A stretch of DNA of 64,000 nt from Eledone cirrhosa (Eukaryota): positions 393,700,001 to 393,764,000 of the forward strand of contig OZ024740.1 in NCBI GenBank assembly GCA_964016885.1, in the 5' to 3' direction. The position numbers were made by a program, and so were the translations under genes. This document shows positions 1-64,000 of this stretch, in pieces. Within the stretch, counting starts at the first letter, position 1. Every line of letters begins with the position of its first letter. The notes beneath the pieces were generated by a model. The model made no database searches, was not told where the DNA came from, and worked only from the letters and a program-made list of their open reading frames with translations.

Positions 1-324
1 AAAGAGTGAATGGATATGAATGGGACAAGACAAAGAATAAGCGAGAGGTGGGGTGAGGTAGCAAACACTGTTGGTATATTCAGGAACATTTATTTCAGAA
101 ATGGTAGATTCTCTGGCAAAATGCCTTGCAGTATCTTACATTCTGAGTTCAAATCCTGCTGAGGTCAACTTTGCCTATTATCCTTCCATAAAGCAGCAAT
201 CTAGGACAGTGGGCTGGTGGAGCATCAGTTAGGATGTCTTATAGTATTTGTTGTTTTTTTGTTTTGTTTTTTATTAAAAAGAAAAAAAAAAAATGTTCTG
301 CTCTGGTCCATATAAGAAAAAGAT

Positions 325-659
325 GGCACATGGCTTAGTGGTTAGAGCATTGGCCTTGCAATCGAAAGGTTGTGAGTTCAATTCTCAGACTGGGTGATGT
401 GTTGTTTCCTTGAGCAAGACACTTTATTTCACATTGCTCCAGTTTACTCAGCTGTAGAAATGAGATGATAGGGACTGGGGTCCCTATCATTCCACTGCAA
501 AGTGGTCGTGGAGGTGCCACGGCAAAAAAGCACCCAGCACTCACTGTAAATGAGGTTGGTGTTAGGAAGGGCATCCAGCTGTAGAAATCAAGCCAGAATC
601 AGTTCCCGTCCCACCCTTGCAAGCAGGGAAAGGTGGACGTAAAATGAAATGAAATGAAG
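325..659 (+). mobile_element. tRNA-derived SINE family A, copy 1
   Basis: tRNA-like head with A box (TGGCTTAGTGG) and B box (GAGTTCAATTC), a CCTTGAGCAAGACACTTT core, and a tail GGACGTAAAATG+(ATG/AAATG)n shared with the RTE LINE 3' end. Near-identical copies occur elsewhere in the window. Confidence 0.85.
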
Positions 660-981
660 ACATTATATAATGTTTAACTATTCTGAATTCAAGTATCCCA
701 ATCCCAACTTCATTTTATATTCCTTCAGAAAATAAAATAAATACAATGAAAAGAACTGACTGGCTATAAGAGTTATAGGACTTACTAACACGTAGGTCTT
801 GTGTCTAGACATTTTGTCATTGTTTAACCCCAGGTCAGTCATGATCAAGTGGACCTACACATATAATCAAAGGTGTTTCAGTTATAACCAACCCATTTTT
901 TAAAAAAATCATTGTGCACCTCAAACTAAGTTATTATCCATTGTGTCCTTTCCAGTTTTGAAATGTTAGTGTGTTATTTAA

Positions 982-1202
982 CCCTTTAGCATTTGCATTA
1001 TTCTATATATACTATTGTATTTTTGTGGTAAAGGCTTTATCTTACATAATTATCTCACATAATATCGAATCTACGAGATTTTGATGTTATTTATTTTAAG
1101 AACAATACCTTAACGTCAGTATGAGCAGCCAGTTATGGCCAGTTTCAGCAGAGAGAGGTGAGAGAATTCTGGCTGGATACGGCCAGTTTAAATGCTAAAG
1201 GG
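982..1202. mobile_element. piggyBac-type MITE (TTAA target)
   Basis: TIRs CCCTTTAGCATTT / AAATGCTAAAGGG, with TTAA on both sides (978-981 and 1203-1206). Confidence 0.85.
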
Positions 1203-4200
1203 TTAAGGGAAATTTGGCTGCTATTTCCAGCAGCTCCATTTAACAACATAGAGGTTCAATCATTGCTGTGAGAGTCAGAAAGTATTTTAAGCTGGTGTAT
1301 TTTTGTACCTTGATTGGAGGAGCCAAGGCTTTGAATTACAGCAGTTTGTACTAATGTTACAGATGGTGTGATCACTACACTAAAGTTCATTAGATTGTGA
1401 AAGCTGCCATTTATGTTTATTTAAGGAAGTTTATTATCTCTCATCTGCTTAATGCTATGGGTGAGAGAGACTATGTAGCTACAATCTGGCTCTTAAAAAA
1501 TAACTTTGCCAACTGAAGACATTTGCTTTTACATTCAGATAAGAAATTATGACTGTTGAATGACACTAACTTAGATCAAGAGGATATCTCACAACAGATT
1601 TTTCTGAATGTCCATTTTGTGTAATATATGAAATGAGCATTAGCTTATCTTTATTTTCATGAGGTTATTAATGTTTAGCACTAACTCAGCTCTCATCAAG
1701 TTGACCCATGGCCTGAAAGTTTTCCAGCCATGACTGTCCAATCATTTTTTTTTTCTTTTTAAACTCAGCCTTACCTTCTTTTTTAAAGATTGTATGAGGC
1801 AGATTTAGTTGCTGAGAGATGCATTCAGAGAAGTGAACTCTCACAAGGATTAAGAAATTGAGAGACATCTTTTTACCACTTAGAGGATGATGGCCATGTC
1901 CATGATCCTTTTTAGGGCCTCAGATTGTTAGGAGAGAGAGAGAGATAAGAAAGCATCTTCAAACTAGTGACCTGGTCTGGGTGTTTGCAGCAGAGTGGAC
2001 TCTGTAAAAGTCATTTCTGTGGGCCAGGTGGTGGCATTAAATTAGATGACAGGTTAAATCTACCCCAAATAGAGCTCAGCAAGATTTGAACTTACAACTT
2101 AAAGAGCCAAATGAAGTACCACAAGGCATTTTGTTCTCTGCTCTAATGATTTCAGTTAGCTGTCTATATATATCTCATTAGAAGAAAAAGAATAGTCTTT
2201 GCCCACTGTCAGTACTTTAGTGATATTTTATGAACCAGTAATCCAACAGGAACAAACCTACAGAAGATTTGGTCAACAGCTGTTCTCCCCCTCTCTCTCT
2301 CTTCTTTTCATCCCCTTTTTCTTTCTCATTTTCAACAGACACAGACATCCAAAATAAATAAGCCAGCAAATGAATGTAGAAACAAATAAACAAAAAACTA
2401 ATCAGACACAAGAAAGAGAGATACATTAATCATAGACATATTGAGATCTCTGGGGTAAAGAAACAAAACCCTCAACATTACTAGTAAGTAAATTTACACG
2501 TATGGTTTAGTTAGTGGTTATGGGCTACTAACTATATACACATGTACAAATGAAAGAAAGCAGCACTCAATACATCCTGTGAAGGTTAAATTTGCTTTAA
2601 TAATTTGTGACATAGATTTGTATTAGATATACAGATGCAGGTCTAATCATTTGGGACAGAGAAAACTCTACCACCTGCCCCATTTTATTTGGAGACTTCA
2701 TGATCAGAGGTACTGGGTTGAACAGTATAACTTGAAGCCTTCTCAATAAGGCCACTCCATAGGCACTCAGAGCATACATCTGCCATATTTGTTTCAGTGA
2801 GAAGCTGCATGTTTTGCAACAGGCCACTGAATCTTAAAACATGATGACAGAGCTTCCATACTACTCCCACCGTTGGTTTCCGGTTAATTAATTTTAAGCC
2901 TTTAATTATTGACATTATTCCATAATTTTTACTAAAATTTTAAATTTTGCTGGAATTTCTAAAAGAAAGAAAGAGACTCACATATCTATTGCACTAGAGT
3001 CGTCCCCATTAAGTAACCATCTACTGGTCCTTATTTGGAGTTACTGTCATCATAAATGTATTGGAAGGTCACGTTTTGCAAGTACACCCCAATTTTGACA
3101 TGGTTTCTATGACTGGACGTACTTCTTTACACCAACCCCTCAACAGAGTGTACAAAGTACATTTTATAATGGAATCAGCACTATAAAGGTTGAAATGTTT
3201 TCAACAAGACTAAAGAAGCCTTTTCACCTCATATTGTCTCCAGCTGATCAGTAACCAATTTAGAGTGTGCTGAGTTCTTTGACTCTGTTTTTTTCTACCA
3301 ATTGATCTTACTTTCTGGAGTCAATGACATGTTAGAAATAGAAACCAAATTCTGAAATCACATCACACAGAGCCTTAAAAAGACACCTTGGATGATGTAG
3401 TTTTATGTATACCCTGAAAAACACAGGATGGCCAAAACTGGAACACATATGGTCAGGTCTCTTATTCCTTTCATTTTCAATGTCTCTCTCCCCCTCCTCC
3501 TTCCAACATACACACACATCTTTCTCAGATTATTCTCATCTTAGTTGGTCTTGGTCCCTTTTTCTCCACATGTCTTTCTAGTTAACACTCATACAATCTC
3601 ATTTTCTCACTCTGACATATTCTATTTCTCAGGTTATACCTATCAGCTCTTTTATCTCTCTCTCTAATTTAACCTTTCCTGTCTTTCACACATCTCTATC
3701 TCTATATCTCAAATTCTTAGCTACCCAAGCTGTCATACTCCACTGCCATCACCATAACTCTCACCTCTACTCTTCTCACTACCAACATCACTGACTCAAT
3801 ATCAACATCAATACACCCACCAGTATCAAAGTCACTACCTTCTTAACTATCCACCACTGCTACCATTATCATCGCCACAACCAGAAGTACCACTGTTGTC
3901 ACCACTACATCAACACTGCCACCTCTATCATCTCCCCCCCCCCCATACACAGTGGTGCTAACATATATACAAATAAATATACACACCCTCCAATGCACAC
4001 AAACCACCACTACCAACCCAGTTCCTTAGTTTCTTCTTTTGTTTGTTTTTGTTTTATTTATTGTTCCTTTATCTTTAATAGATATGCTGGCCTCATTCAT
4101 CAACCTAATTGAAATTACAATTGCTAAGATACCAGTTGCAAGAAATGATCCCCAGAAAACCTCCATATGGGTTAATTGACCTGCTAGAAAGAATGGTCAT

Positions 4201-4374
4201 ACTAAGAAAATAAAGGTCAGATTGGACAATGTGTAGTCAAATATTTTTATAAAGCTGAAATAGTCACAGCTAGAATACCTCATAGATTAACTCAATTAAG
4301 ACACTGACCTAGATCTGAACAATAAAATCACACTTTAAATAGCAACAATTACAAACACACACACAGATAATAAT

Positions 4375-4580
4375 TATGAAGACCAAAATCTGAAGAGGGC
4401 TCAATAAGGATCATGTATATAAAACATATATAGATATATAAAAACCCGTAGAACAAATATTTATTATTATTACAGATTAAAGTTTAAGCTTCACCCTTTT
4501 ATAGGATCTTCTGAAGATCCTATAAAAGGGTGAATGCAGCGACTCTTTGCTTAAACTTTAACCTGTATTAATAATAAAAT
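4375..4580. repeat. Hairpin-forming repeat, same family as 44751-44975 (probable PLE-derived inverted end)
   Basis: Inverted arms centred on ATCTTCTGAAGAT. The sequence matches the reverse complement of 44825-44975. Confidence 0.6.
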
Positions 4581-4769
4581 ATATATATATATCATCATCA
4601 TCATCAACATCGTTTAACTTGCATTTTCCAAGCTAGCATGGGTGAGGTGGGTTGTCATGTTATGAGACAAGACAGGTCAGGAGACCATGTCTTTTTTATA
4701 CAGATCTGTATTTTGGCTCGGTTTCTATGGCTGGATGCTCTTCCTAATATGATGTAGAAAATATTCCAC

Positions 4770-5105
4770 AACGTTGCCCAAATGATATTGGCATCATCTT
4801 TAAAATACATCTAAGGCTTGGGCCCTGAGCTACCCACCCACAACAAAAATCAAACTCACATCTCATAACAACATTACGGCACAATTATTTCACCTTAATT
4901 GGTCCCACTCTCTTTATCATTACACCAAAACACTTAAAAACAGAAACAGATCCCATAGAATTAAAAAAGTCTTTGAACAAATTTCTCCAAGAAATCCTGG
5001 ACAAACCTCCTATACCTGGGTATGTCTCCGTAAACAAAAACTCTATACTTGAGTGGGCCATGGTGTTCAAATCCCGATTTCAAAGACTTCACAGGGGGTG
5101 CTATT
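4770..5105 (+). mobile_element. 3' fragment of a CR1/L2-group LINE
   Basis: Degenerate translation ...IELKKSLNKFLQEILDKPPIPGYVSVNKNSILEW resembles the C-terminal FK..LDKFL..IPD.P...NS motif of CR1-group ORF2. Confidence 0.5.
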
Positions 5106-5289
5106 ATACACACACACACAAATATATATATATATATATATATATACATGGAGGAATTTGTAATTTATTTGAAGCATTGTGTATAAAGTTTGAAAGTCAC
5201 GACAATCTGAAATGGACGAATAAATAGGTGTTGTGTGTTTTACCTTTATTTATACAAATAAATTAAGGTCAAACTTTATATATATATAT

Positions 5290-6036
5290 ATAGTTTTGCG
5301 AGGATTTTATATGAAATCGTGTGTCGAAACAAATATTGTTATACTTGGTCAGTGGTGCTCTAATGTTTCCTCCAGTTGCATTGTATTTTCTACGCCATCT
5401 TTATTTAGTCTGTTTATATATTTATTTGTCTATTTTATTTTGTCTTCTTTGCGCATGCGTTTGCGTGTGTGTATAGTGTTTTGTTTGATGTGTGTTCATG
5501 ATTGGGTGACTGTGTATTGGTTAATGTATTCTATCTTTACTAGTGTGTGTTGTTATTGTGCTTGTGTATGAATTTATTTATTTATTTATCTATTTATTTA
5601 TTTATACTTCTCTTAGGTCAGTGTTGTTTGTTTGGGTGTTGTTGTCATTCCATTCATTCTTTCTGTTTAGCCTTGGCCTTCTAAGTTCTATTTCACTGGC
5701 CTCTCTGATTTGCCTATCTGCTGGGTCATTTCTATGTATAGATATTATTCTAATTTCTATGTTACCGTCGTGTTGTTGTCTGGCATGTTCGTATAGTACC
5801 ACTGACGATGTTGCAGATGTGCAACGAAAGAACTTTGATAAACTATATATATGTGTTTGTGTCTATATTGTATCTGTATTTTTGACCGTTGCTCAGTCAA
5901 TGGCAACATTGAGGACCGAATAAATTAGATTACCGATATAAAAGACACAGAAGCGAAAAGCGAAAACCAACCAAACAGTGAGTGTGTTCTGTTATTAATT
6001 CTGGCAATATTACACAAATATATCCCTCCCCAAGTA

Positions 6037-6042
<6 letters not shown>
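5290..6042. mobile_element. Truncated Penelope-like element with inverted pLTR
   Basis: 5290-5798 matches the 3' end of the PLE at 45001-45730 (GIY-YIG C-terminus, minus strand). It then inverts to a plus-strand pLTR (5793-6042). Both flanks are (TA)n. Confidence 0.85.
5793..5846 (+). ncRNA. Minimal type I hammerhead ribozyme motif in a PLE pLTR
   Basis: CUGACGA-U-GUUGCA(GAUG)UGCAAC-GAAA-G(AA)C-UU, with an imperfect stem I. Homologous copies at 43204-43256 (+) and 45241-45292 (-) have core mutations. Confidence 0.6.
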
Positions 6043-6074
<32 letters not shown>

Positions 6075-6079
<5 letters not shown>

Positions 6080-6520
6080 TTAAAGCATATGATAAACACG
6101 AAATGTGTTTACATTGCAACAGACAAAGTTAGCTATTAATGAAATAAACTAATAAAAGTGAATACAATTTGTCTGTCTCGATACAAGTCAATAAAGACAA
6201 GCTTATATTGGCAACGGCCGATTTGGATATTTCACTCTTTTATTTCTATTCCATTTCGATTCTCTTTATTTTTCAATTCACATTCCACCGTTGCGAAACT
6301 TATTTGGGTTTCGAGGTTCAAATTCGTCTACAGAACAGGTTTGAATTTTGAAATTTAAATATGTCCAGGAATCATGGCCGTTGCCAATATAAGCTTGTCT
6401 TTATTGACTTGTATCGAGACAGACAAATTGTATTCACTTTTATTAGTTTATTTCATTAATAGCTAACTTTGCCTGTTGCAATGTAAACACATTTCGTGTT
6501 TATCATATGCTTTAAATGTA
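6075..6520. repeat. Element with ~145-bp near-perfect inverted arms (MITE or inverted retro-insertion)
   Basis: 6075-6220 is the reverse complement of about 6375-6520, with TA at both ends. Confidence 0.75.
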
Positions 6521-6588
6521 TTTAACTGCTCGGAAGAGCCCCTTCCTGGAGCTTAATTATTGTAAACGACTGAGAGTTTATTCTCAAA

Positions 6589-6636
<48 letters not shown>

Positions 6637-6639
6637 GAA

Positions 6640-7118
6640 ATACACTCCCGTCCCACTACCCACACCCCATCCACACCACCCCCTTAAATGTGAAGTTATG
6701 TTGGTACCACAACATCCAGTCCGAAACAAATGAGGTCATGTAGGTGTCACGACAAACAAAAAACACACAGTCCATGCTGTAATGTGGCCGTGTAGGTAAC
6801 ATGGTAAAAACCTCCCAGTACACACTGTAAACGTGGTTGGTGTTGGGAAGGGCATCCAATAGTAGAAAACCCACCAGATGTGTAGGTGTCACGACAAAAA
6901 AACACACAGTCCACGCTGTAATGTGGCCATGTAGGTAACACGGTAAAAACCTCCCAGTCCACACTGTAAACTTGGTTGGTGTTAGGAAGGGCCTCCAGCT
7001 GTAGAAAACCCGCCAGACAGTCCTATACAAGCAGGACAACCAATCTTGCCTCAGGTGGGAAACTCCCGTCCAAACCCATGCAAGCGTGGAAGATGGACGT
7101 TAAATGATGATGATGATG
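6640..7118 (+). mobile_element. Non-autonomous RTE-3'-end-related element
   Basis: Modules CACACTGTAAA...GTTAGGAAGGGCATCC and tail CCATGCAAGCGTGGAAGATGGACGTTAAATGATGATG. Related copies at 11085-11421, 28350-28880, 33590-33864 and 34520-34760 (-). Confidence 0.7.
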
Positions 7119-7121
7119 AAT

Positions 7122-7420
7122 GGAGGCACATGGCTTAGTGGTTAGAGCATTGGGCTTGCAATCGAAAGGTTGTGAGTTCAATTCTCAGACTCGGTGATGT
7201 GTTGTTTCCTTGAGCAAGACACTTTATTTCACATTGCTCCAGTTTACTCAGCTGTAGAAATGCTGCAAACTGGTCGTGGAGGTGCCACGGAAAAAAAAAC
7301 ACACAGACCTCACTGTAAATGAGGTTGGTGTTAGGAAGGACATCCAACTGTAGAAATCAAGCCAGAATCAGTTCCCATCCCACCCTTGCAAGCAGGGAAA
7401 AGCGGACATAAAATGATGAT
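7122..7420 (+). mobile_element. SINE family A, copy 2 (internal deletion)
   Basis: Same head and tail as 325-659. Confidence 0.85.
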
Positions 7421-7762
7421 TATATATATATATATAGGAAAAGAGTCAGGACCCCTACGGCTGAGCTCTGGCCGTTTCTACAGCTAGATTTGAACTAAAC
7501 CAGCAGTATTAGAACGGCAGGAATCTAGCTGAACTTATCAAGGGGTACAGTCCATATATGGGCATGCAGTCAAAACAAAAAAAAATCAGAAATGTCAAAG
7601 CAAATAATCCTAAAAATTTGTTGTTTTTCTTGTCTGTCACAAGGGGTGGTCAATGATCTGGGATGTCATGCACATGGTTAAATTCCTTCATAGCAGTGGG
7701 AGAGGGGAGGGGGCTGAACTGGCACAAAGAACAAAAGGGAGGGAGTAGGAGGACAGTCTGAC

Positions 7763-7812
<50 letters not shown>

Positions 7813-7813
<1 letters not shown>

Positions 7814-8800
7814 TTAAGAATGTAGGATTCACATGCAGCAGCTGTGCTGAAACAGCAAGCAAACAGCCACAGGAAACAAGTACCACCAATCTCTGGGAGG
7901 GCCCTGTAGAAACAGTAGACAGCTTCTGCTACCTAGGTGACCGAATTAGCAACGGAGGTGGGTGCTCAGAAAGTACAATAACTAGGGTAAGAACGGGATG
8001 GAAGAAGTTTAGGGAACTACTACCACTGCTAGCTGCAAAAGGCTTCTCCCTCAGAATGAAAGGCAGACTGTATGATGCGTGTATCCGAACAGCGATGTTG
8101 CATGGTAGTGAGACCTGGGCGCTGAAGGTGGAAGACTTACGTAGATTAGAGAGAAACGAAGCCTGCATGCTCCGATGGATGTGTAACAGTAATATACGTG
8201 AACGACAAAGCATAAATGAATTGAGAGAGAGACTGAGCATAAGAGGAATCAAATGCTGCGTGCAGGAGAGGCGGTTACGCTGGTATGGACATGTGATGCG
8301 TATGAAGGATGACAGCTGCATAAAAAGGTGCAGAGCACTAGAAGTTGATGGAAACTGCGGAGTGGGGAGACCCAAGATGACTTGGGATGAGGTGATAAAA
8401 GCCGACCTTACCCAACTACACCTCTCAAAGTCAATGACACACGACCGTGACTTCTGGCGTCACGCAGTAATACAGGGTACCCGACCTCCCATGGGTACAA
8501 GCTGAAGCATATAAACAATATGCCCCCACTCCCCCCACCGTAAGTGGAGGTACCACGGCAAAAAAGCACCCAGCCCACACTGTAAAGTGGACGTGTAGGC
8601 GCCACGAAAAAGCACCCAGCACTCACTGTAAATGAGGTTGGTGTTAGGAAGGGCATCCAGCTGTAGAAATCAAGCCAGATCAGTTCCTGTATGAGCAAGG
8701 CATGGTCAGCCGACCAGACACTGCCCACAACAGGACAACCCGTCTAACCCATGCTAGCGTGGAAGAACGGACGTAAAACGGTGATGATGATGATGATGAT
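7813..8800 (+). mobile_element. 5'-truncated RTE-clade LINE (end of RT/thumb ORF 7813-8505 plus 3' UTR)
   Basis: VDSFCYLGD...GWKKFRELLPLL...KGRLY.ACIRTAMLHGSETW...RRLRWYGHVMR...GRPKMTW are typical RTE C-terminal motifs. It has an (ATG)n tail and (TA)n on both flanks. Confidence 0.9.
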
Positions 8801-8899
8801 ATATATATATATATACAGATGGACTTTCCTGTTGATTTCAACATGCAGATCTGAACAACCTATTCAGTTCGGCTGTTTATGTCAGGCATATTTTAGACC

Positions 8900-9600
8900 T
8901 GCCAAGGATTTGCAAGCAGCTTGACAAGGATGGGTTATACTGGATAATGTTGCTGGTATGCTTGATAATACTTTTCTCTTTCCTCTTGTTTCTTGTAGCC
9001 TATGGATACAACCGGGTACATAGTTTCTGATCCCATTATAACACAGTATTACAGTTCTACTGCAAGGCCACATGCTCAAATGTCTCATAAGGTATATTGG
9101 TTGCTGAAAGATTATTCTTCAGCTTGTCTTAGAATATGAGCCATGTACAAGCTGGCTATACATCAGAACTTTTGGTATTCTTTTGTTACTTATTCTGATG
9201 AAATGACCAGCCCAGCATAGTTGCGTTCTCATAAGGAAAGTTTCAATGCCTCCAATCTTGCATTTAGTGAAGAGGTCAGCATTAGATATTTTGTCTTCGA
9301 GTATGTACTTTTATGAAAGATATCTAGCTGGGTGATGTGTGACCTATATGGAGTTCAAAATTCTGATACATAGAGTGTGATCAGTACAACAGCTATATAA
9401 ACCTATATGTTAGTGTCCAGTTTTATGCCCATCTTATTCCAAAGGCAATGGCAGAGCTTGCCAAATACATTTGTGGCTTCCCTATACAATTAATTATCTC
9501 ATCATCAAGAGATGCATTTCAGTTCACCTTACTGCCAAGATATGTGAATGATTTAACAAACTTGGGATGCTTCCTACTGACCTTTATAAGGATATCTAGG
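8900..9600 (-). mobile_element. Degenerate RTE (BovB-like) LINE fragment
   Basis: The minus strand gives VKSFTYLGS and LMRTQLCWAGHFIRISNKRIPKVLMYSQL, with stops. Confidence 0.65.
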
Positions 9601-10040
9601 AACTGATGAACTGGCATATACACAATAATTGTAATATGTGCATACATACTCATATTAAAGATATCCACGAGAAGCTTAATCAAACAGATGTCTTCTAACA
9701 CCCCAGATATATACATATACAACACTTGCATATAACATGCACAAAAATATAAAGAATACATATGTAATCATGTTTTCACACATCCACTTACATAACAAAT
9801 ATATAACTAATACACATACACACTTACATAACAAATATATAACTAATACACATACACACATAAAACATCTTTGACAATTATATATTTCTGATGCTGAAAA
9901 TATGCAATTGCTTACAATAATGACTACTGGCCTAGTTGATAGGATGTTGGACTCACAACCATTCGGTTGTGGGTTCAATTTCTTCATCAGGGCATATGTT
10001 GTGTTTTTAAGCAAGATGCTTAATTTCATATTGCTTTTCA

Positions 10041-10223
10041 TAATTGTTTCTACTTTAGGCACAAGGCCAGCAATTACCCAGTGCATTACTGGTACTTTAT
10101 TTTATCGACCCCGTAAGGATGAAAGGCAAAGTCAACCTCGGCGGGATTTGAACTCAGATCGTAAAGGGATGTAACTATGCTGGAAAGCATGGCATCCGAC
10201 CCTCTACCGATACTGCCAATCCA
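10041..10223 (-). mobile_element. SINE family B (Meta-domain-like core)
   Basis: Reverse complement of 32252-32440. Core GAGGTTGACTTTGCCTTTCATCCTTACGGGGTCGATAAAATAAAGTACC resembles the MetaSINE core as I recall it. Further minus-strand copies at 13950-14138, 27073-27254 and 34187-34377. Confidence 0.75.
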
Positions 10224-11596
10224 CATAATGGGACTGGGTTTGTTATTAAAACACTCAAGAAACTTCATATGAGATGCAACCTTGTAGGAGGCCAGCTAAA
10301 CCTGCATAGAGATGAGCTGTCACAACCATTTTTCTTTTTAATCCCCCTACTAAAACTAGAAATATCAGCCAAATCTCTCTAAAATTAATCACTACCATCT
10401 CATATAAAGTAGAATACATTGTATAATGTAGCCCACCAGCACATATATACAAAAAGATGAGCTACTCACAGCTGAAATATCTTTGTTCAGGGCTGAGCTG
10501 GAGCTAAGCAATAACAGCATAGAGCTAGATGGCATAACAGGAACTGAAATGAGTACTACAGTTTTAAAGAGCAGCAGCTGCTATCTATACCTGTGGATTG
10601 CACAATCATACGTTAACTACTCAATTAGTGAGAGCTAAGTCTCCTGTCTTGGGCAGAGAAATAAACTAGAGTATAGGTGACAGACTTAATAACTGTTGAC
10701 CCTTAGGTCGTTTGTCCAGTAACCTTAGGTTTTTTGTCCAGTTGTAGCTTCTCAATTAAAAACATACATGTACAATATATATAATTTTTGGAAACCTTTA
10801 AGTGAAAAATAGAAAACAAAACAGTGCCAGGTAATGGTTAGCAATTATCAATGGAAACAGGTTTTAAAAAATTGAGAAAAAATTCTCAAATAATGTGTTG
10901 TGGAAAGATCAGTATGATTTTCATCCTAAACAGGGGACAAATATGCGTATGTACATATTTAGAATTAAAATTAGCTACAAGAAATAACTGAAGTGAGGCC
11001 AATAACATGTTATTGGCCTACCCTTCAGTTATTTCTTAGATCTTATACATACCCTTAGTCACCTCTAACAAAAATACAGCCCGGCCCCACTACCCACACC
11101 CCATCCACACAACCCCTTCCAATATAAAGTTATGTTGGTGCCACAACATCCAGTCCGAAACAAATGAGGTCGTGTAGGTGTCACGACAAAAAAACACAGT
11201 CCACGCTGTAATGTGGCCGTGTAGGTAACACGGTAAAAACCTCCCAGTCCACACTGTAAACGTGGTTGGTGTTAGGAAGGGCATCCAGCCGTAGAAAACC
11301 CACCAGACAGTCCTATACGAGCAAGACAAGCAATCTTGCCTCAAGTGGGAAAATTCCCGTCCAAACCCATGCTAGCGTGGAAGATGGACGTTAAACAATG
11401 ATGATGATGATGATGATGATGAAATCTGTAACAAACACAATCACACAGATCCTTTGCCCACCTTCCCTCCACACACACACAGCTAGTAATGGCTGAACTG
11501 CATTTGATCACAAGTCTGCTCTATCAGTGTTGACCTGGGACTAAACAACAACAATGCATACACACACTTATAAACATACTCACACACACACATATA

Positions 11597-12894
11597 CAGG
11601 GTGTGGATGATATTTGTTCGCAATTTTCAACTGCTAATTTTATGCAAATTTTTTTTACTTCCGTTGTCACTCTTGTCTTCATAAAAACAGTGACTATATT
11701 TCCATTATTTATTTTCAGAATAATTGATTATGAATAATTTTGAACCTCCAAATTTGTGGAAGAGACAGAGTTCTTCTTGGAATCCGTGCCAGGAGGACAA
11801 ATAAGGAAATTTCAGACTTTCTCAGCATCAGCAGGAGAATGGTGGAAAAGGTCAGAAAGGAATTGGAAGATTCAGGATTCGACTATGAAGCAACATCAGA
11901 GAGGAAAACACATGATCGACGATCTGACGCCTTCAGAACGCCTGAGTTCGTCACTGAAGTTCAGGATATCATCAACAATGAACCTAGCAAGTCGATGCAT
12001 GCCATTGCAAGGGAGAAAGGCGTGGATGAAAAGCTCATTAGGCTGGTGGTACATGAAGACATTCGCTACGTTTCATACAAGATGAGGAAAGGACAATTTC
12101 TGTCAAAGGTGATGCAAGATAAGTAACTGAAGCACGCAAGGAAGCTGATCAACAAGTTGAAACACCCACTGGAGCCAGACATGTGGTTTTTCTTCAACGA
12201 GAAAAACTTCTGCCAAGACCAGAAGATCAACTCCCAGAACAACAGGTGGCTCGCTGTCTCATCCAAAGATGTGCCCAGAGTCATGCAGACAAAGTTTCCA
12301 GCGACAACATTGCTCTTAGGTGACGTCATGCCACCTCATGCAGTCAAGGTGACGTCATGCCACCTCACTTCTTCCTTGAGAGCTTCAAGCTGAACACCAA
12401 TGGCTACATCCGTGTTCTGAGCGAGGTAGTAAAGCCCTGGATCGACCAGGTAGCTGCAGGTAGGCCGTACGTGTGGCAGCAAGACACAGCACCCTGCCAT
12501 ACCAGCCGAAAGACCCAAGCCTGGCTGTCAGAACTTCGTCGACCACACTTCACCTGACATCTGGCCTCCCAGCTCGCCTGACTGCAACCCCCTCGACTTC
12601 TTTGTGTGGGGCACAGTGGAACGAGATACCAACAGATCTAGCTGCAATATGAAAGACGATCTGAAGGCCAGGATCACAAGTGCCTTTAGGGGCCTAAGTC
12701 GGGAGACAGTAACAAAGGCCTGTAGCCGGTTCCGAGGCCGCCTTGAGGCCGTCATCAAAGCCAATGGCGGGTTTATCGAGTTAGGTCAAAAGAACAAGAC
12801 ATGAAGACAAACTGACCCAAGCTTGATAAATATATCTTAAAAAATAAATTTTTCCTAGACAGTAATCTTGCGAACAAATATCGTCCGCACCCTG
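11597..12894 (+). mobile_element. Tc1/mariner superfamily DNA transposon, DD37D (maT/Bmmar1-like), with disrupted transposase
   Basis: 27-bp TIRs CAGGGTGTGGATGATATTTGTTCGCAA / TTGCGAACAAATATCGTCCGCACCCTG and a TA target duplication. Transposase pieces FFNEKNF, WQQDTAPCH and WPPSSPDCNPLD are present, with 37 residues between the 2nd and 3rd D after correcting one frameshift. In-frame stop and frameshifts are present. Confidence 0.92.
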
Positions 12895-12896
12895 TA

Positions 12897-12936
<40 letters not shown>

Positions 12937-14284
12937 ATCATCTGCGATATGCAAATTCACACAAATGATTTTTGAAACAACATAAACACACACATTTGCC
13001 AATTAAATACACTTGCATATACCTATCAAACACAACATGCATAAATATCTACATACCAGGAAAACATACATATGTGATTTCCCAACATAAAATACATATA
13101 AAATGCACATAAATAAATAAAGAAGATATACAAAATGTACATATTTTCTTGTTCAGAAAATATAGATGACATGCTAGAAATAACTAACAAATCTCTTCAA
13201 AATTCACTCTACATACCCCACACCCTAAAAATGAATGAATAAAGTGCCAAATAGTCATGGTTCAGATAGTAGTCAAATAATGAAAATTCAAACACTGAAA
13301 TGCACAAAGCAACATAATTCAGTATCAAACAAGAAAGAAATTCAACTCTGTACTAAAATCATTCAAAAAGTGAACTCCAACAAAATACTCTCAAACAGAA
13401 AATAAAGAAGTACGAAAAAAAAAATTTCAAAATAAGTTGGAAATCAGAAGTACCACCATTATCTTGCTTCACAAAACCTAGAACACTGTACTAAATATAA
13501 CTGATATTCAAAAGATCTGATCCAGGAATGAAAAACAATTTATCATATTAGCACAAGGCCACAAATGTGTGTGTGTGGAAGGTGGTATAGTAGACAAAGT
13601 CAGTCAGAGTATATTATCAATAGATATTTGATTGATTCTGAGATGAAAATCTAAATCAATCTTAACTTAAAATGATAATAAGGATCAAAACTAAATAATT
13701 TTAACCCTTTCATTGCTATATTTCCAGTGAGTCTACAGATAGCAGCACCTCCCTGTCTACCCTTAGCTTTCTCTCAAGAATTTGAAATGGTCAGAGAGGC
13801 ACTGGCCAAGAAGGAAAGTGTCTGTCTTTTTCAATCTTATCTACCACACTACATCTTTCAACATAGCCACCAGACATAAAAAATACTACCAGCCTTTCCA
13901 GAACTGATGAAAAGAGATGAAGAAAATCCAGATGAATCTTAACTTAAAATAATTGTTTCTACTTTTGGCACAAGGCCAGCAATTATCCAGTACATTACTG
14001 GTACTTTATTTTATCGACCCCATAAAGATGAAAGGCAAAGTTAACCTCGGCAGGATTTGAACTCAGACCGTAAAGGGACGTATCAATGCTGGAAAGCATG
14101 GCGTCCAACTCTCTACCAATACTGCCAATCCACCGCCCTAATCGTAACTTAAAATAATGATTTCTACTTTAGGTACAAGGCTAACAATTTTGGGGAAAAG
14201 TTGATTTCATCAACCCCAGTACTTTGTTTTATTGACTTCAGGAAGATGAAAGGCAAACTTGATCTCATCTTACTGAGGGTTAAT

Positions 14285-14537
14285 TTAACCATTTTGTTAC
14301 CATATTTCTAATGAAATACTTACACTGTCTATAGTTTTCAATAAATTTTCAAAAATAAGAATTTGGAAAGATTTAGTAAAATAACTAAATTTTTACAAGC
14401 TAATATTTAGAAGTTAACAAATGGTTCTTGCATAAAATTGTGATGAAAGGTTTTAATTTAGATATAGCCACACTAAAACAGATTTATTACCACAGAACCA
14501 GGGAAGGTCTTGAGTGGGTCGGTATCAAAAGAGTTAA
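14285..14537. mobile_element. Older TTAA-flanked MITE-like repeat (related copies near 61915-62170 and 63135-63383)
   Basis: TTAACCATTTTGTTACC...GGTATCAAAAGAGTTAA ends. Shared internal motifs ACCATATTTCTAA and AGAACCAGGG occur in the other copies. Confidence 0.5.
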
Positions 14538-15133
14538 ACTAATACTTTGATCTTTCTTTCATCCCACACCATCCTAAGTATAATAAAAATAATGATTTCT
14601 GACATTGGCAAAGAGACCATAAATAGTAGGAGAAAAGTATAATCCATTAAAATAACTCCTGCACATGACCATTATCCATTTTATCAACTGAGTGCTGGTC
14701 ATGTACAGGTAGAATTTGAATTCAAAATGGAAATGATTCTATGTACCTCAAGGTTTTTGTCAAGGGCTTCTAACAATAATAAAACAATGGTATAAAGCTA
14801 CACATTTTCAACCCTATTACCTAACTAGTGCTTTTTTAATCAATACACCAAGGGATAGAATCTAAAGTTGACCTCAACTGGATTTGATCTTACAAATCTG
14901 GCTACACCTCCTTCCTTATCTTTACCTTGCTCTCTTGAATTTGAAAAAAGTCAATGAGGTGTTGGCTGAAAAGAAAAGAGTGTCTTAATTCCCTTCTATC
15001 TTATCCATCCAGCCACATTTTTCGCCATAGCCACCAGACAGAGAAAAACTGCTGGCTTTTTGAGGTCAAAAGAAAATAGTGGGATCACATTCAGAGCTGA
15101 TTTGGTTGATAGCTAAATCCATTCTATATGTGA

Positions 15134-15479
15134 TGGAGGCACATGGCTTAGTGGTTAGAGCATTGGCCTTGCAATCGAAAGGTTGTGAGTTCAATTCTCA
15201 AACCGGGTGATGTGTTGTTTCCTTGAGCAAGACACTTTATTTCACATTGCTCCAGTTTACTCAGCTGTAGAAATGAGATGATAGGGTCTGGGGTCCCTAT
15301 CATTCCACTGCAAAGTGGTCGTGGAGGTACCATGGCAAAAAAGCACCCAGCACTCACTGTAAATGAGGTTGGTGTTAGGAAGGGGATCCAGCTGTAGAAA
15401 TCAAGCCAGAATCAGTTCTCGTCCCACCCTTGCAAGCAGGGAAAAGCGGACGTAAAATGAAATGATGATGATGATGATG
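15134..15479 (+). mobile_element. SINE family A, copy 3
   Basis: Near-identical to 325-659, with an (ATG)n tail. Confidence 0.85.
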
Positions 15480-16894
15480 TGAGATTCACAGCAGTCCATT
15501 ATGGGAGGCATCAATGATTCATTGTCTCCAAAGAGTTAGAAAAGTGTTGTTGAAAAATTGCAAACATCTGCTTGAAATTGAATAGCATGCACTCATCATC
15601 ATCCATTGTTGTGGCCTTGTTACTAAGTCATACATCTTCCATCCAGCCTAATCAAATGACTTTCATTCCTTTGTATCTATGAACAGGCACCTTAGCTCTG
15701 ACAATGCAATATTCATTTTCACGTCAAAATGGTTGAGCACCATCTTTGCTGATCAGACAACAGTTACAATGCCTTTCTGAGTAGCTCCCTCTAATCTATT
15801 TTTCTATCACTGATTCTTTTCTAAATACCCTTGCTTCTATTCTAATAGCGCTCTTCAGAAAGACCAAACCAACTTAGTCAAAAGAAAAATAAATAAGGAT
15901 TTCACCAAAGACTTTCTGAGAATTTTTTCTTTTAAGTTTGAAATTTCATATAAACTTATTTCATGCCATTCTTTGCAAAATTGATGAATTATAAAAGGGG
16001 AAAAAAAGTTGGGGTGGAAAGAGAGAAAAAATTGTGAATGTTTTACATGAATCATGTCAATGGTATGGTCACTTGAGGGTTGGTTCATAAGCAGAGAAAT
16101 GTTTTCACTGTTATGCCATCTTATTTCCAAATCTAACCAAGATTTAAGGCTTATGAATTTAATGTCAATGCCAATTGACAAGGGAGCAATTTCATGCTAT
16201 TGCAAAAGCAAAATTAAAACTAGTGGTGATGGTGAGGAAAGCTATAATAATAAATTTTTTTATATATTTATGTATTTATTATTTATTTTTATATTTATTT
16301 ATTGAACATTTAAGGTGTCGATGATAATTCTCATGGTAATAATGATGATGATGATAGCCATAATAATAATAATGCAGAGAAGAAAAAGATGGTTGAGGAG
16401 GATAAAAATAAAAAAGAACTAGACTGTACAATACACTCAAATGAAAGAAGACATAAGGAAGGGATATTATAGGTACATTTATTATTACTTAAAATAGAGC
16501 TAAATGTAAAAAAAACAAAAAAAAGGAAACACTATCTCTGGCTGCCCAGTCCTTGCCAAGAATGAATACATCCATACACACAACAGAGTTGAGATTTATA
16601 TACACTGGAAGAAAGAAGTGATACAAACATACACCAGAAAAGGTGTCAGAGAATGACAAAGCAACCATACTCTGAGATATACAAATATATACAGGTAGGG
16701 ATATGAAGGCTAATCAACCAGATATTACCATAGTCCACCAGACTTGACTGTGGAGAGTGTACATTTGTAGAGCTGACCTGGGACTGCTGCACAACAACAT
16801 GTATATAAAATTTTAGATATTGTTTACTAAAAACCTACAAAATATTTATATTGAAAATTAATTGAAACATATTGAAATACAAACAGTCTAATCA

Positions 16895-17060
16895 TCAGTA
16901 TTCCCAGGATTTAGAGGGTATATTTCATAACAAGATATACAGTCTGCTAGTATTCCCAGGATTTAGAGGGTATTTTCATTACAAAATACACAATCTGCAA
17001 GTATTCCTAGGATATAAAGGGTATTTTTCATTACAAGATATACAATCTACCACATTCTAG
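16895..17060. repeat. ~46-bp tandem repeat, about 3.5 copies
   Basis: AGTATTCCCAGGATTTAGAGGGTATTTTCATTACAAGATATACAATCTGC repeated. Confidence 0.7.
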
Positions 17061-20000
17061 TTGGTAATGTAGAATGTTGGATGAATTATGTCCATGTTAA
17101 TGTGTTGAGGAAGATGCTGGTTGTGAAACAACACTTTCTCTTCTCCATTTATGTCTCATTTCATTTTCTTCTAATAAAACAAAAATGAATGAGCTAGATA
17201 AAAGATTTTAAAATATGAGCTCGATAAAACAACAAACAGATGAGCTAGATAATTCACAGGCCTGAGATATTGGCATGTATATATATACAGCAGGTGCTCT
17301 ACAGATGGATATCGCTGCTAAGTGGGAAGGAAACAATCAATTTCCTTAACTACTCAGAAATTAGAATAGATCTGTTAGTTTCAACTTTCCCCACCTCTTT
17401 GCAAAACATTTCTTCTAAAATTCCATCTTCAATATCATCTGTTTAACATCTGTTTAACATCTGATGTACTGTGAAAATATAATACAAAATAATATGTAAT
17501 TTCATAAAAGTTGTTTGTTTTCTTTATTTTAACAATTGTGATCTTTCTCTCTTCCACCACTTTAACATTATTATTATGACACTGAGAGCAGAGAATCAAA
17601 TAAATATAATTCCTATTCAAACCAGGAAGGAAGATCTTGTGTTACATAATAAAATGTAAAGTACTTTTCCAAAGCAATATTATTGAATTACTGAATGAAT
17701 AAAAGATCATTTTCTATAATTGATTAAAGATGAAAATGGTTCTATCAGCAAGCAAAACAAAAATACTGATTTAGCTTGCTGAAAAATTAGAACCACCGAC
17801 ACAAAGGTATTTTGTAGAAAATACTTAAGATTTTTCAAAATACAAAATTCCTTATTATACAAAGCTGGTAATAAGAAAACAAAAAAATCAGTTTGAGTAT
17901 CAGCACTTAGAATGTTCCTCTACAAGGCATAAGCCTGGGCAAGGATTTTTGTAGGAGATTAGCAGTTGCTCTTTCTTCCATGCTCCTGATGTAAGCAAAA
18001 TGATAGTTGAAGCTGATACAGTTTGGTACTAGTGTCATTTTAATGAGAAAAGAAAGCAAATAAATTAAAGGGGTAAACAACACTAAACCAAGAAATAAAC
18101 ATCACCACTCTACATTGCTCACACCTAGCACAGCTTACCATGTCTTTCAAACAAATAAGGGAACCCCTATGTGATTACTCGACATGCATGATGTAACTGC
18201 CAAATCTGCTTCAAAGAAGGAAGGACACAGCAGACAATATAACCCTTGATACACTATAACTGGATAGAAGATCATTTGGTTGCAGCTGGGAGATTTACAG
18301 TTAAACAACTTTGACCCTATTTTTGATCTTATAACACTAATCAGTGACAATTTAAAAGATATTACTGATTAGATCAAATATGCAAAGATCAAAGAAAAGT
18401 AAGGAAAAAGAAGAAGCAAAAAATATAAAAGAGATAAGAAAAAAAGCTACAACAGCAGTAACTGAATAATTCATGTAAAATAATAAGTAAAAGAAAAAAT
18501 ATATTTTTTTTATTTCAAGACAGTGTATCTTGGATTAGATTATTTGTCCTTATATAATTGTATGGTGTGATTTGTAGGAGCTTTTGCTGTTATTTCTAGC
18601 AGATTGAGCGACTGCAGAAAGGCATCTTCATTTAATCTCAATGGTTTCATCTAGAAGCCAATAGGGTCGACTCAATTATCTGCCAACAAATGGATCAACT
18701 AAGAAAGGACTAAAGATATTCCCAAAGAAGAGAGAAATCAATAAACCAACCAATAGTTGATTAATTTCAAACAAGTCGGATATCTTTAATCCTTTGTTTA
18801 ACCTTTCATAATCATATTATTATTGCTATTGTTACAGCTGCTACATACATATAGCTGGCATCCTTATGAAGCTGCAGTTCATAGGAGGTTTCTTAGGTGT
18901 TTTAATGAAAGGGGCCTCAGTCCTATTACGCTATCATTTTCCCAGCAATAGGAAGGGCCTCTAGGAATAGAAAACCTACCAAAGAAAGGGTTGGGAGGAC
19001 TCATCAGCTGTGTTAAAGATACAACCTCTCTAGTACTGGTGCTATGATAAAATGCACTCAGTAGAGCATGTGAACGTATGTAAGTGGCACAACTGGAAGA
19101 TCAGTAGAACTGCATGAATACTGACTTGGTCTGTGAAGACTCATTCAACCCTTAATTGGAGAGAAAGCAAATGATGAAGAAGAGGAAAAGGGATCTGAAC
19201 CCAAAACACACAGAGTTGTACTAAATTCCATAGAACATTGTCTACGGTGCTTTAACAACCAACTGATCTAGGTTGGTGCCTTATCAAACTCAGATTGATT
19301 AAAAGAAAAAAATTGACCAAGACAGGAATTGAACTCAGGACAAAGAGTGAGGACAGGCGCCACAAGGTATTTAATTCAATGCTTTAATGACTCATAATCA
19401 TAATGAAGTATCAGTTAATGCCTATGATTAGTCCTATTTAGTTTCTAAGTAGTAGAGGTATGCAATGTCAGGATACCCGAGCAGTTCCCTGAAAGCAATA
19501 GCAGTCTAAGTGAAATAACAACATACAAGAACCAAATGAAGAAAAGATGATATGCAAATATAAATAACTGGTTACCAATAAAAGAAAATTATGAAAAAAA
19601 AGATGCTTGGTATTATGGATGTTATAACCTTTATATTTATTTTCCACTGATTCTTAGGGCTTTGTTTCAAATTAATCATTCTACAGATGTTGTTTGTCAG
19701 CTGGTCACATTATCTTCCTCCACTGTAATTACTATCTTCACCCTTGGTATAAATTGCATTTGGTTTTCATTATTATTATTAAAATGCGATAAATATACAT
19801 ACATATTCATATATACTCCCCCACCCTCTCTCTATCTCTCTATATATACACACACACATATAAGAAAATATTATATTTACACCTGGTGGATAAGTAAAAG
19901 GTTACACAAGACATGTGCACAATTAGATTTAGATAAGAACTGATGAGAAAGTGTTCAAGTATCACGTTAACTCTTCCAATTCAGCCTAGCTTCCAGAAAC

Positions 20001-20599
20001 AGTAGAAAATTCATCAACTCTGAAGGCCACATACTAACCCTTAGGGTATATATGAATATATCTACCTATTCTATAATCTGCTTATACTTCTTACTGACTT
20101 AACCTCTTCTATTTCCTCAATCAACTTTTTTCCATTCTGCTTGAAAATGGGTTGCAGGTGGTGAATAGCGATACAGCTACTAGATATGATGGTTAGTTGT
20201 GATATAAGCAGGCTCCTGCATGATGAATAAGGATCCCTGGACTAACAGCGGTAAACTACCAGGGGAGATGGAGCAATGGGTGACACTTAGCTCCAAAGAA
20301 AACTCTCACAACCCAGCAGTGTATCTATGATGAGGCAAGTAAAGGCAGCCTCTAAAAAAGCCTAGTCTTTGTGTGTCTGAGAAAATACCAGATCAGTGAC
20401 TGCTGTGAAGACCACCAAAGCTGTAATAATAGTTAGAGGCAATAAAAACAACCATACTGCATCGTCCTTCACACAGGCTAACAATAAATGCATTGTCTTA
20501 TGTAGAGGGTCTTGTTTAAAAAATATAGAACAGTTGCCATTCCATGCAGCAACCTGTCCTGGGAGGCCTGGGATGGACACACAAAGGAGGGTTCTGAAA

Positions 20600-21800
20600 G
20601 AAGTAAACCCTAACTATTGGAACCTGCAACCTTACAGGTAAGGAGCAAGAACTAGTGGAGAAGGCCAGATGCTACCGGCTATATATAGTTTGGGTTTCCT
20701 TACCCTTTAGCATTTAAACCGGCCATATCCAGCCAGAATTCTCTCATCTCTTTCTGTTCACACCAACGGTAACAGGCTGCTCATACTGATGTTAAGGTTT
20801 TGTTCTCAAAATAAACAATATCAAAATCTCATAGATTCAATATTATGTGAGATAATTATGTGAGGTAAAGCTTTTACTGTAAAAATATAATAGTAAATAC
20901 AGAGTAATGTAAATGCTAAAGGGTTAACAATGTTCTGTGGCTCTGGTGCTGTAAATCTGGATGGAAGGTGGAAACTCCACTATTCAGGTGTGGCACTAGA
21001 AATGACTGCACAGGTGAGAGTAGGGATACTCACAAGCCCCAAGCTGTCAGAATGTGTTATGGACTGGATCTTATTGAGAGGGAGAGTTTGCCTCTCGAAG
21101 TTTGGGTTGAAAGATAGGTCTCTGTGGGTGGTACAAGTTCATACACCAAACATAGAGTCTGAATATGGATCCTTCCTTGATAAAGCTGCAGTGTTAGATG
21201 TAGTTAAGATTGAGTCATATATCCTAATGGGAAATTTCAATGCACATGTTGGTACAGATTACTTGATGGAAAGGAGTGATTGGAAGGAATGGTGATCTTT
21301 ATCTAAATATGAATGGAGAGGCCTTATTAGACTACTGTTCTAGCAATGGGCTGTCTATTATGAACACCTTCAAACACAAAGACATCCATAGAAGGGGAAT
21401 CAGGGACAGAGATCAATAATTGATTTTGCTATTATCTCTGATCTGTTCGATTCTGTACTTAATGTTCATGTTAAGAGAAGGGCTAAGCTATCAATTGATC
21501 ACCATCTAGTTATCTGCAACTTGAAACTACCTAAAGCCTAGGAAGGTCCAGGATGAGCTACAGATGATGGATACGGAAGTCAGGAATGCAGATACTATTG
21601 CATCCAAATTCAGAGAACTCCCTGAGCTAATCGAGGGCGTTGAAACAGAATGATGACTATTTAACTCAGAAGTTTGTCCTTCAGCTGCTAAATGCTGAGG
21701 GTGAAAGCAGCTTGGTGTGGCACCAGGTGGCAGAAGGACCTTTTGGTTCAATTAACAGATCAATGATGCCAAGCAAAGAAGGAAGCTTACAAAGTGTGGC
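20600..21800 (+). mobile_element. Degenerate RTE-clade LINE, AP-endonuclease region
   Basis: TLTIGTCNLTGKEQELV...ILMGNFNAHVG...NGLSIMNTF...IIDF...DHHLV are APE motifs, with frameshifts and a MITE insertion. Confidence 0.8.
20703..20923. mobile_element. piggyBac-type MITE, same family, inserted in an RTE endonuclease region
   Basis: Same TIRs, opposite orientation to 982-1202, TTAA on the right. It interrupts the LINE reading frame. Confidence 0.8.
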
Positions 21801-22159
21801 TTGGAAATATGTCCTTCTCTTTGTACTTGTGGTACAAGAGACACAAAAAGTCACAAAAGAGATCATAACATATACACATATCTATAATCACAAATGGATA
21901 ATATACAATATGTTTATGAATAAACATTTCAAAGCCTCTCAGATCTACATGGTGCACATGTAGATATTTTCAAAAATATCATCTGGGATCAAGATCCCAG
22001 ATGAACCCACAGTATGAGGTGAAGCACAAATAAGGATGGCAGCAACAAACTCCCTTTTGCATCAATGGCCAACCAAGGAAAGCTGGTTGTAAAAACTGTA
22101 GCATCAATGGTGGAGCCCCAGCATGACCCTAGCCAGTAATATATATATATATATAGATA

Positions 22160-22774
22160 CTAGCAGTGGTACCCGGCATTGCATGGGATAAGGTATTTTG
22201 GAATGCGGGCCACCAACAGACCTAATTGTGGAAAAACTGCATGCCTGGACAGTATGTAAGGAAAATAAACCGAATACTCTGATGGCTGGATAATCTTTAA
22301 GATTTTACTCGATGAAGCAGGAAAAATGTAGGTTTTCACCTAATGCGGGCCCTAGGGGATCAATAAAATGAATTTTTTTTAATGCGCATAATATGCCTTA
22401 AAATTTCGGGAAAATCGGCTAGACCTAACGCCTCAAAAAGGCCCTAAAAAGCTGAAAAAATGAAGCTTTTCACCTAATGCGGGCCCTAAGCCATAAAATA
22501 GTTGGATTTTCTTTGCTCACGGTATGAAGAAGAGACTGACTAATATATAGTTACAATTTCAAGGAAATCGGTCTGACGCCTCAAAAAACCCCTAAAACCT
22601 GAAAAAACGCAGTTTTTCACCTAATGCGGGCCCTAGGGGATCAAAAAGTTGAATTTCTTTATGTGCATAACACTCCCTGAAACATAAGTAATACACATGT
22701 AAAGTTTGAAAAAAGTCGGTTGGGTATTTCTCGAGTTTTAGGGATTCAAACTCACAGACACACACACAGACACT

Positions 22775-22780
<6 letters not shown>
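22160..22780. mobile_element. Non-autonomous Helitron/Helentron-like element (Lep1/HINE-type layout)
   Basis: CTAG terminus with a short GC-rich hairpin (CTAGCAGTGGTACCCGGCATTGCATGGG), three internal repeats of TTTTCACCTAATGCGGGCCCTA, and an (ACAG/AG)n microsatellite at the other end. Confidence 0.55.
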
Positions 22781-22862
<82 letters not shown>

Positions 22863-23790
22863 AACAAACTTATCAACAGGAAATAAAAAAAGAAGACTTT
22901 GGATACAATCAGATTTGTCATGTGTTGGCAACTAACACAATATAACCAAGGTGTTGAGAACCTTGTTACAGAAGTTAGTGATAAACAGGTGTGACATTTT
23001 GACTGAAAAATTACATTTGGATGACTATTGTCAAAGCTGAACATTACATGATTAGGTGACAAGGAGTAATTATCAAAGAGAAAAATGTATGTCTGGCAAA
23101 AGAAAAAAAATACTCCAGCATATGACAAAAAAAAAAATATATATATATATATATGCACAAACAAAACAAAGTCATCAAGAATTAAAGTTGAAGAAGAAAT
23201 CCACCAAATGGTGACAAGACACATCTAACATTGGTTTCAGAAAGATCAAAAAGGAAGATGAGCAGCATCACAATTATTTTCTGAAAGTAACATAATGGAC
23301 TGTGACAATTAACAAGCTTTGTTTTCAAAGGTAACATAAATGCTGTTCCCAATAAAAAGGTTTTGATGCTGATAAGACAGATAGACTGAAAGACGATGGA
23401 TTGGTTGATACCGAGAACATGAGAGAGAAAGAAAAATAAACTGGGAGAATAGTGGGTAGGTTGTTGAGCTCATGAGTTCAATTCCTTGAATGGGTGATGT
23501 GCAGTATCATTGAGCAGGACACTTTATTTCACAGTATTCAGTTCACTCAAATGAAAATAACTAGAAGTCACTGCAGATTTAAACTCTGCAATGGTCTGGC
23601 ATCTTGTCTAGGGGAAAAATTGAGTACTCTCAGTCGCTTAACACCCATGAACCCAGAAGAAGCTCCGTGTTTCATTCAATCCATGCAAGCAGGGACAATC
23701 AGCATCATCAACATGTTGCGTCCACTTTTCCGTGCTTCGACAAGTTGATAACACATGCACGCATGCACACACACACATGCATGCATGCAT

Positions 23791-23853
<63 letters not shown>

Positions 23854-24082
23854 CAAACCAAGACAGAAGAGATTCTCAATGTTTATTAGGAGATAGCCTC
23901 ACTGACCAAGAACAAACACTAGAAGGTTGTATAGTTAAATTGAAATGAAATCGGAAAGTTTTTACCATTTCAATGGATTCCTGAATATTTAAATTTGAAC
24001 TTCCTCCCTAACCACAGAAAAAATATACGAGGGTGTGCTGTTGGCAGAAAAATTATTATTCTTTAAAAAAGTATCCAAATAC

Positions 24083-24430
24083 GAGGCACATGGCTTAGTG
24101 GTTAGAGCATTGGCCTTGCAATCGAAAGGTTGTGAGTTCAATTCTCAGACCGGGTGATGTGTTGTTTCCTTGAACAAGACACTTTATTTCACATTGCTCC
24201 AGTTTACTCAGCTGTAGAAATGATATGATAGGGACTGGGGTCCCTATCATTCCACTGCAAAGTGGTCGTGGAGGTACCACGGCAAAAAAGCACCCAGCAC
24301 TCACTGTAAATGAGGTTGGTGTTAGGAAGGGCATCCAGCTGTAGAAATCAAGTCAGAATTAGTTCCCGTCCCACCCTTGCAAGCAGGGAAAAGTGGACGT
24401 AAAATGAAATGATGATGATGATGATGATGA
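24083..24430 (+). mobile_element. SINE family A, copy 4
   Basis: Near-identical to 325-659, with an (ATG)n tail. Confidence 0.85.
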
Positions 24431-24574
24431 TAACTTAAGTTGTTACAGAAAATTATTTTTGACAAGCTTGTTTTAAACAGTTGAAATTGGCAAAATTATT
24501 TGCATGATGTCCAAAATATAGAAATATTTGTTTTCGCCGTTTATTTTTTCCCTTATATATATTTCATTATAAAA

Positions 24575-24680
24575 ATGATTTCTACAGGGCTAGAACTGTT
24601 TCATTCATAAGAAATCACCAGGAAACTGCTTTCCTGATGATTTCTTATGAATGAAACAGCTCCATTCCTGTAGAAGTCAT
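24575..24680. repeat. Palindromic repeat carrying a degenerate hammerhead-like motif
   Basis: Inverted arms around GGAAACTGCTTTCC. The plus strand reads CTGATGA-TTTC(TTAT)GAAT-GAAAC. A related fragment lies at about 41905-41955 (-). Confidence 0.5.
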
Positions 24681-25159
24681 TTCTATAATGAAATAAAAAT
24701 GCCTATACTCTATTAATGTATTGAGAACCTTTTTTAACAGTGGTCTCATCCTGATATACATCAGGCACCCACCTATTATATACATATATATCCATATATG
24801 GTTGATGGTTGATGGCTGAGAGAAAGGAGTACTCAATACTGAAGTAGAGTTTTAATATTCATTTTATTAAGGCTAAATAGTGAGTCTTGTTACTCTGGAG
24901 TTTTGCCTGTTTATCACAGGATTATCAGACAATATATATATATATATATATATCTAAACCATGCTAGCATGGAAGATAGACGTTAAACGATGATGATGAT
25001 ATATATATGAAAATGAAAGTCAAATGTTTGTCCCACTTTGTGTAATCAAATATTCCATTTCACCACTGTAATTGAAAATCAGTGTAGTACATTTTATAAC
25101 ACTAAGAAATTACAAAAAAAATCAGACTATATATATACTTTAAATTCATCTTCATTATA

Positions 25160-25495
25160 CTAGAATTAACTTATCTGGGACATAACAGTCAGTGACTCTT
25201 TTGCTCCCTCTCACATCATAGATGCCGTGGTAAATGTGAGGGTTGTTGCTTCCATTGAGAAATGGAATAAAAATCCTAAAGTACTGGTAACTATCAAATA
25301 ACTATCTTTTCCAGCTTATGGTGTTTGAGATGTTTGGTGGAGCTAGGTTGCTGACAGCGAAGTTCTTATTGTTGCTGGCTCGCCTTACCGAGGTGTCAAA
25401 TGATGCCCATGAGGGTACCTGGTTGTTTCAGCACCTTAGCCTCGCCATCACTCATGGTAATGTTGCCAGCATGTTGGCTTGCCTCAAAATTTTCC
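25160..25495 (+). mobile_element. CRE-clade non-LTR retrotransposon 3' fragment
   Basis: WDITVSDSF...FQLMVFEMFGGA...WLFQHLSLAITHGNVASML matches the restriction-like endonuclease C-terminus. Homologous to 59170-59495. Confidence 0.65.
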
Positions 25496-26192
25496 ATTGA
25501 CCCTTATCGTGTGCAGCCAACTGTTGCACTTGGTGGTAAATTGATGGTTAGTTCTGTTTGTTAGTTTTTTTTTCCTTTCCTTTTCTTTTTCTCTCGCTTT
25601 GATCATATAATCTTTATTTGTGAGGTTCCTAATCATCATCATCAATTAACGTCTATCTTCCACGCTAGCATGGGTTAGACAAGTTTGTCCCAATTAGAGG
25701 CAAGTTGGGTCGGGTGACCATGTCTTGCTAATAATTGAGAGTTTCTGGCTGGTTTTCTACAATAATTAATTGTATTTATTATATGCACTTATATCTTCAT
25801 TCTGTAAGAATTATAAACAATTTGTATTCATACAACTGTAAATAATAATAAAACTGAGAATTCACTTCACTTTAGTTTGCCAACTTTTGACATATAGTAT
25901 TATTTCTTTGACTTCACTCATATCTCTATAACCCCAGAAAGATCCGACAGAAACATCTTCAAACTTGTATGATACAGTGTTTGTTTATACATGTCTATCT
26001 GTCCCACTTTTCAATAAATATTGACAAAAAATATACGTAACATTGGATCAAAGAAAAAATAAGTAAAAAATGAAAAATGACATATATTAACATTAAAATT
26101 AACAGAAACTAAACCAAAATGACTAAGCCTTTTTGACACCAAACATCCTGAAAACCGCCCCTGATTCTATAATACAAAGTTACTTGTTTTAA

Positions 26193-26411
26193 CCCTTTAC
26201 TATTTAAACCGGCCATATCCAGCCAAAATTCTCTTACCTCTCTGTTCAAACTGGTTGTAACTGGCCGCTCATACTGATGTTAAGGTATTGTTCTCAAAAT
26301 AAATAACATCAAAATCCCCTAGATTCGATATTATATGAAATAATTATGCAAGACAAAACCTTTACCACAAAAATACAATAATATAGATAGAGTAATGTAA
26401 ATGCTAAAGGG
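26193..26411. mobile_element. piggyBac-type MITE, same family
   Basis: TTAA-CCCTTTAC...ATGCTAAAGGG-TTAA. Appears nested in an older MITE-like repeat. Confidence 0.8.
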
Positions 26412-27639
26412 TTAAAGTGTATATATTTAAATTTAAACCTTCGATCATAATTTAATAGAAAAATATTTTACTCCCAAACCAACATAATAATAAGCAAGTT
26501 ATATTACAAAATCCATTTGAAATTTTGATTATTTTAAAAATAATTTGAACATCATAGACATATCTATGAAAAGGTTGAAAATAATGATAGAAAATATTTA
26601 CATACACAAAATATATAGAATTTGAAATATTTGATATTTTTCATCAGTATACTTTTAAAAAAGAAAGGAAAATTAAAAACAAATGCTAGCAGTTTTGAGG
26701 ACTGTCCAGATTTAACAACTTTAAATGTCCATCAACTACACATACAAACAATTTGGTCAAGTGTTCCTGGGGTTGCTGGACAACCAACAAGTGGAAGTGC
26801 AAACAGAATATTTATAATAAAAAAGAAATATAGCAAGAAAAGAAAAAATAATGAATAAGCAAAGTGAAATGCTGTACTACACAAATGCCAAAACAAGCAG
26901 AAATTGAACAACACGAGAAAATATGGCAAAAAAAAAAGATTTTAATTGGTATAGCTAGTAGATGTTTATGCACATACATATAGAGGTTTAGTGACAATAG
27001 CACATTTTAATAATAAAAAACTACCAATGACACTTTTATGACAAAATACGTCATAATTATACAACTACAATTTAATTGTTTCTACTTTAGACACAAGGCC
27101 AGCAATTACCCAGTACATTACTGGTACTTTATTTTATCGACCCCGTAAGGATGAAAGGCAAAGTTAACCTCGGCGGGATTTGAACTCAGACTGTAAAGGG
27201 ACGTAACTATACTAGAAAGCATGGCGTCCAACCCTCTACCGATACTGCCAATCCACACCATACATTATACAACTACAATTTAATATACAAACATTTTACT
27301 TTCTGTAGTGAACTTGTGCAACAAACAGTAGTTTAAGCTGTATTATAATTTCACACAACTGGAGAAAGTACAACAGCACTAAGAATATAGAAAATTACTA
27401 ATATGTTACAAATTGATTTATTGAGAACATAAACAATAATACATAGTGCAGAAACCTCACACTAGTGATGAATTACAGTAAAATTAATACAGCAATTAAA
27501 AGCTATTTAGAAGAACTGGAAGGAGCACTAGAAAGTATTATCTTCTGGTGTGAGGTAAGTTTACACTACAAGAAGCAAAGTATCATTGTAAACATCAAGC
27601 ATAATAATATGCCACGTGTGTTTGTGTATGTATATATCA

Positions 27640-28320
27640 TCATCGTTTAATGTCTATTTTTCACGCTAACATGGGCTAGACGACAGTTGTTCCAATTTGA
27701 CCATGTCTCGCTCGTATAGGACTACCTGGCAGGTTTTCTACGGCTGGAAGCCCTTCCTAACACCAACCACATTTACAGTGTGGAACTGGGAACTTTTTAC
27801 TGTGTTACCTACACGGCCACATTACAGCGTGGACTGTGTTTTTTGTTGTGATACCTACACAATTTCGATCTCGATCTCATTTTCTCATTAGTTTGGACTG
27901 GGTGTTGTGGTACCAACTTTACGGAGAGAGGGTGGTGTTGGTGGGAGTGGGAGGATGGAGTAGGGGTAGTGGATTGGGGTGTATATTTGGTTAAGAGGTG
28001 CCTACTGACTGTAGGTTTCGCTTTGTACATAGGGAAGGCGGTCCTTCTGTATTACTGCGTGGCACCAAAGATCTCAGTCCAGTAACATTGTCTTAGAGAG
28101 GTGTAAGTGTGTAAGGTCAGAATTTATCAAATCGTCCCAGGTTTTTCTGGGTCTACCTACTCCATAACTTCCATCAATTTTGATTGCCCTGCACTTTTTT
28201 ATACAGCTGTCGTCTTTCATGCGCATCACGTAACCATACCAACGTAGTCTTCTCTCAAGTAAACAGCATTTGATCCCTCTTATTCCTAATTTCTCACTTA
28301 GTTCATTTATGTTTTGCCGT
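27640..28320 (-). mobile_element. RTE LINE 3' end (same family as 7813-8800)
   Basis: The minus strand reads RRLRWYGYVMRMKDDSCIKKCRA...GRPRKTWD, followed by the 3' UTR and tail. Confidence 0.8.
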
Positions 28321-28954
28321 TTATATATATATATATATAGAGAGAGAGAAGACCCGCCTTACCTAAATACAAAGTAAAAACCTACTACAGTCAGTAGGCA
28401 TCTCTATTAAAACACCCCCCCCCCCCGTCCCACCACCTCCACCCCATCCACACCGCCCCTTTCAATGTAAAGTTATGTTGGTCCCACAACATCCAGGCCG
28501 AAACAAATGAGATCGTGTAGGTGTCACGACAAAAAAACACACAGTCCACGCTGTAAATGTGGCCGTGTAGGCAACACGGTAAAAACCTCCCAGCCCCACA
28601 CTGTAAATGTGGTTGGTGTTAGGAAGGGCATCCAGCTGTAGAAAACCCGCCAGACAGTCCACGCTGTAATGTGGCCGTGTAGGCAACACGGTAAAAACCT
28701 CCCAGCCCCACGCTGTAAATGTGGTTGGTGTTAGGAAGGGCATCCAACTGTAGAAAACCCGCCAGACAGTCCTATGCGAGCAAGACAACCACTCTTGCCT
28801 CAAGTGGGAAAACCCCCGTCCAAACCCATGCAAGCGTGGAACACGGACGCTAAACCTGATGATGATGATGATGATGATGATATATATATATATAAGAAAT
28901 ATGATTTTTTTTAAATGAAAAAAAAATGAGATGTCCTACATGAGTGAAAGTATA

Positions 28955-29190
28955 AGGAAAAGAAATCGAAAATGGAGTCTTTTTAATAATATTTATTTGT
29001 TTCCTTTACCAGTTTCACAGTTCTTATGCTTTTCAACAGTAGAATTGAAATGGAGGGTTTGTGGTTTTTCTCGGATCTGCGAATCTCTCAATTCTACTTT
29101 TGAAAAGCATAAGAACTGCGAAACCGGTAAAGGAAACAAATAAATATTCTTAAAAAGACTCCATTTGCATTTTAGATTTCTTTTCCTTAT
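28955..29190. repeat. Inverted repeat (about 95-bp arms) with a hammerhead motif in each arm
   Basis: The arms are reverse complements around a ~38-bp spacer. Confidence 0.75.
29095..29134 (+). ncRNA. Minimal type I hammerhead motif, U3-A8 variant
   Basis: UUGAAAA-GCA(UAAGAAC)UGC-GAA-ACCGGU-A, with a palindromic stem III, a GUA cleavage triplet and a short stem I (CUU/AAG). Confidence 0.55.
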
Positions 29191-29290
29191 ATATATGTAT
29201 AAGAGATATTTAATTTGACATGACCAAGGATAACTTGAACCATTAAGGTATATCATCATTGGTCATATCAAATATTTATAAAACATTTTG

Positions 29291-29352
29291 TATTTTTTCT
29301 GATGATAGCGTACCAAAATTTTTGGTACTGTTGAAATATATATAATAGAATA
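29291..29352 (+). ncRNA. Type I hammerhead motif (family of 37000-37060)
   Basis: CUGAUGA-UAGCGUACCAA(AAUUU)UUGGUACUGUU-GAAA-UAUAUA-UA, with stem I from TATTTTTT/ATAGAATA. Confidence 0.55.
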
Positions 29353-29392
29353 AATATGGTTTTATAAATATAGTTTCCATTTATTTAATATC

Positions 29393-29437
<45 letters not shown>

Positions 29438-30207
29438 TACATATATAATTGTGTGTGTGTGTGTCAGTCATGTAGCTAAAAAAAAATAGTTCACTTTCCA
29501 ATCACTAGCCCTACATATGTCCTTGTAAATAGTTTTTTCTCCAAAGTTACTCATATATTTAATCCTGTATATTATACATATATTTGTACATATATTCATA
29601 TAATTATATCCGAGGAATAAATTATTAAAATGTCATTTGTATATTTAATTACTTCTATGTGACGCAGTAGACGAAGACCATGAAAAACATGGACAGAGGT
29701 GGTGAGAGTAGACCTCAGATCGCTGAAGCTCACGGAGGATATGATGAAGGACCGTGACAAGTGGAGAGATGCTGTGCTGAATAGGACCTGTCCCACTCTT
29801 GCAAGCAGGGAAAAGCGGACGTAAAATGATGATGTTGATGATGATGACAGTAATCAATGTAAACTATACAGTTTCTCTTATGCAAAACATTAATTTATGA
29901 AACAACAAATTCCCCAGTTTGTATGATTGTTAATATATCCAGTAATCCTTGTATATATGGCTTAGCAATCCTGAACCTCCAAAATTATTATGTTCAATGC
30001 TAATGCTGTCATTGTTAACTGCCAGGTCCACAAGTTTGCTATAATTACTCAGCAATTTCATACCAGCATATCTATTTTTGTGCTTATAATTTGACTTTGA
30101 TATTTGAAATAAAGGTTTTGTTGATCTTAAATATACAATATATTGTGGCAACACACACGCATCTCTGAGATTAAAATTATATGTACACACATAATTATAT
30201 GTATATA

Positions 30208-30259
<52 letters not shown>

Positions 30260-30371
30260 TATGTGTGTATGTATGTATGTATGGTCCTGTAACTCCTGAG
30301 GGATTCTCATACAGCATTTCTTGGTCATTTTAAGTCTGGCAAAGCCCATCCCTCTCCAGGCCTATATATAA

Positions 30372-30620
30372 ATTGTTATACTTTGGGAGGGTCATGCTGC
30401 CAATAAAAACACATGCACCTGTTAGTTTTAACTTAAATTTATTACAAATTTCCAGTTGGTTGGTTTAATAACTGGATGGTTATTCATTTATTGTCAAAGC
30501 TCTTTTGACACACATTCTGTGACCTCCTCAGTGACTAATTTGTTATTTTGTGTCTCTCCTTTGTTCTGTCCTACACCTCTTGTTTTTGTGTGTTGTGTAC
30601 ATGACTGTACTATTAAGACT
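30372..30620 (-). mobile_element. pLTR fragment of a second Penelope-like family
   Basis: Matches 43566-43830 and contains the HHR-like GUCA-CUGAGGA-G-GUCACA..UGUGUC-AAAAGAGCUU-UGAC. Confidence 0.65.
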
Positions 30621-31029
30621 TTTTTTCAGCCCTTTGTGATTCAACCACCGAATGGGTCAGTTCACTTTGTTTCATCTGTTATTAGTTCCAGGGTCATTGC
30701 TCGAACTAACATCAATTAATCTCTATTCCTCTTATGTTTACCTACCTATATGTATGCTGCATTTCATTGTAGCAATTCTCCTGTCCCATAATGATATGTA
30801 GATATTTTTTCTTGTTTATGTTTCCATCCCGAATAGCTACCTTCCTTTAGATATTGATGCACTGGAAAGAACAGTTCTGTGTTTTAGATATTGATGCACT
30901 GGAAAGAACAGTTCTGTGTTTTGAAGCATCCAAAATTATAATGAATCTGAGAAGACAGTCAATGAGTGAGAACTGTCCCTGTGTCCAACAATTCTGAATT
31001 TTTGGGGACTTTTATATATATTTCATTCC

Positions 31030-31462
31030 AAACATCATTGCATGTATACTGTTAGTATGCTTGTATGCAGGAGCATGGATGAGTTGAGAGGAAAGATGGG
31101 TATCAAAGATACCAGTTATAGTGTACAAGAGAGAAGGGTTTGCTGGTTTAGACATATGATGCATATGGAGAATGTCAGTTGTATAAAGTGCTGAATTTGA
31201 CGTTCATGGAACATATAGAATAAGTAGACCTAGGAAGACATGGGATGAAGTGGTGAAAACTGACCTCATGTAGCTGAACCTCATAACAGAAATTTCAAAG
31301 GACCACAATGCTTGGTGGCTCATAATGCTGGTAAAGACCCATCCACTATGGCAAGCAGGATTCCCTATACATGCACAAGAAACAAATGAAGAAATCTGGT
31401 CTGTGAGGGGACTCATCTAACCAATGTGAGCATAGAAAAGCAAATATAAAAACAATGATGAT
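31030..31462 (+). mobile_element. Degenerate RTE LINE 3' fragment
   Basis: VQERRVCWFRHMMHM...RPRKTWDEVVKTDL, followed by a family-type tail. Confidence 0.65.
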
Positions 31463-31729
31463 TTCTCAGTTACTTTCAATCCACTGTTGAATGAACTCAC
31501 AAAGAGTGAGAACAGATACTGCAAAATATATCGCCCAAACTCGGACAATTTTATGAAATTGCCACCCTGAATTGATACTTGTAATTTATCGGATCAAAAA
31601 GAATGAAAGGCAAATTTGACTACAGTGGTATTTGAACTTGGAGTGCAGAGCCAGAACAAATACCTCTAGGCATTTAATCCAATATGCCCTATTGACTCTG
31701 CCAATCCACCAATATATAATTATTTCGTC

Positions 31730-32440
31730 TTGAGTTCAACTTTGACTTTTACCCTTCTGAGGTAAAATTAAAGTACCAGTTAGAGTACTGAAGATACCAA
31801 ATAGGAAAATTGCTGGCCTTGTTCTTAAATTAGAAACCAGTTCGAATCCAGCTGCAATCAACTTTGCTTGTCTTCCTTCTGTAAATCGATAAAATACTTG
31901 CCAAGTACTGAGGTCAATTTAATCGACTGTTACTTCCCTTCAAATTGCTAGCTTTTTGGTTAAATTAGAGGATCGGGCGCCATGCTTTGCAGCATAGAGT
32001 TACAGCCCTTTACGGTCTGATTTCAAATTCCGCCAAGGTTAACTTTGCCTTCCATCCTTAAGGGGTCGTATACAATAAAGCACCAGTAATGCACTGTGAT
32101 AATTGCTGGCCTTGTGCCAAAAGTAGAAACAATTATTCTTATTATGTCCCTTTACGTTCCGAGTTAACTTTGCCTTTCATTCTTACGAAGTCGATAAATT
32201 AAGATACCAAGCTTTGTGCTTAAACCAAGAAGCATTACTTTTACAGAAAAAGGGCGGCGGATTGGCAGTATCGGTAGAGGGTCGGACGTTATGCTTTCCA
32301 GCATAGTTATGTCCCTTTACGATCTGAGTTCAAATCCCGCCGAGGTTGACTTTGCCTTTCATCCTTACGGGGTCGATGAAATAAAGTACCAGTAACGCAC
32401 TGGGTAATTGCTGGCCTTGTGCCTAAAGTAGAAACAATTA
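31730..32440 (+). mobile_element. Cluster of SINE family B copies of different ages; youngest full copy at 32252-32440
   Basis: At least five partial or full copies of the GAGTTCAA...CTTTGCCTTTCATCC...GCTGGCCTTGT unit in the same orientation. Confidence 0.75.
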
Positions 32441-32749
32441 TTTTTACAGAAAAAGAGAAACACGCCCAGATTATCGGATGTACACGAAACATTTACAGGT
32501 CACTTTTTTCTAGACATTTTCTAAAATTAAGATACATTATGTACCGTGATTTAAATTTGCCACATGCAAAGAGAGGGCGAGAGAAGCTGACTAAACAAAA
32601 CAAAACAGTTGTAAAGAAATGATCGGACTACTGTCAGTTTAAAATTTGTGCATACTATTTTTATCCGAGGAAAAACCAGAACAGAAAAATAAAGGAAAAC
32701 ACAAAAACATTTGCTTCTAGTACAAAAGTATATTTTTGTTATTCTACTA

Positions 32750-33337
32750 AGTCTGGAAAAATTACGTAGCGGCGGCTTAAACTCAACACGACGGTAATGT
32801 GAAATTTCGAACAAGCAGGCAGATGTTTACCGAAAATATTTCGGGCGGCGGGGGGACATGTGTAACTAAATAAATACACGCTAAAATCGATGATGACAGC
32901 GAAGGATGAGAAAGAAAGAACACAGCAAATAGACTAATTAATTAAAGAAAACAACAGTTGTGAATGAAAAGTTGACAAACATCAGTGTAGCAGCGGTGCC
33001 GATGTTACAAGACGGAATCTATTATACTCACCAAGTATAAAACTGCATACATTTTAAAGGACTCCTTAAAGCCATGCTTCGCTATATCTTTGTAGGCATG
33101 AAAACAGTAAGGGTTCCAAGTGTGTCCTACTTCGTAGCAGCTGTAATTAAGAGACATGGGCTTACTGAGGTTCGCCATTTTAAACTTTGACCTTTGCTTG
33201 TTTTTTAACCAATCAACTTCCGTTAGTTTATTAACTTCATTCTTCTGCTTACATTTGGCGTCTGTGGATACCTGTTTTGAGAATAGCTTCAACAATTATT
33301 ACGATTTTTATCAATGCAGTCGGGTAAAGCTAGCGAG

Positions 33338-33340
<3 letters not shown>
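32750..33340 (-). promoter_or_regulatory. CpG-retaining 5' region / probable promoter-proximal zone of TMEM135
   Basis: CpG density rises around exon 1 relative to the intron, and there is a GC-box-like GGGCGGCGGGGG near 32843. The TSS is not determined. Confidence 0.4.
33032..33178 (-). CDS. TMEM135: First coding exon of transmembrane protein 135 (TMEM135/PMP52-like)
   Basis: Translates to MANLSKPMSLNYSCYEVGHTWNPYCFHAYKDIAKHGFKESFKMYAVLYL (49 codons). This matches the remembered TMEM135 N-terminus (MAALSK...CYEIGHTW.P.C....ESLKIYAPLYL). It ends at a canonical phase-0 donor TTG|GTGAGT. I could not identify downstream exons in the window. Confidence 0.88.
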
Positions 33341-33376
<36 letters not shown>

Positions 33377-34481
33377 CTAATATGCCACTATATCTATCTA
33401 TATTAGTAAATAGAAGTTTTTAAATATACATACATAAAAGATAAAGACACGGAAGTATATACATGCACGTCTATCTGTACACATATTTAATATATATGTG
33501 CTTCCATCCACACACACACACATAGATAGATATACGTGTATGTATACACACTTGTATATATATATAAGTGTATGTATATATATAAGCATATAACAATATG
33601 CCCCACCACCACCACAATGCCAAGTGGTCGTGGTGGTGCCACGGCAAAAAAGGACCCAGGCCACACTGTAAAGTGGACGTGCAGGCGTCATGGAAAAAAA
33701 CCACCCAGCTCTCACTGTAAATGAGGAAGGGCATCCAGCTGTAGAAAGCAGGACAGAATCAGTTTCAGTACGAGCAAGACAAGGTCAGCCAACCGGACAC
33801 TGCCCATAACAGGACAACCCGTCTAACCCATGCTAGCATGGAAGAACGGACGTAAAACGGTGATATATATATATAATAATAATAATAATAAGTTGATGAG
33901 ACTAGCATGAGTTTCACTGCTAGTACCAGTTGCATCTCAGCGTATTCAATAGGTAATGTTAAGTAAAATCCCAGAGTATACACATAGTTATTCGCTTTCA
34001 CAAAACATGTTAATGGGTATATGGGTACCTTCAATTTATACCTGAACTCAAGTTTCTGCCACATTTAATATATATATATATATATGGGGAGTATGCATAT
34101 ATATGGCGCATGAATCATCATCATTATCATCATCATCGTTTAACGTCTATCTTCCACGCTAGCATGGATTAGAATATATATATAAATAATTGTTTCTACT
34201 TTAGGCACAAGGCCAGCAAATTACCCAGTACATTACTGGTACTTTATTTTATCGACCCCGTAAGGATGAAAGGCAAAGTTAACGTCGGCGGGATTTGAAC
34301 TCAGACTGTAAAGGGATGTAACTATGCTAGAAAGCATGGCGTCCAACCCTCTACCGATACTGCCAATTCACTGCCCTTTAATATGTGACATATCATATAA
34401 TCATCTGCATCTTATATATACATATATGTGTCTGTAGGGGAAGGTATGTATATAAAACATCAGTATCATCTACATCTTATA

Positions 34482-34517
<36 letters not shown>

Positions 34518-35009
34518 TTCATCATCATATCGATTAACGTCTATCTTCCACGCTAGCATGGGTTAGACGGGTTTATCCCATTTAGAGGCAAGTTGGGTCG
34601 GGTGACCGTGTCTTGCTCATACAGGAGTGTTTCTAGCTGGTTTTCTACGGCTGGATGCCCTTCCTAACACCAACCACATTGACAGTGTGGGCTGGGTGCT
34701 TTATGCTGTGTCTTTTACACGTCCACTTTACAGTGTGGGCTGGATATTATGTGGTACCAGCATAATACAGACACACACACACACATATATATACATGCAT
34801 ATATCATAATAATGATATATATAATATACATACACATATCATACATATATATACACACTTCATATATATACCCATATATATATATCATCAATCTCGTTGT
34901 TTAACGTCCATCATTCATAGGTAGGATGGATTGACCCTTAGGGAAGAAAACAGGTCAGAGGACCATTGTTTAGCTCACTCAGGGCAGATTTTTGGCTTTG
35001 TATCTACAG

Positions 35010-36005
35010 CTGGGTGCCCCTCCTACTGTTAACCACATTTACAGTGTGTGCTGGGTGCTTTTTGTCATGTCACCTACACAACCACTTTATAGTGTGAACT
35101 GGGCACTTGTCATGACGCCTACACGACCACTTTACAGTGTGGACTGGCCACTTTTTGTTGTGACACCTACACAACCACTTTACAGTGTGGACTGGGCACT
35201 TTTTGTCGTGATACCTACACGACCACTTTACAGTGTGGACTGGGTGCTTTTTGTTATGGCACCTAGACGACCACTTTATAGTGTGAACTGGGCACTTGTC
35301 ATGACGCCTACACGACCACTTTACAGTGTGGACTGGCCACTTTTTGTTGTGACACCTACACAACCACTTTACAGTGTGGACTGGGCACTTTTTGCTTTTT
35401 GTCGTGATACCTATACAACCACTTTACAGTGTGGACTGGGTGCTTTTTGTTATGGCACCTAGACGACCACTTTACAGTGTGGACTGGGTGCTTTTTGTCG
35501 TGATACCTACACGACCACTTTACAGTGTGGACTGGGCACTTTTTGTCATGGCACCTAGACGACCAATTTACAGTGTGGACTGGGTGCTTTTTGTTATGGC
35601 ACCTAGACGACCACTTTACAGTGTGGACTGGGTGCTTTTTGTCATGGCACCTAGACGACAACTTTACAGTGTGGACTGGGTGCTTTTTGTCATGGCACCT
35701 AGACGACCACTTTACAGTGTGGACTGGGTGCTTTTTGTCGTGGCACCTAGACGACAACTTTACAGTGTGGACTGGGCACTTTTTGTCATGGCACCTAGAC
35801 GACCACTTTACAGTGTGGGCTGGGTGCTTTTTGTTATGGCACCTAGACGACCACTTTACAGTGTGGACTGGGTGCTTTTTGTCATGGCACCTAGACGACC
35901 ACTTTACAGTGTGGACTGGGTGCTTTTTGTCGTGATACCTACACGACCACTTTACAGTGTGAACTGGGCACCTTTGTCTTGTCACCGACATGACCACTTT
36001 ACAGT
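35010..36005. repeat. ~46-bp minisatellite (about 21 copies) amplified within an RTE 3' UTR
   Basis: Unit ACCACTTTACAGTGTGGACTGGGTGCTTTTTGTCATGGCACCTAGACG. The same module is present once or twice in the RTE and SINE 3' regions. Confidence 0.9.
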
Positions 36006-36099
36006 GGGGACTTGGGATTAGGGAGTGGGGAAGAAGCTTGGGAAAATTGTGGACAGGGTAGTAGGGGGAGGTATAAAAGTTGAATGAGAGAGAAGAAGG

Positions 36100-36760
36100 T
36101 TGAGGAAGGTATTGCCTATTAGGTATAAGCCTCAGCCTGAGAATAATAGAGAGCAAGTCTTCTGTAGAATTCTGTGTCATCTCTGTGAGGCTCGCCATTT
36201 TGAAGTCAACCTTTACAACATTGTCCCATGTTCTCTTGACTTTGAGTACCTTACCTTTCATTGTGCAACTCTATCTTTTATACACATCACATGTGCATAT
36301 TGATACATAGTCATCTCTTGCACACTGCAGCTGATCCCTTGTATGCTTGGTTTTTCTCTTAGCCCATTATTGTTTTGCTGTTCTTGCACACTACTATTAC
36401 ACATATATTGGAGTATATTTGCCTTGGTTTTTTTTTCAGTCTTTGCAAAATCATCAAAACACAAAGCCCAAATCTCGCTCCAATGTGACTTTGTAGTTTG
36501 CACTCAGGTATCATACAATCTGCCTTTCACACTAAGATAAAACTCCTTTGAAGCCAGCAGAAGTAGTACTCTCTGAACCTTTTCCAACCAGTTTTCACCA
36601 TAGCTATTGTACTAATATGGTCACTCAGGTAGCAGAAACTGTCTACTATATCTAGGGAGCCATGTGTGCATTTACCTGATGGTGTCTGAGTCATCTCCTG
36701 TTTCCTGCTTACTAAAACTTTAGTTTTTGTTAAATTTACTTTGAGACATTTTGATTCCAC
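36100..36760 (-). mobile_element. Degenerate RTE LINE fragment, upstream part of the element carrying the minisatellite
   Basis: LKVNLTKTKVLVS...IVDSFCYL...KTGWKRFRE...RTWDNVVKVDF. Confidence 0.7.
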
Positions 36761-36829
36761 ATGGGAAGATTATGGAAGGGTGAGGGGGAGAAGTGGTGCA
36801 TACTAGAGACGATATATATGTGTGTGTAT

Positions 36830-36874
<45 letters not shown>

Positions 36875-36971
36875 TAGAAGGGGTATTTAATTTGTTGGAA
36901 GTCCGACAAATATAAATGTTTATAACTGATTTAGAGCACTCAACAAGTTAGTGGAGTAAATATTCAATGAA

Positions 36972-38292
36972 ATGGAAACTATATTTATAAAACCATATTT
37001 ATTTTATTATATATATTTCAAGGGTACCAAAACATTGGTACGCTTTCCTCAGATAAAATACAAAGTTTGTTTTATAAATAGAGACATACCCATGAAAATC
37101 ATACCTTATCGGTTGGATATTCTCAGGATAGTGGAAATATATTATTGATTTTTCAAACTTATGGGTGAATATGCAAATGAATATGTAAATAATTGAAAAA
37201 CAACCGTTTATTTAAACGAATATGGAGAGAGAGAGAGAAGAGATAAGAGGAGAAGGATAAAATAGTGCAAGAGAGAGAAGAAAGAAAAAAAGGGAAGATA
37301 AATAAAAACTTTGAGGAAGATATATTCTAAGTATATATCTTAATAGTACATGTATTTACGATTATTAGTTGTTTAAAATTTGTTTTAAATTTGTTTATAA
37401 TATAATATATTTCTTCAGTTATAAATAAAATATAATATTTTTCTTCAGTAAATAAATAAATAAATAAATAAGTAAATAAATAAATAAATAGATGGGTATA
37501 TCATGTTATAGATAATTGTTCTAATGAGTTATGAGGATATTGGTTTTGTATTTTATGTAAATAAATATTAAGTTAAATTAAATTAAATTAACTGAGTTAA
37601 GAAGAATATTTATATTTATATGATTGAGAATAGGAAAATACGGAAACAACTCCGGTTTAATTTATTTATTCGTTAGTGTGAGACTATTTAGTCAAAATAA
37701 GTATAGATGTTGAAGATACATTTAGCCAGAATCAGTTAGTGGTTATAAATCTATTGAAAAAATATTAAAAAAATATTAATATTTATTTACATAAAATATT
37801 GAAAAAATATTAATATTTATTTACATAAAATACAAAACCAAAATCCCTCATAACTCATTAGAACAATTTTATAACTGAAGAAAAATATTATATTATAAAC
37901 AAATTAAAAAAAAATTTTAAACAACTAATAATCGTAAATCACGTACTATTAAGATATATACTTAGAATATATCTCCCTCAAAGTTTTTATTCATCTTCTT
38001 TCTTCTCTCTCGCACTATTTTATCCTTCTCTTATCTCTTCTCTCTCTCCATAGTCGTTTAAATAAAAGGTTGTTTTTCAATTATTTACATATTCATTTGC
38101 ATATTCACCCATAAGTTTGAAAAATCCCTAATATATTTCCACTATCCAGAGAATATCCAACCGATAAGGTATGATTTTCATGGGTCTGTCTCTATTTATA
38201 AAACAAACTTTGTATTTTATCTGAGGAAAGCGTACCAATGTGTTTTGGTACCCTTGAAATAAATATGGTTTTATAAATATAGTTTCCGTTTA
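36972..38292. repeat. Large inverted repeat (about 500-600-bp arms) of a hammerhead-bearing, PLE-type non-coding unit
   Basis: 36972-37571 is the reverse complement of about 37810-38292, with indels. Both flanks are near (TA)n. Confidence 0.8.
37000..37060 (-). ncRNA. Complete type I hammerhead motif
   Basis: UAUUUUAU-CUGAGGA-AAGCGUACCAA(UGUU)UUGGUACCCUU-GAAA-UAUAUA-UA|AUAAAAUA. It has a perfect 8-bp stem I, an extended stem II, a palindromic minimal stem III and an AUA triplet. Confidence 0.7.
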
Positions 38293-38303
38293 TATAATAT
38301 CAT

Positions 38304-38402
<99 letters not shown>

Positions 38403-38539
38403 CGAATGAAGTGTGGTAAGGAACCAGGTGGACCATAATGCACCAGAGTACTCAATACTTAGGGTAGTAGAGTGGGTAATAGGAAATTGTAAAAGAGCTC
38501 AAGCCGTTTCGACGGCTATTTCTGGACTATATATATATA

Positions 38540-38642
<103 letters not shown>

Positions 38643-38788
38643 TCATCATCATCATCATCGTTTAAAGTTCATCTTCCATGCCAGCATGGGTTGGACAAAT
38701 ATATATATTTGCATATCATCATCATCACTGTTTAACGTCCATTTTTCTACATTGTGTATTTACACACACACACACACACACACACATT

Positions 38789-38858
<70 letters not shown>

Positions 38859-39223
38859 TTTATATATATGCATTACATATATGCAGATCTCGCTCTCTAT
38901 CTATATACTACTAAAACTCTGTGATTGTGTCTTGTTTGTATTTAAATATAACCAAAACAGCACAAAATGGGAGAATACTTTGAAAGTTGCCCCTGGAATG
39001 GAATAAAACAAGTTTTGCGTAAACTGGAGTAGAGGTTCCCGAGATACAGGAAAAACCCTGTATCTCGGGAACCTCAGAGAGAGAGAGAAGGAGATAGGAA
39101 AGGAAAATGATGGTGTTGTTGAAGGAAATTATAACAGGTGACTTCAAAGAATCGAATACAGCATTACCGTTTCTGTGTGTAGAGAATATTTCCTGCTAAA
39201 TAGGAGGGGTTTCTATGTATGTC

Positions 39224-39298
<75 letters not shown>

Positions 39299-39458
39299 TA
39301 GAATTGGAGCTCTGAAATAGCAATATATATATGGATGTATATATAATGTATTTTGCAATACACTTTATGCTTAATTAAAAGCATTTTGAAGACCGTAAGC
39401 TATTGTTTTAAAGTAGTGACAAATTCACTCACTTTGATCTCAGCAAACAGGGGAGATA

Positions 39459-39502
39459 AGCCGACAAGACTTGTTTCGCTTTGGTTGAAGCTTATCAAGG
39501 CC
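39459..39502 (-). ncRNA. Type I hammerhead ribozyme, U3-A8 variant (unit 1)
   Basis: GGCC-UUGAUAA-GCUU(CAACCA)AAGC-GAA-ACAA(GUC)UUGU-C|GGCU. Stem I extends over 39435-39529 and is closed by TGATCTCAG/CTGAGATCA. Confidence 0.75.
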
Positions 39503-39774
39503 AACTACCCCACCTGTCTACTGAGATCATTGATGTTATATTCCTATAGAAATCTAGTAAATAATCAGGAGCTGATTATGCAGAGCGGTTGTTGGTCAGG
39601 CAGAAATTAAAAATTAGAATTGGAGCTCTGAAATAGCAATATATATATGGATGTATATATAATGTATTTTGCAATACACTTTATGCTTAATTAAAAGCAT
39701 TTTGAAGACCGTAAGCTATTGTTTTAAAGTAGTGACAAATTCACTCACTTTGATCTCAGCAAACAGGGGAGATA

Positions 39775-39818
39775 AGCCGACAAGACTTGTTTCGCTTTGG
39801 TTGAAGCTTATCAAGGCC
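39775..39818 (-). ncRNA. Type I hammerhead ribozyme (unit 2)
   Basis: Identical to 39459-39502, offset 316. Confidence 0.75.
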
Positions 39819-40090
39819 AACTACCCCACCTGTCTACTGAGATCATTGATGTTATATTCCTATAGAAATCTAGTAAATAATCAGGAGCTGATTATGCAGA
39901 GCGGTTGTTGGTCAGGCAGAAATTAAAAATTAGAATTGGAGCTCTGAAATAGCAATATATATATGGATGTATATATAATGTATTTTGCAATACACTTTAT
40001 GCTTAATTAAAAGCATTTTGAAGACCGTAAGCTATTGTTTTAAAGTAGTGACAAATTCACTCACTTTGATCTCAGCAAACAGGGGAGATA

Positions 40091-40134
40091 AGCCGACAAG
40101 ACTTGTTTCGCTTTGGTTGAAGCTTATCAAGGCC
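40091..40134 (-). ncRNA. Type I hammerhead ribozyme (unit 3)
   Basis: Identical to 39459-39502, offset 632. Confidence 0.75.
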
Positions 40135-40881
40135 AACTACCCCACCTGTCTACTGAGATCATTGATGTTATATTCTTATAGAAATCTAGTAAATAATCAG
40201 GAGCTGATTATGCAGAGCGACCAATAACCGCTCTGCATAATCAGCTCCTGATACATAAAGTGTATTGCAAAATACATTGTATATACATCCATATATATAT
40301 TGCTATTTCAGAGCTCCAATTCTAATTTTTAATTTCGCACACACATCCCTGCTGACCATTATCACAACAACGAACCTCTCTACTACTACTACACACACAC
40401 ACACACACACACATTTGTTTTGAAAGACTTATTTTTCAGTGACTTCTCAATCAGCCCACACAAACCTACATTTGGCGCAAAATCAATTTTTAACATTCAC
40501 ATGACCTCTGCCGACCAATCAAAATTGTTTTGACCACAAGAATTTTTGCAACACGAATTGGCGCGAAACTTATTTTAATACATCTGGAGCCACTTTTTTC
40601 ACATAAAACAGGTAGAATTTCCAAAACTAATCAGATTAGAGCAAACATCACGGGCTCTCTATCTCAAAATTTTTTTAGAAAAGCATTAGAAATGCGCAAC
40701 CGGTAAAAACTTAAAACCAAAACTGAATACTAACCAATACTATTACTAATTTTCACTTATTCCTAATAAAACTATTTTTCACTGTGAACAATTTGTCAGC
40801 ATTTTCTTTTCCATTTACCAATATATCATAACTCGTGTGTTACACCTCTATTCTTTTAAATATATATATATATATATATAT

Positions 40882-41203
40882 ATAAAGTTGTAGTTACTGT
40901 CTATTTGTTTGTTTGTTTGTTCACGAACTCCTCCGATGGTTTTGGAGATAGACCCCCATAACCATATATATTCTGAAACTACATTGCCCAGGGTACTTGA
41001 ATAAGTATATATAAGTTTAATTAAAGGGCTCCCTGGGTGCACAAACCTCCGCTGAAAATGTTATCCCTTTGATTTATATGAATTTTTAACCATAGACAAA
41101 TGACAAGATATGATGCCTATTCACAAAAGTTTTGAATTGATATTTTCCAAAAAATTATTACAAAACAATGCCTGAAACGTAGCAAGGCGCGGGTAATCGG
41201 CTA

Positions 41204-41204
<1 letters not shown>
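40882..41204. mobile_element. Non-autonomous Helitron-like element
   Basis: Ends GCAAGGCGCGGGTAATCGGCTAG|T, with (TTTG)n near the other end. Both ends are embedded in (TA)n. Confidence 0.55.
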
Positions 41205-41239
<35 letters not shown>

Positions 41240-41540
41240 ACAGGGAGAAAGAGACGATTATTAGGAAGAAAAAAAATTTTTTTTCCTATTTTTGTTTCTC
41301 TATCTCTTTTTCTGGGTTAGAAAATGATTAAAACGAAATGTTTTACTTTGTGTGAAGTGTTAAGGTATTAGTTGATTTATTTATTATTTAACAATGGCAT
41401 TTATTTATCTATATATTTAATAATTGTCTATTACCGGTTTCAGCATTTTTATGCATTATCAAATGATAGTGAAATGTATTAGTGTGGTGTCACACATGTT
41501 AAAGAGAAGGTGCAGAAAGAATAATGTTATTTACAAACAA

Positions 41541-41608
<68 letters not shown>

Positions 41609-41611
41609 TAT

Positions 41612-41845
41612 CTAAGGCGGGTAAAATTCCCGAGATCCATGGACGAGTTCTCTCCAGCGGTCTCTGTCCCTCATTATCGCTGCCATATCCTGCATCTCCA
41701 ACAGACCAGTGTCTGTCCTTAGGGCATCAACATATGTTAACCTTGGTCTTCCTCTTCTAGTGTGTCCATGTAGGGGCTCCCAAAGGAGCACTGAGTGCAA
41801 TGTCAACTCTGGATGTCGGTGAGCATGTCCAGCCAACCTCAGTCT

Positions 41846-41846
<1 letters not shown>
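41612..41846 (-). mobile_element. RTE-type LINE 3' fragment (different family)
   Basis: LRLAGHAHRHPEL...LLWEP.HG.TRRGRPRLTYVD.L..DTGL...MRDRDRWR. Confidence 0.7.
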
Positions 41847-41901
<55 letters not shown>

Positions 41902-42422
41902 GAGAGAAATGGCTTCTACAGGACTAGAACTGTTTCATTCGGGAGAAATCATCATGAATGATGTGGTGTAGGTGAGGCTTGTGCATGCTATATGTATGAA
42001 TCATCTTCAGCCTGTGCTCATGGGAAGGCGGGTCATGTGTATTACTGCATAACACCAGAGATCTCGGTCCTGTGTCATCGTCTTTGAGAGGTACAATTGA
42101 GCAAGGTCAGCTTTTATCACATCATCACAAGTCTTCCTACTCCATGGCTGAGTTCAAATCCTGTTGAGGTCAACTTTGGCTTTTATACATTTGATGTTGA
42201 TAAAAAAAAGCACTAGTCTAGTACAAGGGTCGATTCTTTCTCTATATCCCTTGCTCAATTCCATCTCTCACTCTCTATTTTCTCTGGAAGAAATCTGCTG
42301 TATTCAGACATGGGGAAGGAAGGGCTCCACCAGGTTACAAGATACCATAGAAGCATTGTATGTCAATACAGCTCCCTTATGACTCCCTTGTGATTTATGG
42401 GACCATGCATGCATATATATAC

Positions 42423-42498
<76 letters not shown>

Positions 42499-42504
<6 letters not shown>

Positions 42505-43427
42505 GATTAAAATGGTAGAAACTACCATTAAATCCCTGATCAGCAAGACATGCCCCTTTAAGAAAACCCACTGTACAAATAAGAAATGTGTTATATGTAA
42601 AATGAACCCCCAGATAAACTGTAAAACTAGAAATGTAGTCTATAGCATAAGATGTACAGAGGGTACTTGTAGAAACGTGACAACGACATACATAGGTGAG
42701 ACAGCTTAAAGCATAGGAGAAAGAATAGACCAGCACTGGGGGGAACTAAAAGGACAAAAAAAAAACGGTTGAGTACTATACGAACATGCCAGACAAAGAC
42801 ATGATGGTAATAAAGACAACATAGAAATTAAAATCATATCTAAGCATAGAAATGACTCAACAGGTAGGCAAATCAGAGAAGCAACTGAGATAGATATAAG
42901 AAGACCGAAGTTGAACAGAAAGACCGAATGGAATAACAACAATCATACCCAAACAAACAATACTGACTTAAGGGAAATATGAATAAATAAATATATACAC
43001 AAGTACAATAACAACAAACACATATAAACACAAGTGAACAAAGATAAAATACAAAACACATACACTCAAACGCGAACACACACACCAAACATTATACACA
43101 CACACAAACGCATGCGCAGAGACAGAGACAAGAAGAAATAAATAAATAAAAATAAAAATGATGTAGACATTACAGTACAATACAACATAACAGGAGGAAA
43201 CAATAGTACCACTGATTATGATGCAGATGTGCGACGAAAGAAATTTGATAGACTATATATATATATTTATATCTGTATTTTTAATGATAAACATTGATTG
43301 ACCAGCGGTTAATAAATTAACTATGGAGATATAAAAGATACAGAAGCGAAAACCAACCAAACAGTGAGTTTGTTCTGTTATTATTTCTGGCAATATTATA
43401 ACAATATGACCCTCCCCAAGTATAACA

Positions 43428-43428
<1 letters not shown>
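42499..43428 (+). mobile_element. 5'-truncated Penelope-like copy (GIY-YIG, 3' UTR, pLTR)
   Basis: HCTNKKCVICK...CKTRNVVYSIRC...YIGETA, homologous to 45001-46010. Both flanks are (TA)n. Confidence 0.85.
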
Positions 43429-43497
<69 letters not shown>

Positions 43498-43565
43498 TTA
43501 TGTATATATATATATATGTATATATATATATTGTTATACTTTGGGATATATATATATATATATAT

Positions 43566-44310
43566 ATTGTTATACTTTGGGAGGGTCATGTTGCCAATAA
43601 GATACACACGCACCAGTTGCTTTCACTTCAATTTATTATAAATTAAATTTATAAATTTCCGGTTGGTTGGTTGGTTCCACAACCATATGATTGTTCATAT
43701 ATTGTCAAGGTTCTTTCGTCACACATTCTGTGACCTCTTCAGTGACTGGGGATTATTTTCTTTGTTTTTGTGCCTCTCCTTTGTTCTGTCCTACGCCATC
43801 TTGTTTTTGTGTGTGTTGTGTGCTTAGTTTGCGCATGTGTTACATCCGGGTGTCTGTGTGTGTTTATATGTGTTTATTTATATGTTACTGGTTAGTTGTT
43901 TGTTCTATGTGTGTGTGTGTTTTCATTTTGTCCTTAATTGTAAGTTGTGATGCTGTTCCATTCATGTTTTCTATTTAATTTTGGTTGGAGTTCATTTATG
44001 TTTATTGCCTCTGTGATTTGTCTAAACATTGCGTCTTTTCTGTGTGTAGATTCTATTTTTCTTTCTATGTTCTCTAATTTACCCTTATCAGATGATTCTT
44101 TACTATCTTGAAGCTCTCGTCAGTGTTCATTTAGCCGTTCCCCTATACTACGAGCTGCTTACCTATGTACACTATATTCTTGTTCTTCAGTACATCTTAT
44201 GCTATATACTACATTTCTAGTTTTACAGTTAATATGGGGGCTTAGTTTACAGATTATACATTTCTCATCTACACAGGGTGGTCTTTGAAAAGGGTATGTA
44301 TTGCTAATAA
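43566..44310 (-). mobile_element. Truncated copy of a second Penelope-like family
   Basis: The minus strand reads YPFQRPPCVDEKCIICKLSPHINCKTRNVVYSIRC...SIGERLNEH. The pLTR carries GUCA-CUGAAGA-G-GUCACA(GAAUG)UGUGAC-GAAAGAACCU-UGAC at about 43702-43746. Confidence 0.75.
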
Positions 44311-44355
44311 GTGTTTTCCACATGCACATTCATACACACACACACTCTCTCTCTC

Positions 44356-44451
<96 letters not shown>

Positions 44452-44537
44452 TTAAAAATGACAAAACAAACACAGATGTCAAAACACAAAGTCACGCTTA
44501 GGAGAAATATATCTGTGTATATATATGTATATATATA

Positions 44538-44732
44538 TACAAATGGAAGTACAGCATATTCGAAGCTCGAGCCGCAGCTAAGCCGACGAATGCATTCAGC
44601 AGTGCAGCCAAGCCCTCGACAAAGTATAAAACCTCAGAGTAATAACATACAGTTTAAAGGGCTTTGCAAATTGAAGATAGCGACCGGTAATTCAGCCGCG
44701 GAGTCCTTAGCAACGAAAGAACTGACTCGCGA
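44538..44732. repeat. 195-bp repeat, direct copy of 50627-50821
   Basis: Near-identical by eye. Confidence 0.85.
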
Positions 44733-44750
44733 GAAAAAATACATATATAT

Positions 44751-44896
44751 ATATTTATTAAAATAACAGATTAAAGTTTAAGCAAAGAATCGCTGCTTTC
44801 ACCCTTAACGGGATCTTCTGAAGTTTCAGAAGATCCCGTTAAGGGTGAAAGCAGCGATTCTTTGCTTAAACTTTAATCTGTTATTTTAATAAATAT
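44751..44896. repeat. Perfect palindrome with 72-bp arms and a 2-bp spacer
   Basis: ATATTTATTAAAATAACAG...CTTCTGAA-GT-TTCAGAAG...CTGTTATTTTAATAAATAT. Confidence 0.9.
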
Positions 44897-45000
44897 TTGC
44901 TCTACGGTTCTTATATATTTGATATATATTTTCCTTATCGAGCCCTTTTTGGATTTTAGTCTTCAATTTTATTATTATTACTATATATATATATATATAT

Positions 45001-48000
45001 AGTTTTGCCAGATTTTTTATATGAAATCGTGTGTCGAAACAAATATTGTTATACTTGGGGAGGGTCATATTTGTGTAATAATATTGCTCAAATTAATAAC
45101 AGAACACACTCACTGTTTGGTTGGTTTTCGCTTCTGTGTCTTTTATATTGGTTAACTTAATTTATTCGGTCCTCAATGTTACCATTGACTGACCAACGGT
45201 CAAAAATACAGATACAATATAAACACAAACACATATATATAGTCTAACAAAGTTCTTTCGTTGCACATCTGCAACATTGTCAGTGGTGCTATTATGTTTC
45301 CTCCTGTTGTATTGTATGCCTACGCCATCTTTATTTAGTCTGTTTATTTATTTATTTATTTTTTTTTTGTCTTCTCTGCGCATGCGTTTGCGTGTGTGTA
45401 TAGTGTTTGATGTGTGTTCGTGTTTGGGTGACTGTTTATTGGTTATTGTATTCTACCTTAGTTTACTAGTGTGTGTTTATATGTGTTTGTTGTTATTGTG
45501 ATTGTGTGTGTATTTATTTATTTATTTATACTTCTCTTAGGTCAGTATTGTTTGTTTGGGTGTTGTTATTCCATTCATTTTTTCTGTTTAGCCTTGGCCT
45601 TCTAAGTTCTATTTCGCTGGCCTCTCTGATTTGCCTATCTGTTGGGTCATTTCTATGTTTAGATATTATTCTAATTTCTATGTTGTCTATGTTACCGTCG
45701 TGTTGTTGTCTGGCATGTTCGTATAGTACTCAACCGTTTTTCGTCCTTTTAGTTCTCCCCAGTGTTGGTCTATCCTTTCACCTATGCTACGAGCTGTCTC
45801 GCCTATGTATGTTGTTGTCATGTTTCTGCAAGTACTCTCTGTACGTCTTATGCTATAGACTACGTTTCTAGTTTTACAGTTTATCCAGGGGTTTACTTTA
45901 CATATAATACATTTCCTATTAGTACAGTGGGTTTTCTTAAAAGGGTAGGTTTTGCTGATCAGGGATTTTATGGTGGTTCCTGGCTTTTCTACCTCCTTAA
46001 TCTTTAAGTGGGTCTTTCTCAGGGCCTCTCTACACTGGTTAGCTAATTTCCCTCCAGGGGTAGCGTCCACAAACATGACACTCTGGTATCTCTGGTTGTC
46101 GTACCATGAGGTGGCTTTCCCTATCTTATGTCTAGTCCTATCTAAGCTATTCCATGATTTGCTCCTGTATAATGGGCAAATTCCTTTCATGTCCAGTTCT
46201 ATGAGGATCTTATACTTCTCCGTGGCTCTTTCGTATACTCTGATTCTGTCTCTTTGGTTGTAGCCAGAGAACTGCATGCGGTTGATGAAGTGTTGGATGT
46301 GTCTTTCCATTTCTGTTGGGTCGCACATGCGGGACACCTTCTTCATCACTCGTACCAAGTCTGCGATCAGAATATTAAACTTAGCACTACTGGACATTGC
46401 TGAGTTTTTGAGTATCAGGTATTTGGAGGCCATGAGTTTAGCGTAGTGTGAGTGGAGAATTTGGGCTCTCTCGTCTATAGTGTTAATCCAGAGTTCCGTG
46501 TCTAATACAGGTAGGCTATTGTTAGGGTGTTTGGAAGGGTAGTCGATAGTTACAGTTATACTCTGGTGTATGGAATTAGCTATCTGCTGGATACTTTCCA
46601 TTGTGCTACGTTCTAAATCAAACTTGTTAGTACTCTCTAGTGGGGATGTTCTTATAACTATATTGATGTCATCTACGTAACGAGAGTACACGATGGGGTT
46701 TATGGAGCTCTCATTAAGGAGATCTTTAAGTCTCCTTTCCCACCATACCATAAAAAGGTTGGCAACGTCACCAGCTATGCTGACGCCAGTGGCTGCTCCC
46801 TCATTTTGGGTGTAGATATTCTCGTTGAATTTGAATATGTGGCCCTTTAGGGTAGTTTCGATACTAACCCCTATTGCATGTGCGACCATTTTTCTTACCT
46901 GATCATTGTTTTGGGGGGTCCGTATAGCTTTGGTCCACCCAATCCACCTTCCCATGGGAGTCCTTTTTGCCATTGAGGTTATGGTGGGGGGTCTACCTCT
47001 TATGGGTCTACTGGGGCAGAAACGTCTAAGGTCATGGCTGTCTAGGTAGTCAGTGTCATAGGTAAGTCTAAGTAGGAGGCCCAGTTCGTCTGTGTTGACG
47101 TCGCAGAAGTCTACCTCACTCTCAATGATCATCTCCACACATTTTTCCACAGCAAAATCAATGTTAATGGATGGGTACAGTGATACCACATCCATACTGC
47201 CTATTATGCAGTTGGATAGGTTTTTGTTTTTGTTGCACTCACTGATTCTGTTGAGGAGGTCCTCTGTACTGTCACATACATCTGGGGACATCTTGATTAT
47301 GGGGCGTCATTGAGAGGAAGTAGGAGATCCTGTAGTTGCTAGCTATATTTGCTCCGCATACAGGTCTTGTTGGTGGTCCTGTTGTCGGGTCGTCGACTGT
47401 CTTATGGTCTTTGCGGATCCCATACAAGGGTGGTATGCTATTGTTAGACGCCTGAAAGTTGTTGGCAGTGCGTCTGTTTGGCTTTAGGATGACGGTCCAC
47501 ATCATCATGTGAGCGTTGAGGATTTTCTCTCTCCCATCATGTATTTGCTGTGCAATTTCGCTCGTGTTGGTGATGTGGGGTTGCATAGCTTTGATGTAGT
47601 TCGGCATGCTGTCTATTGACATCCTACCAGACTTATCCGTGGGTTGACATACTACCTCACAATCCCTTGTGCGCTGCTTGAGGCTAACCAAGCCTTCTAC
47701 AGGTTTCCTCCCAAGTTGTTGGACCTCTGGTCTGCTTTGTCTCTTAGTATACCTCTCTACTATTTGTCTAATCTTATTTCTAGCTATGGTGAACTGTGCC
47801 ACTGTCTCGTCATCTATTTGTTGTGGTATACAAACCCTTTATGTTGCTACATGTATTATTTCTGTTATTACCACTGTGGTTGTTGTTGTTGTTACTCGTA
47901 TTATTACCGTTATTACTACTGTGGTCGCTGCTGCTGTGTCTGTAGTTAATGTTTCTATTATTATTATTGTGGTCGTTGTTGTTGTTCTGTCTATCGTTAG

Positions 48001-49209
48001 TATTATTACCATTATGACTATTTCTCACTCTCCTGCTATTGTTATTGTTATGACTATTACTATTATAGCTGTTATTTCTATACTCAGAGTTATTGTTTAT
48101 ATTACTACTATCGTTATTATTGTTGTTGTTGTCCGTATAGTTGTTGTTTACTTTTGCATTCCTACGTATTTTTGTGAAACACTTTTCCAGCTCCGCTTTG
48201 CACTCAATAGGGTTAATCTTTTTGTAGATGGCAAATTTTGGTGGTAGCTGCAGGATTTGTTGTTCTTGTTCACTGATTAAAGTGTTCCCATAAATATTTA
48301 CTGTGTGGTCATTGGTAAATTCTACATCAGTCATACGGATATTGTTGATGTTATCTGGGTATTTTTGTGAATATTCTATTTTTCTTTCTTCTAGTTTTTT
48401 CTTATTCATCCATTCTAATTTCTTATTGAAATGCCTATTGCATTCGTTTCGGGCGTATTTCGTTTCACGTCGAATGACGCTCATGAGTTCATCCCACTCG
48501 TTTGGTGTGGTGGAATTTCGAACTTCCTTACCGTTAATGCGTTTCTGTCTGTAAAGTTCGTTAACTTTTGTGTATGGTGTTCTTTTCATATTAACTGTTA
48601 TTGTGTGTTTTAGTCGTTCAGCTTGTGTTTTGTTTAATAATAAATTATTTACTTGTTTTGATATGTTTGTTGTGTATATTTTGAAGGAAACAGTGTTTTA
48701 AGAAGCGGACTTGTTCTGTTGTTATTGTAGTTTTTATATAACAGAAAACAGTGTATTTCAATAACCTTTCAGCTTGGCACAAGCTAATGCCATAGCGGCG
48801 ATGAATTAGTTTTGCGAGGTTTTTGATATGAAATCGTGTGTCGAAACAAATATTGTTATACTTGGGGAGGGTCATATTTGTGTAATAATATTGCCAGAAT
48901 TAATAACAGAACACACTCACTGTTTGGTTGGTTTTCGCTTCTGTGTCTTTTATATCGGTTAATTTAATTTATTCGGTCCTCAATGTTACCATTGACTGAC
49001 CAACGGTCAAAAGTAGACTATATATATGTGTTTGTGTCTATATTATATCTGTATATTTGACCGTTGGTCAGTCAGTAGTAACATTGAGGACCGAATAAAT
49101 TAAATTAACCGATATAGAAGGCTCAGAAGCGAAAACCAACCAAACAGTGAGTGTGTTCTGTTATCAATTCTGGCAATATTATTACACAAATATGACCCTC
49201 TCCAAGTAT

Positions 49210-49215
<6 letters not shown>
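45001..49215 (-). mobile_element. Near full-length Penelope-like retroelement (RT + C-terminal GIY-YIG endonuclease), frameshifted, with direct and inverted pLTRs
   Basis: ORF pieces 48645-48875, 47810-48589, 47272-47802 and 45687-47291. RT motifs are PTDKSG, GSMDVVSLYPSI, QNEGAATG and YSRYVDD, followed by a Cys linker (CTNRKCIIC) and NVVYSI...YIGETARS...H. The pLTR is repeated at 45001-45290 and 48809-49020, and inverted at about 49015-49215. Confidence 0.93.
45687..47291 (-). pseudogene. PLE reverse transcriptase/GIY-YIG ORF segment (534 aa)
   Basis: Longest open segment of the element. It is frameshifted at both ends relative to the neighbouring ORF pieces. Confidence 0.88.
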
Positions 49216-49250
<35 letters not shown>

Positions 49251-49253
<3 letters not shown>

Positions 49254-50222
49254 TATAGAGTAAAGCATGTCCAGAGAATTATTTGATAATATATATATAC
49301 ATCATCTCTATTCCCAATCAGCATAATTAACCACACAAAAAATCAATTAGACTAGGCTATAAGAATAAAAGGCACCTATGAAGAAACAGTAAATAAATAC
49401 GCCACAGCAGCGTCTTCGCGTCCAACCGCTATAGAATATTTACCCAACATTTCAACAGCACGTGGAAATTAATTAAATATACGGTCAACCATACATAATT
49501 AGGTGAAATTAAAGTTAGAAATGCTTATATACATACCAGGATTAAATCACTAAATCCCGACCCATGGGTTTCGCTTACTTTTGAGATACCTTATTAAGGA
49601 TAAATCTCGAGTTTTAGAGCTCTTCAGGGGACAAACTCGCTAGGACAGATTATTTTCCGAACTGGCCCCCGCCAAACACGAATTCAAAATGGTTGAGAAC
49701 TGTGACGTGGCAGTGGTCAAGTCAGGAAGGGTGTGATTGGTTGCTTACGGCGAGTGGGTTGGTTGCTAGAAAGCGCAGCCCAATATCGCCCAAATTGTAT
49801 CTCAACATTATGGGAGATTATTAAATATAAATATTTACACATACACTAATTAAACAAAGTCACAGGTATATATGTGTTTTGGCAACTATTCAAGATGTGG
49901 CTCAATGAAGAATTAATAAATTAAACAACCAGAGCAAAATACTATAGAGTAAAGCATGTCCAGAGAATTATTTGATAATATATATACATCATCTCTACTC
50001 CCAATCAGCATAATTAACCACACAAAAAATCAATTAGACTAGGCTATAAGAATAAAAGGCACCTATGAAGAAACAGTAAATAAATACGCTACAGCAGCGT
50101 TTTCGCGTCCAACCGCTATAGAATATTTACCCAACATTTCAATAGCACGTGGAAATTAATTAAATATACGGTCAACCATACGTAATTAGGTAAAATTAAA
50201 GTTAGAAATGCTTATATACATA
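49251..50222 (-). mobile_element. Non-coding hammerhead-bearing element, about 1.4 tandem units of ~688 bp
   Basis: 49251-49535 is repeated at 49940-50222, and the hammerhead lies in the unique middle part. Confidence 0.7.
49555..49631 (-). ncRNA. Type I hammerhead ribozyme with long stem II and palindromic stem III
   Basis: UCCC-CUGAAGA-GCU...AGC-GAA-ACCCAUGGGU-C|GGGA: canonical core, GUC triplet and perfect 4-bp stem I. Confidence 0.75.
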
Positions 50223-50435
50223 TTGTAAAATATCGAAGTGATGGTCCAGTTTTGTTATATATATATATAGATGGACCATCACTTCGATATTTTACAATAT
50301 CTCAGTTAGGTTTCTGTAAAATCCGAAATCAACAAAATCCGCTTGCAGTGTAATTTAAGCTTCTGAAAGATCGAACAGTGGATTTATTTTCTCAACAGGC
50401 TTTCGTTCTGACACCAGTCCGGTTGTGTGGGCACA

Positions 50436-50824
50436 TGTTACTCCGAAGGGAGCTAACCCCGGTTTATGGCGGTCAAATTCAAATTATGAGCAATGGAATA
50501 AGTTCTGTACACAAACTGAATTAAGCACTCAACCAGACCGTTATTAAACAAACATAAATAATTAACCAATCAATATAATTGTCTAATTAAATTAATCAAT
50601 TAATCATTAGGTCTAGGAGATATTAATACAAATGGAAGTACAGCATATTCGAAGCTCGAGCCGCAGCTAAGCCGACGAATGCATTCAGCAGTGCAGCCAA
50701 GCACTCGACAAGGTATAAAACCTCAAAGTAATAACATACAGTTTAAAGGACTTTGCAAATTGAAGATAGCGACCGGTAATTCAGCCGCGGGGTCTGTAGC
50801 AACGAAAGAACTGACTCGCGAACA
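50436..50824 (-). mobile_element. Possible LTR-like repeat
   Basis: The minus strand runs TGTT...AACA, and a PBS-like TGGTGTCAGAAC lies about 20 nt downstream (50405-50416). No gag/pol seen. Confidence 0.3.
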
Positions 50825-50921
50825 GGGTGTCCCACAAAATGTATACACACTTTGAATACTTGTACAGGCAATATTTATTAGAATGCTGTTGAGGTATATA
50901 TACATTTTTGGGGACACCCTG
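50823..50921. mobile_element. Tc1/mariner-type MITE
   Basis: TIRs CAGGGTGTCCCACAAAATGTATA / TATACATTTTTGGGGACACCCTG followed by TA. Confidence 0.7.
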
Positions 50922-51406
50922 TATGTATATATATTGTATACCCACCCACATATACATACAAATGCACATGCACATACACACATACATTGGATGATTAACA
51001 ACTCACATGTCCTGTATTATGTGTTCGTTCGTTTGTTTTATTATTATTAATATCAGTTATCTTCCTTTCCTCTTATATTAATGTCAATTTTACACGTTAC
51101 TTATCTTTGCTGTTTCTTTGCAATGGGAAAAGTGATTGCTAGGCACCAATAAGTCAAGTAGTTCATATGAGCAAGAAAATAGGTCATGTCTTGCTGTTTC
51201 TTCAGAATACACGTGTGTGTATATAGACACAGGCATAGCTGAGTGGTTAAGTTGTTCGGCCCTCAGTTTAAGATTCTTGGAGATAGAAAGAAACTGTGGA
51301 AACCTGTCAAATGAATTAAGTTCCAGACTTATCAAATAGTGTCGCGGGCTGATTCTATCAGAGAATAATGTTACGGGTAGACATGTCTGTGGCATACTCA
51401 GTCATT

Positions 51407-51582
51407 TAATCTTTTAGCATTTACATTACTCTATATTTACTATTATATTTTCACGGTAAAGGCTTTATCTCACATAATTATCTCACATAACATCGACTCT
51501 ATGAGATTTTGATATTATTTATTTTGAGAACAATACCTTAATATCATTAAGAGTGGCCGGTTACAGCCGGTTTGAACAGAAC
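51407..51582. mobile_element. Partial copy of the piggyBac-type MITE
   Basis: Left end TTAATCTTTTAGCATTTACATTA and internal sequence align by eye to 982-1202. The right TIR is missing. Confidence 0.65.
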
Positions 51583-53381
51583 ACCTTTTCTCTTTCAGGC
51601 AATGTACATCCAAGTTTGTATTATTCACTGTTTTCCTCTTTTGAGAAGGTCGAGTATAATTTAAGATAAAGGGGCGGGTGACGGTTATTTGAAATATAAG
51701 TGTGTTCGGAGCTAGATACTTTAATGCCGTGTATGTATATTTTGGATATGTATATGGCGTTTCTAAAAAGTAAAGCAAGTGCGTAAAACCCTAACTAGTT
51801 TAAACTCAGAATGTATGGAACTGAAGCAAATATCGCAAAGTATTTCGTTTGACGCTCTAGCGATTCTGCTAACTTTCTTTATTAAGAATGTAGAAGGAGA
51901 TTTGGCAGATATTTTCTTAGCAGGATGAGCAACTGCATAGAGCTAGCTCTTCCCGTTGGTCCAAGGTCAATCGATTGTGGAGACATGGTGCTTAGTTACT
52001 GCTGATTACAAATACTTATAAACTGAGTCAACAAAAATTGAATGTCTCCATATTTGTGGCAACGTAACGTTGGTGGATTATCGGATTAAACCATAGCTGT
52101 TTATTCAATTATCTTATATTCTATCAACTCGGTCGCCCGAGACTAGACTGATAAAAATTACAACAATATCACCATTAGATGCACCACCTGGTAGAATTAG
52201 CAACTGATAGAGTCTCCGTCGGTTACGATTGTGATCATTCAGCTGCTCCACCAAATGAACGTCCTGCTCCTTAAATTAGTATTAAATTGCTGAATATTTC
52301 ACAAACACTTGAATCTTTCTTATAATCGTTTCATTTATTTTCCGAGGGTGTTCTACAACTAACTGGAAATTAGGTGGGAGCAATGAACAATGTTTATAAG
52401 CGAAAATAAAGAATCTCGATTATAACGAATGGGAAGAAAATATGTATATATTTGCTTTACTTTAAACTTCCGAAACATCTAGATGGTTCCGCCGATGTAG
52501 AAAGAGTCTGACACCCGTGAAACCTTGCTATAAATACTAGGCAGTCAGGGACATTGCATATAAACGACTGCAACATACTAAAGGAAACAATATGAGCATG
52601 TAAAAGACAGTTTCCTTCTCCCATATTCCACTCAAAAGTTATTGGTCATCCAGAAACTATGGTGGAAGACACTTATCCAACGTAGTTGAAAAGCGAAATT
52701 CTTAATCATACACCCGTGTTTATGTCTTTCCCCCAAAATCATCTTCTTATGATCTGCAGAAAAAATTAGTAAAATTCATTGATGTAAATATACAGAATTG
52801 CAGACAAAGTGAAGAGCCTTGCTTAAATAGGCATTAAAATGTCTATCAAAAGAATATGGAAAGGGGATAGCAGTGAAGTATCTTATCAATTACGGCGATT
52901 TAAACCCATTCAAGTAAATACACATTCGTATAGGTAGGTAGGTAGGCATTGGCGAATGTATGCGCATGCACACATTGTGTTTGGACATGAGTATGACTTT
53001 TGGAGATGAGTATGACTATTTCACTACGCAAACATGAAATCTCGGTGGAATTTTGGGTAAGCGATTTTTATTATAAACTGTAAAGCTAAGCCTTGTTAAC
53101 AGAATTGAGCAGGCGGACACTAAGGAAGCCCACCAGATCGATTATATCTTAAAGGTACACGTGTCTATAGAATTTGTAGCTACTTACACTTTGATTTAAG
53201 TAGTAGGTATTTCAGTTGATGGAAAAGTGAAATGCTCACAGTCGAAACCGACGGAGTATTTATCATCATCATCAAAATGTGTGTGAGACCAACTGTATAT
53301 CAACATGAAACTATGGCATGAAATTAACGTTATTACTGAATTAACATGCAGGATATATGCACACATACATGCGCACTCGCG

Positions 53382-53430
<49 letters not shown>

Positions 53431-53534
53431 ACACATATATATATATATACACTGTGTGTAAATATTTTGACACATTTATATACATGTAGATGTATGTACA
53501 TGTACAGACACGCTCAGACATGCACACACATGCA

Positions 53535-53594
<60 letters not shown>

Positions 53595-56411
53595 CCTATA
53601 CATACTTCCCTCCAAATAACTTCATCCATATAGAAGTCGGCCTATTGGTAAAGGCAATATTGACATTTGAATGTATTTATTGAAACGTTTATGGCGGTGG
53701 AATATTCATGAAGACTTTTACACTACTCTGTGGCATTTTTATTTAATTTCTGAGAATAAATTGATAATTTATGGATATTTCTGCAGTAGATTTATTATGC
53801 CATACAGCTGAATTGTTATTGCAGGATTCCAATCTTGATTGAGCAGACATATGATCAAATACATTTTAGCCATGACTATCTTGTTTGTTTTCTATGCACA
53901 GAGAACCCAAAACAAAAATATTCAACGTGTCCTTTTAGAAAAAGAAAATATTAGAATGTGAATTGAGGGTGATTTAGTTGCTATTTCTTGCAGTCGGAGC
54001 GATCATGTAAAATATCCTTTATGAGCAAGTGAAGTCGAAGAAAATGGTGGTTAGTTTTTCTATCTGGAGCTAAAAAAGAATAACATTCAGAAAGTGACAT
54101 TGCCTATGACTGCCTTAGGTGTGCGCCAATGAAAAATATAGCAACCTTGTTATACATCTCTGATCTACAATTTGGAACATATGTCATCGAATTTTAAATA
54201 TTATGCCGTATATTTTATAGCATAAATGGAAAAGGACATCTGAGACTCGTGAAAAGAAGTGAGAATGTTATCTTCAATTCGAAGACCTGGTCACACGCTA
54301 GCCTGTGGGTGGTGCTAAACCAGACGGCCGATTAATTCCACCAGCCATGAAATGGTGTAGTCCATTCGACAAGTTTCCAATTTCACTCATAAGAATTTGT
54401 CGATTCGTGGTTATGGTAGGTGTTACATACCCAATGCGCACGCAATGGGATCGATCCCGGTACAATATTATTGCAGAATTTACTTCTTAACCACACAACT
54501 ATGCACGCCTTTGACCATTCCCATCATTGAAAGAAGTCAATGAGTGTTGTGACGTTATCTTTCGAAGCGCAACATAAATAATTTAGTTTTAAATATCCAC
54601 AGACCACCATAAAAGAAAGGAAAAACGAAATAACCCCGTGAGTATATAGCTACTATCAGCACCAAACACGCACATACGAGCATACACACATACGACGCGC
54701 GCGTGCGCATACACATACACACACGCAAGTACACATATAGAAAAAAATTAACCACGAAGGAAATGTAAAAGCAAAATAGATAACGGATATCTTAAGAGAT
54801 AATTTCAAGGTTATTTAAGCGTTTAAACAGGATAATGGAACAGTGTTAGAAATATTAGGTCAGGCTACTTATCGGCGAATAAAGCTAATCATTTGATTGG
54901 ATTTTTACGCTTAGTTCGCCAATATGATTGCTTTACTTAAGAGGATGATATGGTGTGATGTGAGATCTTTGACCACGACAGATTACGACGCCAGTCACTC
55001 ATCACTTTCCCTCTTTCTTTCCCTCCTCACCTATCTCCTTTTTTCTCTCCCCTCTCTTCTCTCTGTGTGTAACACGCAGGCGCACGTTCTTTCACAGCCG
55101 TATACTTCCCGCGAGTGTATCATTTGTATCTCTTCATTTCTTCATTGGTTTGTGACAGAACAATTTTTTTTTATTACCACTTATTAGCTAATTAGCTAAT
55201 CATATTCCGAAGGGGAAGAATCCATAAATCTCGTGCTTATCTGCAATGTCTGTAGCATCGATCAAATAAGTGGAGCGGTAGTGTATCACTGACAGCCTTT
55301 CTTATTGAGGGAACTGATTTTGCTGCTGAAAGTCAACGTATCAGTATTCGATACCAACATACTCACCTTAGAACAAGATGGACTCGGCCAATGACTATTA
55401 AATGTTTTGTTTCCGTATCGTTAGCGGGGTCGATTAGTGGGATTTGCGGACTTGTTAGGGCGTCCGACGAGATACTTTATGGTATTTATTCCGGCTCATT
55501 GTGTTCTGAGTTCCTGGATGACAGATTTAATCAGTGGTCCGGTTTAATACTATCACGTGGCCTTTGGGCGCATTCAGTGAATTTCACTCTGTTGCACGCG
55601 TTCAGGTCAGGTCTCTCGTTTGAAGGTAACACCCTACCTTCTTATCACCATTCGCGGAGGTCATAAAAAAAAAAAGAAAACGTCACAAGCACTACTTTTT
55701 TCTCCCTGATTAATCGGTAAAACATTTTGAGCTAGAAAAAGGAAACGTTCCAATGGATAGAAATTCCATTGAACCTATAGAGGGATGTAATGTATCAGTA
55801 TATTTTATTCGAAGGTTATAACGTGTTGAGTTTCTCGCTTGCCGTCGAAGGTTTGTATCCCTTGATGTACTATATCCATTTTGAAGACAGTTTTAGCAAC
55901 TGTACCTGGCCACTTAATTTACCCCTGAAAGTAGGTGTCGAATGTTTCGTTGACATGAATTATTGAGTTGAAATATTCCTTTTTGTGTACAGCGGAAAGA
56001 AATGGACCACACCAGGCTGGAAGATTCCTAACATTCCCCAAAAGCTTTGATTCTAGCATATGAGTAAAGCCTGCGAATTAGCAGAGACGTGAGGGTATCA
56101 GATAAAATACGCTGCTGTATTCGTTCCGGCTATCGGTGCTCTGAGTTAGTTCAAATGTCACCTATGTCTACTCTGCTTTTATCCCTTCTGGGTCGATAAA
56201 ACGCCAGTCTAATACTGATGTCAATTCGTTTTCTTCTTGAAAAAACCGACTGTGTTGAGATCTGAAAAGTGATGGACTCAAGTTGAAAAGCTTAAGGCAT
56301 ACAGGATAATTCGAAGTCAGAGAAAGAAGGTTAGAAATAGCTACTAATGAAAAATAATTACAAAGGCATCCTACTGCTTCTGTCATTTGGATAAATTGAA
56401 TTAAACGAACA

Positions 56412-56578
56412 TTCTACTTTTGGCACAAGGCCAGCAATTACCCAGTACATTACTGGTACTTTATTTTATCGACCCCGTAAGGATGAGAGGTTAACTTTTC
56501 CTTTCATCTTTACGGGGTCGATAAAATAAAGTACCAGCAATGTACTGGGTAATTGCTGGCCTTGTGCCAAAAGTAGAA
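56412..56578. repeat. Head-to-head palindrome of two SINE-B 3' halves
   Basis: Inverted arms of about 80 bp centred on GTTAAC (56490-56495). Confidence 0.85.
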
Positions 56579-56782
56579 ACAATTATTACGTTTTGAGTTC
56601 AAATCTCGCCGAAGTTAGCTTTACCTTTCATCTTTACGGGAGTCGATAAAATAAAGCACCAGTAACGCACTGGGGTCGATCTAATCGACTTTCGCCTACC
56701 CCCAAAATTGTTGGCCTTGTGTCTCAATCAGAAACCATGACACACACACATACACACACACATATATATATATACATGTATA

Positions 56783-56893
56783 TAGAAGTGGCTACAGAAC
56801 AGCTAGTTCACCATACCGAGAACAATTGAGGATCCGCTAAGGTGAAACAATTGTTCTCGGTATGGTGAACTAACTGTTGTGTAACCACTTCTA
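56783..56893. repeat. Inverted repeat enclosing a hammerhead remnant
   Basis: Arms of about 45 bp around TGAGGA-TCC(GCTAA)GGT-GAA-ACAATTGT. Confidence 0.6.
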
Positions 56894-56954
56894 CCTAACT
56901 CGTCCCATGGACTGAGTGCTCTACCACTACGTATATTACCTTCCAGTGTTCTAC

Positions 56955-57037
<83 letters not shown>

Positions 57038-58489
57038 GTGTGTGTGAATGACACTTATAGGGACTCGGCCGGTCAAGTTCACAGTATATTAGCACATTCT
57101 ATCATCTGCAGCAAATAGAAACGCAAAGTTTGCTTCCGGTTCTGTTTGAACTAAAAAAATAGACCGACGGTAATACATATTTGATAGGCATTTATTCCAG
57201 TGCTTTACCGTTTCAACCAGTCAACCACCTTAGTATGAAACTACATATCGATCCATTATAATAGAACTATAGACAGAGATAAGACAAAGCCATTAAAGAA
57301 GATGGTAATAACGTTGTGTGATATAAAACAGAACTAGATTAAAGCTAAATTAAATAGTATTGTTAGACAAGATAAATTAATCTATTTGGACGAAATAAAA
57401 TAAAATACTAACAGCCATCCCACTCAGTTTGATGGCAGCACTGTAAGACAACCGTGTATATATGGATCAAGAGGTAACAAAGCTGAATTTGCAACCAGGC
57501 TTTGATTTCATGTTGAATCGATTTCACTTCACTTACATTATGTTTCTTTCTTGGAAATGCATTTACTCCTTCGCTAGAAATATCAGCTAAATATTCTTAA
57601 AATGACATATTGCCGTTTTAAGAAAGGCAAGGACACATTAGATAATAGCAGTCCAAGATATTTTTTTTAAAACGCAATGATCCTGGTTAGAATGCTTTTG
57701 ATCATATTAGGCTTAATTTGATGATGAATAACAATATAATCTATTTGTGACCTAACGAAGGGAGATTGACGTAGATGCTCAATTTGCTAGAAATAGCAAC
57801 CAAAATCTCCTCGAAATCACAAAGAAAAGCCACATAACCTAATGTAGTTAGAGAGACATATTATGCATGAAAGAAAAAAGTCTCGGTAGTCATGACTACA
57901 ACAGTTTTGATGATCATAAGGGCTAAACAAACAACAACATATAGGATCTGGAACTGAAAAGTGAAAAAGCCTTTTTATACGTTGTTTAGCTCTACACATC
58001 CGTGGTAAAAGGAACCCAGGATCACGTTATCTAATGTGTCTTTCTAAGTTATTAGGGTGGGATTTGGGGTGGGATTTAGCTACTATTTTGAGCATTACAA
58101 GCGACATAGTTAATATACTTAATAGAAAAATGAAAATTTATTTATTATTTGCTGTTTTCAAAAATTATTTAATTAAAATAACGATTTTACGGCGTTTTCC
58201 TCCTATTTTAGAAATCAAAGGTGAAATTGGATACTGTCATAACTGAAGCTAATGTATAAGTTTCTACTTAGGCAACTGAACTGCCAGAAATAACAGCCAA
58301 ATCTACCTCAAAACATTCCATATCGTCGTGTGAAAAGAAAGACATGCTGGATATTATGCTAGATACATTAAAAGGCAGTGAATTAGCAGAAAGAGAGTAT
58401 CGGAAAAATATATTGCGGTGTTTCTTCTGGATCTTTACCGTTCTGAAACCTTCATCCATCTGGGGTAGATACAATTAAGTATTGTCTAA

Positions 58490-59500
58490 GATAATGGACT
58501 GGCGGAATTGTTAGAATGTTAGACAAAATGCTTTGCGATACTTGTTCCAGCTTTTTACGCCCTGAATTTGCATGTGACGACATGTCAAGCAGTATCGCCC
58601 CTAACAACATCAGTGGCATGGAGAAGGGAGCCATGGGCAACTGCTGTCTTCTGTTATAAAAAAAAGCCTTCAGTAACTTTCTACAGTGGAAGGAGCTAGG
58701 TTTGTCAGTTTTTGATACAGAGGAAGATAGACTAAAGTAGAGATTTTGAGACAATCTGCGTTCGATAGACACCTTTAACTCTCTCTTTTATCAATCTGAT
58801 CAATTCTCCTTGTGTCACCTTTTTTCCGCGAGCGCAAAATTCTCGAGGACTGGGTTGGTGCCCTTCCCTTAACTAACATCAGTAGCCTTCTCAGTCTGGA
58901 TGGACTCCGAATCTCCATTGCACTAAGAGTAGGAGCCGATGTCTGTGGAATACTGAAATGTCGCCGTAGTAGGCCTCTCGACTCCACGGGCTTCAATGGT
59001 TTGTCAAGCCACCAGAATGCTGGTCGTTTCGCTGACCATACCAAGCCAAACATAATTATTAAGCGGGCCCTGTTTGGCTAAGTATCCCCCTCTTCAATTC
59101 TGGAGCCGGCTGTATAGTCCAGAGTTGATTAGAAGAGACCAGATAGAATTACCCTTTGTCTCTGGGTAATAGATAGATGTCATGTTTGGGACGCCACAGT
59201 CAGTGACTCTTTCACTCCGGCTCACATCCTGGATGATGTGGTAAATGTGTGAGTCACTGCTTACGTAGCCGAACAGAATACATTTTTAAAATATCGGGAA
59301 TTATTGACAAACTATTTTTTCCAGCCTGTGGCGTTTGAGACATTAGGAGAAGCTGGGCCATTGACAATGCAATTCTTGTCATCGTTGATGGCTCACCTTA
59401 CCGAGGTATCAGGTCATGTCCGTGAGGGTGGTTGGTTGTTCTAGCGCCTTATCCTCGCTATCACCCGCAGTAACGCTGTCAGTGTGTTGGTTTAACTAAA
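58490..59500 (+). mobile_element. Degenerate CRE-clade non-LTR retrotransposon (zinc-knuckle and restriction-like endonuclease region)
   Basis: DWVGALP...LRISIALRVGADVC...IIKRAL...KRPD.I...WDATVSDS...FQPVAFETLG...RL.LAITRSNA, with stops. Confidence 0.75.
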
Positions 59501-59813
59501 AAAGTATTAGAGGGAGACTCGGGCGCCCCCTGTATTGTGTGTCTGATTGACATACTTAGTGTTGACTTAATTGTTGACTTTTGGTTTTGATTCTATATTT
59601 TCATGTGAAATATTTATGTAATTAAGCAATAGAGATATATGTGTGTATGTTTTAATTTTTGACAGCTATGGCATTTCTGTAATTTCAAGCTATCTATATT
59701 TGATCAAAATTATCGGGAACACATTTGGTGATGTAGTCTTGGGCCAACGCAGGGAGAGAGAGGGAGAGATGGGGGTAGAAAGAGAGGAGCACAAAGGGAA
59801 CGAAGAAGAGTGT

Positions 59814-59908
<95 letters not shown>

Positions 59909-60014
59909 GTAAAAAGAAATGAAAAAAAACTAAGAAGAATATTGTACAACGAACGGAACCAATTTAGAACCAAATATAAAAGCTTGACTCACTGCTGATC
60001 ACATGACGCCATAT

Positions 60015-60052
<38 letters not shown>

Positions 60053-60086
60053 GCATATATATATACATATATATACATATATATAC

Positions 60087-60141
<55 letters not shown>

Positions 60142-62675
60142 CACACACACACATATATATATATATGTATATATATATATAGGACAGTGTCAACAGGGGT
60201 GAATTAGAGAGAAGAGACCGTGGTCAATAGAAAATTGTCAAGGATTTATGAGGAATTGGTAACAGATAACGCTGAGACAAAAATAATAATAACAATAACA
60301 ACACTATCAATTTTGAATGGTCGACGCACAAAATCTATTCAACCAAAAAACTAATGGGTGAATAACAACAACAACAACAACAACAACAACAACTAATAAC
60401 TAACCACAGCATGAAGCAGCAGTATGCAAGACTGACTGACTGCTTGCTTGCTTTACATTACCCCATGTTTGCGTCTGTGTCTTTAGGCAGAATGAAAATC
60501 TAAATTGCATTGTTTTCATTTTTAGCCGGAATTCATAAAATTCTCCCTCTCTCTCTTTATAAATATATATATATATATATATATTAAGAGAGAAAGAGGA
60601 AGGGAGAGAGAGTAAAACAAAACCAATAAAACAAAAATAAAAATGCATAATAGAAATGAAAATTAAACAAGCAACCGAGCAGTAGCCAAGCAAGCCAGTG
60701 AACTATATCATATATATTCATGTATGTAAAGCCAATACTCAAATATATATTTTTTGTCTTAGAGAGAGAGGGGGGATTGTGTGTGAAAGGGAAGGCTCTT
60801 TGGGGAATGATGAATCATATCAATACTTAAAAACAACAACAACAACAGCAACAATGGCATTTTTTTAAGCAACAAGAAAAATATCGAGAATGGTATGATG
60901 GAGGAAGGAAATCTGATAGAAGGTGCCAACGGCAGAGACACGAAGTCTGCCTGAGTCATTGGTTCAACCAAATGGTTTCGTATTATGTCCAAATGACAAA
61001 TTAGATTCGGGAGGAGCGATTGAAATTAAACCCAGGGTTCCAGTTACGTGACCTCTGATTTCATGCATATCATATGAATGTAACGCTTAATCGGTGAAAT
61101 TGCTATCATTGTTTTCCTTCGTCAAGGGTTTCTGGCAATCGGCATCTCACATTGCTGTTCTCTTTCCCTCCAATATAATTTTAAACTGGTGGTCTTTCTG
61201 AATTGTTATAGATGGCTTTCTACAATTTATACTCAGGTTTTAGTAATTTTGTTTCTTTTTACTCATCACCAGGTTGGCTCACTCGTTCTTTGTGACTTAA
61301 TATATTTCTCGTAAAATATTTTGTTTTTCTTTGGCTAAACATAAGACAAGACATATGTTGATGGATAAAGACAAGGGGCTGAGATAAGATACTGTGCCCT
61401 TTTAACCATAACAATAGTTTCAAAAAATAGATATTGCTGTTTTTTTTTATATTGGTGAATTAGCAGTGTCGATAAAAGGTTAGATGCAACATCTTGCTGC
61501 ATTTGTTTCACCTCTCTGCCGATGTTAACTTTGTCCTTTATTTTTCGGTGCATTGCGTTGGAAGAATTGTTAGAGCTTTGGCTATATGTGTTCCGAGTTC
61601 AAATTCTCCAGCTTACTGGAGTCTCAATGATAGTAAGGTCATTGTAAAGTGTTGGTATCGAGTCCAGTGTAAACACATCTCAATAAACCCAAGTAAGCAT
61701 CTACACATACACACATACCACACCTTCCATCTTGATACGACTTCATAGGACGGCGTTGCGCTCTCAAACATTTTTCTGTTCACCCATCTTCTAAATAATT
61801 CTCGAAAGAATTATTCTGGTTTCACTTTCGTTTTAACTTTGCCTATTCTTATCTTGTGGATGAAGGACTATCGCCCGAAGCATTAAAGACACACTTATTT
61901 CTTTTCAAGCGTCAGCCCTTTCGCAACCATATTTCTAAAGTAAGACCACTACCTGTAGTTTTCAAACCATTTTGAAACTAACCGATAATTTGGATTAAGT
62001 TAATACTATAACTAACTTTCTCATTACTAAGCTGGTATTTGGAACATAACTTAAAACAAGTTATAACATAAAATCATGATGGAAATGTTAAGATAAATAT
62101 AAACATTAAGAAAATAGAAAACAGGCTTGCATTGTAGAACCAGGGATGGTTTCAAGTGGTTTAGTACCAAGAATTACTAATATTTTATCACCGCCAATTA
62201 ACTAGGTGCCATAAGCATAAGCGATCATGTCTCTTCGTCTCTAACCATCTGGATAGTGGTTGTTGTATTCTTTGTATTGAATGCTCCACTCACACCTTTA
62301 TTTTGATTCCGTAACTGATTTTAATGCGTGACTGATGTTCATTTTGTTTTGTTTTTTTACATAATCTTTCACCGTTTTCTTTTTAACTCGCGTTCATATA
62401 TATATTCTTCTGCTTGTACTCATACCTATACATAATATATATATATATATAGTCTTCAAATTTATTATTATTACTATATGTATATAAATATATAATTTCA
62501 GTTTATTTTGATCATGCTTTTATATTTATTTTTATTTCATTTCATTTTATTTTGATCATGCTTTATTTTAATTTTAATTTTTAATTTCATTCGCACCGTT
62601 TCCTCCCACCCCTTTTCGCTATATGTCTCTCCACCACTCCCCTACACACCCTTTGAACTCTCTTCCCACACACTT

Positions 62676-62712
62676 CTCACCTGAGGAAGGGCTTATGCCC
62701 GAAACGTCGTTC
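62676..62712 (+). ncRNA. Minimal Penelope-type hammerhead motif
   Basis: CAC-CUGAGGA-A-GGGC(UUAU)GCCC-GAA-ACGU-C|GU, followed by AATAAA at about 62747 and (TA)n. Confidence 0.65.
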
Positions 62713-62797
62713 CCCACCACCACCCCACTCTCCAGAGCGTGAAATTAATAAACATTCGTTGTACTGCCTCTCTGTTTTGTTCCTGTTCAAATTTTCC

Positions 62798-62864
<67 letters not shown>

Positions 62865-63403
62865 ATATATATATTAGTACGTAATTACGTGTATAATGTC
62901 CATTAATTAAAATTTATTTTCAGCTCACCACGTCAAATAAGGTTTCATTCACATATCTAATAGAAGACACTTGCTTCGTGTTCTCTAAGTTGGGATTAAA
63001 CCTGGAACGGCGTTACTGCAAAGCAAATTTCATAACTATACATTCATGCCTGCGCCTATGATGACTGTAAGTGATTCCTTAATTCTTTTTGTTTTGAATT
63101 AGTTTCCATCTTAAAAATTGCCCCACATTAATAGGCCTTTCATTACCATATTTCTAATAAAACACTCTGCATATATTATTCTACTAATTCTGAAAATATC
63201 CAAGTATTTGGAGGAATTTTGTAATTTAATATATTTATGATTGAAATGGTATTTGAAACATAAATTAACAACATTTTCTAACGTGATGGAAGAGTTAAAT
63301 TTACATATGAACATTTAAAAATAAATGACTTTCTATCATTAAACCAGGGGTGGTTTCGTGTGGGTTTGTATTAAAATGTTTAAGGGTATGTGGGTGTGTG
63401 TGT

Positions 63404-63504
<101 letters not shown>

Positions 63505-63885
63505 GTAGAGCAATATCTAATAACCTTCCTTTGGGTTCTGAACTGAAATGGTGTTCGACGTTGACTTCGCCTTTCACCCTTCCGGGGGCCCGATGAAATA
63601 AATATAAATCAAGTATTGGATCGATTTAATAGACCATTCCCTACCTTTAAATTTATAGCATTTTGCCACTGTTCGATATCAACATTCCACTGTTTTAAAT
63701 GCTCCACAAACACGATGTATCTGAATGTCTCATAAATTCTCCACAATTTAATATGTTCCATATCATGTATTTACGCCGAAGAAGCAGAATGTATTATACG
63801 TCTATTTTATCGATCTGGATTTATGCCATGACAATAAATGGTATTGAATTGGATTTCAGTTTCTATCCAGAAGATACATAATTCT

Positions 63886-63957
<72 letters not shown>

Positions 63958-63985
63958 TGTTGCTGCTGTTGCTGCTGCTGCTGCT
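63886..63985. repeat. (CTA)n followed by (CTG/TTG)n trinucleotide microsatellite; many other (TA)n, (CA)n and (GA)n tracts occur throughout the window
   Basis: Directly visible. Confidence 0.95.
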
Positions 63986-64000
63986 TGTTTAAGCGGTGTA

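Follow-up and report, generated by a model that had tools for sequence, protein, structure and literature searches.

A young hammerhead retrozyme family in Eledone cirrhosa with Penelope-type insertion ends

Introduction

The closest described relatives of the element analysed here are the non-LTR retrozymes of metazoans, known from coral, mussel and axolotl (Cervera and de la Pena 2020, PMC7229834). In the available text of that source, they are tandem non-coding units of 150-450 bp that carry one type I hammerhead ribozyme each, have a GC content below 50%, yield a structured monomer and occur together with Penelope-like elements (PLEs). That PLEs mobilise animal retrozymes via circular RNA has been a proposal since 2020, based on co-occurrence and, in frogs, on homology to terminal repeats. 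PLE insertions have a characteristic form. In effect, they usually bear a tail of 30-40 bp on one end only and an inverted, truncated 5′ copy, as described in the accessible part of 10.1101/2021.04.23.441226. In vitro, a PLE protein was seen to cut AT-rich DNA on both strands and to extend both, with two internal positions on the RNA serving as starts; the one-end tail and the inverted copy are explained by these two internal starts of reverse transcription (RT) together with the cutting and extension of both strands (PMC11167929).

Here, we describe an array in a 64-kb stretch of the Eledone cirrhosa genome (hereafter the window; all plain coordinates refer to its 64,000 nucleotides), for which a preliminary description had proposed a retrozyme with one hammerhead per 316-bp unit. 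The sequence makes it quite probable that this is a young non-coding 316-bp hammerhead retrozyme that ends at two fixed sites in (TA)n and is inserted by a borrowed Penelope-like RT/GIY-YIG enzyme.

Structure of the array

The near-identical 316-bp tandem units first described are recovered by TRF, which reports a repeat at 39292-40219 with a period of 316, 2.9 copies and 99% identity. Strictly, the array has 2.94 units of 316 bp on the minus strand, that is, two complete monomers from cleavage site to cleavage site and two partial flanks, with three complete hammerheads. Units 1 and 2 are the same in sequence and unit 3 differs at one base (40176). In the descriptor scan presented below, the predicted 316-nt monomers, from cut to cut, lie at 39779..40094 and 39463..39778 (minus strand); the latter is the reference unit, with position 1 at 39778. 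Units are numbered from the predicted cut, and ends are given in the RNA sense. The 3′ partial unit (39292..39462, minus strand, positions 1-171) ends against (TA)n at the distal, or "tail", putative start site, and the 5′ partial unit (40095..40219, minus strand) comprises positions 192-316. The "tail" itself (39297..39323, minus strand) lies between the two sites at which the family's 3′ ends are fixed, with position 140 at 39323, 166 at 39297 and 171 at 39292.

According to TRF, the descriptor scan and the parse of the locus (L002), the whole insertion extends over 39292..40336 (minus strand) and consists of the 2.94-unit arm and a complex inverted 5′ end. The latter contains a fold-back piece with unit positions 182-215 (40219..40252, plus strand) and a piece with positions 94-176 (40254..40336, plus strand), which joins the middle of another repeat with a 3-base microhomology. 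Both the inverted end (40219-40336) and the adjoining (TA)n target microsatellite (39230..39293 by TRF, no strand assigned) are real, as had been noted. At the right junction, the left part of the interrupted repeat is absent from the left flank; the junction suggests one of the repair type. A private 235G is present in two of the three units and may be a case of later duplication in DNA.

The unit has a GC content of 34.8%, and the array shows no LTR structure. No ATG-started frame in it is longer than 31 aa, in line with the earlier statement that the units hold no credible protein. Elsewhere in the window there are a 48-bp tandem repeat (35032-36012, around 20 copies, 85% alike) and two long hairpins (28994-29142 and 56789-56887) with weak matches to miRNA models, below the gathering score; the hairpins are probably inverted junctions of repeat elements.

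The hammerhead ribozyme

A descriptor that required the 3:8 pair and three helices was applied to both strands of the window. It returned all three of the type I hammerheads expected on the minus strand, with predicted cuts after 40095 (40091..40134), 39779 (39775..39818) and 39463 (39459..39502), as well as a further, unrelated hammerhead at 37052. In 30 dinucleotide shuffles, one loose match was obtained in 2/30 and a strict match in 1/30. The sequences of stems I (GGCC/GGCU), II (GCUU/AAGC) and III (ACAA/UUGU), the UUGAUAA core with its U3:A8 pair and the GUC triplet are exactly as claimed. They conform to the type I core, Y3UGAN R8 A / GAAA / UH, with a Watson-Crick 3:8 pair, three helices and an open stem I; an internal loop in stem I and hexaloop II are both present. 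The extension of stem I (39752..39844, minus strand, for the second ribozyme) is indeed a long helix, although with about 25 firm pairs instead of the 28 or so first counted. Its 5′ strand (unit positions 259-264, which are 39515-39520 within the reference unit) is where the family's recurrent A>G changes fall.

Folding of the minus strand gave a z of -6.17 for the 121-nt region (0/200 shuffles) and of -5.10 for the 316-nt monomer. The active fold is not that of minimum energy. In a model without tertiary contacts, the predicted ground state is more stable than the active fold by 6.2 kcal/mol and has the core paired to stem III. In this model, the predicted inhibitory ground state counts against easy cleavage. 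In Rfam, the sole match is an alignment to Hammerhead_HH9, a model built on another hammerhead group, at 24.6 bits (E 0.0016, local), below its gathering score of 52, and no hammerhead family was found at its gathering score in the Rfam search.

There are precedents for two features of the motif. A U3:A8 hammerhead is natural and active in vitro, according to the accessible portion of PMC3088659. Stem III is a near-palindrome that can self-pair at -10.1 kcal/mol, an arrangement that is also that of dimer-acting hammerheads in the available text of PMC4209133. A further point against is that only one of nine assayed dimers of Xenopus retrozymes was cleaved, as given in the part of 10.64898/2026.07.22.740005 at hand.

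The additional hammerhead of the window (core 37052, minus strand, type I) belongs to a 1.2-kb non-coding element at 37029-38244 with inverted arms of 206 nt. AT-rich hammerhead families related to it recur in many of the loci examined.

A dispersed family and its sisters

The 44-nt ribozyme has 318 exact copies in the 3.0-Gb genome (control, 0), and the unit has 963 candidate places, of which 40 were scored. The ends were parsed at 80 non-redundant loci, obtained from 114 by dropping 34 overlapping duplicates. Because a locus had to match over its full length or hold an exact ribozyme to be selected, and most come from the largest contigs, the sample is biased and favours arms crossing the ribozyme junction. 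Copies are dispersed on many contigs and range from monomers to multimers, with arms of up to 26 units and fractional unit numbers. A genome-wide search for multimeric arrays with variable start points had been suggested; such arrays are found, with scattered 5′ ends and fixed 3′ ends.

Sister families B (317 nt, 85% identity, 2766 candidate places), C (310 nt, about 74% identity, 218 candidate places) and D (82% identity) align to the unit, that of family A, over its entire length. Of 76 different sequences of the motif, 42 have U-A and 30 have C-G as the 3:8 pair, and pairs 2-4 of stem II are standard in 74, 72 and 70, with at least three pair types, in counts made by script on related sequences, with two positions forced by the search pattern and a few misparses. 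By these counts, the sister families keep the ribozyme through compensatory change, and this covariation supports ribozyme function.

Apart from the polymorphic sites treated below, units differ mostly by single-unit changes (about 0.75% per unit), which arose after insertion and bring divergence within arrays (1.5-1.9%) near to that between loci (1.95%). This small gap counts against the preferred reading. As far as the sequences indicate, the insertion belongs to a young, dispersed non-LTR retrozyme family, which is what the preliminary description had proposed from the window and what the exact copies of the ribozyme and the sister families bear out. A search of the accessible literature found no description of it in this lineage.

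Some loci deserve separate mention. At G000:C14, around 25.02-25.36 Mb, family C copies are repeated many times within a larger macrosatellite-like block. The copy at L017:2366-2859 is a diverged subtype of family A, in which stem III is longer and stem I has a compensatory change; it is two-armed (ends 140 and 159). In addition, runs X1, X2 and X5, which represent three organisms and three studies, hold contigs 90-100% alike to the unit. One of these runs may be the source sample, and the contigs could reflect either a young family common to close species or transfer.

Insertion ends

At the 80 loci, the 3′ ends of 127/147 arms lie at 139-140 (61 arms) or at 159-174 (66 arms) and run nearly always into (TA)n. 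The 5′ ends are scattered, with no pile-up at the cut site. With the distal site defined as 159-174, 46 of the 57 two-armed insertions have one end of each kind, none has two alike and 11 have an odd end. In a recount, with the distal site widened to 177 and one segmental duplicate counted once, 47/56 use one site each, none uses 140 twice, two use the distal site twice and seven have an odd end; one-armed insertions (n = 26) split 11, 13 and 2. The insertion of the window is one of the two exceptions, with ends at 171 and 176, the second of which is not in (TA)n. Families B and C also end at two homologous sites.

Both arms cross the cut site in 38/46 pairs and both exceed one unit in 19/46. 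Of the 42 clean pairs, 14 have arms of which neither lies wholly within the other; for these, a simple fold-back is ruled out as the origin of the second arm. Microhomology alone was rejected as well as an account of position 140: family A has (AT)5 there, and the homologous site of family B has only about two matching bases.

Taken together, a fixed 3′ end, 5′ truncation, an inverted 5′ copy, a tail on one end and an AT-rich target make up the footprint of PLE-mobilised elements, and all of these are found here, with 47/56 two-armed insertions using one site each. Two arms that end at one site each are the Penelope "tail on one end" signature. The earlier suggestion of mobilisation by PLE enzymes thereby gains a Penelope-type footprint, and these ends, as sequence evidence, supply direct genomic footprints for the PLE mobilisation proposed before (PMC7229834; 10.64898/2026.07.22.740005, both in their accessible text).

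Circles or multimers as template

Sites 259, 261, 262, 264 and 310 are polymorphic across insertions. The two arms of an insertion agree at 259/261/262 in 30/33 cases (chance, 0.25), and the units within one arm agree in 41/43. The pattern points to one template haplotype per insertion. Among the helix changes are A>G at 260, 261, 262 and 264, in a run of four adenosines along one strand of the long helix; every one of them preserves pairing, and they occur on several haplotype backgrounds. By a parsimony count with sites chosen post hoc, they arose 8 times or more, whereas the background rate would give 1.3 origins (P 6e-5). At sites seen at two or more unit indices, and leaving out the diverged copy L017b, A>G fills all units in 19/23 cases versus 2/319 for ordinary changes; the two subfamily markers fill all units in 16/19. 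The homologous site of family B is polymorphic for A and G (17 versus 19). In coleoids, editing of repeats is widespread, according to the available text of PMC9068888. The array-wide A>G pattern looks as if an edited monomer had been read repeatedly; it would, however, be inflated if insertions had inherited the changes from a small number of homogeneous source arrays.

Weighing these observations, we slightly favour monomer circles as a main template. A more detailed version is tentative: an RT dimer of the PLE would prime twice, 26-33 nt apart, on one 316-nt circle, and rolling copying from both sides of the break would write ADAR edits into every unit, so that RNA editing would drive the evolution of a ribozyme replicon and barcode the circle as its true intermediate.

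The strongest competitor, which we judge possible though the less probable, is a Penelope-driven element whose template is only the uncut linear multimer, with circles as by-products and arrays kept by tandem duplication in DNA. Variants common to both arms occur at the same unit index in 7/173 cases, as opposed to 2/291 at different indices (Fisher p 0.016), as would be expected if a multimer were copied twice. Nevertheless, 166/173 same-index variants are not shared, and in-register sharing could also stem from gene conversion between arms. Gene conversion could hardly explain 102G>C, however, which is found only in the first-copied unit in three independent insertions and again favours the multimer. 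Higher-order duplications in long arrays (L098, L070, L074 and a family C array), the predicted inhibitory fold and the fact that the main in vitro substrate of the anole PLE is uncut RNA (PMC11167929) point in the same direction. What speaks against a template made up solely of multimers is the A>G pattern itself, at four adjacent helix positions, on several haplotypes and filling whole arrays. The rolling reverse transcription of a circle proposed at the outset is partly supported: it agrees with the uniform haplotypes and with A>G changes across whole arrays, but some insertions, with variants in register, point to uncut multimers, and later DNA duplication alters the length of arrays.

A cleaved linear monomer without end-jumping was rejected as the template, as the 10 arms parsed at positions 1-2 mostly continue upstream. 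Reads that cross the junction cannot prove a circle, because the same junction exists in genomic arrays. Among the long arrays, a higher-order duplication of six units is present in L098 (G000:C1, 293.635-293.643 Mb), which has 26 units of family A, and also in a two-armed array of family C with 18 units at G000:C2, 44.3466-44.3521 Mb.

Search for a partner element

A broken PLE of Neptune type lies nearby (45000..49215, minus strand), with RT and GIY-YIG, an inverted 5′ pLTR and an end in (TA)n; GIY-YIG and zinc-finger motifs can be read from its translation. Its assignment to the Neptune clade is our assumption, made from its motifs and from comparison with 10.1101/2021.04.23.441226. The element is broken in three frames and is about 90% identical to a very young intact branch elsewhere in the genome, whose 1217-aa frames are 98.9-99.9% identical, end in (TA)n and have tails of 43-60 nt, longer than those of the retrozyme. 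For the Neptune-type family, the genome offers 35,111 candidate places. Among named relatives of the protein of this neighbouring retroelement, the best comes from Octopus vulgaris (66%). Autonomous PLEs are therefore present in the same genome, as in other genomes with non-LTR retrozymes, and at least five further GIY-YIG families exist. The neighbouring Neptune family, which has no similarity to the retrozyme unit, is a candidate, unproven partner.

It is improbable that the unit is instead the pseudo-LTR of a coding PLE, with the arrays as its truncated tandem ends. The order of hammerhead, 140 nt, start and tail is as in PLE terminal repeats, retrozymes of Xenopus are reported to be of pLTR origin (in the accessible part of 10.64898/2026.07.22.740005) and one array, at L104, joins a Neptune 3′ end. 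By contrast, the unit runs into itself and never into shared coding sequence in 80 of several hundred loci, arrays reach 26 units, the hammerhead is canonical and not minimal, and, when the window and the 63 PLE loci of a partial survey were searched with a profile built from four sister units, none of their PLE terminal repeats was similar to the unit. The profile did match at L186 and L163, but there it picks up copies of the retrozyme that have inserted into (TA)n next to the ends of PLEs. No similarity to the unit turned up in 30 GIY-YIG loci, in 14 PLE loci of greater length or in the 24 loci of a Poseidon-like family. The possibility that the unit was only the pLTR of a coding PLE, raised as a way in which the retrozyme reading might fail, finds no example in any locus examined, and an autonomous PLE, with a pLTR flanking an RT + GIY-YIG frame, was rejected as a description of the element in the 80 loci and the partial PLE survey.

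The array at L104:2537-5000 (G000:C2 near 287.143 Mb) has 3.4 units, is joined to 35-38 nt of a Neptune 3′ end and lies inside Neptune fragments. This junction could be an RT template switch between two RNAs or an inverted duplication of the flank; as a single locus, it is not counted as evidence. Separately, a PLE family (L242, L243, L247, L251, L252 and L214) has a compact canonical hammerhead in which, as in family C, stem II has U-U at its base. The two ends of this family lie about 125 and 165 nt after the cut, with a spacing near that of the retrozyme; no sequence similarity between this family and the retrozyme was found.

It is very improbable that the array is an artefact of assembly, or a satellite with a dead ribozyme that arose locally through unequal crossing-over. 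Later tandem duplication is real and the units of the window are nearly identical, but copies are scattered over many contigs, their paired ends are fixed, their arms stand head to head and their unit numbers are fractional; in addition, the ribozyme covaries and unit 3 differs from units 1-2.

Proposed mechanism and implications

The preferred reading, a retrozyme moved by a Penelope-like enzyme, can be set out as a sequence of putative steps. Arrays would be transcribed, and the ribozyme is predicted to cut slowly and best as a dimer, with some monomers being ligated to circles. The PLE enzyme would nick both strands of a (TA)n tract, and reverse transcription would start twice on one RNA, at position 140 and 26-33 nt further 3′. 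Both cDNAs would extend back across the ribozyme junction, covering from 0.3 to several rounds, after which they would be joined at their truncated ends or one arm would be lost. The template would have intact junctions and is probably a mixture of monomer circles and uncut multimers, and arrays would later lengthen via tandem duplication in DNA. In short, a Penelope-type enzyme likely starts on both sides of a DNA break and copies a single RNA, which would probably often be a circle.

This young family would record the reaction in its ends, with two exact starts, one haplotype per insertion and a known target. Precise in vitro predictions follow, regarding the priming sites of the PLE and the choice between circle and multimer, with a 316-nt substrate and with candidate intact enzymes in the same genome. 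If the A>G changes of the helix are edits, RNA editing would feed back into heritable repeat sequence.

Comparison with known systems

The element shows every sequence feature by which non-LTR retrozymes are recognised, including at least two units with a complete type I hammerhead and a size of about 150-450 bp. The metazoan retrozymes of coral, mussel and axolotl share with it the traits listed at the beginning, namely tandem non-coding units with one type I hammerhead each, low GC, a structured monomer and co-occurring PLEs; cleavage and circles have been shown there and are predicted here. Its U3:A8 core sets it apart from them, as do the two fixed start sites, one per arm, and the (TA)n target, which are not reported in the available text of PMC7229834. 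The non-LTR retrozymes of vertebrates (Li, Clavereau, Pollet 2026, 10.64898/2026.07.22.740005, in its accessible part) similarly range from monomers to long multimers and have a proposed dependence on PLEs. For these, the evidence is co-occurrence and pLTR homology, and local satellite-like amplification has been suggested; here, in contrast, no pLTR homologue was found in the loci covered, and the insertion footprint itself is of PLE type. A plant LTR retrozyme, with a type III hammerhead in its LTRs and a 4-bp target duplication, was rejected on account of the type I topology and the tandem units.

The EN+ PLEs (Neptune, Poseidon and Naiad) resemble the element in 5′ truncation, an inverted 5′ copy, a tail of about 30 bp on one end and a microsatellite target (10.1101/2021.04.23.441226, in its available text; PMC11167929), as well as in two internal RT starts downstream of the hammerhead (PMC11167929). 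Unlike them, the retrozyme has no ORF, is in its entirety one 316-nt unit and has full stems, as opposed to the minimal hammerhead of PLEs (PMC4209133, in the part available). The two-armed form of the insertions has a further parallel outside the PLEs. In the twin priming of L1, both ends of the target prime on one RNA and inverted arms result, much as is proposed here. The retrozyme differs from L1 in having two fixed starts, separated by 26-33 nt, and arms with overlapping sequences, the overlap frequently being longer than one unit.

Follow-up and report, generated by a model that had tools for sequence, protein, structure and literature searches.

A probably functional type I hammerhead with a U3-A8 core in a tandem retrozyme array of Eledone cirrhosa

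Results

Three identical hammerheads in a tandem array

The stretch of Eledone cirrhosa DNA analysed here (64 kb, called the window below) contains a tandem array of short units, each of which carries a type I hammerhead with an extended helix I (Table 1). Differences between the units amount to 0 and 1 base, and their GC content is 35%. None of them encloses an ATG-initiated open reading frame of at least 30 aa: the three such frames that exist, of 30-33 aa, occur only at the ends of the array.

Table 1 Features of the retrozyme array and its hammerheads in the window
Feature	Position	Strand	Basis
Tandem array, 316-bp unit x 2.9, 99% matches	39292..40219	-	repeat analysis
Inverted truncated copy at element 5' end: unit 305-272, then 77-1 + 6 nt	40219..40336	+	self-comparison
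(TA)n microsatellite adjoining the element's RNA-sense 3' end	39230..39293	.	repeat analysis
Type I hammerhead, extended helix I, copy 1	39435..39529	-	descriptor, Rfam, folding
Helix I 5' strand, whole	39529-39499	-	descriptor match
Helix I 3' strand, whole	39462-39435	-	descriptor match
Core positions 3-9, UUGAUAA; U3 = 39498, A8 = 39493	39492..39498	-	descriptor; run variants
Stem II, 4 bp (GCUU/AAGC), G10.1-C11.1	39478..39491	-	descriptor; run variants
Loop II, hexaloop CAACCA; L2.A6 = 39482, L2.5 = 39483	39487-39482	-	descriptor; run variants
Core G12 A13 A14 (GAA)	39475..39477	-	descriptor
Helix III, palindromic 11-mer ACAAG-U-CUUGU	39464..39474	-	folding; run variants
Predicted cleavage site, GUC triplet, after C17 = 39463	39462..39463	-	descriptor; hammerhead consensus
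Proximal helix I 5' strand; pairs with 39462-39457, one G.U and one U.U	39499..39504	-	descriptor, folding
Proximal helix I 3' strand	39457..39462	-	descriptor, folding
Internal loop 1, 5' side GUAG (Schistosoma: GUAC); G 39505 replaces extrahelical C8	39505..39508	-	descriptor; Schistosoma comparison
Internal loop 1, 3' side UCUC (Schistosoma: UCCA); IL1.U1 = 39456	39453..39456	-	descriptor; Schistosoma comparison
GUUG stretch	39505-39502	-	sequence
Hammerhead copy 2, identical; U3 = 39814	39751..39845	-	sequence, descriptor
Hammerhead copy 3, identical; U3 = 40130	40067..40161	-	sequence, descriptor

The RNA sense of the hammerhead is the minus strand, and all the letters of it named by the first-pass annotation were recovered in the window. 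The three copies are identical across the ribozyme, with the second and third spaced 316 and 632 bases from copy 1. Apart from the swap at positions 3 and 8, all 14 invariant core positions of the hammerhead are present: the motif has U4 G5 A6 N7, a purine at position 9, G12 A13 A14, the A15.1-U16.1 pair and H17, and its three helices surround the core with helix I open-ended, in the type I layout. Positions 3 and 8 form a Watson-Crick pair, U3-A8, which is an accepted natural variant. The descriptor and the three identical copies bear out the annotation's hammerhead with a U3-A8 core in a tandem retrozyme; the range it assigned, 39459..39529, takes in the core and other elements but omits most of the helix I 3' arm, which reaches 39435.

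The descriptor permitted five pairings at positions 3 and 8 and was run over both strands of the 64 kb, where it matched only the three U3-A8 copies and one unrelated minimal hammerhead. In a 1,151-nt Rfam search, the best ribozyme match of each copy is Hammerhead_HH9 (RF02275), with an E-value of 0.0017 and 24.6 bits. This is under the gathering score of 52, so a standard Rfam scan misses the hammerhead; as HH9 is a specific family, the failed gathering score concerns HH9 membership only. The Rfam scan at the gathering threshold reported no hammerhead and only two tRNA-like matches. These are near-identical and degenerate (329-392 and 7130-7191 on the plus strand; 29.9 and 31.4 bits), and are probably the heads of a tRNA-derived SINE. 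The repeats of the window are of animal type, and its SINEs may be octopus-like.

Folding of a 104-nt region gives a z-score of -6.46, with none of 200 shuffles folding equally well, and the minimum-energy fold is a non-catalytic register. A plus-strand reading was rejected: the plus strand shows no notable fold (z 0.68), and only 31 of the 35 pairs are valid on it, the other four being G.U pairs that are valid only on the minus strand. We also dismissed miRNA and sRNA matches at 40180-40294, which reflect the hairpin of the DNA inversion.

Variation among family copies preserves pairing

The unit is multi-copy, with diverged variants and head-to-tail joints among contigs of three runs, which carry three organism labels and come from three studies: 24 contigs in X1, 1,439 in X2 and 3 in X8 were aligned to one unit, although the contig depth of a repeat unit is not its copy number. 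Four of 24 listed runs were compared in all, and the fourth, X16, gave no reads matching the unit. Relatives of at least 80% identity were included and variants were counted at a share of at least 2%; rows of small share were left out, and the contigs themselves drop rare variants.

C3, which would read as A>G at 39498, is absent at a share of at least 2% in X1, X2 and X8. G8 is likewise absent at that share in X2 and X8. For X1 the per-run tallies give five more calls, known by type only, among them one low-support T>C and two G>A, which could represent G8 or a change in loop II; as none of the five is A>G, C3 is excluded in X1. Divergent loose contig ends also retain U3 and A8. U3-A8 is fixed across the family copies examined, and the joint change of both partners that the first-pass annotation took as a sign of selection is therefore one inherited state and not measured covariation.

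Selection on the hammerhead fold is supported by the variants at paired positions. X2 has 31 substitutions at 27 places, and none of the 14 invariant core positions varies at a share of at least 2%. All seven substitutions at paired positions retain pairing, against a mean of 2.9 under a random paired-site null (P about 0.0008); this null keeps the base and the substitution type, and counts a change as consistent if the partner varies anywhere. In helix III an A-U pair is swapped for U-A, with the changes at 39471 and 39467 reaching 74% and 70% of X2 depth, and both are present in the one X8 contig that spans the site. In helix I, the changes at 39528 and 39436, each seen separately, would together lead from G-C towards A-U, that at 39515 from A-U to G.U, that at 39518 from G.U to A-U and that at 39520 from U.G to C-G; such G.U intermediates make sense only for the minus-strand RNA. 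Loop II varies at L2.5, which is often A (CAACAA; 64% of X2 depth). Asking for covariation across family copies, as the annotation had proposed, yields an invariant core in X2 and a pair 3-8 that does not covary; its claim of selection finds support in the fold, and not in covariation of that pair. As a region, the ribozyme shows no significant deficit of variable places in X2 (3 of 56, against 24 of 255 in the remaining unit; Fisher P 0.25).

Summed X2 contig depth at 39330-39430 is some tenfold higher than across the ribozyme, depth being a poor measure. A more abundant repeat, or a subfamily that lacks the hammerhead, may share this region.

Helix III favours a double hammerhead

The helix III 11-mer forms no stable hairpin when folded alone, and its self-duplex is computed at -10.1 kcal/mol. 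Every helix III variant that we saw keeps self-complementarity around a centre of 0-1 nt; one X1 contig has an extra helix III pair, and one loose contig end has a perfect 12-nt palindrome at this position. In a two-unit transcript, the double hammerhead is computed to lie 3.4-3.5 kcal/mol above the ensemble, compared to 14.1-14.3 kcal/mol for two monomers, and the corresponding values for two units of the X2-majority variant are 3.6 and 14.7 kcal/mol. The computed preference for the double form is about 11 kcal/mol, in a model whose fold energies omit core and tertiary contacts. In large part this difference is generic and arises because two short hairpin loops disappear, and even the double form lies above the minimum-energy structure. 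For a single unit, the lowest-energy prediction has U3-G5 paired to helix III in a non-catalytic register, and the active monomer takes a predicted share of 3e-5, which C3-G8 raises about 20-fold in silico. We did not adopt the notion of U3 as a designed monomer-silencing switch, because the X2-majority variant does not preserve the exact pairing of the misfold. The dimeric folding through the near-palindromic helix III that the first-pass annotation had envisaged is supported by the computed preference and by the retained self-complementarity, and follows a published rule: a palindromic helix III with dimer cleavage is described as usual for animal type I hammerheads (PMC4209133, PMC7229834).

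We find it unlikely that cleavage takes place mainly in the monomer, with a helix III of four pairs and a GUC triloop and a merely incidental palindrome. This four-pair stem is able to form, helix III exceeds the 1-2 bp reported as typical of obligate dimers (PMC4209133), and coral and mussel retrozyme monomers are described to cleave during transcription (PMC7229834), but the 11-mer with its favourable self-duplex and no stable hairpin, the self-complementarity of all variants and the energy difference per two units each argue for the double form. Still less probable, in our judgement, is a ribozyme that is dead or nearly so, weakened by U3-A8 together with the misfold, in a repeat that now multiplies as satellite DNA or is passively carried by PLEs. 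The non-catalytic predicted minimum is in keeping with such decay, as are the lack of a regional excess of conservation and an in silico C3-G8 core that comes nearer to the active fold (1.7 against 3.5 kcal/mol), and minimal hammerheads of PLEs are reported to cleave poorly in vitro (PMC4209133). However, the pairing-preserving and compensatory variation, complete with G.U intermediates and accompanied by an invariant core, speaks against it, and U3-A8 hammerheads have been reported as active in vitro (PMC3088659).

Loop II resembles the Schistosoma docking element

In the Schistosoma hammerhead, a loop CAAAUA docks on the internal loop UCCA:GUAC through a reverse-Hoogsteen pair between IL1.U1 and L2.A6, and C8 is stacked in front of L2.C1 (PMC2632901). 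Here the two elements are CAACCA (often CAACAA) and UCUC:GUAG, at a 6-nt spacing equal to that of Schistosoma. The contact residues are in register, with U at 39456 and A at 39482, and the position of the extrahelical pyrimidine is occupied by G (39505). By analogy, IL1.U1 is predicted to be the reverse-Hoogsteen partner of L2.A6, and the G at the IL1.8 position might pair with L2.C1.

The first-pass annotation had suggested a different contact, between loop II and a GUUG that it placed at the stem I internal loop. Three of these four bases (2.4-2.6) belong to the proximal 6-nt helix I strand, and a four-base Watson-Crick pseudoknot of loop II CAAC with GUUG must therefore open helix I, leaving only three proximal pairs. 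Several observations are compatible with it: a complement to loop II exists, CAAC and GUUG are both invariant at a share of at least 2% in X2, L2.5, where loop II commonly varies, falls outside the four bases, helix I pairs 2.4-2.6 are weak (G.U, U.U and U-A), and a pseudoknot between stems I and II has been predicted for about 40% of hammerheads (PMC3088659). Nevertheless, a 4-nt match in the helix I strands arises for 20% of the 4,096 possible hexaloops, for 14 of 64 CANNNA loops and for 12 of the 20 permuted forms of this loop, no match extends to 5 nt, the duplex is computed at only -1.1 kcal/mol, and the loops fit the Schistosoma contact instead. A weak further counter is a G2.4 to A change in one X1 and two X2 loose contig ends, which converts the helix I G.U to A-U and costs the pseudoknot a G-C pair; it counts for little because the contigs concerned do not show loop II. 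The match is at chance level and shows no covariation. We regard CAAC/GUUG as probably a chance match, and the pseudoknot as poorly supported and highly doubtful.

The array has the form of a retrozyme and a Penelope-type footprint

According to Cervera and de la Pena 2020 (PMC7229834), non-LTR retrozymes consist of tandemly repeated units that are about 170-400 nt long and carry type I hammerheads, and they are expressed in coral, mussel and axolotl as circular RNAs. The array agrees with this form: its units fall within about 170-400 bp, their GC content is below 45%, at least two consecutive hammerheads are intact (here three), and they have no protein-coding capacity. The predicted unit circle is 58% self-paired, with a folding energy of -81 kcal/mol. 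The main text of PMC7229834 has no mention of octopus or cephalopod.

The truncated copy at the 5' end of the element is inverted, so the insertion is bounded on both sides by the element's 3' end. Tandem units, an inverted 5'-truncated copy and a microsatellite target together make a Penelope-type footprint: partial tandems, inverted 5'-truncated copies and (TA)n targeting are given as PLE traits (Craig et al., 10.1101/2021.04.23.441226), and animal retrozymes have been proposed to be non-autonomous PLE derivatives (Li et al. 2026 preprint, 10.64898/2026.07.22.740005). Within the 64-kb window, the unit has no sequence similarity to PLE remains; broken PLE-like reverse-transcriptase frames lie 5-8 kb from the array. 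Such a footprint on a retrozyme array hints, on structural grounds, at the PLE origin proposed recently, and the retrozyme, a non-autonomous tandem retroelement, was probably moved by PLE enzymes.

Other elements in the window

The broken reverse-transcriptase frames at 45687-48697 (minus strand) match Pfam RVT_1 with an E-value of 6.9e-06, under the cut-off, and end in a YIGET motif, which we take to be that of the PLE GIY-YIG endonuclease. They are flanked by direct and inverted repeats, and more fragments are found at 42383-43500 and 5277-6079. The flanking repeat of the PLE carries a hammerhead family of its own, with C3-G8 at 5802 (plus strand) and C3 mismatched with A8 at 45283 (minus strand); the mismatch, which contrasts with the paired U3-A8 of the retrozyme hammerhead, could be CpG decay because position 7 is C. 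A further, unrelated minimal hammerhead of PLE type, with C3-G8 and a long stem II, is present in three copies at 38221 (plus), 37052 (minus) and 29299 (plus). Two of these sit in inverted 468-bp arms that are 89% identical (36960-37425 and 37868-38300) and whose outer ends adjoin (TA)n tracts. The window also contains a 48-bp minisatellite at 35032-36012 (20.4 copies, 85% matches), which resembles part of a repeat dispersed in the window.

Discussion

We think it likely that the motif is a real and probably functional type I hammerhead of U3-A8 type within a retrozyme array, which most likely acts by double-hammerhead cleavage with docking in the manner of Schistosoma. From the sequence we infer a multimeric transcript of the minus strand, in which the palindromic helix III strands of neighbouring units would pair to form the double hammerhead. 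Each core would then cut after C17 and free a 316-nt monomer, which could be circularised, and mobilisation would presumably fall to PLE enzymes. U3-A8 would act as a Watson-Crick replacement of C3-G8 under which the tertiary pair stays intact, as does the ribose at position 8. Docking between helices I and II would most likely use IL1.U1 and L2.A6, in a non-Watson-Crick pair, with no four-base pseudoknot.

A bolder version, to which we give a fairly low probability, is that U3-A8, fixed in a multi-species family, is offset by an undescribed docking, either of the IL1.8 G with loop II C1 or of CAAC with GUUG, and that a U3-dependent misfold silences monomers so that only multimers cleave. If this were true, families with fixed U3-A8 would be invisible to retrozyme surveys based on CUGANGA.

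Exchanges at positions 3 and 8 of hammerheads were reportedly treated by Przybilski and Hammann in 2007. Perreault et al. 2011 (PMC3088659) describe several natural hammerheads in which C3 and G8 covary to U3 and A8, and report from earlier work that U3-A8 cores are active in vitro. About 1,300 minimal hammerheads with U3-A8 are tied to Schistosoma PLEs and had been missed by a first descriptor (Cervera and de la Pena 2014, PMC4209133). U3-A8, the palindromic helix III, dimer cleavage and tandem retrozymes are thus each already known. Our literature search found no canonical U3-A8 hammerhead in a tandem retrozyme, though the supplements of PMC7229834 and of the 2026 preprint may list the family; it also found no report of C3U/G8A mutants.

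Related motifs were sought by pattern scans that left positions 3 and 8 free and imposed stem II with a CAANNA loop. Viral sequences gave 0 loci. Metagenomes gave 12 loci with the hammerhead's stem II and CAANNA, of which 10 have C3-G8, 2 have U3-G8 and 0 have U3-A8; Rfam hammerhead models match seven of these loci, with scores under the threshold. None of the 12 resembles the 316-bp unit beyond domain II, and neither scan revealed a C3-G8 sister of the retrozyme family. Eight of the metagenomic loci (L001, L003, L006 and L008-L012) contain, around 401-426, hammerhead-like motifs whose stem II is identical to that of the retrozyme; L006 is a type I motif with loop 1 GUAC/UCU, near a GGTTAG repeat tract.

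Unless their descriptors allow for covariation at positions 3 and 8, retrozyme surveys may miss whole families. The U3-A8 retrozyme also offers a natural test case for peripheral contacts that support a U3-A8 core.

Comparison with known systems

The array shares with the metazoan non-LTR retrozymes described in PMC7229834 a tandem unit, here of 316 bp and 35% GC, that lacks an open reading frame, contains one type I hammerhead and is predicted to form a self-paired circle. Those retrozymes are canonical, whereas the hammerhead here has U3-A8, a longer palindromic helix III (5+1+5) and a very long distal helix I. With PLE insertions as described the array has in common the partial tandem, the inverted 5'-truncated copy with a short one-sided extension and the microsatellite flank; the extension is 30-40 nt there and 6 nt here, and the retrozyme has no reverse-transcriptase or endonuclease gene.

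The covariation at positions 3 and 8 is identical to that of the hammerheads of the Schistosoma mansoni Cercyon PLE (PMC4209133) and of the examples in PMC3088659. The Cercyon motifs are described as minimal, heterogeneous and mostly single (PMC4209133); unlike them, the hammerhead here has a canonical 4-bp stem II, a hexaloop and a 6-nt helix I, and is repeated in a tandem array of nearly identical units. In its periphery it resembles the extended hammerhead of Schistosoma mansoni (HH9), with which it shares a hexaloop 2 with C:A ends, a proximal helix I of 6 nt, IL1.U1 and the GUA of the internal loop. The Schistosoma ribozyme has C3-G8 and IL1.C8, in place of which the Eledone hammerhead has U3-A8, a G at the IL1.C8 position and a U.U mismatch in helix I.
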